Notes under the pieces: generated by a model | The model's input: the letters and a program-made list of their open reading frames with translations, nothing else | The model's database searches: none | Told to the model about the DNA's origin: nothing | Part shown: in pieces, positions 1 through 40,897 of the stretch | How the letters are laid out: each line of letters starts with the position of its first letter | Numbering within the stretch: the first letter of the stretch is position 1 | Source of the DNA: Vicinamibacteria bacterium | GTDB lineage: Bacteria > Acidobacteriota > Vicinamibacteria > Fen-336 > JAGNNV01 | Length of the DNA stretch: 40,897 nucleotides | Assembly: GCA_039932395.1 (NCBI GenBank) | Contig: JBDTQB010000003.1 | Coordinates: 1-40,897 of the forward strand | Reading direction: 5' to 3' | Made by a program: the position numbers and the translations under genes

Positions 1-886
1 TCGCGCCGATCGGATCGACGTTGAAGTGATGATTCAGGTTCTCGAAGAGTTTGAGGGTGACCCGCTTGTTGCCTGCCTCCCTCATCACACGATCGAGCGA
101 GCGCGCTTCGTCGGGAGAGACCGCGCGATCGGTCAGGCCTTGAAGGATCAGCACCGGGCATCGGACGCGCCTTGCCGTCACTAGAGGATCACGATTCTGT
201 GACCACTGCCGCCAATGCTCCGTGCTCGCCGCGACGTTGAGTGCCTGTTGCGCCATCCGTTCTTCGAGAATAGCGGCCTTCTTTTCGTTAGGGATCGACG
301 CGTCGCGCCCGATGTCGTAGCGATGCTGATACCGCATCGTCTCGCGAAAGCTCACCGCAGGCCCGCCCATCAACACGACGGCCGCGATCTTGGGATCGTT
401 CACCGCGACCAGGGGAGCCACCGCGCCACCGAAGCTATGGCCGATGACCACGACCCTCGCCGGATCGATGTCTTTGCGGGCGCGCAACCAGGCGATGGCG
501 ACCCGCGCGTCATCCGCGACATCGTCGCCGGTGGCCGCGTTTCCATCTCCCGTGGAACCGCCGATTCCGCGATCGTCAACGCGCAGCATCGCGACGCCAT
601 GGTTGGCGAGCGCCGAGGCGATCTCGCGGAAGGGTCGATAAGGATGACCCGGTGTTCGATTGCCGTCCCGAAGATGGAGGCCCGAGCCCGTCAGCGAGAA
701 TGCCACGGCGTAAGGCGCCTCGCCGACGGTCGGCAGGGTCAACGTGCCCGCGAGCTTCCGTCCGTCTACGCCGGCAATGATGACTTCCTCTTCGCGCGCC
801 GTCGCCTTGGTGTCTTCGGACGCGACAGGCCGCGCGCCTAGGAGCGCCAACCCTGAGAAAAGAAGCCCGACGATCGAGACCCTCAT
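1..886 (-). CDS. Secreted alpha/beta-fold serine hydrolase (S9/S33-like); 3' end runs off the window
   Basis: Absent from the ORF track because it has no stop in the window; translated by hand from ATG at 886. Reads MRVSIVGLLFSGLALLG (signal-like), LAGTLTLP, LTGSG, LRVDDRGIGGSTG, nucleophile elbow GHSFGG, PVLILQGLTD (Asp) and FENLNHHF (His). Confidence 0.88.
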   Translation of the reverse strand, partial: MRVSIVGLLFSGLALLGARPVASEDTKATAREEEVIIAGVDGRKLAGTLTLPTVGEAPYAVAFSLTGSGLHLRDGNRTPGHPYRPFREIASALANHGVAMLRVDDRGIGGSTGDGNAATGDDVADDARVAIAWLRARKDIDPARVVVIGHSFGGAVAPLVAVNDPKIAAVVLMGGPAVSFRETMRYQHRYDIGRDASIPNEKKAAILEERMAQQALNVAASTEHWRQWSQNRDPLVTARRVRCPVLILQGLTDRAVSPDEARSLDRVMREAGNKRVTLKLFENLNHHFNVDPIGA

Positions 887-895
887 CCCTGCCCC

Positions 896-1417
896 CTAGT
901 TCGCTTCGTTGCGCACATCGTCGAGAACATCGATGGCCGTTTTCAGAAGAAGAATCAGAGAGCCCTTTTCCTCCGGCGACATCTGCACCGGCTGATTCTC
1001 GTCCTCCTCCGCTTCCGCTATGGCTTCGAAGACGTACTGAAGCAACGCAGGCTGTGAGGTCAGGCTCTCGACCGAAGGCGCTTCGGAAGATTGCGGGTCA
1101 AGGCCATCGAGCGCGATCAGGGCGTCCTCATTGGCCATGAGCTTCCCCTGGATCGCCGCGCCGCTGATCGGCTTTCTCTTGCCACGCGTTTCGCGACGGA
1201 AGGCCCGCCAGATCACGATGTAGATGAAGCCTGCGAGTTCGCCGACGCCCGCGGTCATGCCTTCGGTCGCGCCGAGAATGAAGGCGAGGAGATCCGGCTG
1301 CTCGCGTGCCGCCTTTTCCATTTCCATGGGGATCTTCGAAAGCGGGATGGCGGCGACGTCTTCCCACGCCTGGTCGACCACCGAGGTCGGAATGGGATCG
1401 AGGGGACGGCGGCTCAC
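896..1417 (-). CDS. Hypothetical acidic, probably helical protein (173 aa)
   Basis: Protein-like composition. Its GTG start overlaps the upstream TGA (GTGA at 1414-1417), and it ends 9 bp before the hydrolase ATG. No family recognised. Confidence 0.7.
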   Translation of the reverse strand: MSRRPLDPIPTSVVDQAWEDVAAIPLSKIPMEMEKAAREQPDLLAFILGATEGMTAGVGELAGFIYIVIWRAFRRETRGKRKPISGAAIQGKLMANEDALIALDGLDPQSSEAPSVESLTSQPALLQYVFEAIAEAEEDENQPVQMSPEEKGSLILLLKTAIDVLDDVRNEAN

Positions 1418-1782
1418 TTACCCCGACCCTTCTTCGGCTTCTCGCTCTCGTCCAGATGAAAGCGATGCATCGCGCGGTGCAGCACGGGCGCCAGCACGAC
1501 TCCGATCGCGACCAGGAAGACCAGGCCCGCGAAGAGCGCATAAGTGCCCGCGAAGATCTTCCCAACTGAGGTGTGAAGCTCGGCCACCGGACCCATGCCG
1601 CCCAGGATCATCGCGGCATTCACGTAGGCGTCGATCCAGGCGAGTCCTTCCAGCCAGTGATAGCCCGCCATTCCGAGACACAGCGTGGCGACGATCAGGC
1701 CACCGGTCGCGAGCGCATGTTGCGTGAGCCGGGCGACATAGAGACGATGGGAGAGCAGGGGCTGATGACGACGTTCGTACAT
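1414..1782 (-). CDS. Small two-TM membrane protein with a K-channel-like (Ion_trans_2-like) layout and a non-canonical filter (122 aa)
   Basis: C-terminal part of track ORF 1414..2340, restarted at ATG 1782 (MYERRHQP). Layout is TM1 (GGLIVATLCLGMAGYHWLEGL), a pore-helix-like WIDAYVNAAMIL, loop GGMGP, then TSVGKIFAG and TM2. Confidence 0.72.
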   Translation of the reverse strand: MYERRHQPLLSHRLYVARLTQHALATGGLIVATLCLGMAGYHWLEGLAWIDAYVNAAMILGGMGPVAELHTSVGKIFAGTYALFAGLVFLVAIGVVLAPVLHRAMHRFHLDESEKPKKGRGK

Positions 1783-1869
1783 GGCGGTCAACTTATTCTC
1801 GCGCAGAGTTGGGTGGGATGGGGACACGCCCATCGGTGAACTGTTCTGAGCAGATAGGCTTGCTCCACC

Positions 1870-2583
1870 TTGACTCAGATTGCCCTGGGCGACATCACCG
1901 TGGACGTGATCCGCAGGAGGATGAGAAGTATCCGGCTCAGCGTTCATCCTCCGGGAGACCGCGTACGGATCTCCGCGCCTTTTCGCGTCGCGTTCGAGAC
2001 CCTTCGATTGTTCGCCATCGCGAAGCTGGGCTGGATCCGGAAGCAACAGGCGAAGCTGCGAAAGCAGGAACGGGAAACACCGCGTGAGTATCTCGATCGC
2101 GAGAGCCATTTCGTCTGGGGGACGCGATACCTGCTCCGAGTCGAAGAGCTGAACGTAGCGCCCAGAATCGACCTCGGCGTGGCGGAGCTGGTCCTTCGGG
2201 TTCGTCCTGGAACTCCGGCGCGGAAGCGGGCCGAGATTCTGGAGGCCTGGCATCGCGATCAACTGAAGGCGGCGGCCGAACCACTCTTTAGAAAATGGGA
2301 ACCCACAATGGGGGTCAAGGTGGGGAAGCTGTTCACTCAACGAATGAAGACGCGGTGGGGCACCTGCAACACCCGCTCAAGAAGCATCCGGCTGAATACT
2401 GAGCTTGTGAAGAAGCCTCGGGAATGCCTGGAGTACGTGGTGGTGCACGAGATGGTTCATCTTCTGGAGCCCAGCCACAACGCCCGCTTCAAGTCGCTCA
2501 TGAGCCAGTACATCCCGAACTGGGTGGTCTATCGGCAGATGCTCAATCGCCTGCCGGTGCGCCACGACGACTGGGTGTACTGA
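1870..2583 (+). CDS. YgjP/DUF45 (M48-like) zinc metallopeptidase/hydrolase
   Basis: MKTRWGTCN, IRLNTEL, LEYVVVHEMVHL (HExxH) and HNARF motifs typical of the YgjP family; TTG start. Confidence 0.9.
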   Translation: MTQIALGDITVDVIRRRMRSIRLSVHPPGDRVRISAPFRVAFETLRLFAIAKLGWIRKQQAKLRKQERETPREYLDRESHFVWGTRYLLRVEELNVAPRIDLGVAELVLRVRPGTPARKRAEILEAWHRDQLKAAAEPLFRKWEPTMGVKVGKLFTQRMKTRWGTCNTRSRSIRLNTELVKKPRECLEYVVVHEMVHLLEPSHNARFKSLMSQYIPNWVVYRQMLNRLPVRHDDWVY

Positions 2584-2596
2584 ACTCCGCGAAGGC

Positions 2597-3328
2597 CTAT
2601 GGGAGAGCGTCTGCGGCGGGCGCGGGAGCCGCCCATCCTTCCGGACGAAGCAGGCCCAGATCTCTTGCGAACTTCGCATACGTGAATCCCGCGATCACGT
2701 CGTAGATGAAGTGCACCGTCATTGCCACATAGAGCGAGCCGGAGAGCCAGACCAGAGCGTGGAACGCGGCCGCGATGGTTCCAATGGCGAGGACGCTACG
2801 CGCGCCCTGAATCGCATGGGCCAGGGCGAACGACACGACGCTGAGGACGATCGAAGCGATGAGGGAGCCGGTGAGCAGCAAGAGCAGGGCAGGCAGAACT
2901 CCGCGCCAGACCAGCTCCTCGGCGACACCCGCGGCAAGCGACAAGGCGATCCACATCCGCCCCTCACGATCGTTGGTCGGCGCGAAGAGCCGCCACGCCG
3001 GCTTGTGTTGCTCGACGGAACGGCGCCAGTAAGGCCGGATCAGCAGCAGGGCTACGACCATGAACGCGACGCCCGCTCCCCACGAGGTAAGCGAGGGCCA
3101 TCGCGGCGGAAAGAGACCGACCTCTTCCACGTAGCCTGTCCCCACCGCCAGCGCGCCGAGAAACAGCTGCGGTATCAGCATGGCCACGAAGCGATCCTGC
3201 AGGGGAATGGACGCCATCGCGAGGGCACCATCGCGGTTCCGTAGCACGGCCCACGGCACCACGACGCCCACGAAGGCGATGAAGATCCAACCGACGAGCG
3301 AGACGGGGCTGAGACTCAAGACATTCAA
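2597..3328 (-). CDS. CPBP (CAAX/Abi) family intramembrane glutamic endopeptidase
   Basis: Multi-TM protein with AEELVWRG (EExxxR), FALAH and HFIYD motifs. Start uncertain: TTG 3328 overlaps the nei stop; TTG 3319 is the alternative. Confidence 0.87.
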   Translation of the reverse strand: MNVLSLSPVSLVGWIFIAFVGVVVPWAVLRNRDGALAMASIPLQDRFVAMLIPQLFLGALAVGTGYVEEVGLFPPRWPSLTSWGAGVAFMVVALLLIRPYWRRSVEQHKPAWRLFAPTNDREGRMWIALSLAAGVAEELVWRGVLPALLLLLTGSLIASIVLSVVSFALAHAIQGARSVLAIGTIAAAFHALVWLSGSLYVAMTVHFIYDVIAGFTYAKFARDLGLLRPEGWAAPAPAADALP

Positions 3329-4176
3329 ATCGTCGGGATTGTAGGCGCTTGGGGTTGGCACACTGGACACCAGAACGTGACCCTTGCGTCGAGCCCCTGT
3401 TTGCGTTGTTGAATCGCCGAACCGCATTGACGGCACGGTTCCCCGGCTCTTCGATAAACCCAGAGGCGATGCGTTGGATCCGATCGCCCGGTGGTGCGAC
3501 GCATCCCCGTGTAGGTGACGATCTGATCGCCCGCGCCATCCGAGACGTTGGCGAGCATGAACTTCCGGGCGTTCGCCATAAGGTCGTCTCGCTCCTCCTT
3601 CAGCAGCGCGCCGACGAGCCGGAAGGGATGCACGCCGCTCGCGAAACAGATCTCCGACTTGTAGACGTTGCCGATCCCAGCCACGATCGACTGGGTGAGA
3701 AGCGCTGCGCCAACTTCAAGCTCGGGCCGGGCCGCCAGGCGGATTGCCCCTTCCATCGGATCGAAGTCCGTCGCTAGAACATCGGGTCCGAGCTGGCTCG
3801 TCTGGCGATGGCGACTCAGGCTCTGCGCGGTGTGGAACTCCGCGATCTGGATGTTGAAAGCGACGGCCACGAACGGCGAGGTGTGAATGGCGACGCGCAT
3901 GTCGCGGCGGCCGCGCTGCCACGTCTCGCCGGGACGGTAAATGTGCCAGCTTCCATTCATCAGCATGTGGGTGAGCAGGATCAGGTCGCCGGAGAAGGTC
4001 ATGTGGAGCCATTTCCCTTGAGACGCGACGGACTCCACGGTCCGTCCCGCGATCGAGGCATCGTCATCCACGCGCGCGAGCTGGGCGAACACCGTTTCGA
4101 ATTTTGTGACCAACTGCCCGGCGAGCGCTCGATTGAGTGTCCGCGCGGCGCGGAAGATGGTGTCGCCTTCAGGCAT
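3325..4176 (-). CDS. nei: Fpg/Nei family DNA glycosylase/AP lyase (endonuclease VIII-like)
   Basis: N-terminal MPEG catalytic motif, GKWL, HMLMNG, H2TH segment AGIGNVYKSE, and a C-terminal zinc finger CRQC...CPVC. Confidence 0.93.
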   Translation of the reverse strand: MPEGDTIFRAARTLNRALAGQLVTKFETVFAQLARVDDDASIAGRTVESVASQGKWLHMTFSGDLILLTHMLMNGSWHIYRPGETWQRGRRDMRVAIHTSPFVAVAFNIQIAEFHTAQSLSRHRQTSQLGPDVLATDFDPMEGAIRLAARPELEVGAALLTQSIVAGIGNVYKSEICFASGVHPFRLVGALLKEERDDLMANARKFMLANVSDGAGDQIVTYTGMRRTTGRSDPTHRLWVYRRAGEPCRQCGSAIQQRKQGLDARVTFWCPVCQPQAPTIPTI

Positions 4177-4192
4177 CGTGATTGTTCAAGGG

Positions 4193-7100
4193 TCAGCCCG
4201 CATCTTCCGTGTCGCTGTCCTCATCGACAGCGGCGTCCGATTCAGACTCGTTGCGTTTCACGCCAGGCGCAGCCAGGCGACGAATCTGGAATCCTCCCGA
4301 AGTCCAGGCGAAGCCACTTTCTTCCAGGAACCGCGCCATGAAGCCTTCATTCGCGGGCGCTTCGTTGATCTTTTGGATGAGCAGGCCGCGCCGCAGCATC
4401 TGCCTGCGCGTGGCGAGTTCAGCCAACGTCTGCGCCAACGCGTGCGCCACCTGCGTGCGCTCCGGCTCCTCCTCGGGAAGAAAAACCCGGAGAGAGCTGT
4501 TGTGGCGGCGGAGAAAGGCGACGAGCCGGCCATTCGAGAGAATGACGTTGGCGCCCGCGGCCCGCGCCATCGAGTGGTCACCCTTCTCCTCAACCCAGGG
4601 CAGCAGGCTGCCGTAAGGATTCGCCGGATCGAAGGCGGCGAGCACGATGGTTTCGGGACGATCGGGTGGCCGACGCAGACTGCGCAGCATGTCGACGGCG
4701 GAGGGAGCCGCGAACTGCGCGGCGCCCATCCCGGCGACGAACATTCCGCGTCGGGCCCGCCCGCTTTCCTCCATCGTCTTGAGTGCTGGATAGATCGACG
4801 GATACCCACCGCGAAGATTCTCGGCAAGGCCGGTCTCGCGCATGACGATTCCGTTTCGGATCAGCATCTGCTGGGCGGTGGCAGCACTCCATTCTGTCTG
4901 AGTCGACGGCGTGGTGATCCGTTGCTGCACGAGCGACCATCGACCCTGTCCGACCTGGCCGCCGACCCGGCGCGAACGGAACCTTCGTGCGAATGCCGCC
5001 GAAGCCGCGGCGGCGCCCCGCGTCTTGTCGGCCGCGCGGCTCGCAAGCAGAGCCCGCACCGGATGGAACGTGTCGTTCGTCACGAGCCCGGCCCATACCA
5101 GTTCCCACAGCGCGTCCGTCGCCTCGGCGGGGAAGCCCGCTCCCGTGGCCTGATGAATGGTGGCCAGGAATGACGCGCCTTGCGCGCGAAGGAAGTCGAG
5201 GATCTTCGAGGCGCGTTCCGAAAGTTCTGGCGGAAGCGAGGTGAACGCGTCGGGAGGCAGGAGCCGGCCAAGAGATTCGGCGAGATAGAGGCTGACGCGT
5301 CCGTCATGAGTGCCGATCTGCCCGCGCCCGACCCACACAATCTCGCCCGCCGCGAGCAACCCATCGAGATCGGAGGGGAGATAGGTCGAGATGCGCGCGG
5401 GAAGAATCTCACGCTCCAGATCGGAGGCCACGAGATCGACGCCCTGCAGGATCTCCAGGGAGTCCAGAAGCGCATCGACTCCTTTGCGCGGCGCGGTGAC
5501 GCCTTGCCACCGGGTCAGGAGGCGCGTGAAGACATGCTGCTCGGCTGGCACGACTTCCCGGCGCAATGCCGCCAACGTCTTCCGGCGAACGAGTTGGAGG
5601 ACATCTGGATCGCACCACTCCATGTGCACGCCGCCGGGACGGAACTCTCCTTCGAGGATTTGAGCCCTTCCGTGGAGCGTGCGGTAAACGACGTCGATGT
5701 CGGGCGCAGACACTCCGTATCGTTCTGCTGCGTCGGCGGTGGTGAAAGGCCCGTGGGTCCGAGCGTAGCGCCGCAAGATTCCGAAGAGCGCATCGGGCGC
5801 GCTTTCGAGGAAGGTGTCGGCGAGACCGGGCGGAAGCGGCGTTCCGAGGGCATCTCGATAGCGGCCCGCGTATTCAACGGGGATCAGGCGAGACGCACCC
5901 GCGATGCGCACGCGCACCACGCGTCTGGTTCCGACCAGGGAATCAAGCGACGCAGCGACATCGGCGGTGACGCACCGCGCTGCGATCTCGTCTTCGGTGA
6001 GATCGCCCAACTTGAGCAAGAGATCGTGGAGTCCGTCGGCGTGCTTCGCTTGATAGTCCGGATCGAGGGCTTGAAGCTGCGACTCCACTTCCTCCATCGC
6101 TCCCTTGTCGAGCAGTTCGCGGAAGTCGGTGGTCCCGAGGATCTCCTCGAGCTGCGATTGATCGATCGACAAAGCCTGCGCGCGTCGCTCGGCGAGCGGC
6201 GCATCGCCGTCATAGAGGTAGTTCGCGATGTACGAGAACAACAAGGCCGACGCGTAGGGCGAGGGCTTCGTCGAGTCGACCGTGGTGACGCGGATATCGC
6301 CGCGCTCGATCTTGCGCAAGACGTCCGTGGCGGAGTCGAGATCCAGGACATCACGCACGCACTCGCGATAGGTCTCCAACATGATCGGGAACGAGGAGTA
6401 CTGGGCGGCCACCGCCATTAAGTCGGCGGCCCGCTTGCGCTGACGCCAGAGCGGCGTGCGCAGACCTGCGCGTCTTCGCGGAAGCAGCAGCGCCCGGCCT
6501 GCCGCCTCACGGAACTTGGCCGCGAAGAGCGATGTGCTTCCGAGCTGTCTCAGCACCAGATCTTTCAACTCGGCGGCGGACGGAAACAACGCGTCGGACT
6601 CCAGAGTGTTCTCGCCTTCCGACAGCCGAAGAACAAAGCCATCATCGGTCCACATCGTCTCGACCACCATGTCGCGCTCGGCGAGCAGACGCGCGCTCAC
6701 CGCCATGCACCACGGTGCATGAACGCGCATGCCGAACGGGGTTAGAACGCAGATGCGCCAGTCGCCCAGTTCGTCGCGACAGCGTTCCACCACGATGTCG
6801 AGATCGGTCGGAACCCTGCCGGTCGCGGCGATCTGATCGTCGAAATAGCGCATCAGATTTTCGGCGGCACCCGCATCGAGGTGGTGATCCGTCACGAGCT
6901 TCGTGTGCGCGACGTTTCTGGGAAGGGCCAGCAACTCACGTGTCATCTCTCCGATGGTCCGACCGAAGTCGGCGGGACGACCGGGATTGTCGCCATGCCA
7001 GAACGGCATCTTCCCCGGCTGGCCCGGCGCAGGTGTGACGATGACCCGGTCTTGAGTGATCTGCTCGATGCGCCAGGTCGATGCGCCCAGAACGATGGTG

Positions 7101-8752
7101 TCGCCCACGCGGCTTTCGAAGACCATTTCCTCGTCGAGTTCGCCCACACGCGCGCCGCGCGTGGCTCCGGCGAGGAAGACGCCGAACAGACCGCGATCGG
7201 GAATGGTTCCGCCATTCATGACGGCCACGCGGCGGGCGCCTTCGCGCGCCGTGATCGCGCCAGACAAGCGATCCCAGGTCATGCGAGGACGTAGGCCTTC
7301 GAACTCATCCGAAGGATAGCGACCTGACAGCATATCGAGCGTGCTGTCGAAAGTTGAGCGGGTGAGCCCGGCGAAGGGCGCCGCTCGGCAGACGACGTCG
7401 TACAGCTCCGTTGCGTTCCAGTCGTCCATGCCCACCATGGCCACAAGGTGCTGCGCCAGGACGTCGAGTGGATTTCGTGGATAACTGACGCGCTCGACTT
7501 TCCCGTCTTGCATTGCCCGGGTCATGGCGGCGCAGGCCACGAGATCGCCACGGAACTTCGGGAAGATCACCGCTTCGCTCACGCCGCCCACGTGATGATT
7601 CGCGCGGCCGATGCGCTGCATGCCGCTCGCGACCGAAGGTGGCGATTCGATCTGAATCACCAGGTCGATCGAGCCCATGTCGATGCCGAGTTCGAGCGAC
7701 GACGTGGCGACGATTCCGCGCAACGTTCCGGTCTTCAGCCGCTCCTCGATTTCCTTCCGTTGATCCGCCGCGACGCTGCCGTGATGCGCGCGCACCAGGA
7801 TGTCGCCCGCGAGTTCGTTCACGGCTCCCGCCAGCCTCTCGGCAAGACGTCGGCTGTTCACGAAGATGAGCGTGGTGCGATGGCTCTGAATCAGCTCCAG
7901 GAGCTTTGGATGGATGGCTCCCCAGATGGAGGTCCGCACCGGGCCTTGCGACGCCGGGCCGCTGGGAATCGCCTCGAACTCATCCAGACGCGCCATATCG
8001 TCGACCGGAACCTCGATGCGCAGGTCGATGTGCTTGGGCGCGCTGGCGTCGATGATGGTGACGGGCCGTGGTGCGCCTCCCGTACTTCCGCCGAGGAAGC
8101 GCGCGACTTCTTCAAGCGGACGCTGGGTGGCGGAAAGACCGATGCGCTGGAGCCGCCGTCCGCAGAGGTGCTCCAGACGTTCCAACGACAGGGCGAGGTG
8201 TGATCCGCGCTTGCCGGGCACCAACGCGTGGATCTCATCGACGATCACCGTCTCCACCGAACGAAGCGCCTCGCGCGCATTCGACGTCAGCAGGAGATAG
8301 AGCGATTCAGGTGTGGTGATGAGAATGTCGGCGGGATGGCGGGAGAAATGAGCGCGCTCACTGGCCAGGGTGTCGCCGGTGCGAATCGCGACGCCCGGTT
8401 CGTAGACCGCCACGTTCTGACGCCGTGCCATCTGCGTGACGCCGACGAGAGGTGCTCGCAGGTTGCGTTCGACGTCGACGGCGAGCGCCTTGATGGGAGA
8501 GATATAGAGGACGCGGCAACGCTGCGTATCCGGCGGCGGCGCCACGAACATCAGACGATCAATCGACCACAAAAACGCGGACAGCGTCTTGCCCGTTCCC
8601 GTGGGTGCAAGGATCAGCGTCGATTCTCCGCGCGAGATCGCGGGCCATCCTTGAACCTGCGGCGCGGTGGCGCCTGGGAAGACCGCTTCGAACCAGTCGC
8701 GGACAGGAGCGTGAAACAGACACAGCGGATCCGGCGTTTCGGGCAGCACCAT
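4193..8752 (-). CDS. lhr: Full-length Lhr ATP-dependent SF2 helicase (1519 aa) with extended C-terminal domain
   Basis: Start set at ATG 8752 (MVLPETPDPL); the upstream extension overlaps the SGNH gene. Motifs APTGTGKT, YISPIKALAVD, ITTPESL, DEIH, GLSAT, HHGS, TSSLELGID, QRIGRA, GTIPDRG, GELDEEMVFE, and C-terminal DPANPYG. Confidence 0.95.
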   Translation of the reverse strand: MVLPETPDPLCLFHAPVRDWFEAVFPGATAPQVQGWPAISRGESTLILAPTGTGKTLSAFLWSIDRLMFVAPPPDTQRCRVLYISPIKALAVDVERNLRAPLVGVTQMARRQNVAVYEPGVAIRTGDTLASERAHFSRHPADILITTPESLYLLLTSNAREALRSVETVIVDEIHALVPGKRGSHLALSLERLEHLCGRRLQRIGLSATQRPLEEVARFLGGSTGGAPRPVTIIDASAPKHIDLRIEVPVDDMARLDEFEAIPSGPASQGPVRTSIWGAIHPKLLELIQSHRTTLIFVNSRRLAERLAGAVNELAGDILVRAHHGSVAADQRKEIEERLKTGTLRGIVATSSLELGIDMGSIDLVIQIESPPSVASGMQRIGRANHHVGGVSEAVIFPKFRGDLVACAAMTRAMQDGKVERVSYPRNPLDVLAQHLVAMVGMDDWNATELYDVVCRAAPFAGLTRSTFDSTLDMLSGRYPSDEFEGLRPRMTWDRLSGAITAREGARRVAVMNGGTIPDRGLFGVFLAGATRGARVGELDEEMVFESRVGDTIVLGASTWRIEQITQDRVIVTPAPGQPGKMPFWHGDNPGRPADFGRTIGEMTRELLALPRNVAHTKLVTDHHLDAGAAENLMRYFDDQIAATGRVPTDLDIVVERCRDELGDWRICVLTPFGMRVHAPWCMAVSARLLAERDMVVETMWTDDGFVLRLSEGENTLESDALFPSAAELKDLVLRQLGSTSLFAAKFREAAGRALLLPRRRAGLRTPLWRQRKRAADLMAVAAQYSSFPIMLETYRECVRDVLDLDSATDVLRKIERGDIRVTTVDSTKPSPYASALLFSYIANYLYDGDAPLAERRAQALSIDQSQLEEILGTTDFRELLDKGAMEEVESQLQALDPDYQAKHADGLHDLLLKLGDLTEDEIAARCVTADVAASLDSLVGTRRVVRVRIAGASRLIPVEYAGRYRDALGTPLPPGLADTFLESAPDALFGILRRYARTHGPFTTADAAERYGVSAPDIDVVYRTLHGRAQILEGEFRPGGVHMEWCDPDVLQLVRRKTLAALRREVVPAEQHVFTRLLTRWQGVTAPRKGVDALLDSLEILQGVDLVASDLEREILPARISTYLPSDLDGLLAAGEIVWVGRGQIGTHDGRVSLYLAESLGRLLPPDAFTSLPPELSERASKILDFLRAQGASFLATIHQATGAGFPAEATDALWELVWAGLVTNDTFHPVRALLASRAADKTRGAAAASAAFARRFRSRRVGGQVGQGRWSLVQQRITTPSTQTEWSAATAQQMLIRNGIVMRETGLAENLRGGYPSIYPALKTMEESGRARRGMFVAGMGAAQFAAPSAVDMLRSLRRPPDRPETIVLAAFDPANPYGSLLPWVEEKGDHSMARAAGANVILSNGRLVAFLRRHNSSLRVFLPEEEPERTQVAHALAQTLAELATRRQMLRRGLLIQKINEAPANEGFMARFLEESGFAWTSGGFQIRRLAAPGVKRNESESDAAVDEDSDTEDAG

Positions 8753-8807
8753 CAGTACCAATCTATCCGCTCGGACCTCTGGGCGAGGTCCGAGCCGCAA
8801 CTGCGGC

Positions 8808-9842
8808 TTAGAACTCGGAAAGAATCTTCGAGTACGGCTTGGTGATGGCGTCGAACCACGTTTGCGCCATGATCTGGTAGCCGACCTCCTGAGGGTGGAT
8901 GTGATCCCGGAAGAGAGCGTCACCGACCAGGCCCGACTTGATGAAAGCCGCGTTGAGGTCAACGAGCACGGCGCCTTCCTGATCGGCTACCTGGCGAACA
9001 TAGATGTTCTGTTTGGTGACCCACTCCTGACGTGTCTCAGGAACCCGGTCGTCGTAACCCACGTTGACCGGCGTGAGGGTCGCGAGGAGCGCGTGACCGC
9101 CATCGTGATTCACCTGCTGCACCATCGATCGGAGCGAGTCGGTGGTGAAACACGGCACGTCCTCCAGGCTGTCGCAGCGCTGGTCGTTCCAGTCGTTGAC
9201 GCCGTAGAAGATCAACGTGAACGCAGGATGCACGCGCGAGAGGCGGCCCCCGAGACGGTCGGCGCCTTTGTCCGAATTGGTGCCATCGATGCCTTCATCG
9301 ACCACGGTTCCGGAACCGAAGTGCGCGCGCAGCATTGACTGAAGGATGAGGCGATAACCGTTCCCGTCGCCGATATCCGGCTCACCGTTCGTGATGCTGT
9401 CACCGAAAGCCATGTAAACGTCCGGGCGATTGGAGGAGCCGAGCGGCAGCGTGATGGGAACCATGATGGTTGTCGAGGACGGCACGCTGATCGACGAGGT
9501 CGCCGGTGGACGGTAGAAAGGAGGCAAGGACGCCGCGGTGACGTCGAGGGTCTGTGTGCCTTCCGGGACCTGAAGGATCACCTGGCCGGTCAACGCCGCC
9601 GTTTGTCCTTTGACCCCGCCCGCCACGATTTCCGCGTTCGGGATGCGGGTGACTTCGTTTCCGTCGAGAACCTTGTTGCCGTTCTCGTCGAGAAAGGCCA
9701 CGAACGTGACGGAACGCGTGATGACAACCGGCGTTGGTCGGGGAGTCGGATTGCCTGAAGGACCCGAAATGCCACTGCCGCCGCAGGCTGGAAGGAGGAG
9801 GACGAAGGAAAGAAGGCCAGGGAGCGGGACGCGCTGTTTCAT
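8808..9842 (-). CDS. SGNH/GDSL hydrolase lipoprotein with an N-terminal SdrD-B-like domain
   Basis: Lipobox LPAC at residue 20, a Pro/Ser/Thr linker, FLDENGNKVLDGNE (SdrD-B/EF-hand-like), and SGNH blocks FGDSIT, GIDG, YGVND, DHIHP. Confidence 0.88.
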   Translation of the reverse strand: MKQRVPLPGLLSFVLLLPACGGSGISGPSGNPTPRPTPVVITRSVTFVAFLDENGNKVLDGNEVTRIPNAEIVAGGVKGQTAALTGQVILQVPEGTQTLDVTAASLPPFYRPPATSSISVPSSTTIMVPITLPLGSSNRPDVYMAFGDSITNGEPDIGDGNGYRLILQSMLRAHFGSGTVVDEGIDGTNSDKGADRLGGRLSRVHPAFTLIFYGVNDWNDQRCDSLEDVPCFTTDSLRSMVQQVNHDGGHALLATLTPVNVGYDDRVPETRQEWVTKQNIYVRQVADQEGAVLVDLNAAFIKSGLVGDALFRDHIHPQEVGYQIMAQTWFDAITKPYSKILSEF

Positions 9843-10035
9843 GAACGGTGGCGGATTCTAACGTGGACGTCCGCGCTCGAACCAGCGCAGCCGTGTTCAG
9901 TGGTGTTTGCCGAGGAAATCGCGCGGAGAGGCCCGTCCGAAAAAAGTGTGTCGCAGGTCGCAGCCGACAAACGCGTCTTTGGGCTAGAGTACGCGTTCCG
10001 CCGATTTTCCAAACCAACCGTCAAACTCACCAACC

Positions 10036-10413
10036 ATGGCGCTAAATCCATCAACTCAAGGGACACCGCGACCGACCACCACCGGTTCGACCAAGCGGCC
10101 CAATCGGCGGATCACTGCGCGCATCGCCTGCCGGCTCAGCGTTTCCTATGCGGCGACTCCCGGGGAATGGCGCCCGGCGACCGCCATGGACCTCTCTCGC
10201 CTCGGGTGTCGTTTGCGCACGGGTGAAGACCTCGCACGTGACAAAAAGGTCTACGTGCGCGTCGAGTTCCGCATGGCCGACGAGCCCGCTCTCACCGTCG
10301 ATGGTCTCGGCACCGTGATGTGGACGCGGCTCGAAGGGCTTTCGTACCAGACCGGCATTCAGTTCGATACTGAACCAGACGGTCTCGCTGACCTTCTAGG
10401 TATCGCGCGCTAA
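10036..10413 (+). CDS. Stand-alone PilZ domain protein (candidate c-di-GMP receptor)
   Basis: RxxxR (RITAR) and DxSxxG (DLSRLG) motifs, followed by GTVMW and TGIQF strands. Confidence 0.85.
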   Translation: MALNPSTQGTPRPTTTGSTKRPNRRITARIACRLSVSYAATPGEWRPATAMDLSRLGCRLRTGEDLARDKKVYVRVEFRMADEPALTVDGLGTVMWTRLEGLSYQTGIQFDTEPDGLADLLGIAR

Positions 10414-10426
10414 CTTCGCAGGCGTC

Positions 10427-10445
10427 CGGGGCGCTGTCCGCCCCG
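10427..10445. terminator. Possible hairpin/terminator between the convergent PilZ and porin genes
   Basis: CGGGGCG-ctgtc-CGCCCCG forms a 7-bp perfect stem, but there is no U-tract on either side. Confidence 0.3.
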
Positions 10446-10470
10446 TCCTGGTCAGTCCGCCTCCCAGCTC

Positions 10471-11607
10471 TTAGAAAACGCGGCGCGCTTCAATGCGGAG
10501 GCGGCGCACCCAGTTCGATCGCTCGGCCAGGTTCGCTGAGTCCTTGAACTGCTGAAGCTGACCGATCGCATGGATTGAGGTTTTGGCCGACTGCGCGACG
10601 CCAATGTCCACGCGATGGCCCAGCCATCCGGTTCCCCAGAAGAAGTCGTCGCCCGCGTAGGCCGCGACGGTGACGTCGCGATCGACCTTCGCGTAGGTGT
10701 ATTCGCCGCGAATCCGGGCGCTGGTCAGAGATCCAAGCACCAACGACGCCCAGATCCCGTTCTTCTGGTCGGGCGCTTTGCGATTGCGAGCCCCGTCCAC
10801 GACGACCTGGATCGGAAAGGGGGCGTCGGTGCGAAGGCGAAGCACGACATCCACCACCTCGTACCCACGCACCAGAGGTCCACCGCTGATGCGGGTGTTC
10901 TGCCGGCGGATCATCCGTTCGAGGTCTTCGAGCTTGTCGAACTTCATGTAGGTGCCGGACAGATCGACGCGCTTTCCCGATCCAAAGCCGAGGTCGAGCG
11001 ATGCGCCCGTGACGGTGACGCCCTTTCCGAGGCTCGATCCGTCCACTTTCTCCGAGTCGCCAAAGACGTGGCTGCCTCGTGAGTAGAGGGCGGACACGCG
11101 CGCGGTGGGTTCCCCGGTGGGTCCTTGATGGACGATCCACTCGCCGACTCCGCCCTGGACGCGAAGGTCCTTGTCCCAGATCATGTCGGTGGTGCGGAAC
11201 GGCATGGCCATACGGCCACCCGTCACCTTGATCGCGGAAGAAACGCTGAGGCCGAGATAGGCCAGGTCGAGACGGATGCTCCGTGAGTTGTAGTTGTCTC
11301 GGATCAGAGCGAGCGGGAGGGCTATGTCCTTGGGCTTGAGGTTGTTGTCTCGCGAGTAGTTGACGTCAACGCCGAGCCCCATGCGGAGGAGCTGGGTTTC
11401 GATCTCAAACCGCGGCCTGAGCTGGAAACGCGTGCGGTTCGCCGCGGTGACGTCGGGCGTCGTGAAGAAGTGGCTGTTCCATTCCTGTCGGATCAGGAAA
11501 TCGCCGGTGATGGGAGCCTGCTTCTGCTGCGCTTGCGCGGTGGATGCCACCATGAGAGCAGCGAACGTCAGGCCTGAGAGAACTCGAACGCCCGGTAGAT
11601 TCTTCAT
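10471..11607 (-). CDS. Outer-membrane beta-barrel, putative porin
   Basis: Signal peptide ending AQA, ITGDFLIRQE, NRTRFQLR, IRLDLAYL, TDMIWDKDLRVQG, alternating beta-strand pattern and C-terminal Phe. Confidence 0.8.
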   Translation of the reverse strand: MKNLPGVRVLSGLTFAALMVASTAQAQQKQAPITGDFLIRQEWNSHFFTTPDVTAANRTRFQLRPRFEIETQLLRMGLGVDVNYSRDNNLKPKDIALPLALIRDNYNSRSIRLDLAYLGLSVSSAIKVTGGRMAMPFRTTDMIWDKDLRVQGGVGEWIVHQGPTGEPTARVSALYSRGSHVFGDSEKVDGSSLGKGVTVTGASLDLGFGSGKRVDLSGTYMKFDKLEDLERMIRRQNTRISGGPLVRGYEVVDVVLRLRTDAPFPIQVVVDGARNRKAPDQKNGIWASLVLGSLTSARIRGEYTYAKVDRDVTVAAYAGDDFFWGTGWLGHRVDIGVAQSAKTSIHAIGQLQQFKDSANLAERSNWVRRLRIEARRVF

Positions 11608-11640
11608 CGAAGAAGAGTCTACCGGGGAACTCAGGTTGAC

Positions 11641-13281
11641 TTACCGCGAGCTGCGGCCGACGAACGGCTTTCGCTTCGCCGCGCCGAAACCACCCGCGCT
11701 GTCGCGGCGCGGACGGGAGTTCGAGACCTCGCCGCTCGACGCCTCGGCGCCTCGGAGCGCTTGTCGACTGTTCGTCGCCGCCGCTTGTGCGAAGCGGTCG
11801 CTGTCGGCCTTCGGACGAGGCGCCGGGCGCTCCGTGCGATCGATGCGGATGCCCGAGCCGATCACCTGCGCGCGCGCTGCTCCGCCGCGGTCATCACGAT
11901 GCTGACCGGCCGCAGGACGCTGCCCACCCTGGGCGCCCCGGTAGCCGGTCCCTGCACCGGAACTGGCACCGCGGCCCTGTTCCGACCGAGGGGCATAGCT
12001 GCCCTGTGCGCTGCGGCCTTGCTCAGACCGACCCGCGCTGCCGCCCTGCCCGCCGCGATTCGCACCGAATCGGGTGTAAGGCTTGGGGCTCGACGAACGT
12101 CCGCGGCCTCCGCCCTCTTCACGACGGAACTTCGCTGCTTCAGGCGCATTCGTTTTCTGCGCCGCGTAGTCGAAGTCGGGGAGCGTGATGCGCGGCATAC
12201 GGCTGCCGATGGCGCGCTCGATGGCGCGCAGAGCGCCTTCTTCCTCAGGCGAGACGAAAGCGAACGCGTCGCCCTGCGACTGATTCCGGCCGGTGCGGCC
12301 GACGCGATGGATGTAATCCTCGTGAGTCGGCGGGATGTCGAAGTTCACGACGTGGGACAAAGACTCGACGTCGATGCCGCGCGCCGCGATGTCGGTCGCG
12401 ACGAGGACGCTGAACTTGCCCTCCTTGAAGCGACGCAACGTTTCCGTGCGCTGTGACTGCGAGCGATCGCCGTGGATGCGTCCCGCATTGATGCCCATGC
12501 GAACCAGGAAGTCGGCGAGGCGGTTGGCGCGGGACTTGGTGCGCGTGAAAACGATGACGCTGCGGATGAGGCCGCGCTTCATCAGTTCGGTCAGAAGGAC
12601 CGGCTTCAGGTGCTGGGCCACCGGATACGCGGCCTGAGTGATCCCCGCCGCGGGTGCCGACTGCCGCTCCACGCTAATGCTGAATGGATCGTGCAGCATC
12701 TCGCGCGAGAGCTTGGCGATCTCGGTTGGCATGGTGGCCGAGAAGAACAGGGTCTGGCGCTTCGTAGGAAGGTACTTGAGGATGCGACGGATGTCGGGGA
12801 GGAATCCCATGTCCAGCATCCGGTCGGCTTCGTCCATGACCAGCACTTCGAGATTTTTGAAGTTCGCGTACGAACGGCTCATGTGATCGAGCAGGCGCCC
12901 GGGGGTCGCGACGATGATGTCAGTGCCGCGGCGGAGCGCGTGTTCCTGCGCGCCCATTCCAACGCCGCCGTAAATTGCCGCGCTGGAGATGTTGGTGTGC
13001 ACGGCGAGAGCATTGAGATGCTCATCGATCTGCGCCGCGAGTTCGCGCGTCGGCGTGAGGATGAGGGCGCGGATCATGCCCTTCGACTTTTCGAGGCGAT
13101 GAATGAGCGGAAGGCCGAAGGCGGCACTCTTGCCGCTGCCGGTCATGGCGCAGGCGAGAACGTCGCGTCCTTCGATCGCAGGCGGCATCGCCTGTTCCTG
13201 GATGGGGGTGGGGTTCTTGAAACCGAGTTCTTTGATTCCGCGGAGAAGTTCCGGCGAGAATCCGTATTTCATAAACGACAT
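11641..13281 (-). CDS. rhlE: DEAD-box ATP-dependent RNA helicase (RhlE-like) with a long Gly/Arg/Ser/Ala-rich disordered tail
   Basis: Start at ATG 13281 (MSFMKYGF). Motifs GFKNPTPIQ, AMTGSGKS, PTRELA, TPGRLLD, DEADRMLDMGF, SAT, HGD, ARGID and HRVGRTGR. The subfamily symbol is tentative. Confidence 0.93.
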   Translation of the reverse strand: MSFMKYGFSPELLRGIKELGFKNPTPIQEQAMPPAIEGRDVLACAMTGSGKSAAFGLPLIHRLEKSKGMIRALILTPTRELAAQIDEHLNALAVHTNISSAAIYGGVGMGAQEHALRRGTDIIVATPGRLLDHMSRSYANFKNLEVLVMDEADRMLDMGFLPDIRRILKYLPTKRQTLFFSATMPTEIAKLSREMLHDPFSISVERQSAPAAGITQAAYPVAQHLKPVLLTELMKRGLIRSVIVFTRTKSRANRLADFLVRMGINAGRIHGDRSQSQRTETLRRFKEGKFSVLVATDIAARGIDVESLSHVVNFDIPPTHEDYIHRVGRTGRNQSQGDAFAFVSPEEEGALRAIERAIGSRMPRITLPDFDYAAQKTNAPEAAKFRREEGGGRGRSSSPKPYTRFGANRGGQGGSAGRSEQGRSAQGSYAPRSEQGRGASSGAGTGYRGAQGGQRPAAGQHRDDRGGAARAQVIGSGIRIDRTERPAPRPKADSDRFAQAAATNSRQALRGAEASSGEVSNSRPRRDSAGGFGAAKRKPFVGRSSR

Positions 13282-13301
13282 AGATGTTCTGAAAGTCCTG
13301 A

Positions 13302-13420
13302 CTTTTTGAGGGCTCGCGCCCAGATAGTTTGTGGCCGCGAGCGGAAACGAATACGTCTCTATCGCCTCAAAAAGCGGCCTGACCGGCGGTTTCGCGATGA
13401 CGTCGCGGCGAAACCGGGTC
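13302..13420 (-). promoter_or_regulatory. Structured 5' leader of the DEAD-box helicase gene
   Basis: Perfect inverted repeats at 13302-13311/13365-13374 (10 bp), 13312-13318/13336-13342 (7 bp, nested) and 13387-13395/13408-13416 (9 bp, closed by GACC/GGTC). Confidence 0.5.
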
Positions 13421-13474
13421 GATGACAACTCTATTCTCTCATGCTGGCGCGGTTTGGCCTCTTGCGAATGGATT

Positions 13475-14155
13475 TCAGATCGGCGCGTCGTCCGCAGGCA
13501 GGAGGTCGATGAAGTTGAACCCGTCCTTCGCTACCGGCTGGCCCACGCGGACCTTGATCTCCGACGAGAACATCGGGCCGGCGTAACAGAAAGTATGAAA
13601 TTCGCCCTGTTCGCCGCAGGGGTCGACCTGCTCAGGAAGGTCCGCCAGCAACGACGCATCGAACTCGCGGCCGACAAACGCTGGGTCGAGCTGCCGTGGA
13701 TCGACGCAGGTCAACACGGCGCGTAAGCCGGCCGACTGCATCTGCTGGGCGAGCTTCTTCGTGTCGCCCGGCCCGCCCCAGATCGGGAAGAGTGGCGCGA
13801 TGCCGGTCCCTTCGAGCTGACGGATTCGGTAGTCGCGGACGTCTTCCAGGAACAGATCTCCGAACGCGACATGAGTGATGTCCTCACGCTTCGCCCGCTC
13901 AAGTACGTCCGTCATCAAGGCTTCGTACTGCTCGTTCGTACAGGGCCAAGGAAGGGGAACGGACCAGAGGGGAAGGTCGGTGGCCGCGGCCTGCGCGTTG
14001 ACCAGCGATCGACGCACCGCGTGCATGGCGACGCGATCGACGGAATCATTGAAGGTCGTGAGCAGGCCGACCACCTCCGCCTGCGGATCCTGACGCAGTT
14101 GGTGCAGCGTCCATGCGCTGTCCTTCCCTGAACTCCACGACAGCAGAATCTTCAT
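13475..14155 (-). CDS. PP-loop adenine nucleotide alpha hydrolase, diphthine-ammonia ligase (Dph6/DUF71)-like
   Basis: Start at ATG 14155. Motifs SWSSGKDS (PP-loop), RVAMHAV, FGDLFLED, FPIWG and DPCGEQGEFHTF. Confidence 0.9.
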   Translation of the reverse strand: MKILLSWSSGKDSAWTLHQLRQDPQAEVVGLLTTFNDSVDRVAMHAVRRSLVNAQAAATDLPLWSVPLPWPCTNEQYEALMTDVLERAKREDITHVAFGDLFLEDVRDYRIRQLEGTGIAPLFPIWGGPGDTKKLAQQMQSAGLRAVLTCVDPRQLDPAFVGREFDASLLADLPEQVDPCGEQGEFHTFCYAGPMFSSEIKVRVGQPVAKDGFNFIDLLPADDAPI

Positions 14156-14171
14156 GCCCGTGAACCGCGGC

Positions 14172-14804
14172 TCACTGAACCTTGTGGCCGCAATCTCCGC
14201 AGAATTTCGCCTTGGGCGCGAGCTTTGTCCCGCAGCCTTCGCAGAATCTCGCGGTTTCGATCTTGGTCCCGCATTCGGGACAGAACTTCTGGCCAAGGGT
14301 CGCCGCTCCGCACTTCGAACAAGGGGTTGCGACGACCGACTTCTTCGCGGCGAGCCTCGCCTCTTCCTCGGCCGAGATGTCGTTCGAGACCTGCGAGCCG
14401 ACGGCTGTGGCCCGAAGTGCCGTTTCTTCCTCTTCCGCGATGGGCGCGCAACCCTTGCACATCCCCGCGCGGCCGTTCCAGCACGTCTTCTCGCACAGCC
14501 AGTTGCCGCAGCGACGGCACTTCTTGAAGAGCGGCTTGATCTCGGTGACGGCGGTGGTCAGGGCCGAGTCATGCGACGCTCCGCCCACCGCGCGCTGAAC
14601 TTCGTACGCGCTGTCGGCCGCCTTGCCGAAGATGTCGCCCAGAAAGCCGCTGGCACTTCGCAGCAGCCCGCCCGCGGTGCCGAGCATGTTCCGATCGAAG
14701 GTCGACATGAATCCGTCGCCGCAGCGTTCGCAGAAGAACTTGAACTGGAAGCCGACGTCGGTCGAAAGATCCTGATAGTTCTGCGTGAATTCAATGGGCG
14801 GCAT
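14172..14804 (-). CDS. Multi-zinc-ribbon protein (16 Cys; C-terminal double zinc ribbon)
   Basis: CERC, CRRC, CEKTC, CKGC, CSKC, FCPECG, FCEGCG, FCGDCG. Confidence 0.85.
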   Translation of the reverse strand: MPPIEFTQNYQDLSTDVGFQFKFFCERCGDGFMSTFDRNMLGTAGGLLRSASGFLGDIFGKAADSAYEVQRAVGGASHDSALTTAVTEIKPLFKKCRRCGNWLCEKTCWNGRAGMCKGCAPIAEEEETALRATAVGSQVSNDISAEEEARLAAKKSVVATPCSKCGAATLGQKFCPECGTKIETARFCEGCGTKLAPKAKFCGDCGHKVQ

Positions 14805-14861
14805 GGGCGCGATCTTATGCCGCGCGGGACGGACGATCGCGTGCGCTCTCCGGCCGGAGGG

Positions 14862-16022
14862 TCATCGCTTCGCGGTGGTACTGCGCACGCGCTGTCCGTT
14901 GGTCAGGGCGCGCAACGTGGCGAGTGGCCCGAGCACGATTTCCGCTCCCTCGCTCACGCCGGTGAGTTCTGCGTCGAGGCCCGAGATCAAGCCGATCGTG
15001 GTTTTGGTGAACACGGCCAGACCGTCCCGGATCACGAAGACGCCGGTCTCGTCACGCCCGTCCACTTCGCGCGAGACTACCGCCTGAAGAGGCGCGGCCA
15101 GCACGCCCTTTTTCTGGGCGGTGAGAATCTCCGCGTCGCACGAGAGGCCGGGGCGCAAAGAGGAGTCGTTCCCGTCCAGGGAGATGACCACGCGGAACTC
15201 GCGGGCGGAGGCGCCTTGAGCCGTTGTCGGCGGAAGCGAAGACGCGCCGATTTCCGAAATCGCCCCGGCAAACTCGCGGCCTTGGAGGGCATCTAGCGTG
15301 ATGCTGGCGGTCTGGCCCAGCTGGAGTCGCAGCGCGTCTGCTTCCGCGACCTTGAGTTCTGCGTTCAGTCCGCCCGTTCCTACGATTCGCATCAGAGTGG
15401 TTCCGGGCTGATTCTGCAGGCCGATCACCACCATCTCTCCCTCGCGAACCTGAAGCCTCGTCACGATGCCGTCGATGGGTGCGACCACCAGAGTCTTCGC
15501 GAGGCCGTCCTGCACGCCACGCAATTGCGCCTGGGCCTGGCCGGTGCGGCTCTTGATCGCCGCGAGTTGCGCACGGGCCGCATCGAGAGCCGCCCGCGCG
15601 GTGTCGCCCTCGGCCTTGGGCAAGAGCCCCTGCTCCACCAGCGTTCTGTTCCGCTCGGCCGTGAGCGTTGCTTCGGTGAGGCGCGCCTCGGCCACCTTGA
15701 GGTCGTCCCCCAGGGCCTTGACCGCCGCCCGCGCCGCGTCGACCTCGGATTCGGCGCGCACCGGGTCGAGTCGGGCGAGGCCCTGACCCTCGCGCACCCG
15801 GTCGCCTTCCTTGACGTTGAGGCTAATCACGCGTCCCATGACGGAGGCTCCGATATCCGCGTAGCGCTTGGCCACGATCTCACCGGACGCGGTGACAAAG
15901 GACCTAAAGGACTCCCGACGGGCGACCAGGGTGGTGTCGACCGGCGTGTCTTTGGGGCGTCGCAGCATCACGAAAGCGCCGGCCCCGATGAGAAGGACGA
16001 GGATGATGAGCGCTTTTCGCAT
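14862..16022 (-). CDS. Efflux periplasmic adaptor (membrane fusion protein, MacA/HlyD-like)
   Basis: Start at ATG 16022 with an N-terminal anchor ALIILVLLIGAGAFVML. Lipoyl halves GRVISLNVKEGDRVREGQ and APIDGIVT flank a coiled-coil hairpin; LRPGLS follows. Confidence 0.92.
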   Translation of the reverse strand: MRKALIILVLLIGAGAFVMLRRPKDTPVDTTLVARRESFRSFVTASGEIVAKRYADIGASVMGRVISLNVKEGDRVREGQGLARLDPVRAESEVDAARAAVKALGDDLKVAEARLTEATLTAERNRTLVEQGLLPKAEGDTARAALDAARAQLAAIKSRTGQAQAQLRGVQDGLAKTLVVAPIDGIVTRLQVREGEMVVIGLQNQPGTTLMRIVGTGGLNAELKVAEADALRLQLGQTASITLDALQGREFAGAISEIGASSLPPTTAQGASAREFRVVISLDGNDSSLRPGLSCDAEILTAQKKGVLAAPLQAVVSREVDGRDETGVFVIRDGLAVFTKTTIGLISGLDAELTGVSEGAEIVLGPLATLRALTNGQRVRSTTAKR

Positions 16023-16048
16023 CTGTTCAAATACTATACAAGTCCACG

Positions 16049-17293
16049 GTGCTCGCGACACGTCTCCTGATTCGGGAATCTTTTTCCCAGGGCCTCTCAG
16101 TGGTTCGGGAGTATCGGCTGCGCTCGTCTCTGGGCGCCCTGGCCATGGCGTCGGCGGTGATCGCCCTCGCGGGGATCTCCACTGGCCTTGAAGCGCTCGA
16201 GTCGTTCGCCGCGCGCACGGCGGCGCGCAGCATCGGCAGCGATGTCTTCACGGTCACGAAAGTCGGGATGCGTGCGCGGCTCGGACGTCTGGAACTGGCG
16301 CGAAAGCTCGAAAGAAACGTGGCAATTTCGCGATCGGACACCCGCTTCCTGGACGAGTTCGGCGACGACGTGGTGACTTATGCACCCTCCGCGCAGCGGA
16401 TCGTCGACGTCACATCCGCGCGCGGCAAACTTGAATCGACCCCCGTGACGGGGACGACTTCGGCGTTCACGAAGATTCAGGAGATAGCGCTTGCCGAGGG
16501 ACGCTTCTTCTCGGAGGACGAGTCGCGCCGGGGCGAGCCGGTGGCGGTCCTTGGCGATGAAGTGGCGAGGAATTGTTTTCCCGGCGGCGGCGCACTGGGC
16601 GGAACCCTCCGGATCGCCGGTCGCGCCTTCAAGGTCATTGGAGTCCAGGAGGCGATGGGCCAATTGGGGGGGCAAAGCCAGGACCGCTACGTCTGGATCC
16701 CCCTGGGTGCATTTGAACGGGCGTTTGGTTCCCCTTCCAATCTTCAGGTCTTCGCGAAGGCGGTCCAGCCGGGCGAGAACGAAGACGCGGAGGATCGAGC
16801 ACGCACCAGTTTGCGCGCGAAGCGTCGGCTCTACCCGGCGCAGGAGGACACCTTCGATGTGGTGACGCCCGATGCCGCGCGGGGCTTTGTCGCGTCGCTC
16901 TCAAAGTCGGTTTCGTCGGCCGCCCTGCCCATCTCCCTGATGTCCCTGCTGGCCGCGTTCGTCGTGATCACGAACACCACACTCGTTTCCGTGGCGCAGA
17001 GAACCAGGGAGATCGGAATCCGGCGCGCTTTGGGAGCGCGGCGATCGAGTATCCGTGCGGAAGTTTTGGCGGAGTCCTTGATCGTCAGTTTCCTGGGGGC
17101 TCTGGCCGGGTTGCTTTTTGTGGCCCTGGCTGCGGCTTTCGTCACGCTCATCGTGAAAGTGCCGGTGTCGCTCGCGCCTCTGACCCTGGCCCGAAGCCTC
17201 GTTCTCGCCTCTATCGCCGGGCTCCTCTCGGGTGTCCTCCCCGCCCTCCGCGCGGCGCGCGCGGACGTGCTCACGTCCCTCAGGTCTGAGTAG
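16049..17293 (+). CDS. ABC transporter permease, MacB/FtsX family (no fused ATPase)
   Basis: RLRSSL then TM1, periplasmic core with EGRFF and FKVIGV, and SVAQRTREIGIRRALGARR followed by three TMs and PALRAAR. Confidence 0.9.
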   Translation: MLATRLLIRESFSQGLSVVREYRLRSSLGALAMASAVIALAGISTGLEALESFAARTAARSIGSDVFTVTKVGMRARLGRLELARKLERNVAISRSDTRFLDEFGDDVVTYAPSAQRIVDVTSARGKLESTPVTGTTSAFTKIQEIALAEGRFFSEDESRRGEPVAVLGDEVARNCFPGGGALGGTLRIAGRAFKVIGVQEAMGQLGGQSQDRYVWIPLGAFERAFGSPSNLQVFAKAVQPGENEDAEDRARTSLRAKRRLYPAQEDTFDVVTPDAARGFVASLSKSVSSAALPISLMSLLAAFVVITNTTLVSVAQRTREIGIRRALGARRSSIRAEVLAESLIVSFLGALAGLLFVALAAAFVTLIVKVPVSLAPLTLARSLVLASIAGLLSGVLPALRAARADVLTSLRSE

Positions 17294-17298
17294 CTTCT

Positions 17299-18582
17299 AT
17301 GTCGACTCGACCTCGCCGCCGATTCACGCTGATTCCCGCGACCGATCGCATGGCCTTTGGTTTCGCGATCGACTCGTTGCGCGCGAACGGGCTTCGCACC
17401 GCACTCGCCATCGCCGGCATCGTCATCGGCGTGGTCACGGTGGTTCTCATCACCTCGGTGCTCTCGAACGCCAGGACGCAGGTAGCCGCGCTCTTTCAGG
17501 GCCTTGGCTCCGACAATCTCCTCGCCTTTCATCTGAGTCAGGACCCTTACTCGCCGCCGACCGACAAGGAGGCGAACCGCCGTCCGCTCCTCGCTTCGTA
17601 TGCCGAGGTCATCGCCCGAAACTCCACCAATATCGAAGACGTGGGCGTCCAGCTCATCGTGCCGACCATCGTGAACGGCCGTCCTTTGGTCGCAAGTGCC
17701 GGCCTCATCGACAATGACAGCTGTCTGGCCGAAGGGTCGCTCGCGAAGACGTTCGAGGTGATCGATGCGCCACTCTCGGAGGGCCGGCTCTTCACGGCCA
17801 TGGAGGAGACCACGGGCGCGCGCGTGGCCATCCTGGGAGCGAGCGTGCGTGCTTCGCTCTTCCCCGGAATATCCGCGCTTGGCAAACAGGTGCGCCTGAG
17901 CGGTATCGCTTTTACCGTCATCGGGGTGGTGGCACCGAGGCCCGGAGGCGTCTTCGGCGAGAACCGCCAGGACAGCGTGATCTCGATGCCGATCCGCACC
18001 GTGCAGGCGATTTTCCCGGATGCGAAAAACATCCTTCTCTACATGAGGATGAAAGAGGGAAGGCGCGTCGAGGCGCGTCAGGATGCGGAAACCCTGCTCC
18101 GGAGGCTCCGCGGTCTCGCTCCCGATTCGCCGAACGACTTTCAGCTCACGTCCCCCGACCAGATCATCGCGATCTTCAATCAGGTGGGTGACGCGATCGG
18201 CGCAGCCACGGTCGCGCTTGCCGGTATCAGCCTCTTCATCGGCGCCATCGGTGTGGGAAACGTGATGATCATCAGCGTCACGGAACGCACGAGGGAGATT
18301 GGAATCCGGCGCGCGCTGGGCGCCACTCAAGGGTCGGTAAGGCGGCAATTTCTCATCGAGGCCGCGGTGCTTTCGGCGGTGGGCGGCATTCTCGGAGTGC
18401 TGCTGGCCCTGGGAATCGGGTTTCTGGTCACACTGGCGCTTCCCGGCTACGATGCGCGGCCCCCCTGGAACGCCGCGATCGCGGGGGTCGTGGTTTCGAT
18501 TCTGGTCGGACTGGCGGCCGGCTTCGTTCCCGCTTCACGCGCCGCCGCGCTTGATCCAATCGAAGCGCTTCGCACCGACTGA
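17299..18582 (+). CDS. ABC transporter permease, MacB/FtsX family (no fused ATPase)
   Basis: LRTALAIAGIVIGV, EGRLF, GIGVGNVM-like segment (AIGVGNVMIISVTERTREIGIRRALGA), QFLIEA and PASRAAALDPIEALR. Confidence 0.93.
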   Translation: MSTRPRRRFTLIPATDRMAFGFAIDSLRANGLRTALAIAGIVIGVVTVVLITSVLSNARTQVAALFQGLGSDNLLAFHLSQDPYSPPTDKEANRRPLLASYAEVIARNSTNIEDVGVQLIVPTIVNGRPLVASAGLIDNDSCLAEGSLAKTFEVIDAPLSEGRLFTAMEETTGARVAILGASVRASLFPGISALGKQVRLSGIAFTVIGVVAPRPGGVFGENRQDSVISMPIRTVQAIFPDAKNILLYMRMKEGRRVEARQDAETLLRRLRGLAPDSPNDFQLTSPDQIIAIFNQVGDAIGAATVALAGISLFIGAIGVGNVMIISVTERTREIGIRRALGATQGSVRRQFLIEAAVLSAVGGILGVLLALGIGFLVTLALPGYDARPPWNAAIAGVVVSILVGLAAGFVPASRAAALDPIEALRTD

Positions 18583-18607
18583 GCGGACCTGGCGAGCTTG
18601 CCTGCGT

Positions 18608-18627
18608 GTGGGCGATTTCTCGCCCAC
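18608..18627. terminator. Possible stem-loop after the permease pair
   Basis: GTGGGCGA-tttc-TCGCCCAC forms an 8-bp stem 25 bp after the stop and can be extended by TGCG/CGCA. There is no clear U-tract. Confidence 0.3.
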
Positions 18628-18733
18628 GCATTGCCACCGCAGACGTTCGGAGGCCAATCCAATCTGGTCGCGCAGCGCGTATCCTCGAAGACCTTCCCCT
18701 TCCTTCAGCACGACTCTTCAAAGGAGCGCGCCT

Positions 18734-19225
18734 ATGCCGACCACGCTCCTGGGTGTTTCCTGCCCGGGACTTATCGATCTCGATCGTACCTTCCTGCCGA
18801 TTGGCCACATGCGCCAGATCTCGCGGGTCACACGATTCGAAGGCGCCGTGATCGAGGGTGAAGTCGACCTTGGCCCGGGACACTGGGTCTTTTCCGAACA
18901 CTTCCCGACGGATCCCATCTTTCCCGCGTCGCTCATGATCGAGGCGGCCGGACAGCTTGTGGCGATCTGGGCATGGGAGAGTGGAGGCCGGTGCGGACGT
19001 CCCCGGCTGGTCCGCATCGGCGCCGAATTCAAGAGCCCGGTTGCCCCTTGCACCGATCGCATCACGTTGAGAGCGGAGGTGAAGCGCAAACGACATCTTC
19101 ACTTCAGTGAAGTCCATATCTTCGCCGCCGGGATTCATGTGGCCACGGTGGACGCGGTCCTTGCGGTCCTGCCTGACCTCCTTCCCTTGTCGCCGCCGGT
19201 GGGTGCCCAAGCCATCGCTGTCTGA
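18734..19225 (+). CDS. FabA/FabZ-family hotdog 3-hydroxyacyl-ACP dehydratase
   Basis: AAGGAG RBS at 18721-18726 and ATG at 18734. Motifs WVFSEHFPTDPIFPASLMIEAAGQL and AEFKSPVAP. Confidence 0.87.
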   Translation: MPTTLLGVSCPGLIDLDRTFLPIGHMRQISRVTRFEGAVIEGEVDLGPGHWVFSEHFPTDPIFPASLMIEAAGQLVAIWAWESGGRCGRPRLVRIGAEFKSPVAPCTDRITLRAEVKRKRHLHFSEVHIFAAGIHVATVDAVLAVLPDLLPLSPPVGAQAIAV

Positions 19226-19301
19226 TCGCCGCGGTCGACCCACATCACCTGCATGGCATCCGCTAAGCTCCGCGGTCCGAATCAATTTAAGGAAGGATCC
19301 C

Positions 19302-20084
19302 ATGCTCCTCGAAGGAAAGAACGGTCTCATTCTCGGCGTCGCGAACAAGCGCTCGATCGCCTGGGGCATCGCCCGCGCCTGCGCTCGCGAAGGCGCGCGC
19401 CTGGCACTGACCTACCAGGGTGATCGCCTCAAGGAAAACGTCGACGAGCTTTCCAAGGGACTGCAGGACCCGCTCCTGTATCCCTGCGACGTGAGCAAGG
19501 ACGAGGACATCGCAGCTCTCGCCGCCTCGGTGAAGGCTGACCTTGGCTCTCTCGACTTCGTGGTCCATTCCGTCGCTTTCGCCCAGCGTGAAGAGCTGAC
19601 GGGACAGTTCCTCAACACCTCGCGCGCGGGCTACCACATCGCCCAGGACATCTCCTCATACTCGCTCACCGCGGTGTCCCGCGCGATGGCTCCGCTGATG
19701 GAGGGCCGCAACGGCTCCATCCTCACCCTGTCGTATCTCGGCGGCGAGCGCGTCGTTCCGCACTACAACGTGATGGGTGTGGCGAAGGCGGCCTTGGAAA
19801 TGTCTGTTCGCTATCTGGCGGCGGATCTTGGTCCGCAGGGAATCCGCGTCAATGCTATTTCCGCCGGTCCCATCAAGACCCTGGCCGGAGCGGGCGTCGG
19901 TGGAATGTCCAAAATGATCGACTACTACAGGGCGAACGCTCCTCTCCGCCGCGCCACCGACCAGGAGGAAGTGGGAGAAGCCGGCCTCTTCCTCGTGTCA
20001 AGCATGGCGCGCGGTATCACGGGTGAAGTGATTCACGTGGACAGTGGGTTTCACGTGATGGCGTTCGCCGCCGATCTCGTCTAA
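19302..20084 (+). CDS. fabI: Enoyl-ACP reductase (NADH)
   Basis: ATG at 19302 after AAGGAAGG. Motifs GVANKRSIAWGIA, CDV, VHSVAFA, DISSYS, YNVMGVAKAALE (YxxMxxxK) and VNAISAGPIKTLA. Confidence 0.97.
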   Translation: MLLEGKNGLILGVANKRSIAWGIARACAREGARLALTYQGDRLKENVDELSKGLQDPLLYPCDVSKDEDIAALAASVKADLGSLDFVVHSVAFAQREELTGQFLNTSRAGYHIAQDISSYSLTAVSRAMAPLMEGRNGSILTLSYLGGERVVPHYNVMGVAKAALEMSVRYLAADLGPQGIRVNAISAGPIKTLAGAGVGGMSKMIDYYRANAPLRRATDQEEVGEAGLFLVSSMARGITGEVIHVDSGFHVMAFAADLV

Positions 20085-20114
20085 CGAAGCACCTCAGAGC
20101 CGAGACCCAAGACC

Positions 20115-20879
20115 ATGAGTCACATCCAGATCGAGATCAAGGACGGCATCGGCACGATCCGCCTGGCCGGGCCACGCGGCAATGCGATGAGCGCGGCGCT
20201 GGTGTCGGACCTGTCCATGGCCTTGCGCACGGTGGGCGGCGATCCGTCCGTGCGCGCGGTCCTGCTCGCCTCCGCCCATCCCAAGTTGTTCTCCCCTGGC
20301 CTCGATCTCATTTCGCTCTCCGAACTCTCCCGTCCCGAGATGGGCGAGTTCATGATGGAGTTCTCCAACGTCCTCACCGACTTGTTCGCGCTCAAGAAAC
20401 CGGTGGTGGCGGCGGTGAATGGCGCTGCGGTGGCAGGCGGATGTCTGCTCGCGCTGACCGCCGACTGGCGCGTGGCGAAGAAGGGCTCGCTCGTCGGGCT
20501 CAACGAGATCAAGGTCGGCGTGCCGCTGCCGCGCTGGGCGGTGATGGTGCTCCGAACCGTGACCCCCGCCCATGCACACGCCGCGGTGGCACTCCTGGGA
20601 CGGAACTTTGAAGGCGACGCCGCCGTCCACGCCGGCCTCGTTCATGAAGTGGCGGACGCGGAAGCGTTCGACGGTACGGTCCAGGAACGCCTGGCCGAGT
20701 TCGCGGAGAAAGATCCCTTCGCCTTCGGCATCACCAAGGGATATCTCCGAGCGGGCACCGTTGCCGCGATGCGTGATCAAGACGCCGGTCAGCTCGACGC
20801 TTTCCTTGATGGATGGTTCTCGGACGGCACGCAGGCTCGGATTCAGAAGACCGTCGCGTCGCTTAAAGCGAAGGTTTAG
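20115..20879 (+). CDS. Crotonase-family protein, delta3,delta2-enoyl-thioester isomerase-like
   Basis: FSPGLDL oxyanion loop, KPVVAAVNG, AGGCLLALTADWRV (no first catalytic Glu) and GLNEIKVG (second Glu kept). Confidence 0.88.
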   Translation: MSHIQIEIKDGIGTIRLAGPRGNAMSAALVSDLSMALRTVGGDPSVRAVLLASAHPKLFSPGLDLISLSELSRPEMGEFMMEFSNVLTDLFALKKPVVAAVNGAAVAGGCLLALTADWRVAKKGSLVGLNEIKVGVPLPRWAVMVLRTVTPAHAHAAVALLGRNFEGDAAVHAGLVHEVADAEAFDGTVQERLAEFAEKDPFAFGITKGYLRAGTVAAMRDQDAGQLDAFLDGWFSDGTQARIQKTVASLKAKV

Positions 20880-20891
20880 CCAATCGCGAAC

Positions 20892-21656
20892 GTGACTCCG
20901 GCGGTGCTGGCGGACGATCGGCTGGTCGAAGCCTTTCACGTGGATGCGCTCGGGCGGCTCAAGCCCGAGGCGTTGTTCGGCTATCTGCTGAACATCGCCT
21001 GGAACCACGCGAAAGATACGAGCTACGGTTTCAGCGAACTCGCCGATCGGAATCTGATGTGGGTGCTGGTCAAGGCCCACCTTGTCATCCATCATCATCC
21101 CCGTTGGCACGAGCGGATTCGCATCGAGACCTGGGGCAAGGGCATCGAAAGGCTCTACGCGCTCCGCGACTTCGCAGTGACGTCGGAATCCGGCGAACGC
21201 ATCGTCTCCGGCACTTCGACCTGGCTCGTCCTGGACCGCACGAGCGGGCGACCCCAGCGTTTCGATTTGAAAACCGATGGTTTCCCCTGGCTGCCCGCCC
21301 GGGAGGAGATGACAACCAGTCTGGAGAAGGTTCCGCCGCCCGAGAACGGACAGGACGTCGCCCGGTTTCAAGTGGTGTTTTCCGACATCGACGTCAACCA
21401 GCACGTGAATTCCGCGCGGTATCTGCAATGGATGATGGACAGTCACACCCACCAGCATCTTCAGACGAAGGAACCCGCCTCCATCGAACTGAGTTTTCTG
21501 CTGGAGGCGATGCTCGGGGATCAACTCACCGTGACCTCCGCTCGTTCCGCCGATCAGGAAGTTTGCAGTCTCAGGCGCGATCGCGATCAAAAGGAAGTGT
21601 GCCGCGCGCGCTTCAACTGGCGCGCGACCGACACGTCGCGGCCGCTCTCAGCGTAG
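20892..21656 (+). CDS. Acyl-ACP thioesterase (FatA/FatB-like double hotdog)
   Basis: VDALGRL, WVLVK, IRIETW, LRDF, STWLVLD and the catalytic motif SDIDVNQHVNSARY. Confidence 0.9.
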   Translation: MTPAVLADDRLVEAFHVDALGRLKPEALFGYLLNIAWNHAKDTSYGFSELADRNLMWVLVKAHLVIHHHPRWHERIRIETWGKGIERLYALRDFAVTSESGERIVSGTSTWLVLDRTSGRPQRFDLKTDGFPWLPAREEMTTSLEKVPPPENGQDVARFQVVFSDIDVNQHVNSARYLQWMMDSHTHQHLQTKEPASIELSFLLEAMLGDQLTVTSARSADQEVCSLRRDRDQKEVCRARFNWRATDTSRPLSA

Positions 21657-21672
21657 GAATCGGCGCGGACTT

Positions 21673-23049
21673 CTAGCCCTCGTTCAGATCGGCCTCGGGC
21701 GGCTTGTCGGGCGTGTCTTGACCCATCTCCCTCTGAATGCGCTCGCGGACCCGTTCGTAGAACGACTTGTGGTCGACCAGATGGCCGACGGCGTAAGCGC
21801 TCATCGCCGCGATCATCATGGGAAAGAGCGCCGACCGCCGGTCGGTCATTTCCAGGACCAGTACGAACGACGTAAACGGGGTGCGGGTGACGCCGGTGAG
21901 AAACGCGACCATGCCAAGCACGATCAAAAGGCGTGGCTCTATGGGCGCGAAGGCAGGAGCCAAGGCGGACGCGATGGCCGCACCGGATGCGAGAGCGGGC
22001 GCGAAGATGCCTCCAGCACCTCCCACCGCGAAGGAGAGGAACGATCCCGCAAGCCGGCCGATCACGGGGCCCGTTCCATCTGGGGACGGGTCGTCAAACA
22101 GTCGGGATTCGATGAGGCTACGTCCGGAGCCGAGGGTCGCGCTCCCGGTCATGGAGACAAGAATCGCGAACAGCAGGCCCGCCCCGAGAGCGAACATGGC
22201 CTGACGTCGCGCGCCCAGGAGACGTCCGCGAAATTGAACGACGGAGAAGAGGCCTCGCGCCCAGAGCGCTCCGATGAGCCCGCACGCCCCGCCGAGCAGC
22301 GCGCACCAGGGGAGATCGTGACTTGACCAGACGCCTACGCGCGGGAAGCCCAGGTAGAGGTACGGGCCGAGAATCGCCTGCGCCACCAGGCCGGCGACCA
22401 GCACCGCGTGCAGCGCGCCCGACCGGAACGACGCGATGTGGGTTCGCGCCAGTTCCTCGATGGCGTACACGATGCCACCAAGCGGCGTGTTGAAAGCGGC
22501 GGCGAGGCCGGCGGCTCCGCCCGCGAGCAGCATCGACGACATGGGCACGCGCGGCCAGAACTTCGGAAGTCGTGACTGCACGGCGCGGAACACGGCACCC
22601 GAGATCTGCAGCGTCGGTCCTTCGCGGCCGATCGCGGCGCCGCCCGCGATCGCGACGCACGAACTCAGGATTTTGACCACCGCGACCCGGGTTCCCAGCA
22701 GCCGGTTCACCATGGCAGAGCCAGCGCCCGGCGAGGCCGCGGCCATGAGCTGGGGGATTCCGCTCCCCGCGGCCTCGGGCGAAAAGCGCGTGACCAGCGC
22801 CCACGAAGCGAAGAACGCGAGGGGCGACACGATGAACAAAACCCACGTGTTGTGGCCGACGGCGGAGCGATACCCCTCTTCGAGAATGGCGAAGGCGCGC
22901 GCATAGGCGACGGCGATCAGACCGGTCAGCGCGCCCGCGAGCCAGAACGGCAGAACCTGCAACGTGGATTTTCTGACGCGTGGCGACGCGATCAGATCGG
23001 GCAGTCGTCTCGGAGAGGAACGGGGAGGGGGGATGGTTCTGTCGTTCAC
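21673..23049 (-). CDS. clcA: CLC-family chloride/H+ antiporter (no CBS domains)
   Basis: GSGIP, GREGPT (gating Glu), AAAFNTPLGG, YAIEE (proton Glu), GGIFAP, LEMT and C-terminal SFY. Confidence 0.92.
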   Translation of the reverse strand: MNDRTIPPPRSSPRRLPDLIASPRVRKSTLQVLPFWLAGALTGLIAVAYARAFAILEEGYRSAVGHNTWVLFIVSPLAFFASWALVTRFSPEAAGSGIPQLMAAASPGAGSAMVNRLLGTRVAVVKILSSCVAIAGGAAIGREGPTLQISGAVFRAVQSRLPKFWPRVPMSSMLLAGGAAGLAAAFNTPLGGIVYAIEELARTHIASFRSGALHAVLVAGLVAQAILGPYLYLGFPRVGVWSSHDLPWCALLGGACGLIGALWARGLFSVVQFRGRLLGARRQAMFALGAGLLFAILVSMTGSATLGSGRSLIESRLFDDPSPDGTGPVIGRLAGSFLSFAVGGAGGIFAPALASGAAIASALAPAFAPIEPRLLIVLGMVAFLTGVTRTPFTSFVLVLEMTDRRSALFPMMIAAMSAYAVGHLVDHKSFYERVRERIQREMGQDTPDKPPEADLNEG

Positions 23050-23256
23050 CCTTCAGAGTCCCTCGGACCACGGCGGCGACGCAGCGAGAGCCGCGTGGGT
23101 CCCCGCACCAAGACAGCACCGCGCGCGCGCCCCGCCGGCATCAAGCCGCGCCGAAACCTGGGCGGCGGCGAGACGTCTAAGATCAGTGAGGCGCATAGGC
23201 ACCATGATATCGAAAATCAGTTGGAGTACAAAGTAATAGTGGTTTAGCCTGTCAGC

Positions 23257-25512
23257 GTGAGACAGCCGATCAAGTTCCTGGTGGTCCTGGTCGCGGGCCT
23301 GGGCCTGCTGACCTGGGGCGCCTTCCTGGTCATGCAGGAAACCACCCGTGGCTGGGTGGAACGTGACCTTGGGTTGCGCGCGCGTCTTGCCGCGAACGGC
23401 GCCTCGTCGGCCCTTGCCGCGGGCTTTCGTTCGGCGAAGCCCGCCGACCTGCGCGCGGTTCTCCTCAGTGTGGTGCGCGACGAACGCGTCCTTGGTGTCT
23501 CCGCGTGCACCCCGGAGGGCAAGCTGGCGGCCACGGCGGGGGTGGCGCCCGCCAAGTATGGCTGTGCCGAAGTGGCCGCTTTCATTTTTCCTCCGGGCTT
23601 GCCCGCTCAGGCGGAACCGCTTGAGTGGACCCACGTCACGACTCTTCCAGGTGGCCGCGCGCACCTGAGCGGACTGCCCGTGATGGATGAAGGCGGCGTT
23701 CTCGGCTTCGTCATTCTGGTTCAGGACATGGGCTTCGCAGAGCGACGCGAAGCCCAGAGCCGTAACTTTCTGCTTGTTGCCTATTTCCTGCTCGCGATGT
23801 GCGCCTCCCTCGTCACCATCGTGGCGGTCCGTCTGTCCTGGCGCGGTTGGACCCGTCAGCTTCAGAGGGTGTTGAAGGGTGAGAAAGAAAGCGACGCTTT
23901 CCGCCCCCTGCTGCGCGACGTGCGTGAGCTGGTGGACGACATCATGACCGAGCGCGACGCCGATGGCGAGAGCGGCGCCTGGACCGCCGAGCGCCTCAAG
24001 GGAACGTTGCGGCGAAATCTGCACGGGGAAAAGATCGTGGTGGTTTCGAACCGCGAGCCCTATATTCATGACTACGCGCCCGACGGATCCATTCACGTCC
24101 AGCATCCGGCGAGCGGTCTGGTCACGGCGCTCGAGCCGGTGATGCGCGCGTGTTCGGGGGTCTGGATCGCGCACGGCAGTGGTGCTGCGGATCGGGATGT
24201 TGTGGACGCGCACGATCGGGTGCTGGTGCCGCCGGGCGAGGACATCTACTCCATTCGTCGCGTGTGGCTGTCGCCTGAAGAAGAGAAGGGCTACTACTAC
24301 GGATTCTCCAACGAGGGTCTTTGGCCTCTCTGTCACGTGGCCCACAATCGGCCGCTGTTCCGCAGCTCTGACTGGAACTTCTACAAGACGGTCAACCAGA
24401 AGTTCGCGGCCGCCGTCTGCGCCGAGGCCGAGATCGAGGATCCGATCATCCTCATTCAGGACTATCACCTGGCGCTCGCGCCGCGCATGATTCGTCAGAA
24501 GCTTCCGCGCGCCACCGTGATCGGGTTCTGGCACATTCCCTGGCCGAACGCGGAGCGTTTCGGCATCTGCCCCTGGCGGGAAGAACTACTGGACGGCATG
24601 CTCGGGGCGAGCATCCTCGGCTTCCATACGCAGGCGCACTGCAACAACTTCCTGGACTCCGTCGACCGGTATCTCGAATCGCGGATCGATCGTGAACGCC
24701 AGGCCGTGGTTCAGCAGGGGCGCAGTACGCAGGTGCGCGCCTATCCCATCTCCCTTGAGTGGCCGGTACGCTGGCTCAACGGCCTGCCCCCCGCGCCCGA
24801 GTGCCGGAACAGCGTGCTTCGTGATCTCGATCTTCCTGCCAACAGCCTGATTGGTGTGGGTGTTGATCGCCTGGACTACACGAAGGGAATCGAAGAGAGG
24901 CTGCTCGCGGTGGAGCGCCTTTTAGAGTTGCGGCCAGAGTTTCTTGGACGGTTTGTTTTCATTCAGCTCGCCGCGCCCAGTCGCACCGCCATCGGCCGCT
25001 ACCGCGATCTGAGCGACAGCGTGGCCGCCATCGCGGCCCAGGTCAACGAGCGCTTCGGGACCGACTCCTATAAGCCGATCATCCTGAAGCGCGCCCATCA
25101 CGAGCCCCCCGATGTGTTTCGCTACCTGCGTGCGGCGGATGTTTGTTACGTGAGCAGCCTCGACGACGGGATGAATCTTGTGGCCAAGGAGTTCGTTGCC
25201 GCGCGCGATGACGAGCGCGGCGTGCTCGTGCTCAGTCAGTTCACCGGGGCCGCGCGTGAGTTGACCGAGGCGCTGGTCGTCAATCCCTATGACCTCGATG
25301 AATCCGCGGGTGCCATGGCGGCCGCCCTCACCATGCCCCTCGATGAACAACGGGCCCGACTCCGCTCGATGCGGGCCTTCGTCGCCGAGTTCAATATCTA
25401 CCGCTGGGCAGGGCGCATGCTGCGCGACGCCGCGAGATTGCGCCGCCGCGACCGTCTGACCGGGCGCCTCAGCGATGGGTTTACCCCTAGGCTGCCGGGA
25501 GCTGAGTTGTGA
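23257..25512 (+). CDS. otsA: Trehalose-6-phosphate synthase (GT20) with an N-terminal two-TM extracytoplasmic domain
   Basis: The GT20 domain starts at about residue 260 with VVVSNREP, ASGLV, YYYGFSNEGLWPLCH, QDYHL, HIPWP, VDRLDYTKG, APSR and DGMNLVAKEFV. It is preceded by two hydrophobic helices (FLVVLVAGLGLLTWGAFLVM; FLLVAYFLLAMCASLVTIVAV). Confidence 0.93.
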   Translation: MRQPIKFLVVLVAGLGLLTWGAFLVMQETTRGWVERDLGLRARLAANGASSALAAGFRSAKPADLRAVLLSVVRDERVLGVSACTPEGKLAATAGVAPAKYGCAEVAAFIFPPGLPAQAEPLEWTHVTTLPGGRAHLSGLPVMDEGGVLGFVILVQDMGFAERREAQSRNFLLVAYFLLAMCASLVTIVAVRLSWRGWTRQLQRVLKGEKESDAFRPLLRDVRELVDDIMTERDADGESGAWTAERLKGTLRRNLHGEKIVVVSNREPYIHDYAPDGSIHVQHPASGLVTALEPVMRACSGVWIAHGSGAADRDVVDAHDRVLVPPGEDIYSIRRVWLSPEEEKGYYYGFSNEGLWPLCHVAHNRPLFRSSDWNFYKTVNQKFAAAVCAEAEIEDPIILIQDYHLALAPRMIRQKLPRATVIGFWHIPWPNAERFGICPWREELLDGMLGASILGFHTQAHCNNFLDSVDRYLESRIDRERQAVVQQGRSTQVRAYPISLEWPVRWLNGLPPAPECRNSVLRDLDLPANSLIGVGVDRLDYTKGIEERLLAVERLLELRPEFLGRFVFIQLAAPSRTAIGRYRDLSDSVAAIAAQVNERFGTDSYKPIILKRAHHEPPDVFRYLRAADVCYVSSLDDGMNLVAKEFVAARDDERGVLVLSQFTGAARELTEALVVNPYDLDESAGAMAAALTMPLDEQRARLRSMRAFVAEFNIYRWAGRMLRDAARLRRRDRLTGRLSDGFTPRLPGAEL

Positions 25513-26297
25513 AGAACATCCTGGCCGCGGAGCAACGAAAGCTTCTGGAACCGTTCGCCTGGTCCGAAACACTGCTCGCGTTCGACTTCGACGGCACGCT
25601 CGCCCCCATTGTCGAGCATCCCGAGGCGGCGGCCATGCGTCCGACCACGCGGAAGCTCCTGACCCGCGTCGCGAACCTTTACCCATGCATCGTCATCTCC
25701 GGCCGCGCCCTCGCCGACGTTTCGAAACGGGTTGAAGGAGTCGCGTTGCGCGCGGTGGTGGGCAACCACGGGGTCGAGCCCTGGCGGGCGACCAGGCGCA
25801 TCCATCAGCGCGTGCTGGCGTGGCGGCCGATCTTTGAACGGGCGCTGGCCGAAGAACCGGGCGTCGAGATCGAAGACAAGATGTACTCCCTCGCCATTCA
25901 TTTCCGAAAGTCGCGCAAGAAAAAGCGCGTGCGCGCTCTCGTCGAACTGGCCTCGGCGGAGCTTGAGTCAGCGCGTCTGGTGGGCGGCATTGAAGTGGTG
26001 AACATCGTTCCCTCCGACGCGCCCCACAAGGGCATGGCGCTCGAACGGGAGCGGGCCCGCCTCCACTGTGACACCGCGATTTACGTGGGCGACGATGTCA
26101 CGGACGAAGACGTCTTCGCTCTGGATCAGCCCGGGCGTCTTTTGAGCGTGCGCGTGGGAAGAAAGCTTCGATCGGCGGCGGATGTCTATCTGCAGAGCCA
26201 GATCGACATCGACGCCTTCCTGCGCGCTCTGGTGCAACTTCGTGAAGGCCGTGTGACGACCGCGATCCGTCCGGCGCGAAGCGGGCTGGTCGCTTGA
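25509..26297 (+). CDS. otsB: Trehalose-6-phosphate phosphatase (HAD)
   Basis: FDFDGTLAPI, ISGR, GNHGVE, IEDK, AIHFR, HKG and YVGDDVTDEDVF. The GTG start overlaps the otsA stop. Confidence 0.95.
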   Translation: MKNILAAEQRKLLEPFAWSETLLAFDFDGTLAPIVEHPEAAAMRPTTRKLLTRVANLYPCIVISGRALADVSKRVEGVALRAVVGNHGVEPWRATRRIHQRVLAWRPIFERALAEEPGVEIEDKMYSLAIHFRKSRKKKRVRALVELASAELESARLVGGIEVVNIVPSDAPHKGMALERERARLHCDTAIYVGDDVTDEDVFALDQPGRLLSVRVGRKLRSAADVYLQSQIDIDAFLRALVQLREGRVTTAIRPARSGLVA

Positions 26298-26734
26298 TGC
26301 CCGATCCACCGATCGAGCTCGGGGCCGAGCTTGAGTTTCTAAGCCGACTGTGGGCGCTCGATCATGCGCTCCAGAAGCGGTCGAAGAAGATGCTCGCCAC
26401 GCTGGGCGTCACTGGCCCGCAGCGCCTCGCTCTTCGGCTCATCGGTCGCTTCCCCGGGCTGACCGCGGGGCGCCTTGCTCGCTTGCTTCACCTTCACCCG
26501 AGCACGGTCACGGGCGTGATGCAGCGCCTGGCGGCGAGAGGTTTGATTGTGCGTCGGACCGACGGGCCCGATCGCCGCCGTCTGCTCCTGCAGATCACCC
26601 CGAGCGGTGCCGCTTTGCTGGCGGACAAGTCCGGCACGGTTGAAGAAGCGGTGTATGAGTCGTTGGGATCGCTCACGCACGCGCAGACCTCCGCCCTGTT
26701 CAATGCGCTCGATCTGTTAGCCCGTCGCCTGTAA
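26297..26734 (+). CDS. MarR family transcriptional regulator
   Basis: LGVTGPQ, wHTH LTAGRLARLLHLHPSTVTGVMQRLAARGLIVR, DRR and ITPSG. The ATG overlaps the otsB stop (TGATG). Confidence 0.92.
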   Translation: MPDPPIELGAELEFLSRLWALDHALQKRSKKMLATLGVTGPQRLALRLIGRFPGLTAGRLARLLHLHPSTVTGVMQRLAARGLIVRRTDGPDRRRLLLQITPSGAALLADKSGTVEEAVYESLGSLTHAQTSALFNALDLLARRL

Positions 26735-26752
26735 CATGCCCGTTGTGACGAG

Positions 26753-27388
26753 TTAGTCCGCTCCCGCGGCCCGCCGCGCGCGCGCCCGCCTTCCCGCGCG
26801 GAAGAGCAGCGCGCCGCCCACCACGAAGATGACGACGCCAACGGTTCCAAGCACGCCGGTCACCCGCCCCACAGTGGCGCGCACATCGTCGTAGGCGAGT
26901 CCGAGGGCCGAGCCCGCGATGGTCAGCGCGACGTACCAGAGCAAAGAAGCGAGGGCCGCGGGCAGCAAGGTCCTGAGCGGGGAGAGACCGTTGATCGCGG
27001 CAAAGGGGAGAACGCCCGCGCGAAGACCCGGCAGGAACCGGCTGATGAAGATGCCGAGCGCGCCGTACCGCTCGATCTCGCGTCGCACCACCGGCTGGAT
27101 TTCCGCCGGCAGCAGCGAGCAAAACAGCGGTGATTCCAGCACCGCGCGTCCCTTGGTTCTCACCCAAAAGTAGATCGCGGTGGCGGACGCCTGATTCGCG
27201 AGGAAGCAAAGAAGTCCCACCATGACCGGGGTGGAATGCCCGCTGCGCACCGACCAGAACGCGCCCAGGGCCGCGGCGACGTCGGCGGGCACGGGCGGGA
27301 AAATGTTTTCGAGCGCTGACAACAGCATCAGGATCAGGATCACCGTGAGCGGATCCTGGGCCAGGATGAATTCGAGAAAGGCGTCCAT
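26753..27388 (-). CDS. DedA family membrane protein
   Basis: LENIFPPVPAD and RYGALGIFISRFLPGLR, with several TMs. Confidence 0.9.
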   Translation of the reverse strand: MDAFLEFILAQDPLTVILILMLLSALENIFPPVPADVAAALGAFWSVRSGHSTPVMVGLLCFLANQASATAIYFWVRTKGRAVLESPLFCSLLPAEIQPVVRREIERYGALGIFISRFLPGLRAGVLPFAAINGLSPLRTLLPAALASLLWYVALTIAGSALGLAYDDVRATVGRVTGVLGTVGVVIFVVGGALLFRAGRRARARRAAGAD

Positions 27389-27406
27389 GGTCAGGAGTTC
27401 ACTTCG

Positions 27407-30253
27407 TCAGCTCTTCAGTCCCAGGGCACGATAGACAAGGTGGGCGGCTGAGGCGTAGCTCAGCTTCGTGGCGCGCGTCATGCCGATCTCGCAGGTGCGG
27501 CAGGTTGAGTACGCGGTCTCGCTGCCGGTCATCAAACCACGGACGTCTTCGGCTTCCGCCCGTGTCGCACCTTCCGTGATCTCCGGCTGGACGAAGCCCT
27601 GGTTGCCGGCGAAGCCGCAACAGGCGGCCCGCAGCGGGATCACCGGATCTTCCGAGTGAGCCGCCGCGACCGCCTTGAGATCCTCCACCGCACCGATTTT
27701 CAAGAGGGAACACGTCGGATGAAGAATGGCGCGGCCTTTGAGAATGCCCTTCGGCGCGTCGGGCCGGGACATCACCTCGCGCCGCCAATACTGGACGAAA
27801 TCGAGCACGCGGATACCGGTCTGCCCATATCCGGCGAACTGAAGGGCGCAGGGTGACGCGTCGGTGACCACCACAAGTTCGCCCCCGCGCGTGGCGTCAC
27901 TCAGAGCGGCCTGCGCTGCGCTCATCGAACGCTCGGACGCGTTGACGTGCGACTTGCTCGAGAAGGCGAGGCCGCAGCACAACCCGTCGATATTGTCTGG
28001 AAGGGTGACGCGGCATCCGGCGGCTTCCAGGGAGCGCAGTGTGGCTTCCATGGTGGAGAGTTCGCTCTCGCCGGGCAAGACGCCCACGATGCGCGAAACA
28101 CAGCTTGGGAAGTAGACGACCTCGTGAACGCCGGTTCCCATCGGTTTCGGCGGCGGCGGCGCGGGGAGAGGCAGCGGCGTCCTCGAGTCGATGTGTGGGA
28201 CGAGTGTTGGCGCCAGCGCGTGGAGAAGCGACGCTCCGGCCGCCATCACGCCGCGTGACAAAGCGTTTCCACTTGATGCGGAAGCGCCGAGCGAAAGCCC
28301 CATGCGTGCCGCCTTCGCGGTTGTCGCGAAGTTTCTGGATGCGAAGGCCGCGACACCGCGGCCAAGAATCGACGACTCGGCCTGATCCAGCTCTTTCATC
28401 AAAATGCCCGTGTCGATCTTCACGGGGCAGGCGGTGACGCACATGGAATCACGCACGCAACTGCCGCGCGCCATCGTGGCGTAGTCGCGGGCCAGATCGT
28501 CGGGCATGGTTTCGCCGCGCCGATCGATCTCGCGAATTTCGCGCAGCAGGATGATCCGCTGGCGGGGGGACAAGGTGGTTGAGCGCGTTGGACAGACCGG
28601 CTCACAGAAGCCGCACTCAATGCACCGGTCCGCGGTCGCGCTGATTTCGGTGAAGGGTTTGAGGTTCCTGATGTGCTCGCGGTGATCGTCGCTCAGCAGA
28701 ACGCCGGGGTTGAGAATGCCGTAGGGATCAAACAGCGCCTTGATCTCACGCATGACGGCGTACGCCGAAGCGCCCCACTCGCGCTCCACATACGGCGCCA
28801 TGTTGCGACCGGTCCCATGCTCGGCCTTGAGTGCTCCGTCGTACTTGCCGACCACCAGCTCGGCGACCGCGTCCATGAAGGCGGAGTAGTTCGCGACATT
28901 CGCTTCGCCCCGAAAATCCTGAGGAGCAATGAAGTGGAGGTTGCCGTCGCGCGCATGGCCAAAAACCACCGCGTTGCGGACGTTGAACTGAGCGAAGAGT
29001 GCATGGAGATCGGTGATCGCCTCAGCCAGCCGCTGCCGGGGGAAGGCAACGTCCTCATTGAGGATGGCGGTTCCCGAACCGCGGCGCGCGCCAATCATGG
29101 GGAGAAGGCCCTTGCGCAACTTCCATTTGAGCGCGCGCTGCGTGGGATCGGAAGAGAAGCCGGTGGAGAACGTGCCGTCGAAGCGCGCGATGACGGCAAG
29201 CGCTCGTGCGACGCCCTTGCCGAGTGCGATGTCGTCGTCTTCCTGAAACTCGATGAGGAGTGCGGCGGAGGACTCTGTGATCGCGATGGGATGCGGCAGA
29301 TCGGCCGCCATCGACAGCAGCGACGCACTGTCCATGATCTCGAGTGCCGCCGCACCCGCGTCGGCCAGGGGATCGACCGCGCGTCCGGCTTCGCTCAGGG
29401 CATTGAAATAGACGAGTGCGGTGGCGCGCTTCTTCGGATCGGGCACCGTGTCCAGAACAACGTCGGCGAGAAAGCCCAGCGTGCCCTCGGAGCCAACGAT
29501 CAGATGGGTCAGGATGTCGGCGGGACGCTGATGATCGACGAAGGCGTGGAGCGAATAGCCCATGGTGTTCTTCGTGGCGAATTTCTGCCGGATGCGTCCC
29601 GCGAGTGTCTTGTCGGCCAGAACCTTTGTCCGCAGCTCCGCGAGGCCCGCATGGAGACGCGGATGTTTGTTCTTCAGACGGACGTCCACCTCGTCGCGCG
29701 CGTCGCCGTGCGTGTCGATCACCGAACCATCGGCCAGAACGAACGTCGCGCCGCGAATCGTCTGATAGCTGTTCTGGGTAACGCCGCAACACATGCCCGA
29801 AGCGTTGTTCGCCACGATGCCGCCGATCATCGCGGCTTCGATGGACGCCGGATCGGGACCGATGCGACGGTTCAGCGGCGAGAGAGCTCGGTTTAAAAGC
29901 CCGCCGATCACGCCCGGCTGCGCCCAGACGCGCGCGCCGCCTTCTTCGATGCGGAAACGTCCCCAGTCCAGTGACAGGTCGACCAGAATGCCCGAGCCGA
30001 CCGCCTGTCCGGACAACGACGTGCCCGCGGCGCGGTAGGTGATGGGTTGCTGAAGCGCGCGCGCCACCTCAAGAATCGAGCGCACATCCGATATGTCACG
30101 CGGTCGAACCGCGACCTCGGGAACGATGCGGTACATCGAGGCGTCCGACGCCCGGGCGAGACGATCGATGGGGCGGGCCAGAATCCTCGCCGCAGGCAAG
30201 ACCGCCTGAAGCCGTTTCAGAAGTTCAGGATTCGGAGGTGCGAGGCGAGTCAA
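27407..30253 (-). CDS. FAD- and Fe-S-binding oxidoreductase, NAD-independent D-lactate dehydrogenase type
   Basis: TYRAAGTSLSGQA, GPDPAS, NNASGMCCG, GSEGTLG, GHARDGNLH, KAEHGTGRNM, ferredoxin motif CIECGFCEPVCP, and two CCG domains. Confidence 0.9.
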   Translation of the reverse strand: MTRLAPPNPELLKRLQAVLPAARILARPIDRLARASDASMYRIVPEVAVRPRDISDVRSILEVARALQQPITYRAAGTSLSGQAVGSGILVDLSLDWGRFRIEEGGARVWAQPGVIGGLLNRALSPLNRRIGPDPASIEAAMIGGIVANNASGMCCGVTQNSYQTIRGATFVLADGSVIDTHGDARDEVDVRLKNKHPRLHAGLAELRTKVLADKTLAGRIRQKFATKNTMGYSLHAFVDHQRPADILTHLIVGSEGTLGFLADVVLDTVPDPKKRATALVYFNALSEAGRAVDPLADAGAAALEIMDSASLLSMAADLPHPIAITESSAALLIEFQEDDDIALGKGVARALAVIARFDGTFSTGFSSDPTQRALKWKLRKGLLPMIGARRGSGTAILNEDVAFPRQRLAEAITDLHALFAQFNVRNAVVFGHARDGNLHFIAPQDFRGEANVANYSAFMDAVAELVVGKYDGALKAEHGTGRNMAPYVEREWGASAYAVMREIKALFDPYGILNPGVLLSDDHREHIRNLKPFTEISATADRCIECGFCEPVCPTRSTTLSPRQRIILLREIREIDRRGETMPDDLARDYATMARGSCVRDSMCVTACPVKIDTGILMKELDQAESSILGRGVAAFASRNFATTAKAARMGLSLGASASSGNALSRGVMAAGASLLHALAPTLVPHIDSRTPLPLPAPPPPKPMGTGVHEVVYFPSCVSRIVGVLPGESELSTMEATLRSLEAAGCRVTLPDNIDGLCCGLAFSSKSHVNASERSMSAAQAALSDATRGGELVVVTDASPCALQFAGYGQTGIRVLDFVQYWRREVMSRPDAPKGILKGRAILHPTCSLLKIGAVEDLKAVAAAHSEDPVIPLRAACCGFAGNQGFVQPEITEGATRAEAEDVRGLMTGSETAYSTCRTCEIGMTRATKLSYASAAHLVYRALGLKS

Positions 30254-30301
30254 GTAAAGATGATCTTAGCGATGCGGCCTCTCCCACGTCGTCATCCGTG
30301 A

Positions 30302-31336
30302 TCAATCGCGATGCGTCTCCCACCGCAGGCCCAGGCTCAGCAGACGCTGAATCAACTCGGGATACGTCAGGCCCGCGGCCGCCGCTGATTGCGCGAAGTC
30401 TTCATCAGGCGAAAGCTGGGGATTCGGATTCGCTTCGATCACGTAAGCGCGGCCCTCGGGCGACAAGCGCAGATCGACGCGCGCACAGCCCGACATCATC
30501 AGGATCTTGTAGGAGCGCCGGCAGAGCTCCTGCATGGCTTTCGCGGCGGCTGGTTCCAGATCCGCAGCGCCACTGTCGATCCCGTGTTTCTTCTGATACG
30601 CGAGACTCCACTTGAGACGTTCGGTGGCGATGTGCCGCGTCTCCTCCGGCATCTTCGCGAAGGAGAGTTCCCAAACGGGCAGCGCCTCCGGTCTTCGATT
30701 CCCAAGCACGCCGACGTAGAGCTCACGGCCTTCGATGTACTGCTCGACGAGCGCGTCGGTTCCGATGGATTCGTGGATGAAGGTCACTCGTTCCTGAAGC
30801 TTGGCGTCCGTCTCGACGACGGAGGCTTGAGAGATTCCGATCGAGGCATCGAGAGTCAGCGACTTCACGAAGAGAGGGAAGGTGAGCCGGGTCGGACGTT
30901 TCACTTTGCGACCGCGCGGAACAATCAGGAAGCGTGGAACCGGAATGCGGTGATACGACAGCAACGTCTTGGACAGCGACTTATCGCGCCCCAGCATCAG
31001 GCCACGGGAATTGCAGCCGGTGTACGGCAGCTTGAGCATCTCGAGATAGGCGACCACGTTCGCGTCCCAGGTGGCGACTTCGTCGAAGCCTTCCAGGCAG
31101 TTGAAAGCAATCTGCGGTTTCTCCGCGTCCATGGCCTTGCGGATGACGCCAAGATCGCTGCCCAGAGCGAGCGGGATCGCGGTGTGACCGAGCGAGCGCA
31201 GCGTGGTGATGATGCCGTACTCCATCTTCCATTCGGCCGCCATCACTTCGTCGGGCGTGGCTACCTCGGGCGGGATCAGGCCTTCCTGTACGAGAACGAG
31301 AACACGCAAGGGACGCAGCGCCTTGGTGGCCTTCAT
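30302..31336 (-). CDS. D-Ala-D-Ala-ligase-like ATP-grasp enzyme with atypical substrate loops
   Basis: ATG at 31336 overlaps the upstream TGA. Motifs LPYTGC, DKSLSK, FPLFVK, DASIGIS, VEQYIEGRELYVGVLG, ARVDLR and IEANPNP. Confidence 0.9.
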   Translation of the reverse strand: MKATKALRPLRVLVLVQEGLIPPEVATPDEVMAAEWKMEYGIITTLRSLGHTAIPLALGSDLGVIRKAMDAEKPQIAFNCLEGFDEVATWDANVVAYLEMLKLPYTGCNSRGLMLGRDKSLSKTLLSYHRIPVPRFLIVPRGRKVKRPTRLTFPLFVKSLTLDASIGISQASVVETDAKLQERVTFIHESIGTDALVEQYIEGRELYVGVLGNRRPEALPVWELSFAKMPEETRHIATERLKWSLAYQKKHGIDSGAADLEPAAAKAMQELCRRSYKILMMSGCARVDLRLSPEGRAYVIEANPNPQLSPDEDFAQSAAAAGLTYPELIQRLLSLGLRWETHRD

Positions 31337-32448
31337 AGCGCCACCCTGTGTCGACCGCTGTGGAGATGTTTCATGGTTGCCACCGTCAATAACGTCGTGA
31401 ATTCCAGACGAGCGCGTTCGCGAGGCAGGGTCGAGCGAAGCTCGAGGTGACGACAGCGCGCCGCCATCGCTTCCACCACGGTTTGAATCACGTACTGATA
31501 AGCACCCGTCCAACGCGCCACGGTTCGTTGGGCGTCTTTGCCAAGCTCGCGAATGACCTGCTCCGCATCCACACTGCGCGTGGCGGTCGCCGCCCGGGAA
31601 CTGAACAGGCGCTGCAGGCCGGCATCGTGAAAGGACGGATGCTCGACGCCATAGTGGGCGCGCCGCGCCTCATAGTGTTCGCGCAAGGTCCGCTTCAAAC
31701 CAGAGAGCGGAGTCATGGTGCGCTGCGTCTTCACCAGCGCCTTTCGCCGCGCCACTTCCTTCATCACGCTGTCGACGTACTCGAGCTTGCGCAGGGCCGG
31801 CCAGCCTTTGTATTCCTTGCGCCACTGGGTCTGGGGATCGATCCAGACCGCGAAGGTCTCGGCGAAGTCTTCGTCGGGATGCGCCTGCGCGTACCAGGCG
31901 TCGAGATGAACCACGAAGCGCTTGCTGTAAGGCCTCGGCGTGTAGTGATCCGGATACGGCTCGCTGGTTTTTCCGAACGCCTGCACGCGGCCGGGGCGGC
32001 GTCTCAGGGAGTACGCGTTTTCGATGGCATGTCCGGCTTCGTGACGCAGGATCTGCAGGCACCACTCCGGCGTGCCGCCTTCGACTTCCAGCATCTGCGC
32101 GCGTTCAAGGCGCATCAGCCGCGGATGCGCGAGATAGAACGGGATGGCGATTCCCGGGACGCCGTCAGGGCAGAACCATTCGTCGGAGAGCCAGACATGA
32201 GGACGGAAACGCAGACCGCGCGCCTCCAGGTCGGCGTAGAGAGCTTTGACTCGTCCTTCGAGGGCGGTGCCTTCGATACGCAGGCCGAGGTCGCACATGC
32301 GCGTTTCCAGAAGGCGCTCGTCAGACCACGTCGCCCAATCGGACGGGCGAAGCGCCGTCTTGCGACGTGGTCTTTTAGGTGCGGAAGGCGTCGCCAGCTT
32401 CACCTCTTCAGAGTAAGCGGCCAGGCCCTCCGTCCCAAACCCTTTCAA
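31333..32448 (-). CDS. Putative zinc-binding metallopeptidase (Peptidase_Mx-like)
   Basis: ILRHEAGHA (HExxH) plus YAQAHPDEDFAETFA, then LRKLEYVD. Start uncertain (TTG 32448 or GTG 32403). Confidence 0.87.
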   Translation of the reverse strand: MKGFGTEGLAAYSEEVKLATPSAPKRPRRKTALRPSDWATWSDERLLETRMCDLGLRIEGTALEGRVKALYADLEARGLRFRPHVWLSDEWFCPDGVPGIAIPFYLAHPRLMRLERAQMLEVEGGTPEWCLQILRHEAGHAIENAYSLRRRPGRVQAFGKTSEPYPDHYTPRPYSKRFVVHLDAWYAQAHPDEDFAETFAVWIDPQTQWRKEYKGWPALRKLEYVDSVMKEVARRKALVKTQRTMTPLSGLKRTLREHYEARRAHYGVEHPSFHDAGLQRLFSSRAATATRSVDAEQVIRELGKDAQRTVARWTGAYQYVIQTVVEAMAARCRHLELRSTLPRERARLEFTTLLTVATMKHLHSGRHRVAL

Positions 32449-32473
32449 GGTTTCAACGCAAATTTATTCAGTT

Positions 32474-32719
32474 CGCGTCGTCGCTCCGTTCCGCGCCTCT
32501 GTCGACGGACGCTCCGGCCGAAGCACCCGGACGTTCCCTCCACCTCCGGGGTCCTCGATGCGTTCTCCATGAACGGCGCGGGGGCCCGTGCCCCGCGTTC
32601 GCAGAGGTACCGCTCGGCGCCCCTCCGTTCGGGGAACGGTGCTTCGTCCTGCGCTCGGATGGTGGAACGCTTCGCCACGCGCGGAGATCTTTCGGTTGAT
32701 CTCCAGAGCGCGATCTCTG
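32474..32719. other. Structured intergenic element (nested inverted repeats); possible ncRNA, leader or REP-like repeat
   Basis: Complementary pairs at 32519-26/32639-46, 32532-38/32632-38, 32487-92/32664-69 and 32474-78/32677-81, plus local hairpins at 32571-32600 and 32683-32704. Confidence 0.4.
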
Positions 32720-32726
32720 CGAGTCT

Positions 32727-33848
32727 TTAGTCGCCGAAGGAAATTCCCAGGCCGCGCGCCGACATCATCACGTCGGAGTCGAGGGGCACGCGCTTGGTGC
32801 GGCCGTTGCCGACGGAAGACTTCAAGGGAACGCAGACGATCGTCGGCGGCTTGAGCGCCACCATCGTGCTGAAGTCCTTGTCGCGAACCGCGCGGACCGC
32901 GGCCGCGCCGAAGCGAGTTCCGAGGAGACGATCGAACGTGGTGGGCGTTCCGCCGCGCTGAAGATGGCCCAGGACCAGGCTTCGCGTTTCCTTGCCGGTG
33001 ATTCGCGCGATCTCTTCCGCCACCCACTGGCCGATGCCGCCCAGCCGCGGCGCCTCGCCCTTGTCGAGCGAACGGGTGTGAAGCTGGCCGCCCTTGCTGC
33101 AAGCGCCCTCGGCCACCACCACGATCGAAAAGTAGCCACCACGATGGCCTTTTTCGCGATCACGAATCTTTTCGCAGACCCGCTCCATATCGAACGGGAT
33201 CTCGGGAATGAGGATCACGTCGGCGCCGCCGGCCACTCCCGAATTGAGCGCGATGAATCCGGCGTTTCGGCCCATCAGTTCCACGACCATCACCCGACGG
33301 TGCGCCTGCGCGGTGGGATGAAGTTTGTCGATGGCATCGGTCGCGGTGGCGACCGCACTGTCGAAGCCAAAGGTGACGGACGTGCGCGCGATGTCGTTGT
33401 CGATCGTCTTCGGCACACCGACCAGGGGGATGCCCTTGTTCGCAAGACGAAGCGCGATGCTCAGAGTTCCATCTCCGCCGATAGCGATCAGGGCGCCGAA
33501 GCCCATCGCCTTGAAGTTGCGTACCACCTCGTCGGAGCGATCGGCGGTCTTCACCACGGCTCCGTCCTTCCCGGTATGGGCGACGGGAAACGGACTTACG
33601 CGATTCGAGGTGCCCAGGATGGTGCCGCCGAGATGGAGGATGCCCCGGATGTCGCGAGGGTGGAGTTGATGGGCACGCTTGGTCAGCAACCCTTCGAAGC
33701 CATCCTCGATGCCGAAGACCTCCCAGCCCAGGTCAAAGGCGGTGCGCGCGGCCGCGCGGATGACCGCGTTCAAGCCGGGGCAATCGCCGCCTCCGGTCAG
33801 AAGGGCGATGCGAAATGGCTTTTTCGAACGGGACGGCTTGGGTTTCAT
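32727..33848 (-). CDS. pfkA: 6-phosphofructokinase (group III-like, probably ATP-dependent)
   Basis: LTGGGDCPGLNAVIR, GGTILGTS, IGGDGT, PKTIDND, FGFDSA, VELMGR and LGHLQRGG. Start is ATG 33848, or TTG 33878. Confidence 0.95.
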   Translation of the reverse strand: MKPKPSRSKKPFRIALLTGGGDCPGLNAVIRAAARTAFDLGWEVFGIEDGFEGLLTKRAHQLHPRDIRGILHLGGTILGTSNRVSPFPVAHTGKDGAVVKTADRSDEVVRNFKAMGFGALIAIGGDGTLSIALRLANKGIPLVGVPKTIDNDIARTSVTFGFDSAVATATDAIDKLHPTAQAHRRVMVVELMGRNAGFIALNSGVAGGADVILIPEIPFDMERVCEKIRDREKGHRGGYFSIVVVAEGACSKGGQLHTRSLDKGEAPRLGGIGQWVAEEIARITGKETRSLVLGHLQRGGTPTTFDRLLGTRFGAAAVRAVRDKDFSTMVALKPPTIVCVPLKSSVGNGRTKRVPLDSDVMMSARGLGISFGD

Positions 33849-33944
33849 GATCGATTCACTAGCGTTGGAGCGTTCCACACAGTCTACTTAAAGGGTCGAG
33901 CCGCGGTCTAAGAACCGGACCGATCGCAGCGCCGACCTAAGCTT

Positions 33945-35429
33945 GTGGCAGTCATTCCCAATCCCATGACCCTCAATCAATCCCGCCTGGTCCGCCTCAA
34001 CGACAAGTCCAACCTGAAGACGGGCGACTTCGTTCTCTACTGGATGCAGATGCACCGGCGGTTCACGCATAACCATTCGCTCGACTACGCGATCAAGTGC
34101 GCGAACGAACTGGGCAAGCCGCTGGTGGTCTACGAGGGGCTGCGCCTCGACTACCCGTGGGCGAGCGCGCGGCTGCATCGGTTCATTGTTGAGGGCATGC
34201 GTGACAACGCTGCGACGGCCGCGAAGATGGGCTTCACTTACTGGCCGTACGTTGAGACGGAAGCGCAGCCCGCTCGCGGACTGCTCGCTCGAATCGCGGC
34301 CCGCGCGGTTCTGGTCGTTACCGACGAGTTTCCCTGCTTCATCATTCCCGCCCAGAGCGCCGCGTTCGCCTCCAAGGTGGAATGCCCGGTGATCGCGGTG
34401 GATTCGAACTCGGTGGTTCCTCTTCGTCTGCTTGGCGATGCGCCCTACGCGGCCGCGCACCTGCGGCCCCGCATTCACAAGGCGTTCGCGGAGGCCTTTG
34501 AGCATCGGAGTGCCGCCAGGCCGAAGGCGCCGAAGACGGACGCATCGAAAATCGATCCGGGGTTCAGCCTGGCTCGCTTCGACGACATCGCGAGTCTGAT
34601 CAAGGAGCTTCCGATCGATCAGGCAGTTGTTCCGGTCGAGGCGAAGCCCGGCGGAGCGTCGGCCGCGCGCGCCCAGCTGAAGGCGTTTCTCAAGAAAGGC
34701 CTGCCGATCTATGCCGAAGATCGATCCGATCCCATGCCGCCCTCGGCGTATCACGGCTCCGGTCTCTCGCCGTATCTTCACTTCGGGCACATCGGCATCG
34801 AGGACGTCGTCACGTCCGTGCTCGACTCTGGCGATGCGTCGGCGGGTCTCCATTTTGAGAACAAGGGAAAGCGTGAGGGGTTCTTCGGGCACGATCGCAA
34901 CATCAACTCCTTTCTCGATGAAGCGATGACCTGGCGCGACGTCGGTTACGTCTGGCATCTGCATCGACGCGAGGACGCGAAGTCGCTTCAAACGGCCCTT
35001 CCGAAGTGGGCGATGGCGACACTTCATCTTCATGCGGGCGATCATCGCGAGTTCACCTACAGCCTTGAAGAGTGGGAGAACGCGGCCACGCACGACCCGC
35101 TGTGGAACGCCGCGCAGAAGGAGCTTGTGGCGACGGGTTCGATTCACAACTACATGCGGATGTTGTGGGGCAAGAAGGTGATCGAGTGGTCTCGGTCGCC
35201 GGAAGAGGCCTACGAGACGCTGGTTCATCTCAACAACAAGTACGCCCTCGACGGCCGGAATCCGAACTCCTACACCGGCATCCTTTGGTGTTTTGGTCTC
35301 TTCGACCGGCCGTGGTCTGAACGTAAGGTCCTCGGTCAGCTCCGTTACATGTCGTCCGCGAACACCGCGAAGAAATTCAAGCTCGGTCCGTATCTTGACT
35401 GGGTCGCGACCTTGCCTGTTCTGAGATGA
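33945..35429 (+). CDS. phr: Class II CPD photolyase
   Basis: VLYWMQ..RFTHN, SGLSPYLHFGHIG, THDPLWNAAQ, IHNYMRMLWGKKVIEWS, NNKYALDGRNPNSYTGILW and DRPW.ER.VLG.LRYMS. The start may be ATG 33966. Confidence 0.93.
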   Translation: MAVIPNPMTLNQSRLVRLNDKSNLKTGDFVLYWMQMHRRFTHNHSLDYAIKCANELGKPLVVYEGLRLDYPWASARLHRFIVEGMRDNAATAAKMGFTYWPYVETEAQPARGLLARIAARAVLVVTDEFPCFIIPAQSAAFASKVECPVIAVDSNSVVPLRLLGDAPYAAAHLRPRIHKAFAEAFEHRSAARPKAPKTDASKIDPGFSLARFDDIASLIKELPIDQAVVPVEAKPGGASAARAQLKAFLKKGLPIYAEDRSDPMPPSAYHGSGLSPYLHFGHIGIEDVVTSVLDSGDASAGLHFENKGKREGFFGHDRNINSFLDEAMTWRDVGYVWHLHRREDAKSLQTALPKWAMATLHLHAGDHREFTYSLEEWENAATHDPLWNAAQKELVATGSIHNYMRMLWGKKVIEWSRSPEEAYETLVHLNNKYALDGRNPNSYTGILWCFGLFDRPWSERKVLGQLRYMSSANTAKKFKLGPYLDWVATLPVLR

Positions 35430-37051
35430 ACAGCCTGCGACGGGAAGCCAACTCGCGTCTCGCGTCGGTGTCCCTGTTCCTGCTCTTTCTGATTGTTCCG
35501 TTCGAACCGCGATTCACCGTCCCCTTCGGATCGTTTCGTCTCTCTCTGATTGAAGCGGTCGCGGTTCCGTGTTTTGTCGCTCTCTTCATGACGACGCGCG
35601 GGCGCGGAATCGCCGCCTGGAAGTCTCCGACTCTTCGATGTCTCGCAGGTCTTGTGGCGGTGGCGCTCATCTCCGCCGCTGTTTCGGACGTTGAACCGTC
35701 GCGCGCCCTGAAGTTCGCGTTTCGTCTTGGCGCGATGACGGCTTTCGCCTTTCTGATCGCCCGGCTCACCGATACGGAACGTCGCTTGGGAATGATCGGT
35801 CTTGCGATCTCAGGTGCGATCGCTGCTGTGCTGGCCCTGCTTGAAGGTCTGGGCGTTCGCTCGCTCGACGTGATGCTCGGCGCCTTCCGGGAAATCCCTT
35901 TCAATGTCGCGGGCGTCCGTCGCGCGACGGCGGGCTCGGAGTACCCCAATCTTGGCGCTGCCATCATCGTCTACGCGCTTTTGATCGGTGCCGTGCGGCT
36001 CGGCGCCCAGCGATGGAAGCGCCTCGCCTGGGTCGCGCTCATGGCGAGCGGCCTCGTCTTCACCTATTCGCGGGGAGGCTGGCTTGCCGGACTCGCGGGC
36101 CTTTCGTCGATTGGCGCGGTTGAGTGGAAACGCGATCGAACCTCGTTCATGCCTGCCATCGCGTTCGCCCTGATCATCGGACTCTTCATCACGCGCGGGG
36201 AAATCTCACAGCTCCGCCTCGGTGGCGAGAATGCAAACGACTTTTACGCTGCGTCCTACAAAGTGCCGCTCCAACTTGCCATGGACCCGGGTGTCGGCAC
36301 GACGCTCCCGGTCACGATCCGAAACGTCGGCCGACGTGCGTGGCGAACGGCTGACGGGATCCACCTGTCGTATCACCTCTATGCATCGGGTGAACAGCCG
36401 CTCGTTGATGGGCCGCGCACCAACCTTCCTCATGACGTGCTTCCGGGAGAGTCGGTGACGATCCAGGCGTCCCTCCGCGCTCCTGTGAACTCAGGCGACT
36501 ATCTGGTGATGTGGGACCTCGTTCACGAGGGCACGACCTGGTTCTCCGGGCAGGGCGTCAAGCCAGGTGTGGTTCGCTTGATTGTGGGCAGCGACGCGCC
36601 GGAGGGGGAAGCTATTTCGGAAGCCGCCGCGATTCAGGCGATCCCGGACACGCTCGCCTGGAGGCCATCCCGCTGGGAACTCTGGTCGGTTGCTCTGCGG
36701 ATGTGGAAGTCGCATCCGCTGCTCGGCGTCGGCCCGGACAACTTCCGATGGACCTATGGAGCGGTCGCGGAGAAGTCGACGTTTGATACGCGGGTGTTCG
36801 CCAACAACATGTTTCTGGAGATCGCGGCGACTCTTGGCACGCTCGGCCTCGTCGCGTTCGTTGCCGGGCTCGTCGTTGCCCTGCGCCAGGGTTGGGCGCA
36901 GGCCCCGCATTCAGACGTCGCTCTGACCGCCTTCGCCATTCTCGTGGCCATGACGGTGCACGGGCTGGCTGACTATCTGCTCGCCTTCACGGGCCACTAT
37001 CTCGTGTTCGGATTCGCCATGGGTGCGTTGGCCCGCCGCCCGACGGTCTGA
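35426..37051 (+). CDS. O-antigen-ligase (Wzy_C)-like membrane protein with an inserted Ig-like (NBR1/FW-type) domain
   Basis: RATAGSEYPN, FTYSRGGW, RWELWSVALRMWKSHPLLGVGPDNF and NNMFLE..ATLG.LG. A soluble beta-rich insert runs from VTIRNVGRRAW through VLPGESV to WDLVHEGTTWF. Confidence 0.82.
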   Translation: MNSLRREANSRLASVSLFLLFLIVPFEPRFTVPFGSFRLSLIEAVAVPCFVALFMTTRGRGIAAWKSPTLRCLAGLVAVALISAAVSDVEPSRALKFAFRLGAMTAFAFLIARLTDTERRLGMIGLAISGAIAAVLALLEGLGVRSLDVMLGAFREIPFNVAGVRRATAGSEYPNLGAAIIVYALLIGAVRLGAQRWKRLAWVALMASGLVFTYSRGGWLAGLAGLSSIGAVEWKRDRTSFMPAIAFALIIGLFITRGEISQLRLGGENANDFYAASYKVPLQLAMDPGVGTTLPVTIRNVGRRAWRTADGIHLSYHLYASGEQPLVDGPRTNLPHDVLPGESVTIQASLRAPVNSGDYLVMWDLVHEGTTWFSGQGVKPGVVRLIVGSDAPEGEAISEAAAIQAIPDTLAWRPSRWELWSVALRMWKSHPLLGVGPDNFRWTYGAVAEKSTFDTRVFANNMFLEIAATLGTLGLVAFVAGLVVALRQGWAQAPHSDVALTAFAILVAMTVHGLADYLLAFTGHYLVFGFAMGALARRPTV

Positions 37052-37059
37052 GGCTGTCG

Positions 37060-38367
37060 TCAGTTTGGAAGGTGTTCGCGGGTCAGGTTGCGATGGCCCG
37101 AGGTCGTGACGACCACGTTGTCCTCGACGCGGATTCCGCCAAACGGCGCGAGCTGATCGATCAACGGCCAGTTGAAATCGGCCGAGGTCTCGCCGCTGCG
37201 ATGCGGTTCCAGCAACATCTGCACGAAGTAGATGCCTGGCTCAATGGTGAAGACATGTCCGACTTCCATCACTCGGGTATTGCGTAAGAACGGATGCGCC
37301 TCGGGAGGCGGCAGCACTCCGCCTTCGCGCGCCTTCTGGTGTCCGCCGATGTCGTGGACCTGAATGCCGAGATGATGGCCGACGCCGTGAGGGAAGAAGA
37401 CGGACGTGTAGTGCTCGTCGACCGCGGTGTCGATGGAACACTTCAGCACGCCGTGTTCGATCAGCGTCTCGCCGATCTTCCGGTGGGCGGCCAGGTGGAT
37501 GTCGACGTATGAGCCGCCCGGTTTCACCATGGCGCACAGCTCGAGCTGAAGCTTGTTGAGCGCGTCGGAGAGAGCCTTGAACTTCGGGTCGGCGGAAGGC
37601 GCCACGGACGTGCGCGTGATGTCGCAGCCGTATCCGTTGTCTGAAGCACCGGCGTCGAGCAAAAGGACCTTGCCGGATCCGGTCGCGCGCTTCGCGTGAT
37701 AGTGAAGGATCGCGCCCTTCTCGTCGAGGCAAACGATGGTGGGATAGGGAAGCGCGTCGTCCGTGCAGTCTGCGGCCTTGACGAACTCGTGATGAATGCC
37801 GAGTTCGCTTTGGCCCGCCAGGAATGCTTCGCGCGCCGCGTTGTGACCGCGAGCGCCGGCCGCGGTGGCGCGGCTCAGGCATTCGACTTCGTAGTCGGTC
37901 TTGACGGCGCGATCCCAATCCATGCGCTTGACCAGGGCTTCGGGATTGACCCTGAGGCCCGCGTCTTTCGCGCGCTGCTCATCGTCGCCCACGAACGCCG
38001 CGTTGCTGATCTCTCCGATTTTGTCGAACACGCCGCGGGCCGTGTCGGCTTCATCGATGTCGAACTCATTCGTCCAAAAATCGTTTGAGAAAGGAGCGCG
38101 TTCGTACCAATAGTCCTTGGGGGCCCAGCGGATCAGACGCGGTTTCGCGCCGGCCTTGATCACGATGGCGTGATGCGGTCCCTTGAGCGGGCAGAAGCTC
38201 GCGAAGTGCGGATTGGAGCGGAACGGCGGCTCCATATCGTCCGCGTAGTAGATCATCTGCGAACCAGCGCCCAGGACCACCGCGTCGAAACCTGTTTCCG
38301 TAAGCGTCTGGGTGGCCGTCTTCACCATCTTCGCGATGTGATCGCGGTACAGCTTCGAGAGATCCAT
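37060..38367 (-). CDS. pepQ: Xaa-Pro dipeptidase (prolidase, M24B)
   Basis: Start at ATG 38367. Motifs DD.EPPFRSNPHF, ILHY, LLDAGA, CDITRT, FFPHGVGHHLGIQVHDIG, FTIEPGIYF and GGIRVEDNV. Confidence 0.94.
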   Translation of the reverse strand: MDLSKLYRDHIAKMVKTATQTLTETGFDAVVLGAGSQMIYYADDMEPPFRSNPHFASFCPLKGPHHAIVIKAGAKPRLIRWAPKDYWYERAPFSNDFWTNEFDIDEADTARGVFDKIGEISNAAFVGDDEQRAKDAGLRVNPEALVKRMDWDRAVKTDYEVECLSRATAAGARGHNAAREAFLAGQSELGIHHEFVKAADCTDDALPYPTIVCLDEKGAILHYHAKRATGSGKVLLLDAGASDNGYGCDITRTSVAPSADPKFKALSDALNKLQLELCAMVKPGGSYVDIHLAAHRKIGETLIEHGVLKCSIDTAVDEHYTSVFFPHGVGHHLGIQVHDIGGHQKAREGGVLPPPEAHPFLRNTRVMEVGHVFTIEPGIYFVQMLLEPHRSGETSADFNWPLIDQLAPFGGIRVEDNVVVTTSGHRNLTREHLPN

Positions 38368-38489
38368 AAGGGTGAACGCTAGAAGCAGGACCGCTGCGTC
38401 GTCAAACGGCCGGGTCGGAAGCACGCGCCGTTCGCGTTCGCTCCGTCGTTAAGCCGGACGTCAGCTCCCGCTGCTACGGTGCGCGCACC

Positions 38490-39533
38490 ATGAATCGCTC
38501 CTCCCTCCGAATGTCCTCTTTGCTCGCGACTGTCGCGCTCTTCACTCTGAGTGGAAGGCCCACATCGGCGGCCGACGGCCCGTATGTCTTCAAGAAAGAC
38601 ATCGCCATCGGTGGCGAAGGCGGCTGGGATTATCTGTCGGTTGATGCAGCGGCGAGACGCCTCTACGTCACGCATGCCACCAAGGTGGTGGTCATCGACC
38701 TCGACACGGAAAAGGTTGTCGGCGAGGTTCCGAACACGCCGGGCGTCCACGGTTTTGCTATCGCGGCGGATCTCGGCCGTGCCTTTGCAAGCGCCGGCGC
38801 CTCCTCCAAGGCGTCGATCGTGGATCTGAAGACGCTGGCGCTGATCTCCCAGGTCGATACGGGCGCCAATCCGGATTCCATCCTCTATGAACCGTCGCGT
38901 CATGAGGTCTACACCTTCAACGGTCGCGGTCAGTCATCCACCGTCTTTGACGCGAAGACTGGCGCCGTGGTCGCGACCATCCCGCTCGACGGCAAGCCGG
39001 AATTCGCCCAGGTCGACGCGAAGCTCGGGCGCATCTACGTGAACATCGAAGACAAGAGCGTCATTCGCGCTATCGACATCAAGACTCACGCGGTCGTCGC
39101 GTCCTGGCCGCTGGCTCCCGGGGAAGAGCCCACCGGCCTGGCATTCGATCCGACCACGCGACGTCTGTTTGCCACCTGCGACAAGGTCATCATCGTACTC
39201 AATCCGGACAGCGGCAAGGTGGTGACGAGCCTCGTCACCGGCGACGGCGTTGATGCGATTGCCTTCGATCCTTCGACGAAATACATCCTGGCCTCGGCCT
39301 CCGATGAAACGTTGACCGTGGCCCATCTCGATTCCGCGGACCATCTCAGTCTGGTGCAGACGCTGAAGACGCCCGCCCGCGCCCGAACGCTGGCGCTTGA
39401 TCCGAAGACTCACAATCTTTACTTGGCTACGGCAACGTTCGAACCAGCGCCTCCCGCCACCGCCGCCACCCCGCGTCCTCGCCCCAAGATGGTCGCAGGC
39501 AGCTTCCGGGTCGCGGTCTTCGAGATGAAGTAG
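38490..39533 (+). CDS. Exported YncE/YVTN-type beta-propeller protein
   Basis: Signal peptide, GGEGGWDYLSVD, and repeated blades (GVHG, GANPD, GKPEF, EEPTGLAFD, GVDAIAFD, ARTLALD). Confidence 0.88.
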   Translation: MNRSSLRMSSLLATVALFTLSGRPTSAADGPYVFKKDIAIGGEGGWDYLSVDAAARRLYVTHATKVVVIDLDTEKVVGEVPNTPGVHGFAIAADLGRAFASAGASSKASIVDLKTLALISQVDTGANPDSILYEPSRHEVYTFNGRGQSSTVFDAKTGAVVATIPLDGKPEFAQVDAKLGRIYVNIEDKSVIRAIDIKTHAVVASWPLAPGEEPTGLAFDPTTRRLFATCDKVIIVLNPDSGKVVTSLVTGDGVDAIAFDPSTKYILASASDETLTVAHLDSADHLSLVQTLKTPARARTLALDPKTHNLYLATATFEPAPPATAATPRPRPKMVAGSFRVAVFEMK

Positions 39534-39591
39534 GCGGCCCTGGAGTCTTCCCGGACTCGGCTGATAGTGTGCCGGGCAAGGAGATTCCACG

Positions 39592-40641
39592 ATGAAGTAC
39601 AACCAGCTCGGCCGCACCGGCCTTTACGTTTCCGAGATCTGTCTCGGCACCATGACGTTTGGCGGCGGTGAGAACACCGGGATGTGGCAACAGATCGGAA
39701 ACCTTGGTCAGAGCCAGGTCGACGCGGTGATCGGTCGAGCGCTGAGCGCCGGCGTCAACTTCATCGACACCGCGGATATCTATTCTCTCGGCGCGTCCGA
39801 AACGCTGGTCGGTCAGGCCCTGAAGAATCTCGGAACCATCCGCAAGGACGTTGTGATCGCCACCAAGGTGTGCGGTGACATGGGTCCTGGTCCGAACGAT
39901 CGCGGCGTGTCGCGCGGGCACATCATGGATTCGGTCGATGGCAGCCTCAAGCGTCTGCAGATCGATCACATCGACCTGTATCAGGTTCACGCCAACGACA
40001 TCGTCACGCCGATCGACGAGACGCTGCGCGCGATGGATGACCTGGTTAAGGCGGGGAAAGTGCGCTACATCGGCATCTCCAACTGGTCCGCCTGGAAGAT
40101 TGCGAAGGCGCTGGGCATCAGCGAGGCCCGTGGCTACGCGCGCTTCGAGACGCTGCAGGCGTACTACTCGATCGCGGGTCGCGATCTTGAGCGCGAGCTT
40201 GTTCCCATGATCAAGGAAGAACGTCTCGGCTTGATGGTCTGGTCGCCGCTTGCTGGCGGTCTTCTCTCCGGTAAGTTCGGCCCGGGCGCGCCGACCGCGG
40301 AAGGTTCGCGTCGCTCCACCTTCGATTTTCCGCCCGTCAACAAGGATCGCGCGTGGCCCTGCGTCGCGGCCATGCGTGAGATCGGCGATGCGCACGGTGT
40401 CTCGGTTGCGCGTGTGGCGCTCGCCTGGATTCTGGCGAAGCCGTACGTCATGAGCATCATCATCGGAGCGAAGACGGTCGAGCAGCTCGATGACAACCTC
40501 GCCGCCACGACTCTGTCGCTCACCGCGGATGAGATGAAGAAGCTTGACGAGGTCAGCGCCTTGCCGTCCGAGTATCCCGGCTGGATGATTGATCGGCAGG
40601 GCGGCAACCGCGTGCCGAAGCCGTTTGTGCCGAAGGCTTAG
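39592..40641 (+). CDS. Aldo/keto reductase
   Basis: AAGGAG RBS. Motifs LGTMTFG, FIDTADIYS, IATK, SLKRLQIDHIDLYQVH, GKVRYIGISN, WSPLAGG and IIGAKTVEQL. Confidence 0.95.
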   Translation: MKYNQLGRTGLYVSEICLGTMTFGGGENTGMWQQIGNLGQSQVDAVIGRALSAGVNFIDTADIYSLGASETLVGQALKNLGTIRKDVVIATKVCGDMGPGPNDRGVSRGHIMDSVDGSLKRLQIDHIDLYQVHANDIVTPIDETLRAMDDLVKAGKVRYIGISNWSAWKIAKALGISEARGYARFETLQAYYSIAGRDLERELVPMIKEERLGLMVWSPLAGGLLSGKFGPGAPTAEGSRRSTFDFPPVNKDRAWPCVAAMREIGDAHGVSVARVALAWILAKPYVMSIIIGAKTVEQLDDNLAATTLSLTADEMKKLDEVSALPSEYPGWMIDRQGGNRVPKPFVPKA

Positions 40642-40897
40642 TTCGTCGACAGGCGTTTCGCGAGGGTCCGTCGTCTCGAGTTCGTTGCGAAGAGTTCGTG
40701 ATCGTCGTCCGGTTGCTTCCACTCATCGACCCAGGGTAAGAGGGCAGACGCTTCCATGGGCCGCGCGATGAAATAACCCTGAGCCATATCGCATTGGAGC
40801 GACCGGAGCAGGTCGAAGTCCGCTCGGGTCTCGACCCCCTCGGCCACCGAGGTGATCTTCAGCTTCCGCGCCATGCGCAGACTCGACTCAAGGATGA
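40638..40897 (-). CDS. EAL-domain protein, C-terminal fragment (5' part outside the window)
   Basis: ...ILESSLRMARKLKITSVAEGVET...CDMAQGYFIARPM is the typical EAL C-terminus. The frame stays open to the window edge, and the stop overlaps the AKR stop. Confidence 0.88.
   Translation of the reverse strand, partial: ILESSLRMARKLKITSVAEGVETRADFDLLRSLQCDMAQGYFIARPMEASALLPWVDEWKQPDDDHELFATNSRRRTLAKRLSTN

Follow-up and report, generated by a model that had tools for sequence, protein, structure and literature searches.

The window analysed here, i.e. the whole stretch of 40,897 nt, harbours an otsA-like gene whose product joins a predicted membrane helix (TM1), a PDC-like domain outside the membrane, a second predicted membrane helix (TM2) and a helical linker to a GT20 glycosyltransferase domain (Table 1). 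The gene is a single uninterrupted open reading frame with a GTG start and a TGA stop, and the frame extends for just 3 codons 5' of the GTG (754-aa open frame). It is followed by otsB, which scores 95.9 bits on the NCBIfam trehalose-6-phosphate phosphatase equivalog TIGR00685, above the cut-off of 68.05, and by the gene for a MarR-family regulator. The GTG start of otsB overlaps the otsA stop by 4 bases (GTGA), and the TTG start of the MarR gene overlaps the otsB stop by the same distance (4 bases, TTGA). Gene order was compared in the loci of nine close relatives, found by a search with the single protein, and in 14 distant loci. The otsB gene adjoins the otsA-like gene in 9/9 close and 10/14 distant loci, while the MarR gene follows otsB in eight of the nine close loci (the ninth ends before this point) and occurs near otsA in two of the 14 distant ones. 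A riboswitch or other upstream RNA element was rejected, no Rfam family reaching its gathering score anywhere in the window. A scan of positions 22950-27000 for promoters and terminators was uninformative, with 0 sigma-70-like sites and with 2 terminator-like sites against 3.0 expected.

Table 1. Features of the otsA-like locus, with positions in the window and the basis of each assignment
Feature	Position	Strand	Basis
CLC channel gene, divergent from otsA	21673..23049	-	ORF map
Intergenic region, CLC channel gene to otsA	23050..23256	.	ORF map
otsA-like gene (TM1, PDC-like outside domain, TM2, helical linker, GT20)	23257..25512	+	751 aa ORF
TM1 (predicted), residues 7-27	23275..23337	+	Hydropathy peak
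PDC/Cache-like outside domain (modelled), residues 28-169	23338..23763	+	AlphaFold2 model and fold searches
Cys84 codon (SAC), end of strand 1	23506..23508	+	Codon checked; 97% conserved
Cys103 codon (YGC), start of helix after strand 2	23563..23565	+	Codon checked; pairing statistics
TM2 (predicted), residues 170-192	23764..23832	+	Hydropathy peak; within continuous helix 159-207 (full-length model)
Cytoplasmic linker (predicted), residues 193-258	23833..24030	+	Secondary structure of full-length model
GT20 (OtsA) catalytic domain, residues 259-725	24031..25431	+	Pfam Glyco_transf_20, E 1.3e-115
otsB, trehalose-6-phosphate phosphatase	25509..26297	+	Pfam Trehalose_PPase, E 2.7e-23
MarR-family regulator gene	26294..26734	+	Pfam MarR_2, E 4.1e-14

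The catalytic domain is full length. The match to Glyco_transf_20 reaches 387.3 bits against a cut-off of 32.5 and spans positions 2-471 of the 473 in the profile; GT20 is the only Pfam family on the 751-aa protein, which carries no HisKA, HATPase_c or MCP signalling domain. Among solved structures, the best relatives are OtsA (5jij, E 1.9e-81, residues 260-729) and fungal Tps1. The residues R266, D402, H426, R538, K543, R576, D637 and E645 do not vary across 54 relatives and align to solved OtsA, R266 in the motif SNREP, D402 in QDYH, R538 and K543 in DRLDYTKG, R576 in APSR, and D637 and E645 in DGMNLVAKE. We take them to be the equivalents of the substrate-binding residues R9, D130, H154, R262, K267, R300, D361 and E369 of E. 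coli OtsA. The usual GGL motif reads ASGL in this protein and is invariant as such in the family. GT20 matches in the genome, which is 88.8% complete, are confined to the otsA-like gene.

The GT20 domain is preceded by 258 extra residues, close to the roughly 255 that an earlier sequence-only reading of this DNA had placed ahead of an intact enzyme. Judging from a start codon (GTG or ATG) that is aligned in 9/9 orthologs and from dN/dS values of 0.03-0.23, this N-terminal module is translated and constrained. The nine orthologs give a dN/dS of 0.11-0.23 in the outside domain, compared with 0.03-0.10 in the linker and 0.05-0.09 in GT20. The same reading had set two tests against itself, an internal start that yields only a soluble enzyme and a lack of conservation of the module, and it withstands both. 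A conserved internal start is rejected: only 27% of 114 relatives have Met230, every other column between 195 and 261 holds at most 14% Met, and purifying selection on the N-terminal codons likewise speaks against it. Far from being poorly conserved, the module is held under strong purifying selection.

The module is also widespread. When used alone as a query, the N-terminal 258 residues retrieve 575 clusters (50% identity, E <= 0.001) among 1.84 billion proteins, which shows that it is not a chance attachment. The few names among the matches listed label the records as Acidobacteriota, Myxococcota and Binatia. The fused form occurs in no fewer than 29 of the 401 Acidobacteriota genomes sampled, and in about one in five of those with OtsA. 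A survey of architectures, proposed along with the original claim, finds the module only ahead of GT20 among the matches listed; weaker matches with other outputs are possible. PF00982 is the sole Pfam family in the best 120 of 163 matches, except for P0081, which has no Pfam entry, and in all of the best 120 of 183 matches from a second search. GT20 is matched by 19 of the 39 longest representatives, and the others examined are truncated or frame-shifted copies that still start a GT20 motif. Among the matches listed (the best 150 of 575 representatives) no other output follows the module, aside from P0184 (313 aa), where it runs into a ketopantoate hydroxymethyltransferase (pantoate transferase) tail and which is read as an assembly chimera. 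Within its own genome the module profile matches the otsA-like gene only, even at E <= 1.

Two membrane segments are predicted from Kyte-Doolittle hydropathy (19-residue windows above 1.4, at about 7-27 and 170-192), while a weaker peak at 137-155 corresponds to a buried strand. In the full-length model, TM1 is spanned by helix 2-48. The ratio of K+R to D+E residues in the flanks is 2/0 (residues 1-6) and 3/3 (28-42) for TM1, and 3/3 (155-169) and 4/0 (193-207) for TM2. Hydropathy and positive-inside charges together fit a topology with the N-terminus in, the loop out and the C-terminus in, i.e. the layout of an outside domain between two membrane helices that had been suggested at the outset. 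GT20 catalysis requires UDP-glucose, which is cytoplasmic, and the predicted inside location of the C-terminus is consistent with this need.

An AlphaFold2 model of residues 25-172 (mean pLDDT 93.6, pTM 0.86) contains, in order, helices, two strands, a helix, three strands and a C-terminal helix; the segment GVLGFVILVQD, singled out earlier as the strand that ends the domain, forms strand 147-157. The PDC fold consists of a long N-terminal helix, a five-stranded antiparallel sheet with flanking helices and a C-terminal helix that continues into TM2, and the order of elements in the model agrees with it. The top VIA-align match of the model is the extracellular domain of WalK (4ywz_A, Z 12.8, rmsd 3.2, 132 aligned), and the next are PctD, KinD, CdgS9, CitA and DctB, with Z values of 10-11 for CitA, KinD and DctB (10.6 for CitA) and 8.7 for DcuS. 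Nineteen of the best 20 rows (Z 12.8 to 9.4) are extracytoplasmic domains of kinases, chemoreceptors and related receptors, and the remaining one is a Bacillus domain of unknown function. Foldseek returned 13 matches at E <= 0.001 (E 1e-5 to 1e-3), those listed being the sensor domains of WalK/YycG, CitA and KinD, and an ESM Atlas feature search led to sCache_3_2 and to HAMP with Cache_WalK clusters (scores 0.92-0.95), consistent with the fold search. On the strength of the model, its element order, its confidence and its match to WalK, the outside domain has the PDC/Cache-like fold of the extracytoplasmic sensor domains of WalK, CitA, KinD and DctB. A fold search against Cache/PAS domains had been suggested by the sequence-only reading, and the description of the module as receptor-like holds in its sensor-type fold, its two flanking membrane helices and the conserved helices after TM2, as do the proposed order of TM1, a soluble domain of about 140 residues, TM2 and a helical linker (from hydropathy and the model).

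Residues 1-258 match no family in Pfam, NCBIfam or the PDB sequences, and a PDB profile search gave a best E of 0.18. None of the Cache, PAS and CHASE families is significant in the 12 members scanned; the sub-threshold Pfam matches are dCache_3 (E 0.15), sCache_3_2 (E 0.087) and CHASE4 (E 0.072), each in one or two of the 12. Helix 103-110 and the loop that leads on to strand 3, which usually form the lid of the ligand pocket in PDC domains, are the least conserved region (mean column identity 0.41 and 0.31, respectively) and contain insertions and deletions among relatives. Such a variable lid counts against one conserved small-molecule ligand.

The two cysteines that had been spotted in the soluble domain are Cys84 and Cys103, and each is kept in 97-98% of relatives. 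In the 308 sequences with residues at both positions, both cysteines occur in 294, neither in eight and one in six, of which four are frame-shifted. The pair is retained or lost together in the manner of disulfide partners, in agreement with the bond suggested earlier. The genome encodes a homologue of VKOR, a family that serves in periplasmic disulfide formation. From this pattern it seems that a Cys84-Cys103 disulfide probably braces the outside domain. Five distant members (L030, L031, L032, L035 and L036) have the same architecture without either cysteine, and the general mechanism must therefore be able to work without the disulfide.

The linker is modelled as a helix to residue 207, an 8-residue connector and the helices 216-237 and 244-254, and the conserved residues of this region are R192, W198, F215, P217, D221, R223, L225, W242, R246, L247, L251, G257 and E258. 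The connector of a canonical HAMP domain measures about 14 residues. A comparison of the linker with HAMP had been suggested by the sequence-only reading, and it gave no support for such a domain: the Pfam scan gave no HAMP match in 12 members at E <= 10, none of the 26 HAMP matches in the genome (E <= 1e-5) lies within the otsA-like gene, and hhalign of the linker with those 26 domains gave a probability of 0.3% over 1 aligned column, the same as for three control segments (0.2-1.5%). A canonical HAMP linker is thereby ruled out at the sequence level.

Homodimer prediction gave a score of 0.48, compared with 0.00 for the best of three controls. The mark for a dimer was attained by 20 of 30 proteins solved as same-chain pairs and by one of 23 solved as single chains, counts which are only rough here because our own alignment was used. 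The dimer runs share at least 88% of contacts, with a partner pLDDT of at least 77. The predicted interface comprises TM1, residues 37-55 and 67-78, TM2, and residues 193-206 and 217-225, and it holds many of the most conserved residues (D37, R41, L44, D75, R77, W198, P217, D221 and L225) as well as F7, L11 and L15 of TM1, which are 87-97% conserved. Among the contacts predicted between the two chains are 187-187, 194-194 and 198-198. The linker helices to 207 and 216-237 are both part of this interface, and in the full-length monomer model pLDDT falls below 50 at residues 197-230. The protein is accordingly modelled as a parallel homodimer joined by both membrane helices, the first periplasmic helix and the linker; the model may pass because it resembles sensor-kinase dimers whose structures are solved.

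The reading that we favour, with moderate confidence, is that of a homodimeric receptor-type trehalose-6-phosphate synthase, in which a change outside or in the membrane would gate the GT20 domains via TM2 and the linker, a gating that the sequence-only reading had likewise proposed. The dimer would sit in the inner membrane, each chain crossing it twice and exposing its PDC/Cache-like domain. Behind TM2, the helix-connector-helix unit and the short conserved helix 244-254 would join directly to the first strand of GT20. A change in the outside domain or the membrane could then displace TM2 together with the helices of the linker, in the manner of sensor kinases, and the movement would alter the activity of the paired GT20 domains. 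The trigger may be a cue from the envelope, from osmotic change or from drying, and the redox state of the two cysteines is a further candidate. Trehalose-6-phosphate, and subsequently trehalose via the translationally coupled OtsB, would be produced on demand, with neither a kinase nor transcription intervening. The more specific proposal that a PDC domain with a redox- or drying-sensitive cysteine pair acts across the membrane as an allosteric switch of a compatible-solute synthase, all within one polypeptide, is offered tentatively and may well turn out otherwise.

The module could instead do no more than anchor and dimerise the enzyme at the membrane, for example beside a protected bilayer or a transporter, with the outside domain acting as a spacer that senses nothing. 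The variability of the usual pocket region (mean identity 0.31-0.41, with indels) is in keeping with this, as are the location of the best-conserved outside residues at the dimer interface or near the membrane and the lack of a match to a sequence family with a known ligand. However, a single membrane helix would suffice for anchoring, whereas a folded domain of 140 residues and a linker of 66 residues have been kept across at least 575 clusters, the linker under constraint comparable to that of the enzyme itself, and the invariant charged residues D37, R41, D75, R77, D157 and R164 together with the conserved helix 244-254 resemble a transmission path. We regard simple anchoring as unlikely, if deserving of serious attention. 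A redox switch like that of the CSS-domain phosphodiesterase PdeC, where the state of a periplasmic Cys84-Cys103 disulfide would set the activity, draws on the joint retention and loss of the cysteines, on the VKOR homologue and on the shared layout of PdeC, whose disulfide lowers its activity according to PMC5897775. Joint conservation is, however, just as compatible with a disulfide of purely structural role, the cysteine-free distant members share the architecture, and the Pfam scan at E <= 10 gave no match to the CSS-motif family; such a switch is distinctly improbable.

Two further alternatives concern the output and the direction of signalling. The GT20 domain might make something other than trehalose-6-phosphate, such as glucosylglycerol phosphate, given that the domain, scored alone, stays below the cut-off of all NCBIfam equivalogs (400.1 bits against 564.85 for OtsA, TIGR02400; 448.8 against 634 for the bifunctional PRK14501; 284.9 against 569 for GgpS) and that the family carries ASGL in place of GGL. 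Yet the OtsA models rank first and score well above GgpS, OtsA and Tps1 account for all of the best solved relatives, and the overlapping downstream gene, conserved in its position at most loci, passes the trehalose-phosphatase equivalog cut-off, all of which makes a different product very unlikely. Inside-out signalling as in LapD, whereby the substrate or product state of GT20 would alter the outside domain and cause a periplasmic partner to be bound or released, finds an echo in the match to the periplasmic output domain of the LapD ortholog CdgS9 (4u64_A, Z 10.9, rmsd 3.0, 111 aligned). But CdgS9 is one among many PDC-fold rows of similar Z, and the genes that recur at the locus are otsB alone or, among close relatives, otsB and MarR, rather than one for a conserved periplasmic partner; we give this last reading hardly any credence.

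The control of OtsA is known to be mostly transcriptional, and soil bacteria rely on trehalose as one of their main safeguards against drying, salt and cold. Among the papers listed by a full-text search of literature outside subscription journals, none described a membrane-anchored or sensor-fused OtsA, and the design appears to be conserved but unstudied. If the receptor-type reading is correct, it would constitute a post-translational route that is faster than transcription, and a rare one, the sensor module driving a metabolic glycosyltransferase instead of a signalling enzyme. Under the more specific proposal, bulk metabolism would be controlled across the membrane without a kinase, second messenger or transcription factor, and soil Acidobacteriota could respond immediately to cycles of wetting and drying by means of trehalose. 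With at least 575 clusters, the family is common enough to bear on the drought survival of abundant, hard-to-culture soil bacteria, and since its output is easily assayed, it would lend itself to studies of how PDC domains signal across the membrane.

Compared with the soluble OtsA and Tps1 enzymes (5jij; fungal 6jbi and 5hut; E. coli 1gz5 and 1uqu), the protein has in common a full-length GT20 domain, the invariant motif residues and the otsB partner. However, the solved enzymes begin about 10 residues ahead of the first strand, whereas the present protein has 258 more residues with two predicted membrane helices, an outside domain and a linker, and it falls below the NCBIfam OtsA cut-off. 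GgpS of Synechocystis, a soluble GT20 relative that is directly activated by salt and controlled by intracellular ionic strength, is likewise a compatible-solute enzyme in which stress acts on the activity as well as on transcription, but its control does not run through a membrane module. The order TM1-PDC-TM2-helices is that of sensor kinases and chemoreceptors (WalK 4ywz, CitA 2j80 and 1p0z, DcuS 1ojg, KinD 4jgo, PhoQ 1yax), and the modelled parallel dimer, which pairs along the membrane helices, the first helix and the linker, resembles that of the kinases. Sequence identity to the solved PDC domains is 8-15% in structural alignments, and the output here is a metabolic glycosyltransferase. 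Receptor-type nucleotide cyclases and diguanylate cyclases also combine an outside sensor, membrane helices and a dimeric cytoplasmic enzyme in one polypeptide; they generate second messengers, whereas the product here would be the precursor of a bulk protective sugar. A parallel confined to layout and cysteine pair is offered by the E. coli CSS-domain c-di-GMP phosphodiesterases PdeC and PdeB: according to PMC5897775, two membrane helices flank a periplasmic domain that has a conserved pair of cysteines, and they are followed by a directly fused cytoplasmic enzyme that acts as a dimer. Neither CSS nor EAL was found in our Pfam scans, and the two designs differ in what the membrane module is coupled to, an EAL output in the phosphodiesterases and a GT20 output in the protein described here.

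The otsA-like gene encodes a protein with the anatomy of a sensor kinase in which OtsA stands in place of the kinase. The frame continues for just three open codons upstream of the GTG start (whole open frame 754 aa), and its product carries a complete Glyco_transf_20 (GT20) domain at residues 259-725 (Pfam, E 1.3e-115, profile 2-471 of 473) behind a module, residues 1-258, that matches no Pfam family. Hydropathy places membrane segments at about residues 7-27 (TM1) and 170-192 (TM2). The flanking charges (K+R / D+E) are 2/0 ahead of TM1 and 4/0 past TM2 and are balanced, 3/3, at either side of the middle domain; together with the cytoplasmic substrates of GT20 this positive-inside pattern fits an N-in, loop-out, C-in topology, in line with the TM1-soluble domain-TM2 layout proposed in the sequence-only reading.

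Coordinates of the otsA-like gene and its neighbours in the window
Feature	Position	Strand	Remarks
CLC-type chloride channel gene	21673..23049	-	upstream, divergent from otsA
otsA-like ORF	23257..25512	+	single open frame, 751 codons, GTG start
otsB	25509..26297	+	start within otsA stop (GTGA overlap)
MarR-family regulator gene	26294..26734	+	start within otsB stop (TTGA overlap), translationally coupled
VTT/DedA-type membrane protein gene	26753-27388	-	downstream, convergent with otsA-otsB-marR
948-aa ORF	27407-30253	-	

The module is real and is not bypassed by an internal start. The orthologous genes at nine loci in MAGs of Vicinamibacteria and Acidobacteriota, 70-89% identical over the module, all have their GTG or ATG start codon in one and the same alignment column, and no conserved internal methionine able to start a soluble enzyme was found, which rules out an internal start yielding the soluble enzyme only. 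Conservation of the module, likewise expected from the sequence-only reading, is reflected in low dN/dS values (Nei-Gojobori, each of the nine orthologs against the window) of 0.11-0.23 for the outside domain and 0.03-0.10 for the linker, with 0.05-0.09 for GT20; these ratios are rough because dS is 0.8-2 and synonymous divergence is thus near or above saturation.

Among the database matches listed and inspected, GT20 is the only output domain seen behind the module apart from one probable chimera. With scoring confined to residues 1-258, 8000 candidates yielded 163 matches of 413-1315 aa at E <= 0.001, and among the 120 of these listed PF00982 was the sole Pfam entry in 119, the remaining one having no Pfam entry. 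A profile search of longer proteins (507-2000 aa) returned 183 matches, and PF00982 is again the sole Pfam entry in each of the 120 listed. The source names given with the matches of both searches are Vicinamibacteria, Terracidiphilus, Candidatus Binatia and Myxococcota. Exhaustive phmmer with residues 1-258 against 1.84 billion representatives gave 575 matches at E <= 0.001, of which 270 pass 1e-10 and 47 pass 1e-30, the best 150 of the 575 being mostly gene fragments. When the 39 representatives of at least 300 aa among these 150 were scanned for domains, GT20 was matched in 19 and nothing in 18, while one had a weak sub-threshold DUF match and one ran on into a pantoate transferase; the tails lacking a GT20 match are truncated or frame-shifted, and most keep the GT20 start (NREPY..HPASGLVTALEP). 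The sole non-GT20 continuation among the representatives inspected, P0184 (313 aa), in which module and linker run into the C-terminus of ketopantoate hydroxymethyltransferase (Pfam E 3.3e-39), is probably an assembly chimera. Run on the genome of the window itself, the profile of the module matches the otsA-like gene only, even at E <= 1.

Across 401 sampled Acidobacteriota genomes, this one included, the module profile matched in 34 (E <= 0.001). In 29 genomes a cross-check with the GT20 search and with fetched loci places the module beside a GT20 match within one 747-876-aa frame, and a 30th (G359) has a 761-aa frame plus a GT20 match outside the rows listed; weak matches in four others (G001, G050, G224 and G284) are not adjacent to GT20. 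Two genomes carry multiple copies, G010 with two whole ones and a 237-aa piece and G045 with two. GT20 is present in 146 of the 401 genomes, a tally that takes in two flagged as unpublished (G049 and G152), so the fused form occurs in roughly one-fifth of the sampled OtsA-bearing genomes, a lower bound because several further GT20 matches lie in 760-785-aa frames beyond the reach of the module profile.

In a model of the outside domain, built for residues 25-172 from 59 diverse aligned sequences (mean pLDDT 93.6, pTM 0.86), a long helix and two short ones come first, then two strands, one helix, three strands and a final helix that leads into TM2. A Foldseek-independent structure search of 48,161 solved chains ranked the WalK extracellular domain first (4ywz_A, Z 12.8, rmsd 3.2, 132 aligned), followed by PctD (Z 11.8), KinD (Z 10.9), the periplasmic domain of the LapD ortholog CdgS9 (Z 10.9) and CitA (Z 10.7 and 10.6), with DctB, CusS, DcuS and PhoQ lower down; Foldseek, with E values from 1e-5 to 1e-3, retrieved these families too. 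The domain, as modelled, thus adopts a PDC/Cache-like fold, that of extracytoplasmic sensor domains, for which the sequence-only reading had proposed a fold search against Cache/PAS domains. By sequence the domain belongs to no described family: dCache_3, sCache_3_2 and CHASE4 appear sub-threshold, each in one or two of 12 members, and a PDB-sequence profile search gave no match below E 0.18.

The linker fared differently when compared with HAMP, as the sequence-only reading had also proposed. No HAMP was detected in 12 family members at E <= 10; the HAMP profile found 26 matches in the genome at E <= 1e-5, none of them in the otsA-like gene; and a linker profile (residues 188-245, 114-sequence alignment) compared with those 26 domains gave a probability of 0.3% over one aligned column, three control segments giving 0.2-1.5%. 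The linker is therefore at most HAMP-like in layout. Elsewhere in the genome (G000:C6:24554-27466, forward strand, outside the window), a 2180-aa open frame with 11 tandem HAMP matches at a spacing of ~275 bases is a predicted poly-HAMP array protein. The full-length model, built on 54 aligned sequences (mean pLDDT 78.9), has an unbroken helix, 159-207, that passes through TM2; a connector of 8 residues links it to helix 216-237, after which come a conserved loop with G240 and W242 and a short helix, 244-254, that leads into the first GT20 strand at residue 260; pLDDT falls below 50 over residues 197-230 in this monomer.

Two copies of residues 1-263, predicted together with a 12-row alignment, scored 0.48 against 0.00 for the best of three controls, with contact agreement between runs of at least 88% and a partner pLDDT of at least 77. 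Of 30 proteins with structures solved as one-chain pairs, 20 reach the mark, as does 1 of 23 solved as single chains; both counts are rough because a custom alignment was used. A homodimer is thus supported, not shown, and the pass may stem from a resemblance to sensor dimers of solved structure. In the model the symmetric interface comprises TM1, the first outside helix (37-55), residues 67-78, TM2 and the linker helices 193-206 and 217-225, and contains many residues conserved at 85% or more (F7, L11, L15, D37, R41, L44, D75, R77, L179, A183, T187, W198, P217, D221, V222 and L225). The least conserved part is the length-variable helix after strand 2 and loop to strand 3 (mean column identity 0.41 and 0.31), a region that usually forms the pocket lid in PDC sensors. 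The interface and the membrane-proximal charged residues are strongly conserved whereas the pocket varies, which suggests that ligands may differ between lineages, or that the signal may be of a physical or redox nature and not a single small molecule. A serious rival holds that the module merely anchors and dimerises the enzyme. The most economical mechanism would be a dimeric receptor-enzyme, in which TM2 and the linker helices would move and the movement, relayed via helix 244-254, would act either on the GT-B fold's N-lobe or on the way the two enzyme domains pair.

Among solved structures the GT20 part is closest to OtsA of M. thermoresistibile (5jij, E 1.9e-81) and to fungal Tps1 enzymes. 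The motif residues R266, D402, H426, R538, K543, R576, D637 and E645, whose counterparts in E. coli OtsA bind the substrates, are invariant in 54 relatives. Since the NCBIfam equivalog cut-offs are missed (TIGR02400, 400.1 vs 564.85), the probable product, trehalose-6-phosphate, is assigned by rank order, motifs and the coupled otsB, whose protein exceeds the trehalose-phosphatase equivalog cut-off (95.9 bits vs 68.05). The glycine-rich loop at residues 284-288 (window 24106-24120) reads PASGL, invariant across the 54 relatives, vs GGL in solved OtsA/Tps1. The genome (88.8% complete) has a single GT20 gene, together with TreS and TreY homologs above equivalog cut-offs on a different contig; OtsA-OtsB is thus the only route found there that makes trehalose from sugar nucleotides, but not the sole trehalose route. 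TreS (in a 1125-aa frame), TreY (1707 aa) and three more GH13-like frames form part of a cluster of large genes concerned with alpha-glucans and trehalose (G000:C13:7755-24369, reverse strand, outside the window), where the unusually long frames suggest fused enzymes.

An otsB gene lies immediately downstream of otsA in all nine close loci and adjoins it in 10 of 14 distant ones (nine downstream, one upstream); tblastn (E <= 1e-5) found none in the other four. MarR follows otsB in eight close loci, the ninth ending before that point, and sits close to otsA in 2 of the 14 distant ones. MarR may autoregulate the otsA-otsB-marR operon, in which case control of transcription could act alongside post-translational control. 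The upstream CLC gene recurs in three and the downstream VTT gene in five of the nine close loci, and a link to ion or envelope stress is possible. By eye, from its translation, the 948-aa ORF resembles a D-lactate or glycolate dehydrogenase-like fusion of an FAD-linked oxidase with a cysteine-rich, iron-sulfur domain. Nowhere in the window was an Rfam family matched.

The suggestion that the two outside cysteines, Cys84 and Cys103, may form a disulfide agrees with their conservation in most of the family. Among 337 sequences aligned to the module profile, 308 have residues at both positions, and 294 of these keep both cysteines, eight have neither, five the first alone and one the second alone; four of the six single-cysteine sequences are frame-shifted, while P0124 and P0144 look genuine. 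Such joint retention and joint loss would fit a disulfide, which would also be compatible with the outside location, but five distant loci (L030, L031, L032, L035 and L036) do without either cysteine and keep the entire architecture. The genome encodes a VKOR homolog; DsbB was not found in it, the genome being incomplete. Module-GT20 proteins are labelled in databases as plain trehalose-6-phosphate synthase, and among the full-text literature matches listed there was no description of a membrane-sensor-fused OtsA. The protein joins two known kinds, the receptor-type enzyme and OtsA. A precedent for the function of the cysteine pair comes from E. coli PdeC, in which a periplasmic domain with two conserved cysteines lies between TM1 and TM2 and is followed by an EAL enzyme whose activity is lowered by the disulfide (PMC5897775); the output is EAL in PdeC and GT20 here.
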